A stretch of DNA of 64,000 bases from Mantamonas sphyraenae STR306 (lineage: Eukaryota; Protista; CRuMs). Where the stretch lies: assembly GCA_026936335.1 (NCBI GenBank), contig JAPMXV010000052.1, forward strand, positions 186,001 through 250,000. Reading direction: 5' to 3'. Under the pieces are notes generated by a model, which worked only from the letters and a program-made list of their open reading frames with translations, was not told the DNA's origin and ran no database searches. Every line of letters begins with the position of its first letter. Position 1 is the first letter of the stretch. A program made the translations under genes and the position numbers. Positions 1-64,000 of the stretch are shown here, piece by piece.

Positions 1-891
1 CTCGCGTCCTCCTCCGCCACCGTTGTTGTCGCCCATGAGCATTCCTGCGTCGCCCTCTCCGTCTGCCCCGATGCCCTCTCCACCCATGCCACCCTCGTCC
101 TCCTCGTCTTGGTTGTTCACTTTGATGCGTGGCACACCCTTTTTGCCCTTGCGTGCCTTTGCGTCGCCTGCAGACGCGCCCGAGCCCGGTTCTCCCCGTT
201 GCTGCTCCCGTTCCTGACGCCGCCTCGCCAGGGTCCGTTTGCGCCGTCTGAGCTTGTCCAGTTCGTTCATGTGATCCACAATGCGCCACAGGTTGATGCG
301 CTCTGCATCCTCGTCTGTGCGTGCACCGGCAATGTGCAGCCACGAAGCCACCTTGAGGCGTGAAACCGTGAGGTCATCGATGCGTCGGCCCGTCTCGCGT
401 CCTTCAATAACCGCACTGTGAAACGCATCGACAAAGGAGCGTCGTGGAGGACGCATTCCCATCACATTGCCCTTTCCCCGTGCCGCAGGGTGCACCATTG
501 TGCTGTTGGTGGAGAATTTGGCCAGCCGATCGCTGGTGGTCGGCGCCGGCGAGGCAACGGCGAAAAATCCGGAGCCGTTGTCGCCTGCCACTTGGGTTGG
601 GGTGGATGCACGCCAACCATTTGCACCGGATGTGGATTTCCCCGATGTGGAAGGTGTCTGGTTGCCCGCACTTTGCATTTCCCGCATCCGTTGCTCGTTG
701 ATGGCGGCCAACAACGCCTCGGAGTTGCGAAACGACACCGAGCTCAGATTGCTGCCCCTCATCATGGAGGCACGAGAACCCATCCGCTTGCGTGACGACG
801 ACGACGTCTTTGGTCGTCGTGGTGAGGGTCCTCCTGTACCTGCTCCCCCTCCTGCTCCTCCTCCTCCGCTTCCTCCGGAGCCCGTGTTCAT
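1..891 (-). CDS. Hypothetical protein, 3'-partial (runs off the left edge)
   Basis: The minus frame from ATG 891 (MNTGSGGSGGGG...SFVDAFHSAVIEGRETGRRIDDLTVSRLKVASWLHIAG...RINLWRIVDHMNELDKLRRRK...) is open to position 1. It is absent from the ORF track because no stop lies in the window. A short upstream exon near 977 is possible. Confidence 0.6.
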   Translation of the reverse strand, partial: MNTGSGGSGGGGAGGGAGTGGPSPRRPKTSSSSRKRMGSRASMMRGSNLSSVSFRNSEALLAAINEQRMREMQSAGNQTPSTSGKSTSGANGWRASTPTQVAGDNGSGFFAVASPAPTTSDRLAKFSTNSTMVHPAARGKGNVMGMRPPRRSFVDAFHSAVIEGRETGRRIDDLTVSRLKVASWLHIAGARTDEDAERINLWRIVDHMNELDKLRRRKRTLARRRQEREQQRGEPGSGASAGDAKARKGKKGVPRIKVNNQDEEDEGGMGGEGIGADGEGDAGMLMGDNNGGGGGRE

Positions 892-992
892 CTCGTCGCT
901 GTTTGGTTTCGACGGCGCTGGTTGACCCAAATCTCTGAGTCCAAGCAACAACAACAACCACGTACCTCCACCGACAAGAGTGACCATAGGCG

Positions 993-3173
993 ATGACGAC
1001 GCCGGATCTTGTGTCTCTGCTGGTGGGTGGCCTGTACGAAGACCAGGAGGACGAGGAGAAGCGAAAACGGGGTGTGCGGCGTGAGCGAAGCTGCGAGTGG
1101 CCGTTGCTCGGGAACTCGCCCAAACGTCAGCGCGTGGAACGGGCCATGGAGAGGCTACGAGAGCAGGGGAAGCTGGTGGAAGCATGTACAGATAGGATTG
1201 TCCGCGATGAGATGGCATGCAATGCAGTGGGGGGTCCCAATGCAGCGTGCGCGGCGCAAACGAACAAACGGGTCGCGTTGGAGAGCAACACCACGCGTGT
1301 AACCCGCCGCAAGGACACACGTGCAGCCTTTGCACGGCCGGTCACACGGGCGCACCGACGCAAGCATGCCACGGAACTTGAGAGGGGATTGGAGAGTGAC
1401 GAGTGGGAAGATGTGCAGCGTGCGGCGCTGGAGCTGGCGACGTTGTCCAGCTTCTCCTCGCCTTTGTCGCTGGCATCGGCGGAGCACGAGCCGGCCGTGG
1501 CCTCTTCCTCGTCGACCCTGGGACACGACAGCATGGATGGGAGCAAGAAGGGATTCAGGGGGCATGACAAAAGCCGTATGGGCAGTGTCGGTGTGAGAAA
1601 CGATGCAGAACGGGGCAACGCGGAGTTAGGCAGGGGAAATCTGCCCCTTCGCCACCTGACGCTGTTGCGATGTGCGAGTGTGTGCCGCAGCACGGGACGA
1701 AGATGTCTGAAAAAGGCACTTGCACGCAGCAAAGTGTGTCGGGTGCATCGCAGTGTGTACACAGAGGTATCTGCGCCGCTGGAGGAGCACAACATGAATA
1801 GTGTGTTGCCCAGCGAACTGCTCCTCAAGGTGTTTTCCCACCTGGGACTCTACGACCTCTTTCGCTGCCGTCATGTGTGTCGACTCTGGCACCGACTGCT
1901 GGGCAGCGAGGATGGGGATGCAGATGAGATGCAGAGCAGCAGCAGCAGCAGCAGCGACGGCAACAACAGCGGCGGCTGTGGTGGGAGCAAATCCATGCCC
2001 TGGCGAAATTTGGTGTTGTTTGATCGCCACATGGGGGACGCATACAACTACACAGAGACATCGCAGCGACGTGGTAGCTATCCACGGTTGAAAGACGAGC
2101 AACTGCGGCAACTGGGTGGATTGCTGGAGGGATGGGGGCACACGTCCATGCTACGACGGGTGTACCTGGACAATGTGCGCCATCTGCAGAGTGACAAGAC
2201 TCTTGCGCCGCTGCTGACACCCCACCTGACCCATCTGACCATTGTCGGGTCGCCCGAGTTGGGTCTTCACTCGGCCGATGTCATGGCCAGGCTTGTGTCC
2301 CTGCAACACTTTGAGGTCAGCGACGTGGCCACGCTTAGCCGTGCAGCCAACGACGCCCTGTTTACCGCGTGTGGGCCGGTGTTGGAAACCTTCTACGTGG
2401 TGGGCCCGTCGCTGGACTTTGCGGTGTTGGACAAGCACGCCCAGTCCTTGGTGAGCCTGGAACGGCTGACGGTGTCACTGTTCCACCACCACAACAACCT
2501 GTGGATGCAACAGTTGCTGGCGTTTGTGCCTCGCATGGCAGGTCGTTTGCAACACCTGAGTTTGCACCTGCTGCCGAACCGGTTCAATCTGCTGCGGTTC
2601 AATCGCCTCAGCGAACTCACCGCCGTGTGCCCCGTGGAGATGCACACCTTTCGATACGTCAGTTCATATCCATTTGAATGCACGCCGTGGAAGAGTGTGG
2701 GTGCACGCTACCTTTTGGATGTGATGAACAGGGACGAGCAGGGCAACCCGGTGCCTGTTCCAGGCAGCGGCACAGAGTGGCACAATTGCTTCAAGCAGGG
2801 CAGCGTCATGTCTCCCAACCTGAGCACACACAAGGGACTGTGTCAGTGGCGACTTCTTGTGTACCCACGTGGCAACTACCAGGATTCCCTGGGTGACGAT
2901 CTTTCCATCTACGTGCAACTCAAGTCGGATCGGCTCGTGGGCGAGGATCGCTTCATGGAAACACATCTTCAGGTGTCCATCCATCACCAGGAACGCAGGT
3001 GTGTGTTTTCACGAATGACCAACTTTCTGTGGCAGGAGAACACCGAGCCAGACTGGGGGTTCACACACTACTACGCACTGGCCAAACTGAAACAGGGCTG
3101 GATCAGTCCCGAGGGCATGCTGGACGTCAGTTTCCGCATCGAGTTTGCACGTGTGCAGCTGGGAGGCAAGTGA
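993..3173 (+). CDS. F-box + LRR-like + C-terminal MATH/TRAF domain protein
   Basis: F-box motif LPSELLLKVFSHLGLYDLFRCRHVCRLWHRL, followed by leucine-rich repeats (LTHLTIVGS, LQHFEVSD, LERLTVS, LQHLSLH). MATH motifs WRLLVYPRGN...LSIYVQL...DWGFTHYY...GWISPEGMLDV. Confidence 0.8.
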   Translation: MTTPDLVSLLVGGLYEDQEDEEKRKRGVRRERSCEWPLLGNSPKRQRVERAMERLREQGKLVEACTDRIVRDEMACNAVGGPNAACAAQTNKRVALESNTTRVTRRKDTRAAFARPVTRAHRRKHATELERGLESDEWEDVQRAALELATLSSFSSPLSLASAEHEPAVASSSSTLGHDSMDGSKKGFRGHDKSRMGSVGVRNDAERGNAELGRGNLPLRHLTLLRCASVCRSTGRRCLKKALARSKVCRVHRSVYTEVSAPLEEHNMNSVLPSELLLKVFSHLGLYDLFRCRHVCRLWHRLLGSEDGDADEMQSSSSSSSDGNNSGGCGGSKSMPWRNLVLFDRHMGDAYNYTETSQRRGSYPRLKDEQLRQLGGLLEGWGHTSMLRRVYLDNVRHLQSDKTLAPLLTPHLTHLTIVGSPELGLHSADVMARLVSLQHFEVSDVATLSRAANDALFTACGPVLETFYVVGPSLDFAVLDKHAQSLVSLERLTVSLFHHHNNLWMQQLLAFVPRMAGRLQHLSLHLLPNRFNLLRFNRLSELTAVCPVEMHTFRYVSSYPFECTPWKSVGARYLLDVMNRDEQGNPVPVPGSGTEWHNCFKQGSVMSPNLSTHKGLCQWRLLVYPRGNYQDSLGDDLSIYVQLKSDRLVGEDRFMETHLQVSIHHQERRCVFSRMTNFLWQENTEPDWGFTHYYALAKLKQGWISPEGMLDVSFRIEFARVQLGGK

Positions 3174-3265
3174 GGGGTGGAGAAGAGAGAGGTGGATGCA
3201 CCCAGTGAGAGCAAAACAAAAACCCAGCTCAGCTTTTTGGAACCCCTCCACCACCCAACCAGGCG

Positions 3266-6200
3266 ATGTCTTCGTTGCATCGAGCTCGACGCACGCCAAC
3301 ACGGCCGAGTGGGACGTCGATGGTGGGAACGTTGGGGGTCAACGGCACGGGGATGGCCAAGGGGAGACGGACTCACTCGTTGGATGCCTTTGAGGACATT
3401 GAAGAGTTGGAAGCGGCCATTGAGAAGCAGGAGGCAAAGGAGCGAAGGCAGACACAGAGTGGTGGTTTGAGCCAGATAAGCAGCAGTGAGTATGGCCTTG
3501 GGATGATGGGTCACTCGGCAATGGCGGGGCAGCAGCAACAGCCAAAGGTGAGGACACGGGGCGGCGGACCTCGACGGTTGGAAGACGCTTTGCGGGCGCC
3601 CGAGAGGGACGGCGGTGGCGGTAGGGGAGCACGGGAGGGAGGAAAGGATGACTTGGGTGTGGGGTTTGATGGACAGGAGACAGAGGAAAGAGAAAGACAC
3701 TGGGAGGAGGGACGAAAGGGCCGGGAAGGTGAGGCAAGCATGGTGTCCGATCTTTCCGGGGCCCAGGAGCTGCAGATGGAGGACAGTGAGGATGACACCA
3801 GCACATGGTTGGACAAGCTACCGTCACGGAACAGGGAAAGGCGCAGCGGAGGGCGAGACTCGTTGCTGGAGGGCAGCAGCCGCGGATTGAGCCAAAGCCT
3901 GCGAGTGCGCGGCAGAAGTCGCGAGGTTGAGGAGGAAGGCAGCGGCAGCGGCAGCAACAGCAACAGCCACAGCGACAACACAGGTGAAGAAGGAGGCGGA
4001 GGCAAGAAGACGACAGGGTCGTCGAAAAGCAACAACTTCCAGGTGGTGGTGCGTGTGCGTCCTGCGCTGGAGCGGGAGCGAGCGAGCGACGGGTTCCGGG
4101 AGATTGTCCGCGTGCGTGAGGACGGCCAAGGGCTGGACATTGACGAGTACAAGTTCACAGACGCAGGATTGGGCAAGGAGGTCAATCGGGTGTCCAAGAA
4201 CACATACAGCTTTGCATTCGACCGGGTATACGGCCAGGACAGCGAGCAGGAGGAGATCTACGAAGAGACGGCCAATGGGGCGGTGGTGTCCACGCTGGAC
4301 GGATACAACGCATCGGTGATTGCGTACGGACAGACAGGCACGGGCAAAACGTACACGATGGAAGGGTTTGCAGACACGGAACGGGGCATTATTCCGCGGT
4401 CCATCGAAAAGATCTTTGACCACATTGACGAGCGACGACGGGCGTCGAGCGAAGCACGGTCGATGAAGTACCTTGTGCGTGCGTCGTACCTGCAGATCTA
4501 CAACGAAACCATCTACGACCTGCTCAAGAGCGAGCGACACCACCTGAACATCCGGGAGGATCGTCGCAAGGGCGTCTATGTGGACCAGCTGTCGGAATGG
4601 GTGGTGCGTAGCCCACAGGAAATCTATGGTCTCATGAAACGTGGCTCACAGGAGCGTGCCACGGGCTCCACACGCATGAACGAACTCAGCAGCCGCTCGC
4701 ACGCGGTGTTTATTATCATTGTGGAGAGCGAAGAGAATGTGCTGGACGACGACGACGATGAGCAGTCACAGACAACACACGGGGATGCCCTGGATGCCAA
4801 CGGCACGTCTTCTGCGTTGTCGTCGGGCAGCAGCAGCAGCAGCAGCAACCGACGTGCAAAGAGTGCCACGTACAGCGGGCGTGCGAGCAGGCGTGCGCGG
4901 CGCACACGGGATGGCACGGGCAAACGGCACATCCGACAGGTGTATCGCATCGGCAAGTTGAACCTGGTGGATTTGGCAGGCAGCGAACGGCAACGGGTGT
5001 CGGGAACGTCGGGCAAACAGTTGGAGGAGAGCAAGAACATCAACCAGTCGCTGTCGTCGCTGGGCAACGTGATTGCGGCGTTGACGGAACGGGACAGCCA
5101 CGGCAAGAAGCGCACACATATCCCATACAGAGACAGCAAGCTGACACGGCTGTTGGAAGACTCGTTGGGCGGGAATTGCAGGACAACCATGATTTGCATG
5201 GTGTCGCCGGCCGCGGATGCGTTTCACGAGTCGCTGTCCACACTCAAGTTTGCCAATCGGGCCAAGCACGTGCACAACCGGGCCCGCATCAATGAGGATC
5301 TGGACCAAAAGGCGCTGCTGCGCAAGTACCAACGCGAGTTGAAGAAACTGCGCAGCCGGCTGGCGACCCAAAACCAAAATGTGGTGGACAAACGCAAGCT
5401 TCTGGAGGTGGAAGAGCAGAAGCGGCGTGCAGAAGCGGATAGGTTGGCAGCGATCACGGATCTGGAGCGCTTGTCCCAGGAGTTTATGCAGGAGAAGAAA
5501 GAAAAGGCGGCGCTGGAAGAGCGGATTGTGCGTATGCAAAGCCAAATGCTGCAGGGGGGATCGGGTACGCTCGGGGCAGCAGTGGGCATGGGTGAGGACG
5601 AGACGGCGGCCATGCGACACGCGCTTCTGGCAGAGGCCAGGAGGATACGGCTGGAGTATGAGCGGAAGCAGGAGGAGGTGGAGCGGGAGAGGAATGAGGT
5701 GGAGAAGGGAAAGGCGCAGGTGGACAGATACAAACAGACGCTGCAGCGACAGAGTGACATGATGAAGCTGCTGATGGGACGGATGGAAGAGCGAGACGAG
5801 GCCATGGCGCAGGCACAGGAAGATCTGGCCAAGCAGCAGGAAACAATCATGCAGCTGCAAGATGCCATGGACAGCAAGCGAGCAGACCTGATACGACTGC
5901 AACGGGTGGTGATTGAGTTTGCGCTGGACCGCGAGGAGGTGCTGGGGGTAATGAGCGCAGAACAGCGTGGTCAGGTGGCCTGGCGCGTGGACGGCGACGC
6001 GGCTCGGGCCATGGTGGAACAGATGATGGGCGAGGTGGCGAATGAGACCATGGGAGGTGCGTCGATGCTGGACGAAGAGTCGGGTAGCGATGTGAGCGAC
6101 AACAACAGCTTGTCGTGGATGAGCACGGGCGAGGACAGACTGCGCGAGGTGATGGGCGAAAACGAGGAGCTTGTGCAGCTTGTGCGCCACCTGTTGGCAA

Positions 6201-6769
6201 AGCGACACGAAGATGGCGTCTCTGTGGAGGAGTACAACGAAGTGGTGGAACGCAACCGAGTGTTGGTGGACGAGGTGAACCGCATGCGTGAGCGCAGAGG
6301 CGGCAGAGCTTACGACGGGGTGGACGACGATGACGACAACGACGACGACAATGACATGGACAGGTTTGACAGCGAGGCAATGCAACAGAGCAGAGAGGCA
6401 TACGAGGATCTGCGGCTGGAGTACGGCGAGTTTCGCAGGCAGATGGGCGTGCGCATGCGAGAGAACAACGAAATGATGCAATCGATGAAAGAGGAGAAGG
6501 AGGCACTGGAGGAGGCACTTGCACAGGCTCAGAAGAGGGAGGCGGTGGACAAGCTGCAGCGCAAGTGTGACAAGCTGCAAAAGGAACGCGTGGCATTAGA
6601 GACGATTCTCAAGAGCAAGATCAAAGGGCTGGTGGACCATGCGGTGGCCAAGTTGATTGCCTATCAGCAGCAAGGGCAGGTGACGGATGTGAGCAAGGAG
6701 CTTGTGATGCTGCAGAAGTTGGTGGATGCGTCTGTGGCTGCACTGGCACAAGCGAGTGACGACGAATGA
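3266..6769 (+). CDS. Kinesin motor protein with coiled-coil tail (start may be the ATG at 3320)
   Basis: Motor motifs VVVRVRP, FAFDRVY, AYGQTGTGKTYTM (P-loop), NELSSRSHAVF (switch I), LVDLAGSER (switch II) and HIPYRDSKLTRLL. Long heptad-repeat tail. Confidence 0.95.
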   Translation: MSSLHRARRTPTRPSGTSMVGTLGVNGTGMAKGRRTHSLDAFEDIEELEAAIEKQEAKERRQTQSGGLSQISSSEYGLGMMGHSAMAGQQQQPKVRTRGGGPRRLEDALRAPERDGGGGRGAREGGKDDLGVGFDGQETEERERHWEEGRKGREGEASMVSDLSGAQELQMEDSEDDTSTWLDKLPSRNRERRSGGRDSLLEGSSRGLSQSLRVRGRSREVEEEGSGSGSNSNSHSDNTGEEGGGGKKTTGSSKSNNFQVVVRVRPALERERASDGFREIVRVREDGQGLDIDEYKFTDAGLGKEVNRVSKNTYSFAFDRVYGQDSEQEEIYEETANGAVVSTLDGYNASVIAYGQTGTGKTYTMEGFADTERGIIPRSIEKIFDHIDERRRASSEARSMKYLVRASYLQIYNETIYDLLKSERHHLNIREDRRKGVYVDQLSEWVVRSPQEIYGLMKRGSQERATGSTRMNELSSRSHAVFIIIVESEENVLDDDDDEQSQTTHGDALDANGTSSALSSGSSSSSSNRRAKSATYSGRASRRARRTRDGTGKRHIRQVYRIGKLNLVDLAGSERQRVSGTSGKQLEESKNINQSLSSLGNVIAALTERDSHGKKRTHIPYRDSKLTRLLEDSLGGNCRTTMICMVSPAADAFHESLSTLKFANRAKHVHNRARINEDLDQKALLRKYQRELKKLRSRLATQNQNVVDKRKLLEVEEQKRRAEADRLAAITDLERLSQEFMQEKKEKAALEERIVRMQSQMLQGGSGTLGAAVGMGEDETAAMRHALLAEARRIRLEYERKQEEVERERNEVEKGKAQVDRYKQTLQRQSDMMKLLMGRMEERDEAMAQAQEDLAKQQETIMQLQDAMDSKRADLIRLQRVVIEFALDREEVLGVMSAEQRGQVAWRVDGDAARAMVEQMMGEVANETMGGASMLDEESGSDVSDNNSLSWMSTGEDRLREVMGENEELVQLVRHLLAKRHEDGVSVEEYNEVVERNRVLVDEVNRMRERRGGRAYDGVDDDDDNDDDNDMDRFDSEAMQQSREAYEDLRLEYGEFRRQMGVRMRENNEMMQSMKEEKEALEEALAQAQKREAVDKLQRKCDKLQKERVALETILKSKIKGLVDHAVAKLIAYQQQGQVTDVSKELVMLQKLVDASVAALAQASDDE

Positions 6770-6781
6770 AATGCACGGCGT

Positions 6782-8023
6782 CTATTCACTGGTTGTGCTG
6801 CTGCTTTGTTGTTGCTCAAAGGCAGAACTGAGTTTGGACTCTTCCTGCGACGGGCTCGAGTTGGAGGCGACGAGGTCGTTGATGAACGACTCGACATCGA
6901 GGTCGTCGCAGGCCTCGAGTTGCTGCTTCATGACGTCGGATGTAAAGGCAGCGGAGCCACGGAAGGAGCGGGAGGCGCGCACGTTGTTGAGCTTCTTGCT
7001 CTTGCTCATGCTGCCGGTGTTTGAATAATTGAGAGAGTCGCCGCCTGCGTCTTTGCTATCTACATCGCCTGCCGCTTCGATTTGCACAGTGACAGAAGGT
7101 GTGTGGGTGCCCGAGTCCTCTGACCCAGATGCTGTGTCGATGAGTGTGTCCAACCCGCGTGTGGAGCCGTACTTGTCGCGGCGACCCACCGTGCCACGTC
7201 CCTGCGACTCTGTGTCGTCCACCTCTTCGTCGTCGTCGTTCTCTCCTAGCCCCAGACTGTGTGGCATGGCCAGCGAGCGAGTGCATGCCATGGCGGCGTC
7301 CGTGTGTCAGTGTGTGGCTCTGCGGGAGGCAAAACCCGTTCGAGGCGGCGAGCAAAACGGGCAGCCCGCTCGAATTCACGTGGGACACGGGCGCGGCAGG
7401 GCGTGGCGCACGCATGGAGGGACGGGACGTACGAGCGAGCGAGCATGGGGTCGCCTGAGGTGAGCTTCATGCGCACCACCAGGCGAAAAGATGCATTGCA
7501 GGTGGATTCCTGCAACAGATAGGTTTTGGTGAGCTTCTGGGTGGCGGCATAGTCTGCCATGTTGAGCTCGACGGCGCCAAGGCGGTCAAAGCTGTGACCA
7601 TCTGTCTTTTGCTGTGGGGGGAACAGGGCGAACAGGTGTGGATGGGTCCATGGGTGGTGCAGGACGGGTAAGACAATGGTTCGTACAGCGGCTGTATGCA
7701 TGTGGAGGGCAGGCGGTGGGCGGCGCCGAACCACAACCACAAGGCGAACGTACCTGGCGCACAGAGATACGCAGGATGTTGTCGGCGACAGAGTGGTCGT
7801 CCTCGTTGACTTGGAGCTCTAGGGGAAACTCAAAGACTTCGTTGAAGAGGACGGCGTTGTTGCGGATGGAGTGGACGCCCGTGGTGCCGGCGACCTTGGA
7901 GTGCTTCTTGAGTTTCCACTTGATGAAAAAGTCGCCCTTGTTGACGGGCACGTGGTCTAACTGCAACAGTTCTATGCTTGCGTTGTACTTTAGCTTCTGC
8001 TTCTTCTTGAACAGCGAGGACAT
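6782..8023 (-). CDS. NT-C2 (EEIG1/EHBP1 N-terminal C2) domain protein, FAM102-like; 3 exons
   Basis: Exons 8023-7754, 7611-7433 and 7256-6782 join in frame through GT-AG introns: MSSLFKKKQKLKYNASIELLQLDHVP..FFIKWK..LRISVRQ|QKTDGHSFDRLGAVELNMADYA..KTYLLQESTCNASFRL. Confidence 0.8.
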
Positions 8024-8158
8024 GGCGGGTTCCTGGGGGCAGCCTGGCAGCAGAATGGGTTGGAGCGCATCGCGCGGCACCCCAAGCAAGCAAAGCAGCC
8101 ACGTGTGCCTGAGTGTCTGTGTGTGCATTCCCCCACCCCCCCCCCGAGTGTGTGTGTG

Positions 8159-11100
8159 ATGGAGGTCGAGCAGCGTGTAAACACAGACGCTGGGAGTGAA
8201 GCGACCACCGGAGTGGGTGGCGATGTGCGTGCGTTTGGCAACTGGCGAGCGTACGTCTCGACGGAAATCCAGACACTGGACACAAGCCAGCGCGAGGTGC
8301 TTGTGCAAGCTTTGTCTCTGCACGTCGCCGAGATTGTAGAGGATCCGCTGCAGGACGGCTGCCTGCATGTGTGCGACTTTGAAGGGGTGAGCTGCTGCCA
8401 ACTCGGGACGGGGGCTTGCTATTCAACAACCACAACCACTGACACGGATGAGTGTGTGTGTGCATGTGTATGGTGTGTGGTTGCAGGACGAGTACAACGA
8501 CTTTGTTGCGCAAGACCTGGCCATTGTGGGTATGTGGGCGGGTGAGCGATCAGGGGTGGTGGCGCGCCACGAGTTTTTGCACGGACGCTGACACCGCAAG
8601 GGGGTGGTCCTCGTGTGTGGGTGGTGTGGGTCGTTGGCGTACAGGGGTTCTTGCGGTGCTGCAGAGCTTGCCAGAGTCGGTGAGCGAAGAGCTGGGCGTG
8701 GATGTGGAGGTGAGGCAGGACCGGTGGAAATACGCAGATGATCAGAGTTGGCGAGGGCAGCTGTACTCGAGAACACTGGAGGGAATGGCCGTGTGTCCGT
8801 CAGGCTTTCATGAAGGCCAAAAGGTGAGCAGAAGGGGAGAGTGGGGTTGTAGACAGGAATCGTGCACTGACACAGGGAGTGTGGTACAGCGTCCGCTGGA
8901 GTTTTACGTGTGCGGGATGGGCGGTGAGTTCCACAGGGTGTTTACACACCTTGTGACGCATCTGGTGACCACGGGCTCGCCGACACACAAGTTTTCACTG
9001 GCGATCGAGCACGGAATGGAACTGGTGACGCCGGATTGGGTGCAGGCGTGCTGGAACAGCCACAGGTTGCCGGATACGTTTCCTTTCAAGCCCGTGTTTG
9101 GAGGGATCCGATTGTCAGTGACACAGATCAATGACAGTAAGTCGGATACAACGAGAGCGCTGATGTATGAGTGGCAGCTGACAAGGTGGGGTGCACGTAG
9201 AGGAGTGGCGTGCCGAGTTGAAGCAGATGGTGGAACAGCGTGCTGGGACGTACGAACCAAACTTTTCGCCAAATAGTACGCATCTGGTGGCAGCGAAACG
9301 AGAAGGGGGCAAGTATGAAGCTGCATTGCGGTGGGGCGTACCTGTGGTAACGGAGGCGTGGGTGGTAGATTCGTGTCGGATAGGGGTGTTGCTGGACGAG
9401 CGTGACTATGCGCTGGGCAGCAGCGGGGCGTCGAGTGCCGGACGGCGCAAGACAAACGAAATACTGGACGGATGTGTGGTGTATGTGCACGAGGAGGCGA
9501 CGGAGAACAGCGTGGAGAGCGTGGATGAGGAGCGAGCGAACAAGCTGCAGCGTGAGTTGCGGTTGATGGGAGCCACTCGAAGGCGCAAGTATGGCAACGA
9601 CGTGACGCATGTGCTGGTGACATCCAACGACGACGTGTCGACACTGCGCGACTCGCTGGATCAATTTGACGGCACGCCGTTTGTGCTGCGCGACACGTGG
9701 GCACTGCAATGCCACAAGTACCGCAGGAGACTGCACATGCGCCCGTTTGACCTACGTGTGCAACTGGAGGCGTTGGTAGAGCTGAGGAGGCAGCGAAAGG
9801 CTTGGAGACGGGAGCAGAAGGAGCAGGGCAAGGGCAAAGCAAAGGGCAAGAAGTCAGGCAAGGGCAAGGAGAACATAGGAGGGGTCAAGGCTGCCGCTGT
9901 GAGGCGTGTGCAAAAGAGCGCATCCATCTCTGGAGTGAACGATCCCATTTTGAGTGCATACGCAAGTTCGGAGAGCGGGACGACAACGACCACGACCACG
10001 ACAACGACGTCGTCTCAGGCACCGCCGGCTGTGCAGGAGCTGCTGGCCGACGCAGACGCCAAACCCATATTTGCAGGACGCAAAATGCTGCTGCTGGATC
10101 CGATCTGCAAGCACAACAAGGTGTTGAAGCAGGTGTTGCGGCAACGAGGGGCAAAGGTGGTGCGCAATGCAGCCAAGGCGAATGTGGTGGTGTTGCCGCA
10201 CCAGGATTCGCTACAGGCGCACGAAGACGTGTGGGAGGAGGTGCGGGAACGGTACGAACGTGATGCGGTGTGGTGTGTGACGGCGGATTGGCTGGCACAC
10301 AGCCTGGCACACGGACGGCTGCCGGCGCTGAACGAGTCGCCCATTTTCACGCCTGTGCCACACGCATTTCCAATTACAGACATGCGTGGGGTGCGCATGT
10401 GTGGGATTGGGTTGGACGCAGAGACGACCATGATTGTGAAGGACGCCGGGATGATGGCGACAGAGGATGCACAGGCGTACGTGGAGCAGTTGGATGTACA
10501 GGAGTGCACACACGCCATCTGTGGGGTCAAGGAAGAAGCGGAGCTGAGTGAAGAGGAGAGGACACGCGTGCAGGTGTGTGTACAACACGGCGTGGCTGTT
10601 GTGAGCATTCAATGGCTGTTTGACTGCGTGCGACGTGGCGAACGGTTGGACACAGACGGGTACGAGATGTACACACACACAAGCAACAAGCGCAGCGTCA
10701 GCCAGAGTGCATTCCGTCCTGCACTGGAAGTGGAGAGTGTGCTGGATGCGTTGGGCGGGGAGTATGCGTTTGACGAACGCAAGGATCGCAAGCGCAAAGC
10801 AGAGGCGCTGGGTGTGTTGGATGGCGCATGTGTGTGTGTGTGGAAGAACCTGCGAGGACGCAACGAGGCAGAAGCAACGGCAGAGGCGCTGGGAGCGCGT
10901 GTGGAGGAAAAGGTGCTGAGTGGCATCACACACTTTGTGTACGCCGAGGGAGGATCGTCCTCGGGTGGCGGAGGCAGTCTTCGCGAAGCACTGCGCAAGG
11001 TAGGACGTCTGCCGGGCAGGGTGCACATGGTGGCACCCGAGTGGCTTGATGCCTGCCAACGCGAACAGCGCTGGATGCCTGAATCCGAGTATCCGCCTGG

Positions 11101-12886
11101 GTACAACATGCGCATGGTGCTGGACGTGCTGTCCGAGAGCAGCCATGGACTTGGAGGATCCTCTCGTGGACAGGACGACGACCAAGAGGATGGAGGCGAC
11201 GACGAAATGGCCGTGTTGATTCGCGAGGATGTGGGCCAGCGGCGAAACGACACACGCAGGATGTCCACCGTGTCTGCCATGTCGACGACGAGTTCTTCCA
11301 GCTCGTCGTCGTCCACGTCGTCCTCCTCGTCCTCACGAGCCAGTGTGTCACGCGTCACGGGTGTGCCGCCGCGACCGTCGTCGAGCAGCCGCAGCAAGCT
11401 TGCGCAGCTGAGCAAGCGGCTAAGCAGTGGACTGAATGCAAGCACGGGGATGGGTGGCGGAGGCGAGGGGGAAGCTGGACGGAGGGGCATGTCACGCAAT
11501 GCGTCGTGGTCGAGTGCAAGCAGTGGGGCGGGCACGCGAAGGTACACGCGCGAGGAGTTGGAACAGGGACCCGTGTTGAAAAAGAGCCGCACGAGCGTGG
11601 GTAGTGCCGGGGGTGATCAGACGGTGGTGTGGGACGAAGGTGATCTGTCGCAGCAGGATTCCAACCTGATTGGATTTGACGATTCGCGCGCACGCAGCAG
11701 CAAGGCTCGCATACGAGAGAACGCGCAATCAGAGGACATGCAAATCAACGTGGAGGCTGAGATGGACTTTCTCCACAAGATGATGTGGACCAACACACCC
11801 GAGTCGCAGGCGTCGTCGCAGGCGTCGCAAGTGAGCGACAGCGAAGAGGATGAGGAGGAAGATGAGGAGGCAAAAGAGGAGGCAGAGAAGGACGGGAGGG
11901 GAGCGGCCATGATGACCGTGGAACAGGCCGCAGGAAGGAGCATGGCCATGAATCATCTTGACAGCAGCAGCCAGAGTGTGGACGACAGCGCAGGGAGCAG
12001 AGACACAAGTGCGAGCGGGAGTGTGCGCAAGGGAGGAGGACGCACACGAAGGACGTTGACACGTCGGCGTGGATCGCAAAGCACGGTGGGCTCGGCGGCA
12101 GAGGGTGAAGAGGCAGGCGGAGGGGGCAAACCACGCGTGTTTATGCTCAGCTCGTTCGCTGCGAAGCAAAAAGACACGTTTCGCAACGAATTGAGCCGCC
12201 TGGGTGGCACGGTGATCCGCTCGGAGGAGTTTGAGCGGGAGTGCACACACGTGGTTGCAGCAACGCCCGGGCGCAGCGAAAAGTTTCTGTGTGCCATTGT
12301 GAGCGGCAAGTGGCTGCTGAAAGAGTCGTACATACTTGCGTGCATCCAGGCGGGCCGGTTTGTGGACGAGCAGCCGCACATGTGGACCGAGACGGACGCG
12401 AAGGATTATCCGCAACACGAAATGGTTCTTCAGAGCATCGGGTACTGGCGCGAGAGGATTGGCGAACAGCTGCAAGACGAGGCACGCGTGCGGGAGGAGC
12501 GTGTGGGAAGCTTTGCAGACATGGTGGCTGTGACGCTGTCGATGGAGCACAAGCGCAGCGTGTTTGTGCGTCTGCTGCGCGCAGGAGGCTGCAGTGTGAT
12601 CAGCGACAAGCTGCCGTTTGAGAGCTTGGAGACAGTGACGCATGGGTTCATCGACCTGCGTTACCTGACCACCAAGCGCATGGTGGGCACGCTGAAGCGG
12701 ATTGTAAAGGAGAATCCCCACATCAAGTGGCGCATCCAGGAGTACGTGAGCGTGTACCTGCGCACTTCAGAGAGCAAGGAGGACATGGTCATCACGGTGG
12801 AGCGTCTCGAGGAGCTTGCAGAGACGGTGGGGGGTGTGGGCAAAAAGCGCGGCAAGGGATCCACTGAAACGAAGCCAGAGAAATGA
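8159..12886 (+). CDS. TOPBP1: TopBP1/Rad4/Dpb11-like multi-BRCT protein; 5 exons
   Basis: Introns 8387-8486, 8530-8644, 8824-8889 and 9137-9200 keep the frame. Many BRCT repeats (THLV..., W...C), and a C-terminal pair typical of TopBP1 (CTHVVAATPGRSEKFLCAIVSGKWLLKESYILAC). Confidence 0.8.
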
Positions 12887-13925
12887 GCAGCAGTGACAAA
12901 CAAACTCCCTTGCGTTGGGGCATTCTCAGCACAGCCAACATTGCCACCAAGGTGGTGGGTGCCATCCAGAAAGGCGGCAGCGCCGTCGTGTCAGCAGTGT
13001 GTTCGCGCGGGTTGGAAAAGGCGCAGGCGTTTGCCTCCAAGTTTGACATCGAGAACGCATTCGGATCCTACGACGAACTGGTAGTCAGCGATGTTGTCGA
13101 TGCCGTGTATGTGCCTGTGCCGACGACGATGAAGGAGGAGTGGGCGCTCAAGGCGATCGCAGCCGGGAAGCACGTGCTGGTCGAAAAGCCCTTTGTCAGT
13201 GCGGCCAGCGTGAAGCGCATGGCCGCCGCTGCCAAGGAAAAAGGTGTTCTTTTCATGGATGGGACGATGTTTGTGCACAACGTGCGCACGACGGCGATGG
13301 CAAAGGCGGAATTGGGCGGCGTCTCGTTTGCCCACGCGCTCTTCACCGTCAGCGTCAACGACAAGGCCAACATCCGCCTGGACAAGGATTTGGAGCCGAT
13401 GGGCGCCATTGGTGACCTCGGCTGGTACACAAGCAAGGCCATGATGCTCTCGCGCGATTGGGAGCTTCCCGTGTCGCTGCAAGCCACTGGAGTGGTCGAT
13501 GGCGTGCCCATCCGCGGTGGTGCCGTGTTGCGCTATGCAGACGACACGACGGCGCTGATGGAGACCGGGTTTTCTACGGCGGTTTCACGCAGAAGTGGGC
13601 GATTTTGGGCAAAGATTCGAGTGTGGAGGTCGACGATTTCGTGCTGCCGTGGCTGACCGACCCGTGGACGTTTGTGGACAACGAGTACGACGAGGCACAG
13701 TCGTTCACGCTGAACACGGGCATGGGCAACAAGAAGCAGATTGAGTGTGGCGAATGCGTGCAGGAGGTGGCCATGGTGGAGACGTTTGCTTCGGTGGCGG
13801 TTGCCAACGGCTACGACGACGAGTGGGCCAAGCAGGCATTCCTGACGCAGACACTGGTGGATGCATTTGCAGAGGGAGTGGAAAAGGGAGGCATGGTGGA
13901 GATCACGGCCAAGTGGGAAGAGTGA
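12883..13925 (+). CDS. Gfo/Idh/MocA family NAD(P)-dependent oxidoreductase with one frameshift near 13580
   Basis: Motifs LRWGILSTANIA, VDAVYVPVP, GKHVLVEKP and GAIGDLGWY. The C-terminus (KWAILGKDSSVEVDDFVLP...) continues in the second frame, ORF 13458-13925. Confidence 0.85.
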
Positions 13926-13958
13926 GTGAGTTTGTTTTGGATTGTGTCTGTCAATCGA

Positions 13959-16003
13959 TCAATCGAATTCGCTCGACACCGAATCGATGATTTCTGTGTT
14001 TTCGTAGGTGAAACCCTGGAAAAGGTCGGCCTTGGATGAGCTGAGAGTTGTTTCTGTGAGCGAGTCTGCGGCCACTTCTTCGGTAAACTCTTTGTCAAAG
14101 TTGCGAATGTCCGAATTGCTGCGTACGCGAGGGCGCACGGGCGCCTCGTAGTCCTTGTTGAGTGCCTTTTCCCAGTCGATGCCCTCGAACCACGGGTGGG
14201 CGGCAAAGTCATCGAGGGCGTTTGTGCCTGTGCCGAGCCGTTCGGTGGGGTTGCGTTCGAGCAACTGTGCAATAAAGTCCATGCCCTCGTCGGAAATCTC
14301 CGTGTGGCTGGGAAAGGTGAGTTCCTTGTACAGGATCTGTTCGTACATCTTCTTCATGTTGGTGGAGTAGAAAGGGGGAAGGCCGGTCAGCATTTCGTAT
14401 ACAAGGGTGCCCAGCGACCACCAGTCGACCTCTTTGCCGTACGACTTGCCCTCGAGCACCTCGGGGGCAAGGTACTCCGGGGTGCCGCAGAACGTCTTTG
14501 TCTTGTCTTCGTACCCGACGCCCTCTTTGCACAGGCCAAAGTCGGTGATGCACAGGTGGCCCTCGTAGTCGAGCAAGATGTTCTCCGGCTTGAGGTCGCG
14601 GTAGATGATGCCGCGTTCGTGGAGATGGTTGATAGCCAGCACCAACTCCATGGTGTAGAAACGCACACGGTCTTCGGAGAAACGCTTCTCTTGACGCAAG
14701 TGGAAGAAGAGTTCGCCGCCGTTGACAAAGTCGAGAATGAGATAGAGCTTGTCGTCGGTCTGGAACGAGTATTTGAGACCCACAATGAAGGGATGGGCGC
14801 TGATGCTTTTGAGAATGTTGCGCTCCGCGTTTGTGTGCTCGACTTTGTTCTTTTTGATGACGGTTTCCTTCTTGATGGTTTTCATGGCGTAGATGCAACC
14901 GGTGTCCTTCTTACGCACCTGCATGACCTTGCCGAAGCCGCCTTTGCCGACGACGTTGAGCAGCTCAAAGTCGTCGATGCTGATCTTCATGGCATCTTCA
15001 ATGGTGACGAATTCGATCTTGAGACGCACCTCTCCCGTGACGGTTTCGGTCTTTTTGATCTTTTTGCCACGCTTGTTGACCTGGCGTGGTGCCAGAGTGT
15101 ACCATTTGTCCACTGTTTTCTCGCCGACGTAATCGATGATGTTGAGGGTGAACTGGCCCATAAAATCGTCGCTGGTAAACTTGTTCTCGTCCCAGCAGGA
15201 GATGTGCAGCTCTGTGTCCACATCTGTGATATCGCTGTGGATGTGCAGGCGGGATGTGCCGGCGGTGTGGATGTGCAGCGTGGATCCGGGCGCATGTGAG
15301 TGGCGGGTCGGGAGGGCGATCGTTGATCGCTGGTGGGACGCGAAAAAAACGTGCACGTACAACTGGAAGCGCTCCATCCACATTGGGTTGAGATCAGCCT
15401 TGATGACTTGTGTCTGATGCTCCTGATGGGCGAGTTGGAGAACGAGGTAGGGATCCGAGGTGCCTGTGGGGTGCGTGGACGAGTCGCGCAAGAGTGTCCG
15501 TGAGCGAGGGCGTTTGGAGTGTGAACGCACGGCTGGTGTGGCTGACTGAGAGTAGGCAACGACCCACAGGGCAAGAGGGTAGAGTCACAGCACGGGCATG
15601 GGGCATGGGAAGGGCGACGCGGGCAAGGGGGAAGGGTGTGCAGGTTGGTGACGGAGGGGAGGCTGGCCGGAAGGATGAGCCCAGCGATTTTTGGTGATCG
15701 GTGGGACGACACGGAAGAGGGGGAAGTGGATGGAAAGCATGCGGACGATGATGGAGAGGACGTGTGGGGATGTGGACGGCGCAACCGAGGCCATGCAGGG
15801 ACGGAAACGGGTGTGTGGAACATGGGGCGCGGTGGGAGGAGACGCAGGAGCGGAAAGGCGTCGGGGAGACAGAGTCCCAGAGCGGAGCAAGGCGGGTGCA
15901 AATTTGGAAGCAACTCACCGGAACGGTCCTTGGCAGCCAGGTCCCTGCCAGCAAGCACTTGCACTTTGAGCTTTCCAAGCAGATCGGTGCTGTCGTCAGA
16001 CAT
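13959..16003 (-). CDS. C2-domain AGC Ser/Thr kinase (Akt/SGK/Ypk-like); 3 exons
   Basis: Introns 15918-15464 and 15360-15235. C2 domain: LKVQVLAGRDLAAKDRSGTSDPY..LNPMW..WDENKFTSDDFMG. Kinase motifs GKGGFGKV, YAMK, YRDLKPEN, DFGL and TFCGTPEYLAPE. AGC tail NFDKEFT..FQGFTY. Confidence 0.95.
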
Positions 16004-16116
16004 TTGGGAGATTGGAAATTTTGTTTGGAGAAGTGGGGCGGTTGAACGAAGTGTGGAGAAGGTTTCATCGTCTTCGCCATTCGCTCAGACAAGTGAGCCA
16101 TGGGCAGGGGCGGGGA

Positions 16117-17898
16117 TCACAGGTCGCCATCGTCATCCGAGTCAAGATCCTGGTCGGCTTGGGATTCGATTTGGCGTTGGTCGAGTTTGAGCTGCGTCTC
16201 GGCGTTGTGCTCCTGCATCATGCGGCTCATGTTGGACAAGCGCTTGGCCTGGGAGGTGCTTGTGGACTTGATTTGGCCAAGGATGCCAGTGACGCCCGAG
16301 TCGACTTGCATGACGAGGCTGGATTGGCCTTCAAGCAGCTTGCGCGTTTGCGAAACGAGAGTCTGCAGCGTGTTTTCGCCCAACACATGGACCATGAGGG
16401 TCTTTGCTGGTGTTGCCGTCTTGCTTTGCGCGGAGATATGTCGAGGCACGTTGGAGACGCCTGTGTTGGTGCTGGGGTCCTCGATGAGGAGGCTGATGCG
16501 CCAATCCCCCACGTCGCTGGCACGCCACTTCCATGTGCTCAGAGAGCCTTCCGGGTGCAAAGACTCCTTGTTGGCAAGCACCATGAGCCCCACCCAATCG
16601 TTTTCCAGACGCAGGTTGTGCAGGCGGACGTTGATCACGCTGTGGTCGCTGGAGAGGAGATCCACTTCGCTCCTCATGTCCTCCTCCTGTGCATCGTCGA
16701 CGTTGAACGACCATCTCAGTGACTTGTTGCCTTGTCGTACATCCACAAATGAGCCACGAGGGGTCTGTGTGAGCGCGGTGAGCTCGATGTCCAACTTCCC
16801 TTGGCCATTGGGGGTGACGACCAACAGACCAGCATCTGGGTGCAGAAACGGCTGCATGGCCACAGAATTCACCATTTCCGATGGTACACTTGGCACCCAG
16901 GCATTGGCACAGATGAACGGGAGATCGAGGGTCATGTGTGGTTGTTGGGGTCGTTCGGCAACTTTGCCCTTGCCTTTTGTGTCGTCATGGACTGCGTTTG
17001 CAGAGTCAGACTCGGTGTCGGTGGATGCGGAAGAGGCAGATGATGCAGAGGAGGCTGCTTCCGCGGTGGTACGTGTGGCACGCCGTTGTGTCTTGGGCTT
17101 GCTGGGTTGCATGGGCTCCCATGAAAAAGTACCGTTGTGGTCGTATGGGTCCTTGAACGTGGCCATGTAGACGTTGTTGTTGAGGTTGTCCAGGCCCAGC
17201 AGGGAGGGCCTGCCGTCGACGACGGCAAAGCTGACAAAGGAGATTTCTTCAGACTTGGAGTCGTCTTTCTGGACAAGTGGAGCAGATGCCTGTGTACACG
17301 CTAGCTTGGTGAGCACCCATGAGCGCTTGTTGTGATTGGAGCGTCCAACACAGCCAAGCACGAGGACGTGCTCGGGGTTTGTTTGCAGCGGAACAAAGAC
17401 CACCGTGCAGCCGAGGCCGTCGGGCCTGCCCACGTTCCACAACACACCTGCGTGTTTGGTCGACGCGTCCAGATTGAATTGGTCCACAGAGCAGGCGTTG
17501 TCGTCCTTGGAGAGCTGGAGGCGCGTGAGGCTTTGCCCGAGGCGAAGGAACAGCACCTTGCTTGGTGTCAGAACGACGGCGGTGCCGTCGGTGAGCGAAA
17601 CGGCACTTTGTATGTTGTGAAGTTCGTGTCGCATGCTCAACAACTCCTCATCCAGGAGGAAAGGCTGGCCAAAGTCGAATTCGTCAAACTCAAAAAACAC
17701 GCCCGCCTCATGGTTGCTGGTGTCCTCGCCGTTGCCGTTCACGGGCGGAGGTTGGAGCACAGCAACACCCACGTCGTGCCACAGAAATGGGACCCCGTTA
17801 TCACTCCACGTGGGCGTGGCGACGCCTTTCTCGAAAGCGCTGCTCACGACCAACCTGCCCTTGCCCTCTGGCAGAGGCGATGGCGGAACAGAAGTCAT
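16117..17898 (-). CDS. Hypothetical protein of ~593 aa with a beta-rich N-terminal half
   Basis: Long open frame with protein-like composition. The likely start is MTSVPP at 17898, just downstream of the 17954 stop. No family recognised. Confidence 0.6.
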   Translation of the reverse strand: MTSVPPSPLPEGKGRLVVSSAFEKGVATPTWSDNGVPFLWHDVGVAVLQPPPVNGNGEDTSNHEAGVFFEFDEFDFGQPFLLDEELLSMRHELHNIQSAVSLTDGTAVVLTPSKVLFLRLGQSLTRLQLSKDDNACSVDQFNLDASTKHAGVLWNVGRPDGLGCTVVFVPLQTNPEHVLVLGCVGRSNHNKRSWVLTKLACTQASAPLVQKDDSKSEEISFVSFAVVDGRPSLLGLDNLNNNVYMATFKDPYDHNGTFSWEPMQPSKPKTQRRATRTTAEAASSASSASSASTDTESDSANAVHDDTKGKGKVAERPQQPHMTLDLPFICANAWVPSVPSEMVNSVAMQPFLHPDAGLLVVTPNGQGKLDIELTALTQTPRGSFVDVRQGNKSLRWSFNVDDAQEEDMRSEVDLLSSDHSVINVRLHNLRLENDWVGLMVLANKESLHPEGSLSTWKWRASDVGDWRISLLIEDPSTNTGVSNVPRHISAQSKTATPAKTLMVHVLGENTLQTLVSQTRKLLEGQSSLVMQVDSGVTGILGQIKSTSTSQAKRLSNMSRMMQEHNAETQLKLDQRQIESQADQDLDSDDDGDL

Positions 17899-17953
17899 GC
17901 TACGGCTGCTACGGCTGGATTTGTGCAAAGGGGATGCCGTGTGAACGGTGGTT

Positions 17954-20900
17954 TCATTGGCCCAGCATGCGCACCATCCGTTCGCGCACGTGGTCGCTCC
18001 ACGAACGTTGATCACTTTCCCGAAACGTCCATGTGAGCCCCTGGGGCTCTGGTTCCCTGTCATGTGCATCGATGTTGCCCTGGTCGTCATGGGTGGGTTT
18101 GGCTGGTTTGAAAACCAAACAGGGCAGGTGTTCGTGGCCGATGTGCAGGTAGTGCCCGAGAATGGCGATGCGTTTGGTGACATCGTCTTGATGGAGCCTG
18201 AGCCTACCCTGCAAACACGGCGTCAGAAGCTGCTGGAGAACCACAGTGAGCAAGCTGTGACCACGGTCGCACTTCCAGTCGGCAACAGAGGCGGTGAAAC
18301 TCATGATGATTTGACTCCACAGGGGATGATGCTCGTGGTGTTCGCTAATGCGTTCCATGACAGTGCAGTGCTTCTGGAACTGTTCTTCCCAGGCCTCCCG
18401 GATGCGTTTGCTCTCCTTCATCTTTTCCTCTTGCTGATAGGACAGAATGCCCTGCTCTTCGTCCTTGAGCACATCCATGATCCCGTCGATGCTGTTTTCG
18501 GCGCGATGCAGGAGGAGGAGCACCGAATCGGCCTTGTGCTGTGCCGACATGTCTCCCATCAGCATGTTCTCTTGATGGCTGGACTGCATGACGTCGCTGT
18601 GGGACTGAATTTGGTACCACAGGTGGTTGCACATCACTCGTGCGTGCTGAAGCACACGCATCACAAATGCACCCTTCATGCTCTGTGCAGCCACCCGTTT
18701 CAGGTCGTTGTGTGCACCCAACAGCAGATCGGCGGCTTCCTGGAGCTCCTGCATGTCTGCCCTCGCCATCACCAAGCTCTGGCGGTTCCTTCGCTTGCCA
18801 CTCAACTGCTCCAACGCCTTGCAGCGACGCAACACCTCCTGCACCCTCACAAGCCAACTGCGTGTCCACTCCACATCCTTGGCGTGCTGCATGTGTGCCA
18901 CGACCTGCCCGGCACGTGCTGCATCGTTTGTCTGCTCCTGTGATTCGCGCAGCCACGACGACGCAGTCGCCTCTGCCTCCAACAGTGATCGCACAAGAGG
19001 ACGAACACGTGAAGCGGCAGCCTCCAGAGCTTCGTCACTGGCCATGGCCACCGCTTCCCGCAACACTCTCCCAGTGATTGCGCCGGCGGCTTCTAAATCG
19101 CTGTCCTGTTGCTCCAAATCCACGAGGATGGACATTGCCTTTGTCACCTTGGCCTTGTCTGACCTGAACGTCGTGAGCAGATCTTCGGCTTGCTGCTTGG
19201 CCTGCTGCATGGCCTGTGCCTCACCGGGTGAAGAAGGCATGTCGTGGGCCCGTCGTGCCCTCACCTCGTCCTCAATCGCCTTCCATCGCATCCGGATGGC
19301 AAACACACGCTTTCGCAGCGCACGTTTCTCGTCAATGGAACTCAGCTGCTCCTCCGAAGCAGGGTTGCTGTTCTGCTGCAGGAGTTTCGACACAGCCTCA
19401 GCCAAGTTTGCCTGTAGGGCACTGGTGAGTGTGGACAGCGACGAGTTGCCATCCCTGTCCTCGCCCACGAACGGCTTTTCGGCATCTTGCAACAGGACAA
19501 CGAAGCGAGCTCCACCGACAGCCATTTCGCAGATCTCGATTTTCTCCTCCAACAGCTCGACCTGTTGCTCCAGGAGATTTTCAGAGTCCCCAAATGTGCT
19601 CTGGGGCGTGACACTGTCAATGATTAGCGTGGCGCGGGTAGCCTTGAGCACGTGGGAGTCGTCGAGGGTCAAGAGAGAACCACCACGCAGCTGGAGCTTG
19701 AGGCCGTTGTTCTCCCAGCGAGTACGTCCAGAGTAGTACAGGATGGACTTGTGGTCCGACGGATTCATGGTGCTGCTTGGACGAGGCACAGTCTCGGCAA
19801 TGGCGCCGATGCGTGCCTCGATCTTGCTGAGTTCGCGAAGAGAGACAAAGGGTTTCTTGAGCCGCTCTTTGCCGCGTGAGGATGGATCGGGGTCCATGAG
19901 GGAGCATTGGATGTGTTTGGGGTCGTGGACAAAGTTGCTGGCGACCCAGCGCTGGCGAACGCGTGCGGCGACGTCTTCGCGTCGCCATTGGAAGCCGTCC
20001 TGGTCACCCGAGCGCTCCTGGACAATCTCTTTGATGGTGGGTTCGATGAGACCGTGGTTTCGTTGTGCCCACAGAGTGAGGGGACGTTGTGGCTGCCCGA
20101 GGTGGGTGTCGACGTGGCTGTACGCATCAACCATGGCATTCCAGACAAGGCGCACGTTGTCTGCGGTGGCAAAGTGGTCGGCAAGCACCACGATGTTCTC
20201 TTTCGGCATGCCACTGTTGAGCAGGATCGAACGCATGGCGAGGACATCCTTTGCGGACGCTGGGTCGGTGCAAATCAGCAGGGCCCTGTCTGCGCCGGGG
20301 ACAAAGTCCAGGAAGACCTCATCCCTATCGTCGTACCACACACGCAACTTGGACGTGGTGACGGGAGAGGCCTGCCAGAGGGTGGCCCAATCCACATCTG
20401 TTCGCAAGTCGGTTGTGAGCAGGGAGCGCTGGCGACTGCGTCGCACAGGCGGTGGCAACACTTCGTTCTCCTCCTGATCCCTGAGCGATGGCAATCGAAG
20501 GACGGTGGCCAGGGGCTGGCCCAGGCGAAGGACAGAGACGACCAGGCGGACAACGAGAGAGAACCAGTTGAAGAGGGGCATGGACAGCACCACATACAGA
20601 GGCACACGCATGCTTTCGTGGTTCAACAGCGTGTAGTAGTTGTACCACAGGAAGAGGACTACCTGTAGGCAGTAGATGCGCAGAAGGAGCATGCCGAGGA
20701 CAGCAAACGCTTGCGTAGAAAGCACATAAACAAGGGTGGGGATCCGAAGAATGTCTTGGACCAACGTCACGAGGGTGGAAAGGTAGAACAGTTTGAGCAG
20801 GATGGTGTTTTGGCTGTTGAAGAGGATGAGATGGCGAAAGGTGCGACTGGCAAGGCTGCGCTTGCGATGGCGTTCGAGCTCGCTACCCACAAACGACTGT

Positions 20901-23762
20901 TGGGCAAGGTCGATGGCCGACATGATGGATGTGGGTGTGACCTTGGGCACAAAGACAGACGGAAGCATCTTGACCATTGTGTCAGGTTCCAGCTCGCGAG
21001 AAGCCATGCCAACGAGTTCGTTTTGGCCATCGAGCACTGCGCAGAAGGATGGATGGACAGGGTGTCAGTGTGATGAACGATGGACAAGAGTTGTGGAGGG
21101 GGGGAAGGGGGGGTGACTCACCTCCTTCGTGCCGCATGAGCACACTGATGAGAAACTGCTTTTCCCAGAAGGACACAGCGACGTCGGGACACATGCTGGA
21201 GCCTACGTTGCTCTGGAATGTGCTCACAAAGCCACCGAGTTGCATGCGCATGTCCTGCCACCCACGCACGAGATCGTTGAGCCAGGGGCGATGGAGATTG
21301 CCAAAGAGCCGCTGCTGTTCGTCCACTGCGTGACCGCTGAGGTGCATGATGCCGTCGAGAAAGCGCTGAAAGTCGGAGCTCTCCATCATGGCGATGCGAG
21401 TTTGATTCCGTTCGCCTGCAAGGACTCGACGTTGCATGATGGGTGAGTCGGCCACGGTGGGGTAGGCGTACACGCGCGTGGAGTCTGTGTGCACGGTGGT
21501 GTGTTGCACCTGTTCCACAGTGAGGTGGAAAGGAGGCAACGAGATGTTTTCCGGGAGGAGAACAGTGTCGTCGACGACCATGACGCCGTCGTAGGGCTTG
21601 CCATTCTCGTCCTCAAGTTGTGGGAGGCGATTGACCAGATTCCAGAAGACGGTGGCTGACCGGGTGCCCTGGCTGCTCAAGCTGTTGGGTGTAAGGGAAT
21701 AATGACATCCGTGGGCCATGGCCAGCTGCTGGGTCAGATTGTTGCCACGCAGGTCGTTGATGGCGGCTGTGGTTGCGTTGTCGCAGACGAGGACGTTCTG
21801 CGGCCCAAAACGCCTACAGGCACACACGAGGGCGGCTTCAAAGTAGACTGCGTGCTGCTCAATGTTGCGTGTGCAGAGGAGGAGGCACACAGCGTCAGCG
21901 CTGGTGTTGCTTGGTCGGTCGGGGTTGGTGTCGTCGCGGCCCTGCTGGCCCTGGAGAATGGGGAGAGGGGTCAGAGTCGGATAGCGTGTGCTGATCATGG
22001 CAATGATGAGGAGAATGTACTCGATGGGGTTGAAGACGAGGAGGTAGATGGCGTACTGGGAGCGAATGAGATTGTTGCCTGTGGTGAGCATGGCGAGTGT
22101 GATTGCCCAGAGCAACAGGATGACAAAGATGACCATGATGACGCCTTTGAAGATCCAGTAGGCGTCGAGGCGGGATTGCATCTTGGACAGACGCTTGCGG
22201 GCACGGAAAAAGTTGCGGACTTCGAGGTTGAGCTGGTCGTTGGAGCGATCACAGGTCGGCTCGCTGACGGTGTCACCGAGCCAACGCAGAGGACGCTGCC
22301 ACGTTTCGCTGCCGTCCAGTTGGTGGTCGTCATGAAACGTCCACGGGGAGGAGGAAGCGGCGGAGGCGGACTCGGAGCGGCGCCTCCAAAAGCTTCCCAA
22401 CACAGCACGGATGAGCACATGGCCAAAGTGCATGATGACGGCAATGATGAACGCCAGGATGGTGGAAACGAGCACGTAGATCCAGGAGATGATGTCGATG
22501 CGGCGGAGGAAGGAGAAGAGGTCGACGGCGGCGGTGGGAAAGGTGAAGATCATGAGGAAGCCCGCGAGCAGAAAGACAAGGACGACGTCGATGCCTGTGA
22601 TCTGCTGGGATTCCTTGAAGCCAACGAGGACGGAAAAGGACATGGGGCCACGGATGGATGTGAGCTGGCCGGCGGTGACCTTGAGGCATACGGAGCGATT
22701 GAGCTGCACATCGACGGCGTAGTCGAGCTGGCGGGCAGTAACATCCATGCCCTTGAGGGCGACAAAGGCATAGATGGAGCCGCCGACCTGGTCGATGGGA
22801 AAGGCCTCTGGAAGGTTGACGCAGGCGGTGGTGTTTGCGTGGACGTCGATGAGGGTGGAAAACAGGGTGAGTGGACGTCCTGTACCTTGTACAAGTGGCT
22901 GCATGGCTGTGGTTGTGTCCAAGCGCGAGACAATGACGTCGACCTCGTCGAGCTTGCAGTGCGGTTTGGCGACGACGGAGAGGAGTGCATCGGACACGAG
23001 ACCGCCCTCTTTGGCCATGGAGGTGGCGTTGACGTCAAAGGCGAGGCGTTTTCCGACAGAAATCAGGGTGGTGAGGGATGGGAGGATGGTGAGGTCATTG
23101 TTGGGGGGCGGGTGACGGCCTCCGCGGAGAGAGACGAGGTCGCTGGCGTAGATGGGGATGTCGATGTCGAAGGAGCGTGTTGTGTTGCCATCCGAGTTTG
23201 TACTCATGTTCCAGGTGTCGTAGAGGGTGGAGGAGAGATGGGCGCTCTGGCTGCGAAAGACGGAGAAAGGAGGGAGGCAGCGCGGGGCGGTGGCGATCCA
23301 GGTGATGTTGAGGCGTGTGAACAAGGATGTGACGGGAGACACAACGCGCAGCACAAAGTGATCGGTGGCGACACTAGCAACACCGATGCGAATGCCGAAG
23401 CGGTCGAGGGGCGTGTCCTGAGAGGTGACGTCGAGGAGCGAAACGCGAACGTCGGGCACCACCGGAAAATAGGTGCCCTCGTGGAAATTGACCTTGAGGG
23501 TCGCCTCGACATTGCCTCCTGGGTAGGAGAGCTGCCAGAGATTGTATGGCAGGCGTGTGGGGAGGAAACCAGCGTCGATGACGAGACCTTGTGTTCCGGC
23601 AAACAAGAGGCATTGGAGCCCCTGGGACATGTAACCCAAGTGATCGATGGCATACTCAATGTCCATGAATGTGCTGTCGATGTTTTTGTTGTTCTGCACG
23701 GCCTGGGCGGAAGCAGCGGCGACGCAAAGGAGGAGGAGGAGGAAAGGAAGCCCGGATTTCAT
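17954..23762 (-). CDS. ~1907-aa multi-pass membrane protein: signal peptide, 3 H-lectin-like domains, TM helices, degenerate GT2 glycosyltransferase, TM helices, degenerate caspase/C14-like domain, helical tail; 2 exons
   Basis: Signal peptide MKSGLPFLLLLLCVAAASA. Intron 21121-21037 (G|gtgagt...gcgcag|TG) joins ORF 20982-25274 to ORF 17954-21037 in frame. Domain motifs are detailed in the findings. Confidence 0.75.
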
Positions 23763-23825
23763 GTGCAGAGGGTTTGGCAGCGCAAGCGCGGCCAGACAAG
23801 ACCAGGAAGCCAGGAAGAAGAAGGG

Positions 23826-26512
23826 ATGGACAGCAACAAGCTGGCCTACAAAACATGGGCCCTGTCGATGGATGCCCATCGGCGTGCATACCCTTTTTTT
23901 GAGGACGAAGGTGAGGAGGGAGGCTGGAACGTATGTGGGGGGGGGGCACTGACACAAAGGGTTGTGCATGCATTCCTTGGGCGTGCGGGGTTTGCGTGTG
24001 GCACGCACGCAGACATTCACATCACCGTTCGGTGGAGAGACGACGGGGAGCAGGAAGAGAAGGAGGCGCTGCGCTTCTCGCTGACATTTCGCATGCTGAG
24101 CCTGGTGGGCACGGAGGACAAGGCGCACTGGAGAGATGTTGTGTGGAAGAACCAGCTGTGCTGTTTGTGGAGTGAGGAGTTTGTTCAGGACGAGGAGGGC
24201 AAGCTGAGTGTGCGCCGTGTTGCGCATCCGGTGTTGCCGTGGAAGCCAGGCGTGCAACTGTACTTTTGTCCCGACGTGCGACACGGGCACGAGTACGTGG
24301 TGTGCAAGGACAGCTTCCTGCCGCATGCAGAGTTGTACAAGGCGCAGATGCCAAACGAGGACAACTTGAACGCAACACTGGTGCACTCTGCGGCCAGCAT
24401 GGTGCGGAGCGAGCTGGAACAGACAGAGCTGATCAAAACACACAAGTGGAAGAGCGAGAGTCACCTGCGCAAGTTCATGGAGTGGAATGCGGCGCAGAAG
24501 CGCAACGTGGGGATCTGGGAGGATGGGCTGATCGACGAGATGTCCAAGGGGGAAGGGCATGGGATTCGAGGGAAAGACATCGCCCACGCGGTAGAGGCAG
24601 CCATGCCCTCTTTTGATTTCGAAAGCTATAGTGAGTTGTATGTGGGAGGAGAGGACGGATGAGTGGTGGAGGCTGACACGAACGGCGGGAAACAGAACAA
24701 TGGACGGCAGCCAAGATGCGGACACAGCGGCAATGGGGATTGGCGGCGTGTTTGGCATTGCCGCTGCTGTTCCAGGTGGTGTTGGTGGCGATGGAGGCGT
24801 GGGTGATCCGTGCGGGGGACGGACAGCGTGGAACGATGCTCGAGGCGTACGTGGGCGTGCTGGTGGCACGTGCGGTGCTGACGACGGTGGGACAAGCGTA
24901 TGTGATGAAAGTACGGTGGGGCTGGGAATGGAAGGAGCTGTTCCAAGGCGCAGGACGTGTGGTGGAGCTGAGCGGGATGCTGCTGGTGCCGCTTCTGGTG
25001 CACATCCTGGCGTGCAGCGTGCCCCAGGGGAACGAAAACCTGGAGCCCGGACATTGTGCGACTGTGTTGGGGTATGCGGTGGCGGTGATGGCGTACCAGC
25101 TGAGCTCCATGTGGACGGCCATCGGATTGAGTGCGACGCTGGAGTTTTTCGAGAAGGACGGAGAGCGATTGGGCTTCCGCGTGCGCTCCAGCGAGCAAGA
25201 GTGGAGTCCCATGACTTACCGGTGGCAAGCGGTGAGGTTGTCTGTGGCCGGGCACATGGTGCACTTCCTGACAATGGTGGTGAGTTTGTGGCAGGTGGCG
25301 TTGCCGGTGTTGCTGGAGCTGGAACATTTCATGGGCCACACGTACGTGTTGCTGTACATGCTTTGGGTGTTGTACGAGGTGCGCCAACACCGTAATCCCT
25401 TTTTGGAGGGAGGGCGAGGCAGGGAGGATCGCCGAGAAGAAGCAGCAGAAACAGGGGAGCAGGACAACGCAAACGACCAATCCCTGTCATCATCCACGGT
25501 CAGGGATCAGTATCTGTTGTACATGGAGACGATGAGCAAGGTTCAGGACATGGACAACAAGGCGTCTGCGGGAGGAGCGCGCGCACATCTGAAGTTTCTG
25601 CAGTCGCACAAACGGGGCCACGTGGAAGAGATGCCAGCAGGGAAGAAAGGGAAGCGGTACAAGCAGATCCACCGTCCGCAGAACACGTGGGTGCGCGACG
25701 CAGACGTGGCGGACACGGGCGTTGTGGAACTTGAAGATCGGGTCAAGGAGGGACGACATGTGGATGACTCGCGTGTTGTGTTGCTGCTGATGTGTGTGTG
25801 GGTGCCGCTGATTTTTGCCAACTCGGTGGTGCTGGACTGGCTGTTCACGAGCTACACGAGTGTGGTGAGCCTGGTGGTGGTTGTCACGGCGTCAGGGATG
25901 CTTTTGCTAGCGAGCAACATGCTGCAGGGAATCCCGTTTGCGGCGCTAAGCAACGTGGTTGTGCGTTTTGCGCTTCTGTTTGCGATTTCTCTGGGCAATG
26001 TGCCGGCAATGGGCCACCTGCACCGTGATGCGATCGCTCAGCGATTGGAACTGGCTGGCCAACTGCTACGCGCGGCGGCCACGAGCCTCGTGTACCTGAC
26101 TGTGTGGGTGCACACGCCTCTGTATCGACAAAAGGTACGTCGGCAGCTGCTGGGCGTGTTTGCAGTTGCTGCGGTGACGTCGCTGGCGACAGTGACGGCT
26201 CGGTTTGCGATGACGTCTGCGGCCGGAACAGTGCCCATTGCGTTTGAGTCGACACTGGCAGTGATGACCGTGACGGCAGTGATTCAGGAGTGGCAGCACG
26301 ATGGGAAGGGCATGCCTCACAACGCACTGTTTGATGGCACGCGGCGGTGGCGCTTCTTTGCAGGGAACGAGGTGGAAGAGGACGGAACAGTGACCGAGCT
26401 GCAGACACAAACCAGCAAGAGAGGGTGGTCAAAGACGAGTGAGATCGACAGATCGATGAAGAAGCCGCTGCTGGAAGATGAGCACGGGGCACGTGGAGTG
26501 GGACGAGCGTGA
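23826..26512 (+). CDS. Hypothetical multi-pass membrane protein; 3 exons
   Basis: Start MDSNKLAYK. Intron 23911-24012 (in frame, probable) and intron 24631-24695 (gtgagt..ctgac..aaacag) link into ORF 24716-26512, which has two clusters of hydrophobic helices. Confidence 0.65.
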
Positions 26513-26549
26513 TGGGAGGCAAAGAAAAAGACCCCCAACCGTTTCCACG

Positions 26550-28061
26550 ATGTGAGTGTTGAGTGTTGAGTGTTGAGTGTTGAGTGTTGAGTGGAAGCAA
26601 CGGTGTATAGAGAAAATTGGCTGACCGGTGCACGCACACGCACACAGGTCGGGCGTGGAGTGCGTGGTGTGTACGGATTTCAACAATCTGCCCACGGGGC
26701 CAGAGACGATCAACATGCCGTGCTGCTGCCAGTGCAACCCGAACGACCCGCCAGAGGTGCAAAAGTACCAGTGTGTGCCGGGCGAGTCGTGCGTGGCGTT
26801 CAACGCGTTTGGTAGGTCGCCGTTGGCAAATTTTTGCGAGGGGAAGACGCGGAGGAGGGTGTGGAGGCCGAGGGAGGCATATGGGCGGGATAAAGAGAGG
26901 ACACGGGGGTGGAACCGGGAGGGTGGAAGGGTGTGCAGTGGGTGGGATGAGTGGGGAGTGGCGGTGGCGGCGAAGGAACGGCGGCGACGGTGTGCGAGAG
27001 GGCGCGAAGTTGGAAATCCTCGACGTTTTGGAAGCTGACACGGGTGCGTTTTTGGACCTGCGGTGAACGGTGGACTGGCCACACACACACACACACACAC
27101 ACAGCGTTTGTGTGCCTGTTGGGCATGGCGTGCACGGCTGCGTACATCCTGTGGAGGCTTGTGAAGAGCAAGAGCGCTGGTGTGCCGCAGAAAGTGATGT
27201 GTGAGTTTTTGAGAGGTTGGCCGGGGAGCGGAAGCGCAGGCTGCTGACGCACGTGGGTACTCTTGCGACACGGGGCTGCTTGGGGGGGGGGGCTTGTTTG
27301 CAGTCATGGCGCTTGTGGCAGGTGGTGCGTTGGGAGCGTTCCGCCAGCTGTTCTTTGTGGCGGGTGTGACGCCGGGCACGATTGGCATTGTGGCCTTTTT
27401 GGCGCTGTATGACCAGGACTGCATCTTTATGGCGTTCTTGACTGTGATTTGCGTGTGGATCAACTCGTACCACGGACAAGGACGGCAGCGAGCGGGCGCA
27501 AACCCGCTGAGCTTTGGCAAGTTTACGGCGCCGTACCTGGTGGTGACGATTCTGCAGTTTATGTTTTCGTTTGTGAGCAACTTTATCATTGTGGTGCCGG
27601 GAGAGCCTGTGGCAGATCCGTCGCAGGACTGGCGAGGCGCATTTCTGTTTGTGAACAATGCGTACACGCTGTTGCTGTACGTGGGCCTTGTGGTGTCGTT
27701 CAACATCTACCGCGGCCGGCTGGTGGTGGAACTGAGCAAGTTCAACCAGAACGCAAAGAAGCAGGCGCAGATTGAAAAGATGACGCGGATTGTGCAGTAT
27801 GCGTCGTTTACGTTTCTGTCGCAGGTGGTGATCCAGCTGCTGGCGCTGGTGGTGATCATTGTGCAGGGACGTGTGACGCTGGAGGTGGCTGAGGGACAGA
27901 AGTATGTGACGCTGGTGGTGCAGATGCTGCTTGCAGGCCAACTCATGTATGTGTTGGGCCGTCCGCCGCCGCGCATGGGTCCTTCGGACTCGGGCACCTC
28001 GGCCACGGCAAGTGGCAGCGCAAGCCGTTCGGCCACCGCCGAGGTCAGCGCGAGCGTGTAG
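26550..28061 (+). CDS. Orphan 7-TM (GPCR-like, TOM1/THH1-like) protein with a short Cys-rich N-terminus; 4 exons, start codon split AT|G
   Basis: Introns 26552-26647, 26812-27104 and 27201-27303 give one frame: MSGVECVVCTD..PCCCQC..C..CVAFNAFAFVCLLG... Seven hydrophobic segments can be counted. Confidence 0.7.
26554..26592. repeat. (GAGTGTT)n heptamer microsatellite in intron 1
   Basis: About 5 direct copies are visible. Confidence 0.9.
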
Positions 28062-28112
28062 TGGGAGAAAGAGGGAAAGGGGAAGGAAGAGAGCAAATGT
28101 GAAAGGAGGGTT

Positions 28113-29939
28113 TTATGAAGGGACGGCGACGCGTTTTGTGTTGGTGGTGGTGGTGGTGGAGGTGGAGGAGGAGGATTTCTTGGGCTTCTTGGTTTTGGGT
28201 TTGGCGGCCGGTGTGGATTCGCTGTTGCTGGTGGCCACTGTGGTGGTGTCATTGTCTGCTTGGTCGTCTTGCTCCGCAGCGAGTTGCTCGCCACTGGAGT
28301 CCTCTTGGGTGAGGAGGTCGGAGGCGTCTGCTTCGTCGAGGGGCGGCTCGCCAATGAGGTCGCGCACAAGGGCGGCATCGGAGGAGGAGGAGGCGGAGGG
28401 AAGGCGGTCGTGGACGGTGCGTCCGTACACATCCTGGAGGGAAGTGTCTGAGCCAGCCTGGAGGAGCATCTTTGTGATGGCAACCTGGTAGCGTTTGGAA
28501 CCGCGGACAGCGAGCATGAGGGGAGTCTCGCCGGCGGCGTTTTGGATATTGACATCGGCGCCGGCCTGGAGGAGGGCCTGTGTGGCGAGGGGGGCGTCTG
28601 TGGCAGCGGCCCAGTGGAGGGCGGACCATGCCTTGTCGCAGTCCTGGCGACTGATGGAACGTGTGGCACCGCACTGGAGGAGGGCAAGGAGGACGTCTTC
28701 GTGGCCCATCATGGTGGCATACTGTAGGGGAGTGACGCCTCTGCGGTCGCGTGCGTTTACGTCTGCGCCTGCGCGTGCGAGGAGGGCAAGGGTGTCGAGG
28801 TCGTCGGCAGTGCCGGCAGCCAGGGAGACGGGCGTCTGACCATCGCTCGTGCGTGTGGCGTTGACGTCTGTGTCTGTGTGTGTCAACAGGGTTTGCAGGG
28901 TTTGCAGTGCGTGTGCACGCTGGCCACGCTCGTGGGTGCTACGTGCACCGGCACAGGCTGCGGCCACCTCGACGGCATAGTGCAACGGCTGTGCGCCGTC
29001 CGCATCCTTGTGGTTGCGCAGGAGCACCGAGGCACCGGCGTCGAGCAGTTGGGTGACGATGGCGCTCTGGTTCTGGCGCACGGCCCAGTGGAGGGCCGTG
29101 TTGCCGTTTGCGTCGGGGGTGTCCACGGCCCCGTCGATGCCAGCCTGGGCAAACATGTCCAACAGAAGCGCAAGCACCTTGTCATGCCCCTGGGCGGCGG
29201 CATAGTGCAGCACTGCAAAGCCGCCCGAGTCCAGGCGCAAAGCGTAGCGCACGCCGCCCCCGCGCACATCTTGCTCCATCGACTCTTTCAGCGCCTCCAC
29301 GAGCTCTTCCTGCTGCGGCTGCTGCTGCGTCTGTTGGGATAGGGTGGACGCAGAGAGAGAGGACGCGCCTGAGCTGCTCAGCCATGTATACTGACGCTGC
29401 GAGGTGGAGGTGGACGACGAGACGGAGGAGGTGGACGGGGACGGGGAGGATGGAGAGGCGGATGCGACGACCGTGGCGGTGACTGGACGGAAGAGTGAGC
29501 GGGGGGGGGGGACGGGGAGGGAGGGAGGGAGGGATGGGAAGGGAGGGGGTGAGTGAGGGGCAGGGGGGGGGGAGAGAGGGAGGAGGGAGGGGATGAGAGG
29601 GGGGGGAGGAAGGGTTGACGGATGTGGGGTCAGGGATGATTGGGAGGGATGAGGGTGGACGGCGGGGGACGTACCAGGGACGGCAGAGACGGCGGTGGCG
29701 GTGACAACGGCGGTGGTGTCTACGGTGACGGCAGTGGCCTGGGTGCTCTGGCCGACGTGTGCAGTGACAGAGACGGTGGAGGCGTGGGCGGTGACCGGGG
29801 TGCCGAGTTGGACCTGAAGGAAGGCCAGGGCATCGGCCATGAGATCGTCTTCAGAGGCACCACTCGCCCGTTTGATGGCAATGAACTGTTCGAGTTTGGA
29901 CAGTTGCTGGGTGTTTGCCGATGGGATGGGTTGGGACAT
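28113..29939 (-). CDS. Ankyrin repeat protein; 2 exons
   Basis: Start MSQPIPSAN and intron 29674-29483. Repeats GFAVLHYAA, GNTALHWAV, GAQPLHYAV, GVTPLQYA, AWSALHWAA and GETPLMLAV. Confidence 0.85.
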   Translation of the reverse strand: MSQPIPSANTQQLSKLEQFIAIKRASGASEDDLMADALAFLQVQLGTPVTAHASTVSVTAHVGQSTQATAVTVDTTAVVTATAVSAVPGTSPAVHPHPSQSSLTPHPSTLPPPPLIPSLLPLSPPPAPHSPPPFPSLPPSLPVPPPRSLFRPVTATVVASASPSSPSPSTSSVSSSTSTSQRQYTWLSSSGASSLSASTLSQQTQQQPQQEELVEALKESMEQDVRGGGVRYALRLDSGGFAVLHYAAAQGHDKVLALLLDMFAQAGIDGAVDTPDANGNTALHWAVRQNQSAIVTQLLDAGASVLLRNHKDADGAQPLHYAVEVAAACAGARSTHERGQRAHALQTLQTLLTHTDTDVNATRTSDGQTPVSLAAGTADDLDTLALLARAGADVNARDRRGVTPLQYATMMGHEDVLLALLQCGATRSISRQDCDKAWSALHWAAATDAPLATQALLQAGADVNIQNAAGETPLMLAVRGSKRYQVAITKMLLQAGSDTSLQDVYGRTVHDRLPSASSSSDAALVRDLIGEPPLDEADASDLLTQEDSSGEQLAAEQDDQADNDTTTVATSNSESTPAAKPKTKKPKKSSSSTSTTTTTNTKRVAVPS

Positions 29940-30305
29940 GGGATTGGGGGGGGATGGGTTGGGTGGAGTTGGGACTGGGGTTGGGAGCCAAGGGGTGGTG
30001 GGGGAGGGAGCAGAGAGAGGGGTGGTGGGGAAATAGAGTGAAGGCGCAAGGGCGGGGGAAGGGGGTGGCGGATGGGGGCCGGGGGAGATGGGCGCTGGCG
30101 GAACGGGGCATTTCCTCGACAAGGTCTCGTTTCATTGCAGGGTGTGTGCTCAGGGCGTGCCGTGGTTGGATGGTTGTGTGATGGGATGGGATTGTGAGAA
30201 TGGGAGGTGAGGATGCGACAAAGGGGCCAACACGGGGGGGTGGTGCAGGGCCAGGGCCAGGGCCGCCACTCGTTGTTGCGTGATTCCGGCGGCGACACAC
30301 ACGGC

Positions 30306-30817
30306 CTACTGAGAGGCGGAGGAGGAGAGGAGAAAGTCGTCGGAGCGAAGGGGTGCAATGTCGTCGTTGGTGACCCATTCGTTGGTCTTTGCAATGTCGG
30401 TCTGGATGGCGTCGACCAGGGCTTGGAGCGAGTCAAAGTTGAGCTCGGGACGGATGTAGGCGGCGACAACGACGGAGAGGGTGGAGCCGTAAAAGTCGTC
30501 GTCAAAGGTGTGGATGAGGTGCACCTCGACGGCCTTGTCCTTGTTGTCGTAGAACGGGTTGTAGCCGATGCTCATCACGGCGTTGTACACCTCGTCGTGG
30601 CCCTCGAGAGTGGCAAAGCCCAGGTAGATGCCATTGTCAAGCTTGGCCAGTTGGTCCTGGATGACTTCCACCTGCATGTTGGCCGTGGGGCAGCCCAGCT
30701 CCTTGGCACCACGTCCAAAGCCGCGGATCACCTCGGACTTGAGGTACAGCGGCGTCTCGAGCAGCGTGTACTCCTCCCAGTGGTGGGCTATGGACGTAAG
30801 GGTTTCTGGGTGGACAT
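30306..30817 (-). CDS. RFK: Riboflavin kinase, probably with a 1-nt indel just after the ATG
   Basis: Motifs VIRGFGRGAKELGCPTANM, GIYLGFA, VMSIGYNPFYDNKDKAVEVHLIHTFDDDFYG and YIRPELNFDSLQALVDAI. The nearest ATG (30817) is out of frame by one base in a C-run. Confidence 0.92.
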
Positions 30818-30960
30818 GGGGTGATGATGTGTGGGGGTGGGGTTGGTTTGGGTGGTTGGGTTGGTTGGGGGGGCGTGGGGGGCTGGGATTTGCTGTGCTG
30901 TGCAAGGTCGGCGCCGGCGCTGCGCAAACAAAACAACAACACACAACAACACCATTGACA

Positions 30961-31996
30961 ATGACTCGCTGGGTTATGCTTGTGTTGAGCATGCTGCTGG
31001 TTGGGATGATGTGCCTTGCTCCCGCGGTTGTGGGAGAGGCGGAGGAGACGGAGGAGACGGAGGTGGATTCGCCGCTGTCGTCTGAGGATTCGGACGACGA
31101 GGTGGACGTGGACAGCGAGGACGACAAGGTGGACCTGGAAGACGAAGAGGAGGAAGACGAAGAGGCGGCGGACGATGACTCGGAGGAGGACGAGGACGAG
31201 GAAGAGGAAGAGGACGAGGAAGGGGCGCTGGCAGAGCAGGAACAGGAAGTGGCCGGTTTGTTGGACTTGGCCGACGAGATCGATGACAGCGCAGTGGCGG
31301 ACCAGGAGCAGGACGAGCAGACGGCGCAGATGCGCAAGGAAGTGGCCGAAGCGTAAGTGTGGAGTGTGAGCGAGAGACATGCCGGGAAGCTTCCAGCGGC
31401 AAGGAAGCGGCGACTGGGAGTCGCACGGTGAGCAAATGGAGGGAAAAAAAACGGGGCGCGGCGAAAGAGGCGTGTGTGGTTTTGGAAGGCGCGTGCGTGC
31501 GAGCGAGAAGAATGTGGGGATGGAGACTGACAAGAATGGTTGACAATTGGGTGCGTGCGACGATTGGCGGTGTGTGTGTGTATGTGTGTGGACACATGGA
31601 CTGTGCAGGGTGCGGGACACTGCGGATGCAGCGGCTGCAGCGAAGCTGGCAAAGAAGAAGGCGGCTGGACAGACGGTGGACCTGTCTGCACGCAGCCTGC
31701 ACCGTGCCACGATGGTGTGGGGCATCATCGGCCCCAATGGATGCCCCGAAAAGAGCACAAAGCTGACTCTGATTGCGTCGTGGTACACAAAGGCGCTGCG
31801 AGGCAAAAAGTCGTGCGGCCAGCTCAAGGGCGGCCTGCGCAAGGCGTGCGTGCAGATGGAGGGTGCCTTTTCGCGTGCCAAGCTCCTCTTTGGCAAGTGT
31901 CTGTTCCACTGCGACAACGTCAAGCTCAAGGACGGAGAGGAGGTGGCAGAAGCGGAGACCGAAGGCAAGGCGAGGATGTGCGCATGGTTCAAGTGA
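30961..31996 (+). CDS. Secreted acidic-propiece, Cys-rich protein, family member 1; 2 exons
   Basis: Signal peptide MTRWVMLVLSMLLVGMMCLAPAVVG, a D/E-rich region and a phase-2 intron at 31353-31608. Core sequence GIIGPNGCPEKSTKLTLIASWYTKALRGKKSC..C..AKLLFGKCLFHCDNV..MCAWFK*. Confidence 0.8.
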
Positions 31997-32069
31997 GTGA
32001 GTGAGGGGGAGGGAGAGAGAGGGCGAGCGCGCGGAAGCGGATTGGATTCATCATTTGTTTGCCTTGCTT

Positions 32070-34058
32070 TTAGCCAAGAATGGCCTGACTCTCTTGGTCG
32101 GCGGCGCCCGAGGCGGCAGAGCCGTCGTTGGCAGCGGCAGGTGTGTCGTCGTCGTCGTCTTCGTCGAGCTGGGCGGCAAAGTTGTTGTTGGCGTACTTTT
32201 CACTGGGCCAGAAGCCGTAGGCAAGGATCCAGGTGAACGAGTTGGCCAGCCAGAACATGACCAGAAAGGTGAGGGCGGCGTTGCGGTTGCCGGCCTGGCC
32301 TGTGGCGACGCGGACGACGATTTGGATGAGGCCTGCAATGGCCAGCGTGATGCTGGGCACGCCGAGGAAGATGAAACGGTTCCTCAGCGACGGCTTCATC
32401 TTGATCACAATCATGCACTGCATGACCAGGTAGAAGAACCAGCCGAGGATGACGAGGTAGACCAGCAGGGCCATGGTAAAGACTGAGGGGAGGGGGAGGG
32501 GGGAAAGACGGGGGGAAGGTGTTAGGTGGGGACGGGTTGGGACAGGATGGGACAGGATGGGACAGGTGGGGACAGGTGGGGACAGGTGGGGACAGGATGG
32601 GGACAGGTGGGGACAGGTGGGGACGGGTGGGGACAGGTGGGGACGGGTGGGGACAGGTGGGGACAGGTGCGGACAGGTGGGGACAGGTGCGGACAGGTGG
32701 GGACAGGTGGGGACGGGTGGGGACAGGTGCGGACAGGTGGGGACAGGTGGGGACGGGTCACTCACAGATGATGGCTTCGACGCGGACGGGGCTGAAAAAG
32801 CTGAGGGAAGGGTCGACGGCATAGCCGAGGATGACAGACGAGGTGCCGAGGAGCATGCAGACAAGGTAGAGGCCAACAATGAGCATCTTGTTGCGGTAGA
32901 ACCTGTTGATGGTGACGCGGAGCTCGTCGCGGCGGAGCTGGTCGAGGATGACGAGCCAGAAGAGGAGGAGGACGGCGCCGTAAAAGACCTCGTTCCAGGC
33001 AGAGAGGAGGTGGAGGAACCAGCCGTGGATGACGTAAGTAAAGGGATAGATAGGATCGCAAAGAAGAATGGTGGCAACAATCATGGCACCAAGGGCCTTT
33101 TGATCAAAGTCCCAGGTGGCAATGGGGCCCTCGCGACGCATGCGGATCCAAAAGATGACGCCGAGAGCGAGGTTGAGGAGAAGAAAGGTGATGCGGAAAC
33201 CAAGCACAAAGCTGGCGTAGTCCTCGTTGAAGTAGGCAAACATGCCCTCGACGTCGCCGAGCCAGCTGGTGTCGTTGCCGCCAACATTGAGCATCTGCAG
33301 ATCGACACGGTACTGCGGGTCGGCAATGTACTCCTGAAAGGCAACGGGCACCGTGTTGCAGCGGCTCTGGCCCGCGGGGCAGTCGAGTTCCTGCTCGACG
33401 ACAAACTGGTTGCCCTGCTTCTGAAAGTCGGTGGCGCCCTGCTTGCGGTGGTAGATGGTGGCTTCCATGCGCAGGAACTTTTTGATGGCTGGAACGGTTG
33501 CGGGTGCGTGGGTGCGTGGGATGCGTGTGGGTGGGTGAGTGGGTGAGTGGGTGGACGGGAGGGGGGGGGTCGGGAAATGCGTCGCGCGTGGACGAGCAAA
33601 CGCACTGAAGAAGCCCTGTTCGTCGGCGTACGGAGTCACCAGATAGGCCCAAAAGGTGTTGAGCGGAGACATGGTCGGAGTGGTGGCTTGGAACACAGAG
33701 GTGTTCTGCGGAGGGTGGAGCAATAGGGAGGGCGAGGGGAGGCACGTGTGAGCAGAGGGGAGGTGGACGGGAGGGCAACGAAGCACGGAGTGGGGGGTAA
33801 GGGGGGGGAGGGGATGGACGGGAGGGAAGGGTACACACTACATACAAACTTCATGGCCACGCCGCCGAGGCAGGCGAGGTTGTGGTGTTCAGGCTGGCCG
33901 TTTGCACCCTTGCAGCCGTACGCGTATTGCTTCGAGGTGGCAATGTTCTCGGGCCCCGCAGCACCGATGGCGACAAAGATGACCAGGAAGACGGCATAGA
34001 CAGCAACATAGGCGATGAATTCGCGGGTGGACCAGTCCTCGAGTTTTGGGATCTTCAT
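32070..34058 (-). CDS. TMEM181/Wntless-like multi-pass membrane protein; 4 exons
   Basis: N-terminus KLEDWSTREFIAYVAVYAVFLVIFVAIGAAGP resembles TMEM181. Introns 33845-33706, 33605-33489 and 32765-32483. C-terminus WILAYGFWPS. Confidence 0.7.
32528..32757. repeat. G-rich 10-bp minisatellite (GGGGACAGGT)n in an intron
   Basis: About 23 tandem copies, with GGGGACGGGT and GCGGACAGGT variants. Confidence 0.95.
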
Positions 34059-34184
34059 GTCGGCGGTGGATTGGGTGTGGTGGCGGGATTGGGCGCTGTA
34101 CTGTATTGAGAGGGGGATTGGGGGGTGAAGGCAGGGACCAGGGGATGAAGGGGGATGGGTCGGTTGGTGGAGGGGAGGGATGTG

Positions 34185-34979
34185 TCAGGCAGTGGAGGGT
34201 TCTGCAGCGATCTCCGAGGCAACGCGCTGGCGTTTGGAGGAGGAGTTGGGAGAGTCGCGGTGCGGGTCGACCTCGAGGTCGTCATACTTGCGACGAAGGC
34301 CACGAAGGACGCGGTTGAAGCGGGAGAGACAGTCGCTGCGTTTGCGGTCGAGGTCCTCCGGGGTGGGTTTTGTGATGGGGTTCATGCTGGGGCTGATCTT
34401 GAGCTGGCGGCCAGCAAGGACGGGGTTGGGCAGGTTGCAGGCACTGCGTGCTGCATCGAGAGTGTGAAACTCGAGAAAGACGTAGCGGGTGGGTGCGTGT
34501 GGGTCGCCAGAGAGGCGCACGTAGTTGACGTCGCCACACTGGCGGAAGTAGTCGATGAGGTGGTCTGCGGTGAGGGTGCCCAGCACGTTGCCAATGTATA
34601 CAGTACGCTCCACCTCTTCTCGCTTCTTCTGGATGACCTGTGCGCTCTCTGCAGAGATGACGGGAGCAAGCGCAGGAGCGGGCGGGGAGGTTTGGAGGGT
34701 GGACGGGGTGGACGGGGTGGACGGGGTGGAGGTGGTGGTGGAAGGGGTGGCACGTGCTTCGGGTAGGGCGACAGCGACGGTGCGTTCCATGAGGGAGATG
34801 CCGCTGAGGCCGAGGGCGATTTGCTGCGCGTCTTCCGAGTCAAACACGACACCTCCGTTGCCCTGGCCGTCCACATGGGCGTGGACAACCCCTCCAGCCG
34901 CTTCAAACACAGCTTTGAGGTCGTCTGCCTGCACCTCGGGGGCGAGGTTGGTCACGACGACGGGGAAGGACGTGGACAT
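34185..34979 (-). CDS. Two-RRM RNA-binding protein (SR/SREK1-like)
   Basis: RRM1 VVVTNLAP..GGVVF. RRM2 RTVYIGNV..LIDYFRQCGDVNYVRLSGD..RYVFLEF. Confidence 0.8.
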   Translation of the reverse strand: MSTSFPVVVTNLAPEVQADDLKAVFEAAGGVVHAHVDGQGNGGVVFDSEDAQQIALGLSGISLMERTVAVALPEARATPSTTTSTPSTPSTPSTLQTSPPAPALAPVISAESAQVIQKKREEVERTVYIGNVLGTLTADHLIDYFRQCGDVNYVRLSGDPHAPTRYVFLEFHTLDAARSACNLPNPVLAGRQLKISPSMNPITKPTPEDLDRKRSDCLSRFNRVLRGLRRKYDDLEVDPHRDSPNSSSKRQRVASEIAAEPSTA

Positions 34980-35080
34980 CGGCGGGGGAGGTGGGATTTC
35001 GGTGGGTGGGGTGGTGGAGAAGGGAGAGCGAGGCCATGCCAGGGTTTTCAGGTGGTTGGAAATTCTTTTGCTTTTATGAT

Positions 35081-36109
35081 TTAGAAGCAGCACTTCCACC
35101 AGCTGCACCAGCCCATGTCGCTATCCTCGACGTCGCTGTCGTTGGAATCGGTGTCGCGGACGTCGCTGCACCGATACGTGCAGCTGCCAAAGAGCTTGGC
35201 AGCAAGCTTAAACTCCTTCTCGGCGTTCTGGCACTGGTAGCGGAAGCGGCCCATGACGGTGGCGCAGCTGCTGCGGCCCTTGAGCGCGTTCTTGTAGGTG
35301 GTGGCAATGGCAACGAGCTTGGTGGACTCCTTGGGGCAACCGTTGCTGTTCAGAGCACCGTACTTGTCGTTGCGGTTGCGCACGCGCGGGTGGCCACTGC
35401 GCTTGGTGTACTTCTTGTAGTCGGCGTGGGCCTTGCCGCCGTTGTTCTGGCAGCTGTGGGGGGGGAGGGAGCAAAACGCGGGCCGGAAATCGACGCGTCA
35501 GCACACAGACATGGTCGGTTGGGGATGGCAAGGAGGAGAAAATGCGGCCGCCAGATGCACGGGATCGGTGGCACATGGTACAACGATGGACCATGCCGGC
35601 CCAGGCAGCTGGCGGGGTTTGGAGGCGATGGGAGAGCGGGGAAAAAAAAGTACAATAGCGCCTGAAAAAAATGTGGAGAAGGAGAGCAAACGCTCCCCAA
35701 GAAGTAGAGGCAGAGAGATGGAGGACGGGGCGCGGGTGGGAGGTGTGGGGTGTACTCACCGCTTGACAAAGCGGCGGAAGCGACCGTAGCGGTCGTCGCT
35801 GTCTTCGTCGCTGACGGAGTTTGCCGAATCGGCGAGAACCTGGTTGACTTCTTCCTCGGCCGAGTCGTTCTCGTCGCTCGAGTCGCTGTCGTCCTCGTCG
35901 TTGTCGTTGTTGTCATCGCTGGACTCGCTGTCGTTCTCCTCCTCGTCGTCCTCGTCGCTCGAGTTGTTCGAGTTGACGAGGGCATCGGCAACCACCTCGG
36001 CCTCTGCGGAAGCCTCGGCGTCCTCGCTGCTGCTGACGTCGCTTTCTGCGACGGCAAGCACCGTGATCATGCCAAGGAGGATGAGCAAGAGAAATGCAAA
36101 CTTGGTCAT
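35081..36109 (-). CDS. Secreted acidic-propiece, Cys-rich protein, family member 2; 2 exons
   Basis: Signal peptide MTKFAFLLLILLGMITVLAVA, an acidic propiece, RFRRFVKR and a phase-2 intron at 35759-35454. Core sequence CQNNGGKA..YGALNSNGCPKESTKLVAIA..LFGSCTYRCSDV..DMGWCSWWKCCF*. Confidence 0.85.
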
Positions 36110-36161
36110 TTGGGGGGGATGCGTGTTTTTGTGTTTGTCCACACGGAGCAGAGCAGACGAT

Positions 36162-37169
36162 CTAGAAACAGCACTTCCACCAGCTGCACCAGCCCATGTC
36201 CTGGTTGGTGTCGGTGTCTCCAACCTGGGTGCCTGCGGTCAGGCCGTCGCGGACGTTGGTGTCGCGGACGTCGCTGCAACGGTACTGGCAGCCGCCAAAC
36301 AGACGGCGTGCGAGCAGATAGGCGCCGTAGGCCTTGTAGCACGCCCAGCGGGAACGGCCCCATATGTGGTAGCAGGCAGACTTGCCGGCCAGCGCGGTTT
36401 TGTACGCACGAGCAATTGCCGTCAGCTTTGCGTTGGTTTTGGGGCATCCGTTGTTGTTGAGATCGCCGTACGTTTCACTGGTTTGGGTCTTGCGGAACCA
36501 GCCCCTGCGGGTGGTCTTGACCTTGGCGTGCTTCTTGTAGTCCTTGGCTGCGTGGCCTCCCGCATTCTTGCAGCTGTGGGGGGAGGGAGGGGAAGGGAGG
36601 GGAAGGGAGGGGAAGGGAGATTATTGAGTGAGTGGGGGAGGCGGGGGGCGGGGAGAAGGGAGGAGGGGCGGGGGAAGGTGGGGGGAAGGGGGCGGGGTGT
36701 CGCCAACTCTGGATGAGCAGAGAGGAGAAAGAAAGGGGGGGGGTGGGAGGGGATGCGGAAAGCTGGGAACGCACGCTTTTTTCAGGGACTTGTCGGTGCG
36801 GCGGAAGAGACGTGTGATGACATTGCCACCTCGGCGACGGCGACGGCGACGGCCCCACAGGTCGGTGTTGTTGTCGGCATCGGAAACCTCGTCGGCAGAC
36901 TCGCCAATGTCGAGGAGCTCTGCGATGTCTTCGTAGCGAGCCACATCGCTGTCGTCAACAGCCGAGGCGACGGCGTTGTACTCGCTGTCAGAAGAGTCGT
37001 CGGAGGAGTCGGCATCGGCAGCCTCCTCGGTGTCCTTCTCGTCGTTGTCGTTGTCGGAGGAGACTTGGGGCTCGGCGGCCTCAGCGGGCTTGACGTCGCT
37101 TTCTGCGACAGCAAGCACGGCAGAGAGACCCAGCAGGATGAGAACAGTGATGGTGAGCTTGGTGTTCAT
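36162..37169 (-). CDS. Secreted acidic-propiece, Cys-rich protein, family member 3; 2 exons (exon 2 is not in the ORF track)
   Basis: Signal peptide MNTKLTITVLILLGLSAVLAVA, an acidic propiece, WGRRRRRRR and a phase-2 intron at 36774-36574. Core sequence CKNAGGHA..YGDLNNNGCPKTNAKLTAIA..LFGGCQYRCSDV..DMGWCSWWKCCF*. Confidence 0.85.
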
Positions 37170-37271
37170 CGTGGTGAAAGGGGGGGGAAAGATGATCAGC
37201 GTTGTGTTGGGTACGCCGGCGGAGGGAGAGCCACGAAAAACCAACTGCTCGCCCATCCAACTCGAGCAAGC

Positions 37272-40200
37272 ATGGGCAACAGCGGAAGTTCGATCGATCC
37301 TGCGCAACAGAGCCTGTTGGACGCGATTGCGAGACATGATCTGAAACGGATGAAGGCGGCGGTGGAAGAGGGGGCGAGCGTGAAAACGGAAGTCGCCGGA
37401 CGGTCTGCGCTGGGCCAATGCATCATCCAGAACTTTGAAGAGGGTGTGGCATACTGCCTGGAGTGCGGAGCTCAGGTGACACTCGGTGTCATCACCACCA
37501 TCTTTGCGGTGGACAACAAGGCGGCGTTGGAACGGTTTCTTCCGAAGCTGGAAGCGAGAAAAGACGCGCAGGACGCATTGCTCCTCGCCGCAGCGCAGCG
37601 GAACGCAGCCTCGTGCATCCGCCACTTGGTGGCGTGTGGCCACGACGTAAACAAGGAGGTGGAGCTTTACGGCACTGTTCTGGGGGCCGCTGTGATTGGA
37701 GGGAACCCGCGTGCGACACGGGCCCTGCTGGCCGCCGGTGCAGAGCTGAAGGGCCCTTCGTACCAATCACTGCTGGCTGCAGCGGCGAGCAATGGAGAGC
37801 CACGCACGCTGCAGTGCATCCTGGACGCTGGGGTCGACGTGGACGAGGTGTGTGCGAGCGGAGAGACGGCCCTGCACAAGGCAGTTCGCCAAGGCAATGG
37901 ACCGGCTGTGGTGCTGCTGCTGCGTGCTGGAGCCCTGTGCAACGTGGCCGACAACCAAGGGTTCTATGCGTTGAACCGGAGCGAGGAGGCGATCTGCAGC
38001 GTGCCGCTGATCCAGCGCGGGGCCTCGTACAGCGGGTCGATTGTGGCCAAGGTGGAAGCACACAGGGAGCTGCTGCAGGGAGTCAATCTGGTTGCGCACG
38101 TGGGCTCGTACGGTGTGCCTGACTTTGGGTACACGGTTCCGTCGGGGTCGCCGTGGACGGTGGACGTGGCGCTGCAGATTGCGGTGCTGATCCAGAGGCG
38201 GATTTTGACGGGGGGACGCGTTGTGACGCCGACTGGGTTGGATGTGGAGATTGGAATGGCAGGTGCGGGCCAGGGCAGCCTGCCGGGGTGTACGCGTGAC
38301 GCAGTGGTGGTTGCGGCGATCCAGAATGTGTATGCGGGGACATCGCACGACTTTTTGGCGCTGGTGGCAGAAAGCCAGGAGGAAGAAGAGGAGGAGGAGG
38401 AGGAGGAGGTGAAGGATTTGGTTCGTGCAGCAGAGCTGGGCGAGCCGAGGCGCATGCTGCGGCTGATTCGCCAGGGGGCCGACGTGGACGCCAAGGACCG
38501 GGTTGGCAACTCTGCGTTGCATCGTGCGTGCGCACGGAACAACGGAGCGGCGGTTGCGGTGCTGCTCAAGGCAGGAGCGAATCCGCACGTGAGAGACAGC
38601 GTGGGGTGGACGGCGTTGCACAAGGCAGAGAGCAACAGATGCATTGTGCCACTGATGCAGGTGGGTGTGTCTGCGACGACGACGACAAAGACAGAGGAGC
38701 TGGAGCAGCTGATGCAGTCGTGGGATCTGGCCAGGCACATTCGGAAGTACGGAGATCCGCAGCTGGGGTGGACGGTGCCGGCAACGGCGCCGTGGGAGTT
38801 GGATGTAGCGCTGCAGATTGTGGACATGGTGCGGGAGGGCGTGCTGACGGGCGGGCACATCCGAACGCCGACGGGGTTGGACGTGGAGATTTCAGAGGAG
38901 GGAGCTGCGATGGAGCTGCCGGAGGATGCGCGGGATGCGCTGTGTGTGGGGGCGGTGAAGGAAAAGTTTGGCAAGGGAGAGTTGGATGTGGAGGCACTGG
39001 TGGTGCTGGCGAGGGAGCAGGAGGAGAACGGGACGGCTGCGGGGCGTGCAGTGAATCTGTCGGCACCGGTGTTGGCAGACGTTGTGAAGGACGGAGAGAT
39101 TGTGGTTCCAGACAAGGTGCGGTTTGAGACGTTGAAGGGACTGGTGCTACTGGACGCGGCGGGGGAGCTGGCCGAGTGTCTGGGACGGTGGGAGGGTGAC
39201 ACGGTGGAGATCCTGGGCATGGCAACGATGTGCGGCTCGTACAAGTGCATTGAGGTGCTGTTGGAGGCCGGTGTGGATCCGCAAACGGCCGTGATCAAGG
39301 CGGCAGCGTGTGGAAAGCGCAAGGCGGTGGAAATGCTGGTGGAGGCCGGGGCGACGCTGGATGGCAACGAAATCGGAAAGACACCGTTGCACTACGCTGC
39401 GTCGAATGGAGAGCCTCGTGCAGTGGGCGCGCTGATTGCCATGGGGATGAACGTCAACGCAAAGGATCGTGGCGATTCGACCCCGCTGCACGAAGCGTGC
39501 CGAAAGGACAACGGGCCTGCCGTGGTCGCTTTGCTCAAGGCTGGTGCCGATCCGAACGTGGCCGACATGCACGGGCGTCTGCCGCTGAACGGAGTCAAAG
39601 GGAACAACAGGTGCATTGTGCCGCTGATGCAGGCGGGGTCGCGGGTGTCGGGCCAGCCTCACACAGAGGTGAAGGAGCAGCTGATGCAGTCGTGGGATCT
39701 GGCAAGACATATCAAGAGGTATGGGGATGCGGAGCTGGGGTGGACGGTGCCCGTGATGGCGCCGTGGGAGTTGGATGTGGCGCTGCAGATTGTGGACATG
39801 GTGCAGGAGGGCGTGTTGACGGGCGGACACATCCGAACGCCGACGGGGTTGGATGTGGAGATTTCCGAGGAGGGAGCTGCGATGGAGCTGCCGGAGGATG
39901 CGCGGGATGCGCTGTGTGTGGGGGCGGTGAAGGAAAAGTTTGGCAAGGGAGAGCTGGATGTGGAGGCGCTGGTGGTGCTGGCGATGGAGCAGGAGGAGAA
40001 CGGGACGGCGGCGGCGCGTGTTCCAGTGCGGCACGAGGAAGTGAAGGAGGATGGTGGTGGTGGCGGCGATGAAGAGGGCGGAGGCGGGGAAAAGGGAAAG
40101 CGCGGGTGGCTGCACAAGATGGATGCCATCTCGTTGAACAAGGGGTGGAAGAAGAGGTGGTTTGTGTTGCAGGATGGCGTGGTGTCTTACTACAAGCACG

Positions 40201-40406
40201 CGGAGGACACGGAGCCGGCGGGAACGATTCCAGTGAGCAGCATTGTGAACGTGCGTGTGCCGTTCAATCTGAGCAAGACGCATCGGAAGCACAACATGAT
40301 TCATGCGTTGGATGTGGTGGTGTCGGGCAGGACGTATGAACTGGCGGCGGAGAGCGAGGAGGAGCGGGATGAGTGGTTGGAGAGGATCAGCGCGGAGGTG
40401 TTTTGA
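37272..40406 (+). CDS. Probably myristoylated ankyrin-repeat protein with 3 copies of an unrecognised domain and a C-terminal PH domain
   Basis: Start MGNSGSS. Ankyrin motifs GETALHKAV, GNSALHRAC and GKTPLHYAA. PH motifs KRGWLHK..WKKRWFVL..YYK..GRTYELAAESEEERDEWLERI. Confidence 0.85.
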   Translation: MGNSGSSIDPAQQSLLDAIARHDLKRMKAAVEEGASVKTEVAGRSALGQCIIQNFEEGVAYCLECGAQVTLGVITTIFAVDNKAALERFLPKLEARKDAQDALLLAAAQRNAASCIRHLVACGHDVNKEVELYGTVLGAAVIGGNPRATRALLAAGAELKGPSYQSLLAAAASNGEPRTLQCILDAGVDVDEVCASGETALHKAVRQGNGPAVVLLLRAGALCNVADNQGFYALNRSEEAICSVPLIQRGASYSGSIVAKVEAHRELLQGVNLVAHVGSYGVPDFGYTVPSGSPWTVDVALQIAVLIQRRILTGGRVVTPTGLDVEIGMAGAGQGSLPGCTRDAVVVAAIQNVYAGTSHDFLALVAESQEEEEEEEEEEVKDLVRAAELGEPRRMLRLIRQGADVDAKDRVGNSALHRACARNNGAAVAVLLKAGANPHVRDSVGWTALHKAESNRCIVPLMQVGVSATTTTKTEELEQLMQSWDLARHIRKYGDPQLGWTVPATAPWELDVALQIVDMVREGVLTGGHIRTPTGLDVEISEEGAAMELPEDARDALCVGAVKEKFGKGELDVEALVVLAREQEENGTAAGRAVNLSAPVLADVVKDGEIVVPDKVRFETLKGLVLLDAAGELAECLGRWEGDTVEILGMATMCGSYKCIEVLLEAGVDPQTAVIKAAACGKRKAVEMLVEAGATLDGNEIGKTPLHYAASNGEPRAVGALIAMGMNVNAKDRGDSTPLHEACRKDNGPAVVALLKAGADPNVADMHGRLPLNGVKGNNRCIVPLMQAGSRVSGQPHTEVKEQLMQSWDLARHIKRYGDAELGWTVPVMAPWELDVALQIVDMVQEGVLTGGHIRTPTGLDVEISEEGAAMELPEDARDALCVGAVKEKFGKGELDVEALVVLAMEQEENGTAAARVPVRHEEVKEDGGGGGDEEGGGGEKGKRGWLHKMDAISLNKGWKKRWFVLQDGVVSYYKHAEDTEPAGTIPVSSIVNVRVPFNLSKTHRKHNMIHALDVVVSGRTYELAAESEEERDEWLERISAEVF

Positions 40407-40429
40407 GGAATGGATTGTGGATTGTGGAG

Positions 40430-41859
40430 TTAGACACGGTCACGGTCGGCGTTGATGGAGCCCGTGGAAGAGGTGGGTGCGGTGGGAGCAGCAGGGACGG
40501 GCTCGGCCGGGGGCGGGCAGCAACTCTCGTCGAGGTTCTCGCAGTCCTTGGCACAGAGCATGTTGCAAGCAGCAACAGCCTCGTCTTGAGTCATGTCGTC
40601 GGTGACAAACTCGGGCTGGATGGTGGAGGAGTGGATGCCGTGGGAGTGGAGGATGGTCTTCATGGCAAAGGCCATGCGTGTGAAGGACGCATGCTCGGGA
40701 CAGCGCACATGGACGGAACAGATGATCTTTTGGTCGGCCAGCTGCCAAACGTGGAGGTCGTGGATGTCCAGCACGTTGTCGATGGCACTGAGCTCGTCGC
40801 GGACGTGTTGGATGTCCAGGTAGTCCGGGACCGACTGGAGCAGGATCATGGAGCAGCGCTTGATGAGAGGAATGGTGCTAAAAAGGATCAGCGCCGTGAT
40901 AAACAGCGAGATGATGGGGTCGAGGAGGAAGCGGCCCTCCCAGTCGGTAAAGGCAATGACGGAGCCGCTGATCATCACGCCCACAGAGCCCAGGAGGTCG
41001 CCCAGGACATGGAGGAAGATGCCATGCATGTTTTCGTGGCCTTCGCTGCTGCCATGGCTGTGGCTGTGGCTGTGGCTGTGGCTGTGGTCGTGGTCGTGGT
41101 CGTGATCATGATCATGATCATGATCGTCCGAGAGAGAGCGGCCGTGCGAGTGCGAGTGCGAGTGCGAGTGGCCAGCGTGGGCGTGGGCATGGCCACTGAA
41201 CATCCAGATGCCAATGAGGTTGACGGCCATGCCGAGTCCGCCGACAATGAGGATCAACGGACCGTCGCTGACGGTGATGGGCTCAAAGAAGCGCTGGATT
41301 GCCTCCATAAATACAAACAGGCACACCGAGACGAGGAAGCTGCCGTTGACGAGACCTGGGAAGGGAGGGGAGGGAGGAGGGGGTGGGAGAGGGGTGAGGG
41401 GACTGCTTCTCACGTTTTTCCACCGCGGGAAAAAGGGGGTGGCGGCGTGGGAGGCGGAAACACACCTCCAAGGACCTCTGCGCGGTCGTAGCCGTATGGA
41501 AGCGAATCTGTCTTTTCCTTTTTGCGGATCTGCAATGGGAGTGTGGATGGGGAGGTGGTGTGAGACCTCACGCGGAGAGAGCGGAGCGACGGAATCTGGA
41601 AAGGGCAGGACGGCCACACACAACGCACTCGGATGGCGAGATAACCAATGACGAGAGACAGGCCGTCGCTGAGCATGTGAAAGGCATCCGAAACGAGGGC
41701 CAGGGAGCCGACGGCGAGGCCAGTGATGAGCTCGACGAGGAAAAAGATGAACACGAGGATACCGAGGATGACCACCTTGCGGCCACGTTCGTCATCCCAC
41801 CAGTGCTCTGTTTTGCGCTTGCCCGTTGTCAGGCCGATTCGTTGGTCTGCTAGATCCAT
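40430..41859 (-). CDS. CDF family zinc transporter (ZnT1/Zrc1-like) with a His-rich loop; 3 exons
   Basis: Motifs SLALVSDAFHMLSD, YGYDRAEVLG, an (HS/HD)n loop, NMHGIFLHVLGDLLGS, HDLHVWQL and HGIHSSTIQPE. Introns 41628-41530 and 41465-41356. Confidence 0.92.
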
Positions 41860-41990
41860 GAAAAGCGGGGGGGGAGGGGGGTTTGTTTGGGGGAGGAAGC
41901 GGGGGAGGGAGGGGTGGGAGGTGCGGGGGCGGGGAATGGGCTGAAACAGGACGGACATGGCATATTCATTCGTTCATTCGTTCACTGCGT

Positions 41991-42810
41991 TCACTGCAGT
42001 TGGAGGGCGAGGTCGGGGTTGAGGACAAGAGCCTGCTGGACGCGGGCAAAGGCGGCGTCGTAGTCACGCTGGAGGTCGTCGAGGTCGGCAAGGAGGGCGG
42101 TGCGTTGGAGCTGGAGGTCTGTGTCGTCTTGGGAGGGGCTGGAGGTGGAGTGGGCAGAGGAGGATGTGGAAAAGTTGCCGGCTCGGATCTGCTGGCCGGC
42201 CAGCCCTTGGAGCTGGCTCACCTGGTCGCTGAGGTCGTCGGCCTGGGCTGTGACGTCGCGGAGCATGCGCTGGAGCTCGTGGCGGCCAGAGCGCTTGTCG
42301 TGGGCGTGCTCAAGCTCAGCCTGGGCCTCGGCGTGCTTGAGCTGGAGCTGGGCAAGCTGCTCTTGGAGGCGTGCGTTTTGAAGATCGACCTGCGAACGTG
42401 TGTCTTTGATGCCCGTGAGCTGGGCTTTGAGCTGGCGGTACTCTTCGCGCACGTCGTCACGCTGGGCAAGGAGGTTGTCGGCCATCTGCTGGTATTCGTC
42501 GTGGACCTTGCGGTCGGCCGTAGTGAAATTGAGCTCGGAGAGGTCGCCCAGGGAAGAGCTGCTGTGATGTTTGGCGGTGGTGGACGGGCCGTTGTGTTGC
42601 TGGCGGAGTTGTTGGGTGCGGCTGCCTTTGGATTTGGGGCCGAGGCCTTCCAGGGAGGACAGGGAGCGCCCCGATTTTTTCCAGGCGGGGTGTGTCGCTG
42701 TCGTCGTCCGAGTCGGAGGAGGTGGTGGATGGGGAGGTGGAGGAGGATGAGGCGAAGCCCTTGAGTACCTCTGCCAGTTTGTCTGGGTTTGGGGATCGTT
42801 GGGCGGACAT
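41991..42810 (-). CDS. Hypothetical coiled-coil protein with a frameshift in an A-run near 42675
   Basis: MSAQRSPNPDKLAEVLKGF..RLEK shifts into KSGRSLSSLEG..EYRQLKAQL..LQEQLAQLQ. Confidence 0.55.
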
Positions 42811-43086
42811 GGTTTGGGGGGGGCTGGGGAAGGGGCCTGGGGCGACTTGTGGGGGGACTTGTGGGTTGGGAGGGGAGGGGGTGTTGGAGATGGAAGACGG
42901 GAGGAAGGGGGAGAGAGAGAGGGAGTGAGAAGTGGGTGTGTGGGGATGGCAAGAGGAAAAAAGTGGGGGAGGCAAACGAGGTGTTGCCTCTGAGTCGTGC
43001 GGAATTGGAGAGGAGTGTGGGGCTGTGGACGTAGGGGACAGGTTGGAGGGATGTGTGGGGGGGGGAATGGGGAAATGGGGATTGGG

Positions 43087-45246
43087 TTATTCGTCGCCAA
43101 GTGTTTCCGCCCGCAGTTCGTCCAGCTGCAACTGCAGGTCCACCACAGCACTTCGCACCTCTTCCACCCACTCCTCCCCGCTTGATAACGACGACGACGC
43201 CACCCCCTCCAGCCTTGCCATAGTCTCATCCAATCTGATCCTCAGCTCCACCACCACCTCCCGCGCCATCGCCCCTGCCCCTCCCTCCACCTGAAGCTCC
43301 TTCACCCAACCCAACACATCCCCGTACTTCCGCCCCAGCAGCTTGATCTTTCTCATCGACTTGTCCAATCGATGCTCCACCGTCTCCACACGGTCCTCCA
43401 CCCTCTCAAACCTGCCTTCCACCCCCTTTCTCCACGCCTGGAGTTCCTTCAGTGCATCTTTGTCATCCAGCACACGTCCATACAGCAGCGTTTGTGTCTG
43501 CAAGCCGACCTTGTACACCTTGCATGACCCACACGTCTCCTTCTCCACCTCTGCCAGCTCCTGCACATCCACACGCAGCCCCTGCATCCCCCAGTCCATC
43601 CGCAGCACCTCCTCCACCTCTCCACTTGCCAAACACCGGTGACACAGCGGATAGCATCGCAGTCCACCCCCCAGTCCATCACACAGCCCACTCTCCTCTG
43701 CCACACCGCGCACAAGTGCCTCCACTTTGCCCATTGTCTCCACCACCCCATCCCAACTACTGTGCGCCACCACCACGTCCACATGCCGTGTGTGTGGCTC
43801 ATGCACAGCCACAATGTGCGGTGCATCCACAGGCCACACGTGCATCCAGTTCACATGCACCTGCTCTGGTTCCTCCACCCCGTTTGGGAATGCCTCAATC
43901 AGCCGCACCTGCACCAGATTGAACAGCGCAGGCGGCAGCATGTGCCACTTCTCTGCCTGCCATGCCTCGTCCTGCTCCTGCTCCTCCCCATCATCCCCTC
44001 CCTCCCCCTCCACCACCCATACAAACCGCCGTCCAATCCGACACCCGTTCTCTGCCATCCACTCCCCAGGTAGCTCCATCTCCACCGTCCGCAGAAACGG
44101 AAACACAAGCGTCTCCCCACCCACACGTGCACACATCTCCACCTCACACAGCAGCTCCAGCAGCACATCCGCCACCCCATCCTCACCACCACCACCACCT
44201 CCTCCTCCCCACAACTCCCCATGCAACCTCCCCACCTGCTCCCGCAATCCATCATCCCATTGCACGAGCCCATGGTGCTTCCCCTCTGCAATCTGCTTCC
44301 CTCTGTCCAGCCCTTGCACATGCTCTCCGCTCACAAACCCACCCATCAGCTTTGCCAGCCACACAGGGTCCACCACAACCACCCCTGCGCCTCTGTGCCA
44401 CACCACCTCCTGCATGTGGTGCAGTTCCTCCAGCGATGAAAGAAAGATCCGCCCGCTCTTGCTCGGAAAGTGCTCCCGGATCTCCTCATTCCCCTTTACC
44501 ATCTCTTCCAACTCCTCTACTCGCATCCACGGCTGCTCCATCTCGCCACTCTCCCGCAGTCCCTGCACATACTTCTGCAGCTCCACCGTCCCGCGTGGCA
44601 CCATCCTGTTCTCTGCCAGTGCCACACTCGCTTCCTCCAGACCCCCCAACAACCCATCCACGTTGCCCTTCCACACATCCCCATCCACCACAAACACTCC
44701 CTTCTCCGCATCCATCCGCAGCTGCTCGTACCTCCTCCCCCTCCTCCATCCCTCCACCCACCCTTGCACCATCCCACGTGCCTCTTCCCTCTCTACCCTC
44801 TCCCCCACCTTTACCTTCTCTCCCAGATCTGCATGTGTCACCACAAACCACATCTGCGGCTTCTTCTTCCCTGCCACATTGCTCGCCACCTTGCTGGCCA
44901 CCATGTCCAGCCACACCTCCAGCTCCCCACGTGCTGCCTCCATGTCCACCTTGTACGCCCCTGCCACCCCATCCCACGCCACCTTCGATGCCACCAGCAC
45001 AAACACCCCGCCCTGGCCCATCAACAGGTACAGGTGGCCCACCCAGTACTCTGCCTGTCCGCCATAGTCACTGATGCGCACACGCACATCTCCACCCCTC
45101 AGATCAAACTCGTACACATCCAACCCATGTGTCGCGTCCGTCGTCCTCTCCTCCCTGTCCAGCTTCCGCTTGCCCACCTTCCACCTGAACACCACCTTGC
45201 CCCACTCTCCCCACGAGCTATTCCGCTTCATCGTGTCAATGAGCGT
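43087..45246 (-). pseudogene. 5'-truncated ROCO (Roc-COR) copy lacking ANK, LRR and most of the P-loop
   Basis: Nearly identical to 57600-59400. Homology stops at ~45246, inside GKT|TLIDTM. A 714-aa frame remains open. Confidence 0.8.
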
Positions 45247-45508
45247 ATTACAAGTCCGATGCTCATGTGCTGACGATTACGGAAACAGGCGAATCGATGC
45301 AACATCTCCGGGTGACACAATCTCTCTCTCTCTTTGTCATGTTTGTGCTCGCCACCCACAACTTCCTCGATGAAGTTTTCCAGGCTGGTACGCGTTCCTT
45401 TGACACCAATCTCTGTTTTGTGCATGGTGCATGGCGGACAGGCAATCGATGGTAGTACATTCACATTCCCAGCTTCTACGTGTTTCATGTGCTCCGCTGT
45501 TCCACAGC

Positions 45509-46618
45509 TCAGCAGTTGGTCGGGTTGTTGGCAAACTGCGAGATGAAGGACGCGAGAATGATGGCAATCCACATGCCGTTGCAAAACACCCACAGGCGCT
45601 TGACCCAGCTCTTGAGGCCCCATCCCAAGTCCTTCAGCATGTCAAACAGGGCCACAAACAGGTAGACAAAGCTGGAGTATAGGGCAAAGTCGTACGCCGC
45701 CAGAAACAGGGCATTGCCCGCGTTGTCCGCGTACAGGTTGCCGTTGTACACAATGCTGGATGGATCCGTGGCAATGAGGTAGTACACCAGGAAGCCGGTG
45801 GTGCCGAGGTACACCAGACCAACTGCCACAGTCAACAGACGGCGCTTGACCTGCTCCAGTCGCTTCTTGATGGTCCACAGCAAGGAAAGGACGTTCTGAA
45901 AGATGCGGATGTACGTTCCCCAGTAACCCGGGGCAAGCACCAGCATGACAATCGTCGACACAGCCGGGATGATGTCGTACGCAAACATCTGCGCCACGTT
46001 GAAGTGGTTGGTGTTCTTCGTTTCGACCTCCGTGATGTACGATCGCACGCTCCCGTACTGCGCAAACAGAGTCTTCAGGTTGTTAACCGTGCCCTCTTTC
46101 TTGGGAGGCTCGTCTGGGTTCTCAACAGGCTTCTTGATCTGCACGCCACAGACTTTTTTTCCGGTGCGTCGCTCCTCGACAGCCTTTTCATCTGCCTCCT
46201 TCTTCTTGGCCTCTGCCGCAGCGAGCAGCTCGGCGTTCATGGTGATTTTGGGTCCATCAATGAGAATCCAGCGCTTGATCAACGCCCAGCCCCAGATGGC
46301 GTCGTAGTCGATGTCGGTCGAGTCGGCCAGCACCTGGCGCTCCACCATCCACACCACCTCGGGCTTGAAGAAAAAGTGCATCGCCAGGTCCACCGCAATG
46401 AACAACACCTCGGGCAGCACCATGGGGAACAGGTAGGGCACACAAGCAAGGGAGCCCGACGCCGTCACGAAACCAAGGACCGCATTTCCCAGCGACGCCA
46501 ACCAGAACAGGTTGGCCCTGCCGTGTCCCATGACCGGTTCTGGCGGTGCAGGTGCTTGGTTCTTGGACGTGGTGTCCTTGCCCTCTTCCACACTGGGTTC
46601 CTGTGCTACTTTGCTCAT
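45509..46618 (-). CDS. Hypothetical multi-pass membrane protein
   Basis: Open frame from MSKVAQEP with several hydrophobic helices. Its 5' part is duplicated at 54780-55034. Confidence 0.7.
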   Translation of the reverse strand: MSKVAQEPSVEEGKDTTSKNQAPAPPEPVMGHGRANLFWLASLGNAVLGFVTASGSLACVPYLFPMVLPEVLFIAVDLAMHFFFKPEVVWMVERQVLADSTDIDYDAIWGWALIKRWILIDGPKITMNAELLAAAEAKKKEADEKAVEERRTGKKVCGVQIKKPVENPDEPPKKEGTVNNLKTLFAQYGSVRSYITEVETKNTNHFNVAQMFAYDIIPAVSTIVMLVLAPGYWGTYIRIFQNVLSLLWTIKKRLEQVKRRLLTVAVGLVYLGTTGFLVYYLIATDPSSIVYNGNLYADNAGNALFLAAYDFALYSSFVYLFVALFDMLKDLGWGLKSWVKRLWVFCNGMWIAIILASFISQFANNPTNC

Positions 46619-47296
46619 GCAGACGTTTGAGTTGGGCTCCCAGCGCGGGCCGGTTCCCCCTGAAAGAGCCCACACGATGCATACCGTTTGCGAGGCCGTG
46701 TGTCCGTGGATCACCGAGGGGATGGGTGATGACACACCAGGTGCGATGGCCGTCGCTGAATCCGATCAGAGACCCAGTGGCGGACGAATGTGTCGTTCAG
46801 GTCACACGGCAGGTCTGGAAGCTTCCTTTTTGCCACCCGCAAACTCCAAAATCATCCAAACTCGACCACCCAACAACTTGCTGTGGATCCCAGTGGTCGT
46901 TTGAGGAGATAAAGGTCAAGTTCTGCTATCCGTTTGCAAGGGGAACGGTGTGTGCCGTGTGTGGAACCGGGCTCTTTGAAAGCTCGCAAAAAGTGACAAA
47001 AATTCCCACCTCGCCCTCGCAACCAGCGCAATTACAATGTGAGTTTGGCAACAATGACCGTAGCCACACCGCTCTCCTCACAGCACGAGCCCACCCAGTC
47101 GCATGGTCCCCTTCAACGCCCCACACGTAGCAGTCCCCAACCACACGTCAGAAGCATGTGGACTCTCAATCGAAGATTCTTCTTGCGCCAGAAAAACGGG
47201 TCTTTTGCCTTTAACTCACACGCATACGTGCGCACAACCTAGGCCCAACCAGATTATCGTGGTTGACAACTATAACGAGTCCGCTACCGTGCGTTG
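46324..47296. repeat. Left arm of a ~0.95-kb inverted duplication
   Basis: Reverse-complement match to 54128-55034, for example ttctgctatc..tttgcaaggggaacggt and gcccaaccagatt..gctaccgtgcgttgc. Confidence 0.9.
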
Positions 47297-49528
47297 CCAG
47301 GCCCCAGTGTTTGAACGCACGAAATCTTGGCTCGTGCCTCTTGCTGACCCGTCACACATCCACAGGTTCCTCAGGATCATGGTACCAAGGGAGACTCGTG
47401 GAAAGAACGCGCACGTGGATTTGACCTGTTTGGCTACGACCTGCGCTATGAGTTTCCGAAGTTCAAGACGACGCGCGGGTTCATTCTCTCGGCTGTGTGC
47501 TTGTTGATGCTCGCCTACTACGTGCAGGATACGACGTTGAGGTTTGCGACGCTGCCATACACCAAGGACATTGTCGAGGTACTGCCCGACGGCTCAGCCA
47601 ATCCAGAGACGATGGTGTTTTCGGACTTTGGGATGCGGATTGGGGCCGTGTTGACACGCGGGGGCAAAGAAGTGACCAACAGCTCGATTGCGACGGTGCG
47701 GTGGGAGCAAGGGCAGTTTCGCAACCAGCGCGAAAAGACCAAGGTGGTGTTTGGTGCCGGCACGGCGTGCACGTTTTTGTCGGGCAAGATCCCGTTCCAG
47801 CCGACGCCAAGGTGTCCGCCCAAGGCATCCAAGTCGTCGTGCTCCAACGATGACCGGACACTGTGCGGGCCCGTGGTGGCTGGGTCGTTCGAACTGCCGC
47901 TGTACCGGTACGTGCGTGTGGATGTGCGCGCGTGCCAGGGGCGTCCCGAGTGCGCCCCCATGTCGGAGATATGGTCCGCGCTGTCCGGGGCGCATTTGGA
48001 GCTGCTGGTGGAGGAGACGACGCCCAACAACGGGCCGGTGGGAGAGACGAAGCGGCTGCGCACGACGTACCTGTCGATGAGCAAGGACAAGGTGCCCATG
48101 GCCGACGTGTACGTGACGATGAACAACGTGACGTGGAACCCGCGCTACCTGTTGGATGGCTCGATCAAGAAGCGGTACCTGAGCTACTCGCACATCGACC
48201 GCTTTACCGAGGACGTGGACAGTGAGGTGGTGGCCAAGGCGTGGTTCCGGCTGACCAAACACCAGATCAAGGACGAGCGCAACGCGCAGACTCTGCTGGA
48301 CCTGTTTGGATCGTGGGGCGCCATCAACACGTTCCTGATGACGCTGACCATCGGCCGGTTGGCCATGATGCTGAACAAGCGCGACGGTGACAAGTACGTG
48401 GAGGAACTTTGCGAGGTGCTGGATATCGACCAGCGAGACCTGGACCACGACCACTTTACAGACACCGGACGCATGAACGCCAGCAAGTTTGTGGGCATTA
48501 AGAAGGCGGTGGAGGAAGTCAAGGGGCGTGGAGGGTCGGTCACGCCACCGAGCGACGAGGATGCCATTGTGTTGGAGGCTCACGCGTCGGACGCTGGTCG
48601 GTTCCGAGCCGTGTCGACACACAGGCACAATCACAACCAGGCAGGGGTGGACGAAGTGGAGCTAAAGACACGCAACAAGCTCTTGGACCAGCTCAAGGAC
48701 CGCAAGGTGTCTGTGTCCATCACCGATCTGCGTGAAATCGTTGAGCACTATGCCGAGGAACTGGAGCGGGATTCAGCAAGGGAGACGGGGCAGCACATTG
48801 TACACACTGACTTTGGCGATAGAGGTCGCATTGAGCTCGTCAAAACAGCGAGCGCTCCACAAGCTGGGATCAAAACAGCGAGCGCTCCACAGGCTGGGAT
48901 CGGGTATGAGGCACCGACATGCCTTGGGCACTTTTCTGCGACAGATCTGCCTGAAGGTCCCCTCAAGTCCTGGCGGTCTGAGGATGGGAAGCTGGGTGTG
49001 TCTCACATGGAGGGTGATATCTTTGTGTCCACTCCGAGCAACGCCAAAGCAAAGATGGTGCATCTTTGTGCTGGGGCAGGGTTGCTGTTTGATGAAGAGC
49101 TGACGAAGAACCTTGGAGGGCAGTGGACGATTTTGGTAGTGGACCAGTACACGGATGGTGCGCATGGTCGAACTCTTCGGGCATCCGGGAACAACTGGTT
49201 GCTTGGCCGTTGGCAAGGCCGCACTGCGTGCTTCATGGGGTCATTCATTGGGTCATTCGTGGCAGCGGACAGTTTTGAGCTTGCGGTTTCGGTTGTACGA
49301 TTCACAGGCGACGGGAAGGCGACATTCTGGGTCAACGGCGAAATGCGTGGGGAGGCCAGCAACCAAGGACCGCCGATGGGCCATCTCGGATTATGCAACA
49401 CGGGGGGAGACTTTACAAATGAGGTGTCCGACTGCGACGTGGGAGAGGTGATCGTATGGCAGGGGGCACTGTCGGATGATCTCATCCGTGACATTTCCCT
49501 CAAGTTGCTGGACAAGTACGAAAAGTAA
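47037..49528 (+). CDS. Two-TM protein with a Cys-containing loop and a C-terminal LamG/ConA-like domain; 3 exons, start codon split AT|G
   Basis: Exons 47037-47038, 47243-47288 and 47366-49528 give MPNQIIVVDNYNESATVPQD..FDLFGYDL..FKTTRGFILSAVCLLMLAYYV..LLDLFGSWGAI. The tail NWLLGRWQG..FWVNG..DCDVGEVIVWQGALSD is LamG-like. Confidence 0.7.
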
Positions 49529-49563
49529 TGAATGAAATTTCTGTAGTGTGTTCACCATGGTGT

Positions 49564-52500
49564 TCACACCGACAAATCCGCCATGTGAACGTACTCCTGC
49601 ATGCGAGCCTCTTGCTTGTCGGCCAATGAACGTTCCTTGGGACCTCCTACACGCTTTTCCGCATCCACCAGACGTTGTTGCAGCGTGGGAAACTGTGATG
49701 CGCAGAAGGACGCGGTGTTGCCCATGTCATCAGAGAGGAGAACATCGGCTCCAGCACGCAGCAAAAGTTCCACGATTTGTTCCTGTCCGGCCTCTGCCGC
49801 AACGTGCAGCAGCGTGCGTCCACGGTCATCCACTTTCGCATTGACGTCCAAGCCGTGTTCCAGCATCTCAGCAACCTCGTCCTCGTGACCCTTCACACAG
49901 GCAGCCACCGGCCCTTCAGTGCTCACTGGATCAGTGTCTGTCTGATGGACGTCTTGAACAGCAATCACGGTGGTGCTCTGATCGACGCTGCGCTTCCAGA
50001 TGCTGGCAGCTCGCGCGACTCCCACCGTGGCATCAACCGCTTTCTTTAGAGCAATCTCGTCCTCGTACAGCCACACCTGGTGCATAACCTCGGAGTATGG
50101 CTCCACAGGCAGCCGCTGCTTGATGCGCTTCATGCGTCTCTTGTGCCTGTCGCGTCTCTCGTTGCTCAGCCCGGGGATCAGACGCCTGGGTGGACCGTAG
50201 AAGCACAGCATGACATCGGTAGGATCGTAGCGAAACCACGTAGCCAGCTGCACAAACACAGAGTCTTGTTGCTCCTCGTAGCGCGCATCCATCAGTTTTC
50301 GCTCACTGCGCGTCAGTGGCTGGGCGATGTTCTGCAGGCGAACCTTGGAGACGCAAAACTCGATGTACGTCACAAACATGCCCGAGGCAAACACGATGGC
50401 GACTGTCACGATGACCAACACACAGAGATCATGGCGCGGATGCCTTCCTGGCCGGCTTGAGTGTGGTACGTTGCTACGCCCAACAGGGCGATGAGTGAGT
50501 TGCCTGCCAATGCAATGATGTCCACCATGTTGGTCGGGCTGCGGTGCTTGCAGGTCTTTGGGTTCTCCAAGCACTTTCGACGGTTGCACACTTGCGGATT
50601 GACCCACCACGTGAATAGCGCGGAAGCGAGCAGTACAATGCCAACCACGAGGGTTTTGATCCATGTTTCGATGGTGGACACAGTTCCAAACACATAGAGG
50701 TCGACGGGGAACAGCGCGACAAAAGCCTTGCGCACGAGCACAATCACCTCGTACTGGCGCGCCCGCGGCTTGTAGGCTATGTAAAGAAATGAAAAGGTCT
50801 TGTGGAACAGTCTCTGTGCCGGGGTGTCATGATCGTCCTGGACCATGGGTGTGCTGTCGAACCAATTCCGCTGAGCAGCCACGCGCAGCAGGACCAGAAA
50901 GCAGCACGGGATCCCTACGCCCCACAAAAGGTAAAACAGCACACTAAAGTTGTACAACACCTGGTAATCAGGGTCCACGATGTCGCACTGCAATCCCGGC
51001 TGCGCAGAGAGCGAAAACGAGCCGTCGTTGGCGGTCTCGCAGGCCAAGGGCTCCAATGACTTGGACGTGAGCCAGATGTACGACAGGGATTGGAAGAGGG
51101 CAAACGAGTGCACCAGTTTGGCACCCAGCTCCACCCACCACTTTAGGGCGTACGATTCGTCGTCGTCGTCGTCGCGAGCAACCGCAAGCGCAGCGGTGTC
51201 TTGTTCTGCGTGCTCGTCTCCACGGTCGTGAGCTTGGCCATCGGCACAGGTAACCACATGCACCAACACCTTGGCCGCAAACACGAGCAGGTACAAGCCG
51301 GCAATCATCAGCGGCAGGCTGACGACCACAAACCACTTGTCTGCGTAGGACATGTCCACACTGCACTCGGGGTTCACAATGTCGATGTCAAACACAAAGA
51401 TGCCCAGAATCATCTCAAAGAACGCAACGAGCTCCGCTGGCCAGCTCAGGTCGAGTCGCCCTATGACAGCGGCAATCTGTGCGAAATGCAGCATGATGAC
51501 GGCCACAGAGGAGGCAGTGAGCAGACGCTGCTTGAGAGCAGTGGCTGCCGCCGCCAGCGAGTAGAAGATACCAGCAATCACAGCCAGCAAGACGCCGAGG
51601 CCACCGATGGCGACGGCGGGACTGACATCGGGGCACTTGAGACACTGGTCGCCAGAACGGTAGTAGCGCGGCGTCGTGGAACAGAAGCCACACAACCTGC
51701 CGGTGAATCCCTCTGCGCATGTGCTTCCTCCAGTGCATGCAGAGGCAGGGGTGCACGTGAGGCAAACGCTGGATTCAGTCTCACTGGACCACATGCCTGC
51801 AGGACACACGGCAAACACACCGATGGTGGCGTCAAACTGCTGGCCATTGCGTGCCCACTGCACTCGCACCTCGGAGGGTGCAGGGCGGGAGAGCAGCGCC
51901 GCGGAGAATGCGGCGGGTATCCTGACGTGCATGCTCCCATTCCCGTACGACGGCGGCACGTCAGGAGCAGCCGTGGTGTCTGTATTGTCCACAAAGCGGA
52001 CCTGGGCGCCGGAAAAGGCCTGCAGGCCCGTGCCACCCACGTGTAATTCGGTTGCTTGCCCCATGGCCACCTGAGAGGGTGCTACTGCAGTGAGCTGCGG
52101 CACGTCGTACACCAGGAAGCTGTACGAGGTGTTGGAAACCCCCACGGTATTTGGGATGAGGGTCAACGTAGCCGGGCCTTTCGGGATCGATGCAGGAGTG
52201 GTGCAGGTGACCGTGTTGGTCGAGGGGTCCACTGTCGCGTCGGACAGTGAGGGTTGACCTGTGGCAAACGAAAAGTGGCATCGGAGCTGAGTTCCAGGGG
52301 GAAACGTGGCCTGAGCCGTGAAAATCGTGCCGCCCGTCGTGGGTCCACTTTGTGGTGTCATTTGACTTGTGGTGCCCGTGATCTGGAGCTCGATCACCTG
52401 CAGGGAGAGCCCGCCGGTGGCGTCGACGGTTTCGACATGCACGGTGCCAAGTACGGGCGACGGTGGCATGACAAACACCAGTTGGGTATCTTGGACAGCG

Positions 52501-54383
52501 GTAGGAACCAGAAGGAGTTCCGTGGCTTCACCGGTGACTCTGACTCGGAGCGGTGCGTGCGCGAGAAAGTTTGCCCCGTACACGGTGACTGTGGTGTTTG
52601 ACGATGCCTGCGCAGACAGCGGGTCGAGTCTGATGAGCTGCATGGAGTCCATGGTGATCCCCGACGTGTAGTCCTGCCCGTTGAGGGCAACCTGGACATC
52701 GATGGTCCCTGGCAGATCCCCGGGGGTCACCGGGAGAGTAAACGTGACCAGTTTGTCGCTCTCACGCGTGGCGTTGTGTTCTTTGGCACCTGAATCATGT
52801 CGAACGAGCACTTTGACCTGCTCGTCTGTCTGAACAAAGCCCGAGCCGTGCACGCGGAAGTTTGCATCACCGTTGGCCACACGCTGAATCCGGGTGAGCA
52901 ACGGAGGCCGATAGACGTTCACCGTGACGTACGGCTCAAGGGACAGCCGGTGTGTGCCATCGGTTTGCGGCTTGATCAGTCGGACGACGTGTTTCCCTGC
53001 AGCCAGCACCGAGTCAGACGGACGCCCTGTGACCAGCTCAAACGTTGGCTCACATCGGCCACCCGAAGCCAGCTTGAGGAGGAATGTCACATAGTCGCGG
53101 ACATGGTGTGGCACCAGAGCGCTGGGGCTCCAGGTGCTGTTGGAGCAGGTGGTCCCGTTTGGGGCGTAGCGGTACATCCGAAGATCCACGGAGCATTGAA
53201 TGGACGTTGCCTCGTCGAAGCTGCGATGCGGAAAATGCGTGTCCCGGTTTCGCAAAGTTAAAGGCGGAGAGGTTTGACGTGCCCACAAATCCAAATCGCT
53301 GGGTCAGCTCGTCAATCGTGCCGCCCACGCAGGTAAAGTTGTTGTCCACACGGTGCACTCCGTCTCCGTTTTGCCACACCCAGCGATGGAGGAGGGGCGA
53401 GTTGTTGTACAAGGTCACGTGCGCCGTGGTTTGCCCGTACAAGTACCTGCCCGAGCTAATCGGCGTCTTGATCAGGAAGCCGCTGGTCGGACCAGACCTC
53501 GGGGACACGTTGAGTGGATGTGGTTGCCCGAATTCCACAGCTGTGGGTACGATTGCACTGCAGGGGATGGCCGGGGAGGGAGGGGTGAGTAGTTGGTGAC
53601 ACCATTGGAGGGGACAAGCAGAAGAGCTTCCCGTGATCCGTTTGTGTTTGGCATCGGCGGGGTGGTGGTGGAGACGACACATCGTGCACGGCATGGAAGA
53701 AAGACATGCAGTAGATCGTTGGCGTCACGTACCTCACAAGCAGCGGAAACGTCACCACACACATCAAGCAGCGACGGGTACCCACGTCCATACGCCGTAG
53801 CGCCTTGCATCGGGAGCAGCAAGCAAACACAGCCGCTGTGCCCAGTTGCAAAAGGAACAGTGGTCCCACCCAGAAAGCGATGTTGAAGCCTTGTTGTGGA
53901 TCCGAGAGAGCCAGAGCGACTGGCAACATGACGGAGAACGGAAAGAACCACAGACCAAGAACGATCAATGCGAGAGGAACCAACGCTAGACGGTGCAGAA
54001 GATGTTCAAGGTCCAGTGGCCGATGTTCACGGAGAACACCGGCTTCACCTTTGTTTCTTGTTGGCGCGGTGGCTGTGGTTGTGTGACGGGTCAGTGGGAT
54101 TTGGTTCGAATGGAACGCGGGAACCGCGCAACGCACGGTAGCGGGCTCTTCATCAAAGTCGACGACAACAATCTGGTTGGGCCTGGGTTTGTGTACGTGT
54201 GCGCGTGAGATAAGGCAGAGAATGAGGGTTGTCTGATGGTGTGCGGGCGCGGGGGATCTTGGGGGAAGGTTTGGGGTGGGGTGGGGGTGGGTGGGGGAGG
54301 GGGGGGGTTGGGTGGGGGTGGGGAGAAGAGGGGGGGGGGTGAACGGCGGGGGCGGTGTGGCAGAGGTCACTCCAAACTCACAT
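49564..54383 (-). CDS. Large surface protein: IPT/TIG repeats, Cys-rich segment, multi-TM region, C-terminal ankyrins; several frameshifts, so possibly a pseudogene
   Basis: IPT motifs (VTVYGANF, PQSGPTTGGT, VQVALNGQDY) and CPAG..CAEGFTGRLCGFC..YYRSGDQCLKCP. TM block LHFAQI..LSWP and ankyrin GRTLLHVAA. Frame breaks at ~53988, ~53650, ~53225 and ~50425. Confidence 0.65.
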
Positions 54384-55034
54384 TGAACCCTTGTTTTTGC
54401 GCTGGTTGCGCGGGAGAGTTGGGAAGTTTTTGTTCCTTTTTGCGGGCTTGGAAAGAGCCAGGTTGCGCACACGGCAAATACCGTTCCCCTTGCAAAGAGG
54501 ATAGCAGAAGTTGAGGTTCATGTCCTCAAACGACCATTGCGATCCATGAGTGGCGGAGTTTGGGTGATTTTGGAGTTTGCGGGTGGCAAAAGGAAGCTTC
54601 CAGACCTGCCGTGTGACCTGAACGACACATTCGCCGCCACTGGGTCTCTGATCGGATTCAGCGACGGAAATCGCACCTGGTGCGTCATCGCAGATACAGT
54701 CGGTGCTCCATGGACACATGGACTCGCGAACGGGATGCATCGTGTGGGCACTTTCGAGCGGGTGGGAGCCCAGCGCGGAATGGAAGAGGGCAAGCACAGT
54801 ACATCCAAGAACAAAGCACCTGCACCGCCAGAACCCGTCATGGGGCACGGCAGGTCCAACCTGTTCTGGTTGGCGTCGCTGGGAAATGCGATCCTTGGTT
54901 TTCGTGACGGCGTCGGGCTCACTCGTCGGCGTCCAATACTGCCCGAGGTGTTGTTCATTGCGGTGGACCTGGCGATGCACTTTTTCTCTTCAAGCCCGAG
55001 GGGGTGTGGATGGTGGAGCGCCAGGTGCTGGCCG
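54128..55034. repeat. Right arm of the inverted duplication, including a decayed copy of the 46618 membrane-protein 5' end
   Basis: KNKAPAPPEPVMGHGRSNLFWLASLGNAILGF..LPEVLFIAVDLAMHFF with frameshifts. The ATG segment is deleted between GGAGCCCA/GGAACCCA microhomologies. Confidence 0.88.
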
Positions 55035-55094
55035 CCCCAGCAACCGCCCCCACAGCGTTCATCCACGACATCGGATCGCGACACACTAGACCAC

Positions 55095-55200
55095 GCGGCC
55101 AAGCACCGGTGGTAAACAGCGGATAGCACCTTGGGCCCAGTCCATCACACAGCCCACTCTCTTCTGCCACACTGCGCACATGTGCCTCCCCATCGTCTCC
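55095..55200 (-). pseudogene. ROCO COR-region fragment (distal part of the third copy)
   Basis: ETMG..VRSVAEESGLCDGLG..CYPL..HRCLA matches 57780-57890. Confidence 0.8.
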
Positions 55201-55235
55201 TGTGGGCGCAGAGGTGTTGCGTGGCTGTGGTCAAT

Positions 55236-56636
55236 TCATGCGGATGCCGCGGACAGCAGCTCTTCGCATGCGTTTCTCTCCTCTTCAACAAGCGTGTAGG
55301 ACGGATTCAACGCCAGCGCGCGGTCGAAACACACCATGGCCTCCTGGTAGCGGCCTAGGGCACACAGAGCGCGTCCTTTGTGACGATGGGCGTTGGCAAA
55401 CGACTCGTCGATGGCCAACGCCTGGTCACAACACTCGATGGCCTCTTTGTGCTGCGTGAGCTTGTACAGCACGGCGGCCTTGTTGTTCCACGCATCCCTG
55501 AACCCCGAGTCGATCTGTAGCGCGCGGTCGAAGCACTCCACCGCCTCCGTAGAGCGCTCCATGCTGCCCAACGCAAAGCCTTTGTTGTTCCACGCGTCCA
55601 TAAAGTCAGGTTCCGTCTCCAGGGCCATGTCGCAACATGCAATGGCCTCTTTGAACATGCCCAGGCCGTTCAGGGCGTGCGACTTGTTCAGCAGTGCGGC
55701 TTGGTTGCGTGGGTCGATGTTCAACACTGCGTCGAAGCACTCCACAGCCTCTTCATACGCGTGTAGTTGCTCGTAGACGTCTCCTTTGCCGAGCAATGCC
55801 TCTTTGTACCCAGGGTCGATCTCCAGCGCTCGGTCGAAGCACTCCAAGGCCTCTGTGTGTTTGTCCATGCGCGCAAGCGTCCTGCCCTTGTTGTGCCATG
55901 CCTCACTGTAGGTAGAGTCGATCTCCAGCGCACATTCGAAGCACTCAATGGCCTCTGTGTAGTCGTGGAGTGCGAGGAGAGCCACGCCTTTTTTGTCCCA
56001 GGCGTACATGAAGCCAGGATCGATGCCCAGGGCGCAGTCGATGCATTCAATGGCTTCTTGGAACTTTCCTTGTTTGCACAGGACGCCACCCTTGTTGATC
56101 CACACGTACTGGAACGATGGGTCGATCTCCAGCGCCCGGTCGTAGCACTCAATCGCCCGGTGGTACTCGCAAAGCTCGTCGTAGGTGTTCCCCAGGTTAT
56201 ACCAGACGTCCTTATCGCCAGGATCCATCTCCAGGGCCTTGTCAAAGCATGCAATGGCCTCTGTGTGTTGCTTCATGTCTTCGAGTGCATTTCCTTTGTT
56301 GTTCCATGCCTCCATGTCCTCTGGGTTGACTTTCAGCGCACGGTCGTAGCACGCAATGGCCTCTGTGTACTCGCTCAGCTGGTGCAGGGTGTTGGCTTTG
56401 TTGAACCAGGCGTCCCTGTCGTCATAATTAATCTCTAGAGTGCGGTTGTAGCACTCAATGGCCTCTGTGTACTTTCCCAGGTCGTCCAGCGCATTCCCTT
56501 TGTTGTTCAGTGCCTCTGAGCACTTGGGATCGATCTCCAGCGCACGCTCGTAGCACGCAATGGCTTCCTGGTGTTGTCCTGCCTCGTTCAAGACGACACC
56601 ACGCATCCATTCGTCCACTGCACTGGCTTTGGACAT
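55236..56636 (-). CDS. Intronless TPR protein with ~13 repeats; upstream frame is continuous with a ROCO fragment
   Basis: 34-aa periodicity AWNNKG.AL..L..Y.EAI.CYDRALEIDP from MSKASAV onward. Confidence 0.9.
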   Translation of the reverse strand: MSKASAVDEWMRGVVLNEAGQHQEAIACYERALEIDPKCSEALNNKGNALDDLGKYTEAIECYNRTLEINYDDRDAWFNKANTLHQLSEYTEAIACYDRALKVNPEDMEAWNNKGNALEDMKQHTEAIACFDKALEMDPGDKDVWYNLGNTYDELCEYHRAIECYDRALEIDPSFQYVWINKGGVLCKQGKFQEAIECIDCALGIDPGFMYAWDKKGVALLALHDYTEAIECFECALEIDSTYSEAWHNKGRTLARMDKHTEALECFDRALEIDPGYKEALLGKGDVYEQLHAYEEAVECFDAVLNIDPRNQAALLNKSHALNGLGMFKEAIACCDMALETEPDFMDAWNNKGFALGSMERSTEAVECFDRALQIDSGFRDAWNNKAAVLYKLTQHKEAIECCDQALAIDESFANAHRHKGRALCALGRYQEAMVCFDRALALNPSYTLVEEERNACEELLSAASA

Positions 56637-56677
56637 GGTTGCAGAACAGTTTTGGGTTGGTGCGCGCTGCAACGCTG

Positions 56678-57132
56678 CTACCACGTCCACATGCCGTGTG
56701 TGTGGCTCATGCACAGCCACAATGTGCGGTGCATCCACAGGCCACACGTGCATCCAGTTCACATGCACCTGCACCGGCTCCTCCACACCTTCCCGATATC
56801 CCTCAATCAGCCGCACCTGCACCAGATTGAACAGCGCAGGCGGCAGCATGTGCCAATTCTCTGCCTGCCATGCCTCGATGTTTGGACAACTGAGGTGATA
56901 CTGCACCTAGGAAACCGAAATTGTATCTTTTGAACCCACCAGCCCACTCATCCAAGTGCTTTTGACATCTTTCTCACCCCTTCACCGCCTCACATTCACC
57001 CGATACTCCGTTCGATCATCATTCCACTCCCACAGCTGACGGTCTTTTTTGCCATCCACTCCTTCTTCGAGGAGGCGTTTCATCTGCGCCACATTGCCTT
57101 TCTCCAATGCAAGAATGACACTCATCCCATCC
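56678..57132 (-). pseudogene. Remnant of the third ROCO copy: ankyrin-like start plus COR fragment
   Basis: 56878-56678 encodes AWQAENWHMLPPALFNLVQVRLIE..HTRHVDVV, matching 57920-58120. About 57132-57040 encodes MDGMSVILALEKGNVAQMKRLLEEGVD, resembling an ankyrin N-cap. Confidence 0.7.
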
Positions 57133-57230
57133 ATCAGTTTCGTTGTCGCACTGGACGCAGCAGCAGCAGAGACACATGAAGAAGCAGGAGGGAGGAAACG
57201 AGGCCTTCTCTTGATTCTCCCAAGCTCTCT

Positions 57231-60200
57231 TTACACTCTGTATTCATCATCTTCTGCCACTTTTCCGGATTCCTCCGTCCCTGCTCTCTCCCCGCGCAGC
57301 TCTTCCAGATGCAGCTGCAGATCCACAACCACCACACGCAGTTCCTCCAACTCCTTGCCAGATGACGACGAAGACCCCAGTCCGTTCATCTCCTCCAGCG
57401 TCTGTGCCACCATCGATCTCACTGCATCCACGTCTGCGATTCCCCCGGCCCTGTGCTTCACCTGCAGCTCTGTCACCCAGCCCAGCAGCTGTGGATACTG
57501 CTTTGCCACTTTCTTGATCGCTTGCCATGACTTGCCCAGCCGCCGTTCCATGCTTCCGACGCGCGCCTCCATGTCTTTCCGCCACGCCTGCAGTTCCTTC
57601 AGTGCCTCTTTGTCATCCAGCACACGTCCATACAGCAGCGCCTGTGTATGGAGGTTGACTTTGTGCACCCTGCATGACCCGCACTTTTCTTTCTCCACAG
57701 TCGCCAGCTCCTGCACATCCACACGCAGCCCGTGCATCCCCCAGTCCATCCGCAGCACCTCCTCCACCTCTCCACTCGCCAAGCACCGGTGACACAGCGG
57801 ATAGCATCGCAGTCCACCCCCCAGTCCATCACACAGCCCACTCTCCTCTGCCACACCGCGCACAAGTGCCTCCACTTTGCCCATTGTCTCCACCACCCCA
57901 TCCCAACTACTGTGCGCCACCACCACGTCCACATGCCGTGTGTGTGGCTCATGCACAGCCACAATGTGCGGTGCATCCACAGGCCACACGTGCATCCAGT
58001 TCACATGCACCTGCTCTGGTTCCTCCACCCCGTTTGGGAATGCCTCAATCAGCCGCACCTGCACCAGATTGAACAGTGCAGGCGGCAGCATGTGCCAATT
58101 CTCTGCCTGCCATGCCTCGTCCTGCTCCTGCTCTTGCTCTTCGTCCTCCCCTTCCTTTTCCTGACCCGTCACCCATACGAACCGCCGTCCAATCCGACAT
58201 GTGTTCTCTGCCATCCACTCCCCAGGCAGCTCCATCTCCACCGTCCGCAGAAACGGAAACACAAGCGTCTCCCCACCCACACGTGCACACATCTCCACCT
58301 CACACAGCAGCTCCAGCAGCACATCCGCCACCGCATCCTCACCACCCCCACCACCTCCTCCTCCCCACAACTCCCCATGCAACCTCCCCACCTGCTCCCG
58401 CAATCCATCATCCCATTGCACGAGCCCATGGTGCTTCCCCTCTGCAATCTGCTTCCCTCTGTCCAGCCCTTGCACATGCTCCCCGCTCACAAACCCACCC
58501 ATCAGCTTTGCCAGCCACACAGGGTCCACCACAACCACCCCTGCGCCTCTGTGCCACACCACCTCCTGCATGTGGTGCAGTTCCTCCAGCGATGCATGAA
58601 AGATCCGCCCTCTGCTGCTCGGAAAGTGCTCTTTCGTCACCCAGTACTTCTTGACCAGTTGCATCAGCCTCTGATCCCTGATCCAAGGCTTGGCAAGCAT
58701 GCCGCTCTCCCGCAGTCCCTGCACATACTTCTGCAGCTCCACCGTCCCGCGTGGCACCATCCTGTCCTCTGCCAGTGCCACACTCGCTTCCTCCAGACCC
58801 CCCAACAACCCATCCACGTTGCCCTTCCACACATCCCCATCCACCACAAACACACCCTTCTCCGCATCCATCCGCAGCTGCTCGTACCTCCTCCCCCTCC
58901 TCCATCCCTCCACCCACCCTTGCACCATCCCACGTGCCTCTTCCCTCTCTACCCTCTCCCCCACCTTTACCTTCTCTCCCAGATCTGCATGTGTCACCAC
59001 AAACCACATCTGCGGCTTCTTCTTCCCTGCCACCTTGCTCGCCACCTTGCTGGCCACCATGTCCAGCCACACCTCCAGCTCCCCACGTGCTGCCTCCATG
59101 TCCACCTTGTACGCCCCTGCCTCCCCATCCCACGCCACCATCGATGCCACCAGCACAAACACCCCGCCCTGGCCCATCAACAGGTACTGGTGGCCCACCC
59201 AGTACTCTGCCTGTCCCCCATAGTCACTGATGCGCACACGCACATCTCCACCCCTCAGATCAAACTCGTACACATCCAACCCATGTGTCGCGTCCGTCGT
59301 CCTCTCCTCCCTGTCCAGCTTCCGCTTGCCCACCCTCCACCTGAACACCACCTTGCCCCACTCTCCCCACGAGCTGTTCCGCTTCATCGTGTCAATCAGC
59401 GTCGTTTTGCCCTGTCCACCGTGTCCCAGCACCATCCAATTGACCCATTCCCACGCCGTGTCCATCCTTCCCAGATACTCCACCACCGCTTTCACCCCCT
59501 TCTTCACCACAAACCCAGGCACATCGTCCAACGCCTCGTCATGCTCCAGTCGGAGCCACTGCAGCTCTTGCAAGCTGCCCATGACCTGTCTGGGCAGCAC
59601 GCTGATGCCCGATCTGCGCAGATCCAGCACACGCAGATCCACACACAGGCCAATCTCCTCCGGCAGCTCTGTCACATCACAATCACCGTCAGCCACCAAA
59701 CACAGCGCCTGTGCTTGGATGCAACGAGCAGCGGACAGCTCAGCAGCCAACTGCAGCGAGGTGGAGAACGACACAAGGCTATCCCGCTCAGCCCAGGCAC
59801 CCAGCATGGCCAAATGCGTCGACGGGTGCTTGCTTGCGGTGATTTCGAGTGGAGACCCTCCATACGCGGTGTTGAAAGTGGCATCTGCACCATGAGCGAT
59901 GAGAAGCGTCGCCATCTCTGTCTGTCCGATCTGTGCTGCATGGAACAGCGCTGTTTTCCCGAGCTTCTCTGTCTTGTCCACGTCTGCTCCCCTGTCCAGC
60001 AGCATCGTCACAATCTCTGGGTACTCGTTGCGTGCGGCGATGTACAACGGTGTCCACCCGTCCTTATCCGCCTTGTCCACGTCTGCTCCCCTGTCCAGCA
60101 GGATTGTGGCAGTCTCTGTGCGCCCGTTGCGTGCTGCACCGTTCAACGGTGTGCACCCGTTCACTGTTGCCTTGTCCACGTCTGCTCCCCTGTCCAGCAA

Positions 60201-60662
60201 CATCGACGCCGTCTTTGCATGCCCGTACTGTGCTGCAATGAACAACGGTGTCCACCCGTTCTTCAAAACCACGTCCACCTCTGCTCCCCTGTCCACCAGC
60301 ATCGCCGCAGTCTCCAGGTGCCCGCCCGCTGCTGCGATGTGCAACGGCGTCCACTCATCCTTCTTCCTCTTGTCCACAACTGCTCCCCTGTCCAGCAGCA
60401 TCGTCACAATCTCTGTGTGCCCTTTCTCTGCTGCAATGTGCAACGGCGTCCTCCCGTAGTTGTCCTCCTTGTCCACGTCTGCTCCCCTGTCCAGCAGCAG
60501 GTGTGCCGCGGTTGCTTTCCCCTCCCGCCCTGCTTCATGCAACGCTGTCCACCCATCCTCACCCTGCTCGTTCACATCTGCACCCCCGTCAATCCACTCT
60601 TCCATTGCACGTGTGTCCGCGTTCCTCACCGCTTCCATCATCGCTGTGGTCGTGTCGTTCAT
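57231..60662 (-). CDS. ANK-LRR-Roc-COR (ROCO) GTPase with a helical C-terminal tail, no kinase domain
   Basis: About 8 ankyrin repeats and LRRs (ELPEEIGLCVDLRVLDLRRSGISVLP). Roc motifs G1 GHGGQGKT, G2 ATHGLDV, G3 DYGGQAEY and G4 THAD. COR motif VVVDPVWL. Confidence 0.9.
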   Translation of the reverse strand: MNDTTTAMMEAVRNADTRAMEEWIDGGADVNEQGEDGWTALHEAGREGKATAAHLLLDRGADVDKEDNYGRTPLHIAAEKGHTEIVTMLLDRGAVVDKRKKDEWTPLHIAAAGGHLETAAMLVDRGAEVDVVLKNGWTPLFIAAQYGHAKTASMLLDRGADVDKATVNGCTPLNGAARNGRTETATILLDRGADVDKADKDGWTPLYIAARNEYPEIVTMLLDRGADVDKTEKLGKTALFHAAQIGQTEMATLLIAHGADATFNTAYGGSPLEITASKHPSTHLAMLGAWAERDSLVSFSTSLQLAAELSAARCIQAQALCLVADGDCDVTELPEEIGLCVDLRVLDLRRSGISVLPRQVMGSLQELQWLRLEHDEALDDVPGFVVKKGVKAVVEYLGRMDTAWEWVNWMVLGHGGQGKTTLIDTMKRNSSWGEWGKVVFRWRVGKRKLDREERTTDATHGLDVYEFDLRGGDVRVRISDYGGQAEYWVGHQYLLMGQGGVFVLVASMVAWDGEAGAYKVDMEAARGELEVWLDMVASKVASKVAGKKKPQMWFVVTHADLGEKVKVGERVEREEARGMVQGWVEGWRRGRRYEQLRMDAEKGVFVVDGDVWKGNVDGLLGGLEEASVALAEDRMVPRGTVELQKYVQGLRESGMLAKPWIRDQRLMQLVKKYWVTKEHFPSSRGRIFHASLEELHHMQEVVWHRGAGVVVVDPVWLAKLMGGFVSGEHVQGLDRGKQIAEGKHHGLVQWDDGLREQVGRLHGELWGGGGGGGGEDAVADVLLELLCEVEMCARVGGETLVFPFLRTVEMELPGEWMAENTCRIGRRFVWVTGQEKEGEDEEQEQEQDEAWQAENWHMLPPALFNLVQVRLIEAFPNGVEEPEQVHVNWMHVWPVDAPHIVAVHEPHTRHVDVVVAHSSWDGVVETMGKVEALVRGVAEESGLCDGLGGGLRCYPLCHRCLASGEVEEVLRMDWGMHGLRVDVQELATVEKEKCGSCRVHKVNLHTQALLYGRVLDDKEALKELQAWRKDMEARVGSMERRLGKSWQAIKKVAKQYPQLLGWVTELQVKHRAGGIADVDAVRSMVAQTLEEMNGLGSSSSSGKELEELRVVVVDLQLHLEELRGERAGTEESGKVAEDDEYRV

Positions 60663-60905
60663 TCACTCCCCTGCCGCACACGTCAGTCCCAGGGGTTCTC
60701 CTGCCGAAAATCACACGTCATCACACGCATTCCACCTCTACCGGCAATCTATCCACACGCACGCACCTTGGCTTTGCGTAATCGCCCTGCCCTGCCCGGC
60801 GCGACCACCGACTACAACCCGTCTCTCGTGCATCGAACGAACAACCGTGCTGCATTCACAACGGCGACGCACGTCGCATGTCGCATCACTCACTCTGTCC
60901 CCGCC

Positions 60906-63338
60906 TCACTTGTACTCGGCCACGAGGCCATTCCACTCGTCGATGAGCTCGGCGACGGTGATGACACCGCGGGCCTTTTCCGAGTCGCGAATCCTGACGT
61001 TGACAGAGCCGAGATCGTCGTCGTCGTCTCCATCGGGCATCTCCTTCTCGCCGACGACGAGCATGTAGTTGTACTGGGCCATCTGTGCATCGCGGACCTT
61101 TTTCTGCATCTTGCCCGAGCTGACGTCTGCGTCGACGTAAAAGCCGAGGGAGGAGAGGTGGCGGGCGAGACGCACGCAGTGGTCTGCACTCTTGTCGGTG
61201 ATGGGAATGATGGCGGCCTGGCGGGGCGAGAGCCAGAAGGGCCACTTGCCGGCGTTGTCCTCGCAGAGGATGCCGACAAAGCGCTCAAAGGAGCCGTAGA
61301 TGGCCCTGTGGATGATGACGGGGCGCTCAAAGTCGTCGCCGAGGTCGTCGTCGCCGTCGAGCTTCTGCTTGCCCTTGATGTCCTGGGCGTCGGCGTCGGC
61401 GTTGTCGGAGGAGGAGGAGCCTGCGCTTGCGGAGCCGCTGGCGCCGCGCTGGTACTCGAGCTTGAAGCGCTGCGGGAGCTGAAAGTCGAGCTGGATGGTT
61501 GCGCACTGGTGCCTGCGTCCGAGGGCGTCCTTGATCTTGATGTCGATCTTGGGGCCGTAAAAGGCGCCGTCGCCCGGGTTGAGGGCCCACTTGAAGCCGG
61601 AGCTGTTGAGGGCGTTTTCGAGCTCGGTCTCTGCAAAGTCCCAGAGGGCGGCGCCGCCGACGGCCTTTTCGGGCTTGGTGCTGAGCTCGAGCTCAAACTC
61701 AAAGTTGAAGACTTGGGTGTAGATGAACTGGAGAAAGTCGATGGCGCCGGCGACCTCGTCCTCGATCTGGTCGGGGCGGCAAAAGATGTGTGCGTCGTCC
61801 TGGACAAAGCGGCGCACGCGGGTGAGGCCGGTGAGGGTGCCGCTGGCCTCGTTGCGGTGGAGGACGCCAAACTCGGCGAGGCGCATGGGGAGCTCGCGGT
61901 AGGAGCGCTTGCGTGCGCCAAAGATGAGGCAGTGGCCCGGGCAGTTCATGGGCTTGATGCCCCAGTCCTTTTCCTCGACCTGAAAGGTAAACATGTCGTC
62001 GCGGTAGTGGTCCCAGTGGCCGGAGATCTTCCAGAGCTCGGCGTCAAACATGTTTGGGCTCATGACCTCGGTGAAGCCGCGCTTGCGGTACTGGGCCTTG
62101 ATGAGGTCGAGGAGCTTGTTGACGATGCGGGTGCCGTGGGGCAGGAAGAAGCAGGAGCCCGGGCTGTAGTCGGTGTTGAAGAAAAACAGCTCCTGCTGCT
62201 TGCCGATGTTGCGGTGGTTGCGCATTTCGGCCTCCTCGTAGCGCTGCTTGCACTGCTTCATGAGCTTCTTGTCGGGGAAGGAGACGCCGTAGACGCGCTG
62301 GAGCTGCTCGTTCTTGGCGTCGCCCTTGTAGTAGGCGGCGGAGCCGTCGCGGACCCAAAAGTGCTTGATCTTGCCGGTGCGCGGGACGTGGGGCCCGCGG
62401 CAGAGGTCGATGAGGTCGCCGCAGCGGTAGGCGGTGCAGGTTTCGCCCTCGGGCACCTTGTCGAGGATGGTCTGCTGCTTGAACTTGTTGTACTGGAACA
62501 TGTCGAGGGCCTGGTCGCGGGTGAGGACGAGGCGCTCAAAGGGGGCGTCGTCCTTGATGGCGGCCTGGCAGACCTTTTGGAGGGCGTCAAAGTCGTCGTT
62601 GGAGATCTTTGAGCCGTCGGGCATGTAGACGTCGTAGAAGAAGCCCTCCTCGATGGGGGGGCCCATGACGAGGTGTGCGCCGTAGGCCTTTTCGAGGGCC
62701 TGGCCGAGGATGTGTGCGCTGCTGTGCCAAAACACGTCCTGGGCCTCCTTGTCGTCAAACTTGAGGAGCTCGAGGACGCAGTCTGCGTCGAGGGGCCGGT
62801 GGAGGTCGCGGATCTGGCCGTCGACCTTTGCGGCGACGCTCTGGTTGGCGAGGCCCTGTGCAATGGAGGCGGCGATGGTGTACGGGGTGGCCTCGTGGGC
62901 GACGGCGGTAACGATGTCGCCGTCGACGCCGTCCTTGCGGAGGGTGACCTTGATTTCTGAGGGAGGCGGGAGGCAGGAGGGCGGGGTCAGTGGGCGCGGG
63001 AGGGGGGGGGCGGGGGCGGGGGGAAAGGGAGGGTTTCGGCGGAATGGCATGTGCGGGGAAATGGGCGGAGGGCGAGGGCGGAGGGCGGGCGTACCCTTGC
63101 GCTCGAGGGCGGCTTGGCGCTCCTGCTGCTCGGCCATGAGCTGGTCCCAGATCTGGATGCGGTGCTGGATAAAGTCTGGATTTTCGAGGGCGTTGGGGTT
63201 GAAGCTGGCCTGAGCTGGCTTTTTGGATGCCTTCTTGTTGGCCTTTTTGGGCTTGGGGGTGGAGTTGGAGGAGGAGTTGGAGGAGGAGGAGTTGGACGGG
63301 AGGTCCTTTGGGGGTTGTTCCTCTGCTTGTTGGCTCAT
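60906..63338 (-). CDS. TARS1: Threonyl-tRNA synthetase (cytoplasmic type); 2 exons
   Basis: Intron 63094-62957. Motifs FWHSSAHILG, DLCRGPH, KPMNCPGHC, HRNEASG..RVRRFVQDDAH, GDGAFYGPKID, QCATIQLDF and HRAIYGSFER. Confidence 0.97.
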   Translation of the reverse strand: MSQQAEEQPPKDLPSNSSSSNSSSNSTPKPKKANKKASKKPAQASFNPNALENPDFIQHRIQIWDQLMAEQQERQAALERKGTPALRPRPPPISPHMPFRRNPPFPPAPAPPLPRPLTPPSCLPPPSEIKVTLRKDGVDGDIVTAVAHEATPYTIAASIAQGLANQSVAAKVDGQIRDLHRPLDADCVLELLKFDDKEAQDVFWHSSAHILGQALEKAYGAHLVMGPPIEEGFFYDVYMPDGSKISNDDFDALQKVCQAAIKDDAPFERLVLTRDQALDMFQYNKFKQQTILDKVPEGETCTAYRCGDLIDLCRGPHVPRTGKIKHFWVRDGSAAYYKGDAKNEQLQRVYGVSFPDKKLMKQCKQRYEEAEMRNHRNIGKQQELFFFNTDYSPGSCFFLPHGTRIVNKLLDLIKAQYRKRGFTEVMSPNMFDAELWKISGHWDHYRDDMFTFQVEEKDWGIKPMNCPGHCLIFGARKRSYRELPMRLAEFGVLHRNEASGTLTGLTRVRRFVQDDAHIFCRPDQIEDEVAGAIDFLQFIYTQVFNFEFELELSTKPEKAVGGAALWDFAETELENALNSSGFKWALNPGDGAFYGPKIDIKIKDALGRRHQCATIQLDFQLPQRFKLEYQRGASGSASAGSSSSDNADADAQDIKGKQKLDGDDDLGDDFERPVIIHRAIYGSFERFVGILCEDNAGKWPFWLSPRQAAIIPITDKSADHCVRLARHLSSLGFYVDADVSSGKMQKKVRDAQMAQYNYMLVVGEKEMPDGDDDDDLGSVNVRIRDSEKARGVITVAELIDEWNGLVAEYK

Positions 63339-63407
63339 GGGTAGGTGTGGGGGGTTGTGGTGGGGAGGGGGGGCGGGGGCGGGGTGATCAAGTGGGTGGA
63401 GTGTGGA

Positions 63408-64000
63408 TGGATTGCGTTGCCCTGGACTGTCGTTGGATTCCATTGCCCTTGGTTGTCGTTGGATTCCATTGCCCTGGACTGTCGTTAGATTGGGTTGCTA
63501 TTGACTGGATTCCATTGCCCTTGGTTGTCGTTGGATTCCATTGCCCTGGACTGTCGTTGGATTCCATTGCCCTTGGTTGTCGTTGGATTCCATTGCCCTT
63601 GGTTGTCGTTGGATGGGTTGCCCTTGGTTGTCGTTGGATTCCATTGCCCTTGGTTGTCGTTGGATTCCATTGCCCTGGACTGTCGTTGGATTCCATTGCC
63701 CTTGGTTGTTGTTGGATTCCATTGCCCTGGACTGTCGTTGGATTCCGTTGCCCTGGACTGTCGTTGGATTCCATTGCCCTGGACTGTCGTTGGATTCCAT
63801 TGCCCTTGGTTGGATTCCATTGCCCTTGGTTGTCGTTGGATTCCGTTGCCCTGGACTGTCGTTGGATTCCATTGCCCTTGGTTGTCGTTGGATTCCGTTG
63901 CCCTGGACTGTCGTTGGATTCCATTGCCCTTGGTTGTCGTTGGATTCCGTTGCCCTGGACTGTCGTTGGATTCCATTGCCCTGGACTGTCGTTGGATTCT
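63408..64000. repeat. 26-bp tandem repeat array with two variants, running off the right edge
   Basis: Units GGATTCCATTGCCCTGGACTGTCGTT and GGATTCCATTGCCCTTGGTTGTCGTT are interspersed, more than 20 copies. Confidence 0.95.

What the first reader, a model, noticed from the sequence alone, without database searches (positions are those of the whole stretch)
17954..23762. Receptor-like lectin, pseudo-glycosyltransferase and pseudo-caspase fusion
Seen: one intron (21121-21037) joins two ORFs into a ~1907-aa protein. It has a signal peptide and three beta-rich repeats (e.g. VNFHEGTYFPVVPDVRVSL..FVLRV..NITWIAT). Next come 4 TM helices, a domain with CLLLC..NVLVCDN..VMVVDDTVLLP..AVSFW..HEGVLDGQN..HRKRSL, and about 3 more TM helices. 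These are followed by RALLIC..KDVLAMRSILLNSGMPKENIVVLADHFATADNV..ILYYSGRT..LIIDSV and a long helical tail. Knowledge: these patterns match H-type lectin domains, processive GT2 synthases (D, DxD, ED, QxxRW) and peptidase C14 metacaspases (YSGHG, DxC). Here DxD reads DDT, ED reads QN, QxxRW reads HRKRSL, the catalytic His is Arg (~19725) and the catalytic Cys is Val (~19612). Inference: this is an intact double pseudo-enzyme that could couple outside glycan sensing to a cytoplasmic caspase-fold scaffold. I know of no described protein with this architecture.
Basis: partly seen in the sequence, partly recalled or inferred. Interest (0 to 1): 0.85.

Follow-up and report, generated by a model that had tools for sequence, protein, structure and literature searches.

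The report
Lectin, dead synthase, dead caspase fusion
A single-copy gene of the deep-branching protist Mantamonas encodes a 1907-residue membrane protein that joins an outside sugar-binding (H-type lectin) module to a polysaccharide-synthase body that has lost its catalytic residues and to an inside caspase-like domain that also lacks them, so it probably acts as a non-enzymatic receptor or scaffold.

Summary
The gene model holds. Two minus-strand exons (23762-21122 and 21036-17954), joined across an 85-nt GT..AG intron, give 1907 aa. A profile built only from relatives matches exon 1 up to position 260 and exon 2 from position 264.

The genome matches Mantamonas sphyraenae, and the gene is single-copy.

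- **Lectin:** the first ectodomain module is an H-type lectin (Z 10.4 to Helix pomatia agglutinin). Three lectin repeats are not shown.
- **Synthase body:** it belongs to an uncharacterised eukaryotic family of membrane GT2 synthase-like proteins, mostly from metamonads. Many members also carry H-lectins and some carry a kinesin motor. All 14 near-full-length relatives compared keep DDD, G(E/D)D and QRxx(S/G)W. The window protein alone has DDT, GQN and HRKRS.
- **Caspase-like part:** it matches a peptidase C14 profile (hhalign Prob 78.5%, P 1.7e-5; 150 shuffles reached at most Prob 1.9%). Arg replaces the catalytic His and Val replaces the Cys in the better mapping. AlphaFold gave no usable model, so the fold is probable, not proven.
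- **Unique region:** no homologue of the caspase-like part or the tail was found anywhere.

Expression, selection and function were not tested. No RNA run was listed and no orthologue was found.

The parts
21122..23762 (-). Exon 1 (aa 1-880 plus the first base of codon 881)
   Evidence: ORF and translation. It matches relatives-only GT profile positions 9-260 and ends at aa 879.
21037..21121 (-). Intron, 85 nt, GTGAGT...GCAG, phase 1
   Evidence: Sequence. The profile runs on colinearly across it, from position 260 to 264.
17954..21036 (-). Exon 2 (aa 881-1907, stop TGA at 17956-17954)
   Evidence: Translation. It matches profile positions 264-467 from its second residue.
23706..23762 (-). Signal peptide, aa 1-19
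   Evidence: Hydropathy peak. The relatives P0005 and P0017 start the same way.
23280..23588 (-). H-type lectin module, aa ~59-161
   Evidence: Pfam H_lectin 16.8 bits, below the cut-off. Relatives' ectodomain HMM 37.9 bits. AF2 pLDDT 61-84. Foldseek finds Helix agglutinins at E 2e-4. VIA gives 2ccv_A Z 10.4, rmsd 2.6, 95/99 residues.
22602..23279 (-). Rest of the ectodomain, aa 162-387; fold not determined; 5 of its 6 NxS/T sites lie here
   Evidence: Low pLDDT. No significant profile match beyond aa 214. MAFFT places aa ~290-360 opposite the relatives' second H_lectin, but this is unverified.
21993..22601 (-). N-terminal membrane block, aa 388-590: four hydrophobic segments and a 98-aa basic loop
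   Evidence: Hydropathy. The last helix aligns with the family's conserved LEY helix.
21122..21992 (-). Pseudo-GT2 domain, exon 1 part (aa 591-880): CDN 21777-21788, DDT 21564-21572, QDMRM 21243-21257, PDVA 21177-21188
   Evidence: Alignment A1, HMM alignment, motif table, Atlas features of glycosyltransferase clusters 0.94.
20804..21036 (-). Pseudo-GT2 domain, exon 2 part (aa 881-958): GQN 21020-21028 in place of GED, HRKRS 20855-20869 in place of QRxxSW
20519..20803 (-). C-terminal membrane block, aa 959-1053 (one probable interface helix and two transmembrane helices)
   Evidence: Hydropathy. This is the best-conserved stretch against relatives.
19370..20299 (-). Caspase-like (peptidase C14-like) domain, aa ~1127-1436: RALLIC 20270-20287, NIVVLAD 20177-20197, YYSGRT 19721-19738, IIDSV 19610-19624, FVVLLQD 19484-19504
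   Evidence: Atlas features: 25 of 30 nearest clusters are Peptidase_C14, score 0.93. hhalign against a 78-sequence C14 profile gives Prob 78.5%, P 1.7e-5, with controls at or below score 21. With the insert cut out, the alignment spans the whole domain.
19766..20089 (-). About 108-aa insertion inside the caspase-like domain (aa ~1197-1304); it contains the alternative His (RNHG, 20051-20062)
   Evidence: hhalign hits on either side are colinear on the template. GC3 is coding-like throughout.
17957..19369 (-). C-terminal tail, aa ~1437-1907; rich in A, L, E, Q and R; Pro+Gly 5.7%; no known domain
   Evidence: Composition and weak heptad signal. No hit in Pfam, NCBIfam, PADLOC or PHROGs. Helical character is inferred, not shown.

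Best explanation
This is an intact, single-copy gene of Mantamonas sphyraenae. It encodes a multi-pass membrane protein derived from a membrane-integrated GT2 polysaccharide-synthase family that carries extracellular H-type lectin modules.

This member keeps the lectin, the transmembrane helices and the GT-A scaffold. It has lost the residues that do the chemistry: DDD->DDT, GED->GQN, QRxxSW->HRKRS, PHGA->PDVA and EY->RM.

It has also gained a cytosolic C-terminal extension specific to this lineage. That extension is a C14 caspase-like domain without the His/Cys dyad (YSGHG->YSGRT, DxC->DSV), interrupted by a ~108-aa insert, followed by a ~470-aa probably helical tail.

**Shown:** the gene structure, family membership, the motif losses and the lectin fold.

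**Probable:** the caspase-like fold and its dead dyad.

**Inferred:** the protein no longer polymerises sugar. It works as a non-catalytic surface glycan receptor, adhesin or scaffold. The lectin binds an outside glycan; GalNAc-type ligands are typical of this lectin class. The dead GT may still hold a nucleotide-sugar or a glycan, since the first-motif Asp and two of three Asp of DDD remain. The pseudo-caspase and tail would recruit cytosolic partners, in the way kinesin motors are attached to active relatives.
For: **Gene model**
- Searches give the ORFs, intron and product.
- The relatives-only HMM scores exon 1 at 62.4 bits and exon 2 at 87.0 bits, against at most 5.3 bits for 1000 shuffles. 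The two matches are colinear across the intron, from position 260 to 264.
- GC1/2/3 is 0.61/0.41/0.74, and GC3 is high in every 60-codon block.
- The gene is single-copy and the genome holds no other family member.

**Relatives**
- An exhaustive search gave 11 hits, the best at E 2e-14.
- These relatives carry H_lectin plus Glyco_tranf_2_3.
- They come from Barthelona and other BaSk metamonads, Spironucleus and Nk52.

**Motifs:** every near-full-length relative compared keeps DDD, G(E/D)D and QRxx(S/G)W. The window protein alone differs.

**Lectin:**

**Caspase-like domain:**
Against: - No transcript evidence: no RNA run was listed.
- No orthologue was found, so no dN/dS and no test that the substituted residues are conserved.
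- Pfam does not call GT2 or C14 on the window protein itself.
- The AlphaFold model of the caspase-like part is unusable (pLDDT 40), and its Foldseek search is meaningless.
- The C-terminal half of the caspase alignment is not significant on its own (P 0.029).
- An alternative His (RNHG) aligns to the catalytic His in the best unaltered hit.
- Four hydrophobic segments between the ectodomain and the GT would put the GT outside the cell unless one of them does not span the membrane.
- The proposed receptor or scaffold role is inference only.
Confidence: 0.6

Rival explanations
1. It is still an active glycosyltransferase or synthase that uses non-canonical residues. For example, DD plus the first-motif Asp might suffice for metal and nucleotide binding, and another base might replace the Asp of GED.
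For: The first-motif Asp (CDN) and two of three Asp of DDD are kept. The GT scaffold and membrane helices are conserved. The genome has no other member of the family that could do the job.
Against: Five separate conserved motifs are changed at once, including the catalytic-base position (GED->GQN) and the Trp of QRxxSW. All 14 near-full-length relatives keep them across very deep divergence. The window protein is also the longest branch in both trees (2.7-3.6 changes per site).
Confidence: 0.08
2. It is a non-functional relic: a recently inactivated gene that has not yet picked up stop codons, or one that is not expressed.
For: Catalytic motifs are lost in two domains. There is no transcript evidence, no orthologue to show constraint, and a very long branch.
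Against: There are 1907 codons without a stop and a precise intron. Codon-position GC periodicity is strong and even along the whole length, including the insert and the tail. Membrane helices and structural motifs are still recognisable against relatives separated by very deep divergence. The substitutions E->Q and D->N are conservative in shape rather than random.
Confidence: 0.1
3. The region aa ~1127-1436 is not a caspase fold. It is an unrelated alpha/beta domain that happens to share the N-terminal sequence pattern of C14 peptidases. The protein would then be a single pseudo-enzyme with an unknown tail.
For: Pfam, NCBIfam, PADLOC and PHROGs report nothing. AF2 failed. Only the first ~90 residues align significantly without editing. 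Atlas feature scores of 0.93 occur for 4-10% of shuffled proteins.
Against: The unaltered hhalign score of 40.0 compares with at most 20.5 in 150 shuffles, 21.1 for the reversed sequence and at most 16.4 for other parts of the protein. A second colinear hit places YYSGRT on the SGHG loop. With the insert removed, 185 columns align in order across the whole domain, including LLTLDD, IIDSV and FVVLLQD. 25 of the 30 nearest Atlas clusters are C14.
Confidence: 0.17
4. It is a non-catalytic subunit or regulator of a different active synthase, for example another GT2 of this genome, rather than an autonomous receptor.
For: Pseudo-enzymes often regulate active partners (general knowledge). An earlier unchecked note reports another lectin-like GT2 gene elsewhere in the genome.
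Against: The genome has no paralogue of the same family, and the neighbouring genes suggest no partner. No test of binding was made.
Confidence: 0.12

Closest known systems
Uncharacterised H-lectin + GT2 membrane proteins of BaSk metamonads (e.g. KAL0237071.1 Barthelona sp. PCE, KAL0211801.1 and KAL0204920.1 'Eukaryota sp. TZLM'), all annotated 'hypothetical protein'
   Same: They share the order of parts: an ectodomain with an H-type lectin, transmembrane helices, a cytosolic GT2 domain and C-terminal transmembrane helices. Identity over the GT and membrane region is 21-27%. Homology is significant for both exons and for the first lectin module.
   Different: They keep DDD, GED and QRxxSW. 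They lack the caspase-like domain and the long tail (no hit beyond query aa ~238). Three of them carry an N-terminal kinesin motor instead.
Processive membrane GT2 synthases (cellulose synthase BcsA/CesA, chitin synthase, hyaluronan synthase); Pfam Glyco_tranf_2_3 / Glyco_trans_2_3
   Same: A GT-A domain sits between membrane helices, and the motif series D, DxD, (E/D)D, Q-R-x-x-W is recognisable in the relatives. The relatives reach the Pfam GT2 models.
   Different: A profile of the family finds no solved chain by sequence. The window protein reaches no Pfam GT2 model, and its catalytic motifs are replaced.
H-type lectins: Helix pomatia/aspersa agglutinin, SLL-2, the discoidin I/II C-terminal domain
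   Same: The same beta-sandwich fold: 2ccv_A Z 10.4, rmsd 2.6 over 95 of 99 residues; discoidin I Z 9.5.
   Different: About 13-19% identity, below the Pfam cut-off (16.8 against 24 bits). It is tethered to a multi-pass membrane protein rather than being a soluble trimer. Sugar-binding residues and oligomer state were not tested.
Peptidase C14 (bacterial orthocaspases, metacaspases) and known pseudo-caspases such as cFLIP or Trypanosoma brucei MCA4 (the latter two from my own knowledge)
   Same: Profile similarity to C14 over beta1-alpha1-beta2-alpha2, and colinear His- and Cys-loop positions. Loss of the catalytic dyad as in the known pseudo-caspases.
   Different: It is fused to the C-terminus of a synthase-like membrane protein and carries a ~108-aa insert between alpha2 and the His-loop strand. 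It has no detectable homologue. It is not related to the nine CHAT domains of its own genome.

Membership tests
H-type lectin (Pfam PF09458) | Score at or above the Pfam gathering cut-off (24 bits) | tested here: not met
   15.0-16.8 bits, E 0.008-0.027, aa 91-158. 19.8 bits in the six-frame genome search.
H-type lectin (Pfam PF09458) | The beta-sandwich fold of Helix pomatia agglutinin | tested here: met
   AF2 with 8-row alignment A2, pLDDT 61-84 over model residues 40-142. Foldseek finds 4q56/2ce6/2ccv at E 2-5e-4, TM 0.68. VIA gives 2ccv_A Z 10.4.
H-type lectin (Pfam PF09458) | Homology to domains that do pass the Pfam model | tested here: met
   The relatives' ectodomains hit H_lectin at E 1e-9 to 5e-23. 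Their profile scores the window ectodomain at 37.9 bits, against 8.4 bits for the best of 1000 shuffles.
H-type lectin (Pfam PF09458) | GalNAc-binding residues and trimeric assembly | not tested
   The alignment to solved lectins is too weak (13-19% identity) to map the binding site with confidence.
GT2 membrane synthase family (Glyco_tranf_2_3-like; the metamonad, Nk52 and Mantamonas group) | Significant homology across the GT domain and the flanking membrane helices | tested here: met
   phmmer E 2e-14 against 1.84 billion proteins. The relatives-only HMM scores 62.4 and 87.0 bits.
GT2 membrane synthase family (Glyco_tranf_2_3-like; the metamonad, Nk52 and Mantamonas group) | DxD metal and nucleotide motif (DDD in this family) | tested here: not met
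   DDT at aa 731-733. All 14 near-full-length relatives, and the fragment P0003, have DDD.
GT2 membrane synthase family (Glyco_tranf_2_3-like; the metamonad, Nk52 and Mantamonas group) | Catalytic-base motif G(E/D)D | tested here: not met
   GQN at aa 884-886. All 14 near-full-length relatives have GED or GDD.
GT2 membrane synthase family (Glyco_tranf_2_3-like; the metamonad, Nk52 and Mantamonas group) | Q-R-x-x-(S/G)-W acceptor and diphosphate motif | tested here: not met
   HMMER aligns HRKRS- here and MAFFT aligns QSFVGS. Either way Trp is absent.
GT2 membrane synthase family (Glyco_tranf_2_3-like; the metamonad, Nk52 and Mantamonas group) | Transferase or polymerase activity | not testable with these tools
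   This needs a biochemical assay. No member of the family has been characterised, as far as my searches show.
Peptidase C14 (caspase, metacaspase, orthocaspase) | Match to the Pfam PF00656 model | tested here: not met
   No hit, even at E <= 10, on the isolated segment. The six-frame PF00656 search of the genome does not report this locus.
Peptidase C14 (caspase, metacaspase, orthocaspase) | Profile-level similarity to C14 domains, above controls | tested here: met
   hhalign against 78 bacterial C14 domains gives Prob 78.5%, P 1.7e-5, score 40.0. Shuffles reach at most 20.5, the reversed sequence 21.1, and other parts of the protein at most 16.4.
Peptidase C14 (caspase, metacaspase, orthocaspase) | Caspase/hemoglobinase fold | tested here: inconclusive
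   The single-sequence AF2 model has pLDDT 40.2 and its Foldseek search gave no meaningful match. The order of secondary-structure elements fits, but at low confidence.
Peptidase C14 (caspase, metacaspase, orthocaspase) | Catalytic His in the SGHG loop | tested here: inconclusive
   In the better mapping YYSGRT puts Arg there. In the unaltered top hit, RNHG (His, aa 1208) is aligned to the same column instead.
Peptidase C14 (caspase, metacaspase, orthocaspase) | Catalytic Cys in the DxC(x)SG loop | tested here: not met
   IIDSV aligns to ilDaC, with Val at the Cys column. This half of the alignment is of low confidence on its own (P 0.029).

The most novel reading that the evidence does not exclude
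A polysaccharide synthase has been converted into a signalling receptor. The outside lectin, and possibly the dead GT pocket and channel, would sense a glycan or nucleotide-sugar. The dead caspase and its tail would pass this on by recruiting partners. This would be the first receptor known to derive from a processive GT2 synthase, and a natural double pseudo-enzyme.

A wider point concerns the active relatives, which combine an H-lectin with GT2, sometimes with a kinesin motor, and include a diplomonad member. They may be an unrecognised class of eukaryotic wall or cyst polysaccharide synthases.
Probability: 0.25. Interest if true: 0.8.

Novelty: new variant of a known kind. Interest (0 to 1): 0.6.

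Why it matters
Pseudo-enzymes are usually found one at a time and next to active paralogues. Here two unrelated catalytic folds in one chain have both lost their catalytic residues, in a genome with no active copy of the synthase family. That points to a repurposed function rather than regulation of a sister enzyme.

The work also brings to light an unstudied eukaryotic family of membrane GT2 synthase-like proteins with extracellular H-type lectins. The family occurs in metamonads, a nucleariid and a CRuMs protist, and some members are fused to kinesin motors. This parallels the myosin-fused chitin synthases of fungi. The family gives testable candidates for wall or cyst polymer synthesis in protists.

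Mantamonas sits near the base of Amorphea, so the gene also bears on how old this architecture is.

Tried and rejected
**Searches that came back blank**
- The word-indexed protein search was blank for both exons. It is limited by candidate length and shared words.
- PDB sequence searches were blank for both exons and for the family profile.
- NCBIfam, PADLOC and PHROGs gave nothing meaningful for the caspase-like part or the tail.
- Two metagenome scans for close relatives found nothing.
- No RNA run was listed for the locus.

**Structure**
- The single-sequence AlphaFold model of the caspase-like part was poor. Its Foldseek search was uninformative. I do not count this against the fold.

**Ideas tested and rejected**
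- Three sequence-related lectin repeats: rejected, because self-comparison does no better than shuffles.
- The caspase-like part derives from the genome's own CHAT domains: rejected (hhalign Prob 0.5%; BLASTP E 0.87).
- The 986-aa plus-strand ORF 21702-24662 is a gene: rejected. It has no family hit and lies antisense to exon 1, whose frame is supported by homology.

**Unresolved**
- The trees did not resolve whether the gene is ancient or transferred. The window protein is a long branch, so its placement is unsure.

**Left out**

Full report
**Gene model and organism**

On the minus strand, an ORF ending at 21122 and an ORF from 21036 to 17954 are joined by an 85-nt intron (21121-21037, GTGAGT...GCAG). 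The intron splits a codon as G|TG. The product is 1907 aa and ends at TGA 17956-17954.

The strongest support for the splice comes from homology. I built an HMM only from relatives (12 sequences, GT plus membrane region). It scores exon 1 at 62.4 bits and exon 2 at 87.0 bits, against at most 5.3 bits for 1000 shuffles. Exon 1 matches profile positions 9-260 and ends at its residue 879 of 880. Exon 2 starts at profile position 264 with its second residue.

GC at codon positions 1/2/3 is 0.61/0.41/0.74, and GC3 stays high in every 60-codon block, including the insert and the tail.

The assembly holding the window has 25,061,354 bases in 78 contigs.

The gene is single-copy. The genome holds no other member of the GT family and no other H_lectin match. 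No RNA run was listed, so expression and splicing are not shown directly.

**A note on method**

I left the joined step out of all searches and folds. I built the joined translation only inside local scripts, for three purposes: hydropathy, coordinates, and the pieces used as negative controls.

In two local hhalign runs I also cut the ~108-aa insert out of the caspase-like segment. These runs are marked 'analysis only' wherever I cite them.

**Ectodomain**

Pfam gives only a sub-threshold H_lectin hit (15-16.8 bits, aa 91-158). Two further lines confirm the lectin.

- A profile of the relatives' ectodomains, which themselves hit H_lectin at E 1e-9 to 5e-23, scores the window ectodomain at 37.9 bits over aa 60-214. 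The best of 1000 shuffles scores 8.4 bits.
- AlphaFold with the 8-row alignment A2 is confident only for model residues 40-142 (pLDDT 61-84). That part matches the founding H-type lectins. Foldseek finds Helix aspersa and Helix pomatia agglutinins at E 2-5e-4 with TM 0.68. VIA gives 2ccv_A Z 10.4 (rmsd 2.6, 95 of 99 residues), discoidin I Z 9.5 and SLL-2 Z 8.3.

The remaining 226 residues of the ectodomain are not resolved. Self-comparison shows no repeats above shuffles. One lectin module is therefore shown, not three. MAFFT places aa ~290-360 opposite the relatives' second H_lectin, which is only a hint.

**Synthase-like body**

The exhaustive HMMER search with exon 2 aa 1-611 returned 11 proteins, the best at E 2e-14. 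All of them match only query aa ~3-238, which is the end of the GT domain plus the membrane helices.

- **Sources:** Barthelona sp. PCE and the unnamed 'Eukaryota sp.' TZLM1-RC, TZLM3-RCL and GEM-RC1, plus environmental contigs. A follow-up search added Spironucleus salmonicida ('putative glycosyltransferase') and Nk52 from EukProt.
- **Pfam on them:** H_lectin plus Glyco_tranf_2_3 or Glycos_transf_2. Three also carry an N-terminal kinesin motor.

The motif table from hmmalign is clear. All 14 near-full-length relatives keep DDD, Q(D/N)xEY, (H/S)GA, G(E/D)D and QRxx(S/G)WD. The window protein alone reads as follows:

| Family motif | Window protein | Position |
|---|---|---|
| DDD | DDT | aa 731-733 |
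| Q(D/N)xEY | QDMRM | aa 836-840 |
| (H/S)GA | PDVA | aa 859-862 |
| G(E/D)D | GQN | aa 884-886 |
| QRxx(S/G)WD | HRKRS-, no Trp | aa 937-941 |

MAFFT offers QSFVGS for the last motif instead. Trp is absent either way.

In processive GT2 synthases the Asp of the (E/D)D motif is the catalytic base, and the QxxRW motif holds the acceptor and the diphosphate (established knowledge of BcsA, chitin and hyaluronan synthases). Loss of transferase activity is therefore the likely consequence.

The first-motif Asp (CDN) and two of the three Asp remain, so some nucleotide-sugar binding cannot be excluded.

A profile of the family finds no solved structure by sequence. The family is therefore far from the characterised synthases. 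Atlas language-model features of aa 600-880 also point to glycosyltransferase clusters (0.94).

**Topology**

Hydropathy gives four segments before the GT and about three after it. The relatives have three segments between the ectodomain and the GT. That number puts the GT in the cytosol, as it must be for a nucleotide-sugar enzyme. In the window protein, one of the four segments (most simply aa 388-406 or 424-442) probably does not span the membrane.

After the GT, the first amphipathic segment (aa 959-977; conserved LKxFYLxExxTIxQD) is probably an interface helix, as in other synthases. It is followed by two transmembrane helices, which would leave the C-terminal extension in the cytosol. 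This paragraph is inference.

**Caspase-like domain**

No library HMM sees it, and no homologue of it exists in 1.84 billion representatives. Atlas features place 25 of the 30 nearest clusters in Peptidase_C14 (0.93). That is a lead only.

To test the lead, I collected 78 bacterial PF00656 domains with the genome search, aligned them and ran hhalign.

- **Unaltered segment (exon 2 aa 236-560):** Prob 78.5%, P 1.7e-5, score 40.0. The alignment covers beta1 (RALLIC), alpha1, beta2 (NIVVLAD) and alpha2.
- **Controls:** 150 shuffles reached at most score 20.5 (Prob 1.9%), the reversed sequence reached 21.1, and other 325-aa pieces of the protein reached at most 16.4.
- **Second hit:** a colinear hit puts SILYYSGRT on the template's fSGHG loop (P 0.035-0.045).
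- **Insert removed (analysis only):** Prob 93.7%, P 2e-7. 185 columns align in order across the domain: YYSGRT on yfSGHG (His->Arg), LLTLDD on L...D, IIDSV on ilDaC (Cys->Val), FVVLLQD on the next strand.

The caveats are these:
- The C-terminal half alone is not significant (P 0.029).
- In the unaltered top hit, RNHG (His, aa 1208) falls on the catalytic His column.
- AlphaFold without an alignment failed (pLDDT 40).
- The Foldseek search on that model means nothing.

The domain is not related to the nine CHAT domains of the same genome. I put the caspase-like fold at about 0.8. Given the fold, I put a dead dyad at about 0.8.

**Tail**

Residues ~1437-1907 are rich in A, L, E, Q and R, with 5.7% Pro+Gly. 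The heptad signal is weak and no family matches. 'Helical' is plausible but not shown.

**Evolution**

Trees of the exon 1 and exon 2 parts, built separately, show the window protein as the longest branch (3.6 and 2.7 changes per site). In the exon 1 tree it lies outside the well-supported clade of seven lectin-bearing BaSk proteins (98% SH-aLRT). Its exact place is unresolved. I cannot say whether the lectin-GT2 architecture is ancient or was transferred.

**Surroundings**

The neighbours give no functional clue:
- an orphan ORF 56 nt downstream;
- a C2-domain AGC-type kinase at 13959-15530 (-);
- a BRCT-repeat protein at 9191-12886 (+);
- orphans upstream.

**How it most likely works**

- **Shown:** an intact gene for a lectin-bearing, synthase-derived membrane protein that lacks the family's catalytic motifs.
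- **Probable:** a C-terminal caspase-like domain without the dyad.
- **Inferred:** a non-catalytic receptor, adhesin or scaffold that binds an outside glycan and presents a cytosolic protein-interaction platform.

The kinesin motors on active relatives suggest that this family is normally coupled to the cytoskeleton. The tail here may serve a comparable coupling role.

**Novelty**

Each part is a known kind: an H-type lectin, a GT2 synthase and a pseudo-caspase. My paper searches found no description of the lectin-GT2 family or of this combination. The sequence searches found no protein sharing the caspase-like part.

I rate it a new variant of known kinds, with an interest score of 0.6.

Noticed in passing
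Proteins P0014, P0015, P0016 (Eukaryota sp. TZLM1-RC and GEM-RC1): Active-looking relatives are fused to an N-terminal kinesin motor: kinesin, a transmembrane helix, an H-lectin ectodomain, then a GT2 synthase. This is a kinesin counterpart of the myosin-motor chitin synthases of fungi. I found no paper describing it.
   Followed up: partly
Protein P0018 (Spironucleus salmonicida, 'putative glycosyltransferase'): The family has a diplomonad member, and many members carry H-type lectins, a class whose typical ligand is GalNAc. The Giardia cyst wall is a GalNAc polymer made by an activity only 'tentatively called' cyst wall synthase in a 2026 review. Whether this family supplies that enzyme is an untested idea.
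   Followed up: no
L003:667-2784 (+) = G000:C49, about 452.2-454.3 kb: A 705-aa ORF holds an intact caspase-like CHAT domain (ILHYSGHG, VSACYSG) followed by a P-loop STAND/NACHT-type NTPase. Nine CHAT-type loci are found in this genome. This agrees with earlier notes on NLR-like CHAT-STAND genes.
   Followed up: partly
window 21702-24662 (+): A 986-aa ATG-started ORF lies antisense to exon 1 and has no family hit. It is most likely a by-product of the strong codon bias (GC3 0.74) of the real minus-strand gene.
   Followed up: partly
window 13959-15530 (-) and 9191-12886 (+): The neighbouring genes are a C2-domain AGC-type protein kinase (Pkinase E 5e-78, Pkinase_C) and a multi-BRCT protein. 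There is no evident link to the finding.
   Followed up: no
Protein P0019 (Nk52, EukProt): A nucleariid member of the same GT2 family has a ~800-aa N-terminal ectodomain with no lectin hit, and GDD instead of GED. The family therefore pairs the synthase body with different outside modules in different lineages.
   Followed up: partly
window 16117-17898 (-): The next gene downstream starts only about 56 nt after the stop codon of this gene and has no Pfam family.
   Followed up: no

Follow-up and report, generated by a model that had tools for sequence, protein, structure and literature searches.

Three two-exon genes of Mantamonas sphyraenae, here called A, B and C, encode members of a family of small, modular proteins that matches no known family or fold and that is restricted to Mantamonas among the sequences sampled. 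We put at about one half the probability that these are secretory-pathway-targeted proteins from which a convertase releases a product that acts outside the cytoplasm. The genes were read from the sequence of the window, by which we mean the whole stretch of 64,000 nucleotides of contig C52 that was analyzed. Mantamonas, a tiny marine flagellate, belongs to the CRuMs, which branch near the base of Amorphea and have received little study; to our knowledge, its feeding, gliding and communication are almost entirely undescribed.

The first exon of gene A (30961-31352, forward strand) encodes a signal peptide (approximately 30961-31035) followed by a stretch of 105 amino acids rich in Asp and Glu, with a net charge of −54. 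A phase-2 intron of 256 nt (31353-31608, GTAAGT..CAG) leads to exon 2 (31609-31996), which encodes an Ala/Lys-rich basic segment, a core domain with five Cys and a shortened tail, MCAWFK, before the stop codon. Genes B and C lie on the reverse strand. Exon 1 of B (36109-35760) specifies a 21-residue signal peptide, an 84-residue acidic stretch with a net charge of −36 and the basic cluster RFRRFVK(R); across a phase-2 intron of 306 nt (35759-35454, GTGAGT..CAG), exon 2 (35453-35081) specifies a basic core with six Cys and a pI of about 9.9, an acidic linker and, ahead of the stop codon, the tail DMGWCSWWKCCF, which contains three Cys (35084-35119). In gene C, exon 1 (37169-36775) encodes a 22-residue signal peptide, an acidic stretch with a net charge of −27 and a basic cluster with a run of seven Arg, the phase-2 intron spans 201 nt (36774-36574, GTGCGT..CAG), and exon 2 (36573-36162) encodes a basic core, again with six Cys, a linker and the tail DMGWCSWWKCCF (36165-36200) directly before the stop codon. 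The stop codon of C is separated from the ATG of B by 52 nt. All three introns are of the GT..AG type, in phase 2, and fall between the acidic or basic part and the core; this splitting into exons hides the genes from a plain list of open reading frames, as the sequence-only reading had remarked. The splice junction of B and C is supported by P0005, an mRNA-derived sequence of Mantamonas plastica, because it runs collinearly through that junction: it aligns with exon 2 of both genes from the first residue, and its residues upstream of this alignment, RWRFRWRKA, match the end of exon 1.

The features from which the trio had originally been recognized, namely a signal peptide, an acidic propiece, a phase-2 intron, basic clusters and a shared core, are all present in the sequence. 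The core pattern is common to A, B and C, with invariant columns that include G, NGCP, KL, IA, Y, AL, G, C, C, A, LFG, C, C and V, and exon 2 contains 6, 9 and 9 Cys, respectively. Exon charges fit the same description, with a pI of 4.05-4.29 for exon 1 (net charge −53 in A, −31 in B and −14 in C) and of 9.2-9.7 for exon 2 (+12, +9 and +15), and the basic clusters RFRRFVKR, RRRRRRR and KKK are found in the trio. BLASTP comparison of B with C (8e-44) and of A with B (1e-20) indicates a likeness far beyond chance.

The proposal of a three-gene family proved to be an undercount. The M. sphyraenae genome contains at least 12 family genes: four on C52, three in tandem on C54, three on C22 and one each on C28 and C35. 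Common to all 12 are a signal peptide, an acidic stretch, a helical domain, an acidic linker and a Trp/Cys tail, and most members also have a basic cluster rich in Arg and aromatic residues. The helical domain, of about 70-100 amino acids and mostly basic, contains the invariant C-P...C-x-[YF]-x-C; the short linker closes with D-x-G, and the tail is typically GGSGWWCCFGWC, with ends such as CCF and CCFGWC. Further matches to the tail pattern on C6, C26, C54 (at 298k), C76 and C77 are due to chance and have neither the core nor the stop-codon context. When the trio was aligned with the canonical members by hhalign, a probability of 95.7% and an E-value of 1.1e-8 were obtained; B and C display all five family features (signal peptide, acidic stretch, C-P...C-x-[YF]-x-C core, D-x-G linker end and Trp/Cys tail), while A deviates in its shortened tail and in the replacement of Y by F. 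Two generalizations from the trio hold for A, B and C and not for the family at large. The intron occupies an equivalent position in these three genes and lies elsewhere in other members, just past the signal peptide or within the core, and member D is intronless; likewise, the core is cationic in the trio, where exon 2 is basic, and is neutral or acidic in members E2 and I.

A profile search of 1.84 billion representative proteins yielded five matches, all from M. plastica. Every one is a Trinity transcript from a culture transcriptome and displays the same full layout; at least five members are thus expressed in that species. Outside Mantamonas, the claim that the family is undescribed withstood every search made, all of them, like the structure predictions, run exon by exon rather than on the joined, spliced proteins. 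Pfam gave sub-threshold noise for every exon and for the 17 members, a sequence profile search of the PDB gave a single match at chance level (E 0.39), and the ESM Atlas gave no usable match. A word-indexed search with the core and tail of member E1 found no match, and with a 16-sequence profile it retrieved, among the 8000 candidates sharing most words, only two, both of them the profile's own M. plastica sequences. Scanning JGI metagenomes with the pattern [SG]GWWCCF produced 598 pattern matches and no relatives, the intronless member D had no exact match on record, and nothing relevant was found in the literature searched on the tail motif or on the Mantamonas secretome.

Fold prediction, which had also been recommended, was carried out with AF2 from shallow alignments of 11-17 sequences. 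The resulting models are of moderate confidence (pLDDT 83-95 in the core and about 60-80 in the tail) and match no known fold: for two models, Foldseek searches of the PDB reached a best E-value of about 3 and wide VIA-align searches best Z-scores of 3.4 and 4.4, with nothing above generic helical hairpins. The predicted core has three helices, and in the models the tail forms a strand that pairs with a strand at C-x-[YF]-x-C. The combination of an extra Cys in the helix with an extra Cys in the tail is confined to A, B, C, D and P0005, which would fit a link between tail and core. In conservation and hydrophobicity the tail surpasses the rest of the protein, and between B and C it has the lowest dN/dS, 0.31, versus 0.57 for the core. 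Two modifications of the tail were discarded on inspection of the sequences: prenylation at CaaX or Rab CC motifs, since the tail is luminal, behind a signal peptide, and has no CaaX box, and a GPI anchor, whose signal would require a longer tail.

All 12 N-termini have the appearance of textbook signal peptides, with small residues at −3 and −1 and an acidic start thereafter, and the proteins are accordingly predicted to enter the secretory pathway. A multibasic site marks the putative boundary between propiece and product in B, whose exon 1 ends in FVK(R), in C, with its seven Arg, and in H and P0004, which contain poly-Arg; it is weak in A, which has KKK only, and E1, F and I have no clean site. 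The genome encodes an enzyme of the furin/kexin type (L047:94-2391), with a Peptidase_S8 domain (3.9e-44) and a P-domain (2.1e-28), which makes cleavage by such a convertase plausible. The anionic piece, the multibasic site and the basic, disulfide-type domain bear out the prepro-protein layout that had been proposed.

In the reading we prefer, the precursor would enter the ER by way of its cleavable signal peptide, and the acidic stretch would hold the basic domain soluble and masked until a kexin/furin-type convertase cut the multibasic cluster. The domain would be stapled by about three disulfides. Once it is freed, the Trp/Cys tail would fold back and dock on the C-x-[YF]-x-C hairpin, leaving a hydrophobic, thiol-bearing patch exposed, and the domain would be active outside the cytoplasm, whether in food vacuoles, in secretory granules or in the medium, where its likeliest targets would be membranes or surfaces, for example those of prey bacteria. 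Cleavage, docking of the tail and effector activity are the steps that we infer. An antimicrobial, toxin or pheromone role, as suggested in the sequence-only reading, may be proposed for the family by analogy only.

The analogy is closest with the precursors of the defensin, promelittin and conotoxin type, which resemble A, B, C and most other members in the order of signal peptide, anionic propiece, basic site and cationic, Cys-containing product. The trio conforms to the defensin-type prepropeptide layout (a pI passing from 4.05-4.29 to 9.2-9.7, with 6, 9 and 9 Cys) as proteins that would work like such precursors and are not members of their families: no relation in sequence or fold to these precursors was found, and no curated family of defensin-type or other antimicrobial peptides or toxins was matched in Pfam or, at a profile E-value of 0.39, in the PDB. 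The product also differs in size, a helical domain of 95-135 amino acids as opposed to a peptide of 10-40, and in contrast to the defensin-type precursors the Mantamonas proteins have an acidic charge much greater than the basic charge and carry, in addition, the acidic linker and the conserved Trp/Cys tail. Amoebapores and naegleriapores, the saposin-like pore formers of bacterivorous amoebae, are likewise small, helical domains with about three disulfides that phagotrophic protists make by way of the secretory pathway, but their Cys spacing differs from C-P..C..C-x-[YF]-x-C. No exon or member matched Pfam SapB_1 or SapB_2 at E <= 1, and no saposin chain was among the structural matches listed for the moderate-confidence models.

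The charge and the Cys content of these proteins lend themselves to a different explanation. In A and B, the ratio of acidic to basic charge is 2-4, and the acidic piece thus far exceeds what neutralization would need. Downstream of the signal peptide, most members have 9 Cys and others 7 or 11, so that nearly every count is odd; the only even one is that of A, with 6. An odd count is no worse a fit to covalent oligomers or a matrix than to a soluble effector. The proteins could then be structural or packaging components rather than effectors, either acidic, Ca2+-binding and granin-like or part of a coat or mucilage, in which unpaired Cys would cross-link the molecules, as dimers or as a matrix, inside secretory granules, on the surface of the cell or along its gliding trail, and the basic domain and Trp/Cys tail would serve as a module for assembly or membrane attachment. 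We regard this as possible, though rather unlikely. It would agree with the very long acidic stretches that outweigh the basic charge, the poly-Ser tract of D and the KKSS repeats of G1, the many paralogues, and the assembly of at least five M. plastica members from a culture transcriptome. Against it, the proteins are small (240-320 amino acids), there are no repeats or long low-complexity scaffolds outside the acidic piece, and the poly-Arg sites resemble cleavage sites. Granins (chromogranin, secretogranin) share the signal peptide, the very acidic sequence, the multibasic sites and a small disulfide module; however, no homology or likeness to granins, or to any wall or coat protein already described, was found, and the Mantamonas proteins are much shorter, with a folded basic domain and the Trp/Cys tail.

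It is improbable that the family comprises secreted signaling ligands, that is, pheromones or factors of cell-cell recognition in which specificity would come from the variable core, with the conserved tail used in maturation or in docking to a receptor. The prepro layout with a small, disulfide-stapled helical domain is that of the Euplotes pheromones, and the paralogues diverge quickly, with dN/dS values of 0.5-1.0 in parts. The linker and tail of G1 also resemble the basidiomycete pheromone precursors (PF08015), in which an acidic region is likewise followed by a short Gly/Trp/Cys C-terminus, but G1 is the only one of the 17 members to match this family, and it does so at 17.8 bits, under the gathering cut-off of 22 bits. 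The fungal precursors lack a signal peptide and mature in the cytosol, and their hallmark, a C-terminal CaaX box without a signal peptide, was seen in no Mantamonas member: all have signal peptides, and none has a CaaX box, unlike the fungal lipopeptide pheromones. Twelve dispersed paralogues are, moreover, unlike a mating-type locus, and the M. plastica members come from a culture transcriptome. Highly improbable is the notion that the near-invariant Trp/Cys tail marks the proteins for lipid modification in the lumen of the ER, or for a carrier devoted to them, with the family as cargo of the Wntless-like membrane protein encoded between A and B. A WLS-like gene (PF06664, E 1.4e-23) does lie there, at 32070-34058, and the tail has the conservation and hydrophobicity described above. 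However, five of the six family loci have no WLS-like gene as a neighbor, no family gene lies within about 8 kb of the two further WLS-like genes, the AF2 models show the tail resting on the core rather than free, and we know of no acylation motif for such a tail.

A family of at least 12 genes, without a known fold or detected relatives and with a strikingly conserved Trp/Cys tail, offers a well-defined entry to the secreted proteins of Mantamonas. Because lineage-specific families of secreted, Cys-rich proteins are common in protist genomes, and the function put forward here is a candidate one, we consider the finding moderate rather than exceptional. A processed domain that proved to be membrane-active would represent a new structural class of antimicrobial effector in protists, with a design of polyanion and polyarginine like that of activatable cell-penetrating peptides made by engineering. 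Should the proteins instead belong to a matrix or to packaging, they would provide a marker of a secretory compartment new for the lineage. Were they the cargo of a Wntless-like protein, a hydrophobic ligand with a dedicated carrier, in the style of Wnt and Wntless, would exist in a deep-branching, non-animal eukaryote.

The three two-exon genes of the window, A, B, and C, were read across positions 30700-37400, and every exon was translated separately. Gene A lies on the plus strand, with exons at 30961-31352 and 31609-31996 and an intron at 31353-31608 (donor GTAAGT). Genes B and C lie on the minus strand, B with exons at 36109-35760 and 35453-35081 and an intron at 35759-35454 (donor GTGAGT), C with exons at 37169-36775 and 36573-36162 and an intron at 36774-36574 (donor GTGCGT). 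All three introns have a CAG acceptor and are in phase 2, and the models proposed by the sequence-only reading were borne out. The exon 1 products are hydrophobic at the N-terminus, where B and C have Ala at −3 and −1 followed by ESDV, and continue through a D/E/S-rich stretch of net charge −54 (A), −36 (B), or −27 (C) to a basic cluster; the signal-type start, acidic propiece, and basic cluster described earlier were thereby found in all three genes. The exon 2 products have a pI of 9.2-9.7, and their computed composition returned the 6 (A), 9 (B), and 9 (C) Cys residues first counted. The common core pattern is seen in the three-way alignment, with BLASTP values of 8e-44 (B vs C) and 1e-20 (A vs B).

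Searches and folds of A, B, and C were run on single exons. The mRNA-derived P0005, a family member in the Mantamonas plastica transcriptome, aligns with exon 2 of B and C from the exon's first residue (P0005 residue 182), and the preceding residues, RWRFRWRKA, match the exon 1 ends FRRFVK(R) and SLKK(A). This alignment in a sister species is indirect evidence for the modeled junction between the acidic/basic part and the core in B and C.

The original count of three genes proved an underestimate. The genome searched comprises 25,061,354 bases in 78 contigs; the window occupies C52:186001-250000, and its GC content is 57-65%. For the published M. sphyraenae assembly the figures are 25.06 Mb, 78 contigs, and 59% GC (PMC10492846). 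Whole-genome searches with the core profile, one newly found member, and the back-translated tail revealed a family of at least 12 genes, adding the intronless D (contig C52, ~7 kb past the window end), the tandem trio E0-E2 (C54), F, G0, and G1 (C22), H (C28), and I (C35). Five further tail-pattern matches in the genome were judged to be chance. Comparison of the window trio with the canonical members gave an hhalign probability of 95.7% (E 1.1e-8). Every member has a signal-peptide-like start, in some on a short separate first exon, followed by an acidic stretch, core, acidic linker, and Trp/Cys tail, while the Arg/aromatic cluster is present in most. In family alignments A2, A3, and A5, C-P and C-x-[YF]-x-C are invariant, an Ala is nearly so, and D-x-G precedes the tail, W-W-C-C-F-x-x-C. 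A, B, and C have their intron upstream of the core, E0-E2 have it just past the signal peptide, F and G1 have it within the core, and H is interrupted at both of these last two places, so that the intron at an equivalent position, correctly noted for A, B, and C, defines only the window trio and does not extend to the rest of the family. In D (L004:1342-2094 (-); G000:C52:256975-257727), a 16-Ser run replaces much of the D/E stretch, and the tail has diverged to SCPWWLPKGW, followed by five extra residues. Tandem family genes are tightly packed, with just 52 nt (window 36110-36161) between the C stop and the B ATG and 75-160 nt between genes in the C54 trio, and neighbors may share transcription.

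Between A and B sits a gene with several exons that encodes a Wntless-like transmembrane protein (32070-34058, minus strand; PF06664, E 1.4e-23 and 1.5e-8 for two exons). The genome contains three Wntless-like genes; none adjoins any of the remaining five family loci, and no family member occurs within ~8 kb of the other two. The adjacency is probably due to chance, and there is a low probability that it is meaningful. An intron of this gene holds a G-rich minisatellite of ~10-bp units (GGGGACAGGT-like; 32500-32760). An intronless gene for a two-RRM protein (34185-34979, minus strand; PF00076, 3.3e-15) lies between it and B. On C54, E0-E2 are flanked upstream by a putative leucine-rich-repeat gene (L007:2295-4307) and just downstream by a gene identified by eye as a putative rhomboid-type membrane protein (L007:7222-8391 (-)).

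No exon or member scored above threshold in Pfam, and a word-indexed search with E1 gave no match. Since the claim of novelty depends on the absence of relatives, an exhaustive profile search of 1.84 billion representatives was run, yielding five matches (E 3e-18 to 1e-5), all of them M. plastica Trinity transcripts from EukProt. The layout is complete in all five proteins, whose tails include GGGGWWCCWGWC and NWWCCFGGCN. No other eukaryote was found at E 0.001 in this search; EukProt presumably includes other CRuMs. A tail-pattern scan of JGI metagenomes found no relative. That A-C belong to a real protein family entering the secretory pathway, confined to Mantamonas among sampled sequences, is well supported, and the earlier suggestion that the family is undescribed stands.

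AF2 models were built for B exon 2 (11-sequence alignment; mean pLDDT 73.8, core 83-92) and for the E1 core plus tail (17-sequence alignment; mean pLDDT 74.9, core up to 95). Both predict three main helices and, at C-x-[YF]-x-C, a short strand; the acidic linker is predicted to be disordered, and the tail to form a strand that pairs with the C-x-[YF]-x-C strand before a short helix. The best Foldseek hit of the two models against the PDB had E ~3, and in VIA-align, run over 48,161 chains, the top Z scores were 3.4 and 4.4, generic for helical proteins; by these comparisons, the cores match no known structural protein family, a possibility raised at the outset. The family is an undescribed one with a prepro-like layout and no known fold detected.

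Two additional Cys mark subfamily 1 (A, B, C, D, and P0005), one close to where the last long helix begins and one in the tail (GWC, GSC, RMC, WLC); members outside it lack both. This co-occurrence fits a tail-core disulfide, in agreement with the docking predicted by AF2. B/C dN/dS is lowest in the tail (0.31), 0.57 in the core, and ~1.0 in the initial 32 residues of exon 2; with synonymous sites almost saturated, these figures are rough. A poly-Arg run with aromatic flanks often forms the boundary cluster (C, H, P0004, also from M. plastica, and P0005), and the genome encodes a Peptidase_S8 plus P-domain convertase (L047:94-2391; G000:C45:304314-306611). This kexin/furin-type enzyme has a C-terminal SH3 domain, seemingly an unusual combination. 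Processing at the basic cluster and tail docking can reasonably be inferred.

Three possible functions were ranked. Second comes a cross-linked structural or packaging role, mainly on the excess acidity and on the Cys count downstream of the signal peptide, which is odd in nearly all members (9 in most, 7 or 11 in others; even, at 6, only in A); the odd count suggests a free thiol or intermolecular bond. A pheromone role ranks third: its sole pointer is a sub-threshold PF08015 match in one member (17.8 vs 22 bits), and, unlike fungal pheromone precursors, family members have signal peptides and lack a CaaX box. Ranked highest is a domain acting on membranes or surfaces. The cores are mainly basic (pI 9-10; exceptions E2 and I), and strong partitioning of a GWWCCFGWC tail into membrane interfaces would be expected from the Wimley-White interfacial scale. 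Once processed, the basic, disulfide-stapled domain may act on membranes or surfaces, for example those of the prey bacteria of this bacterivore.
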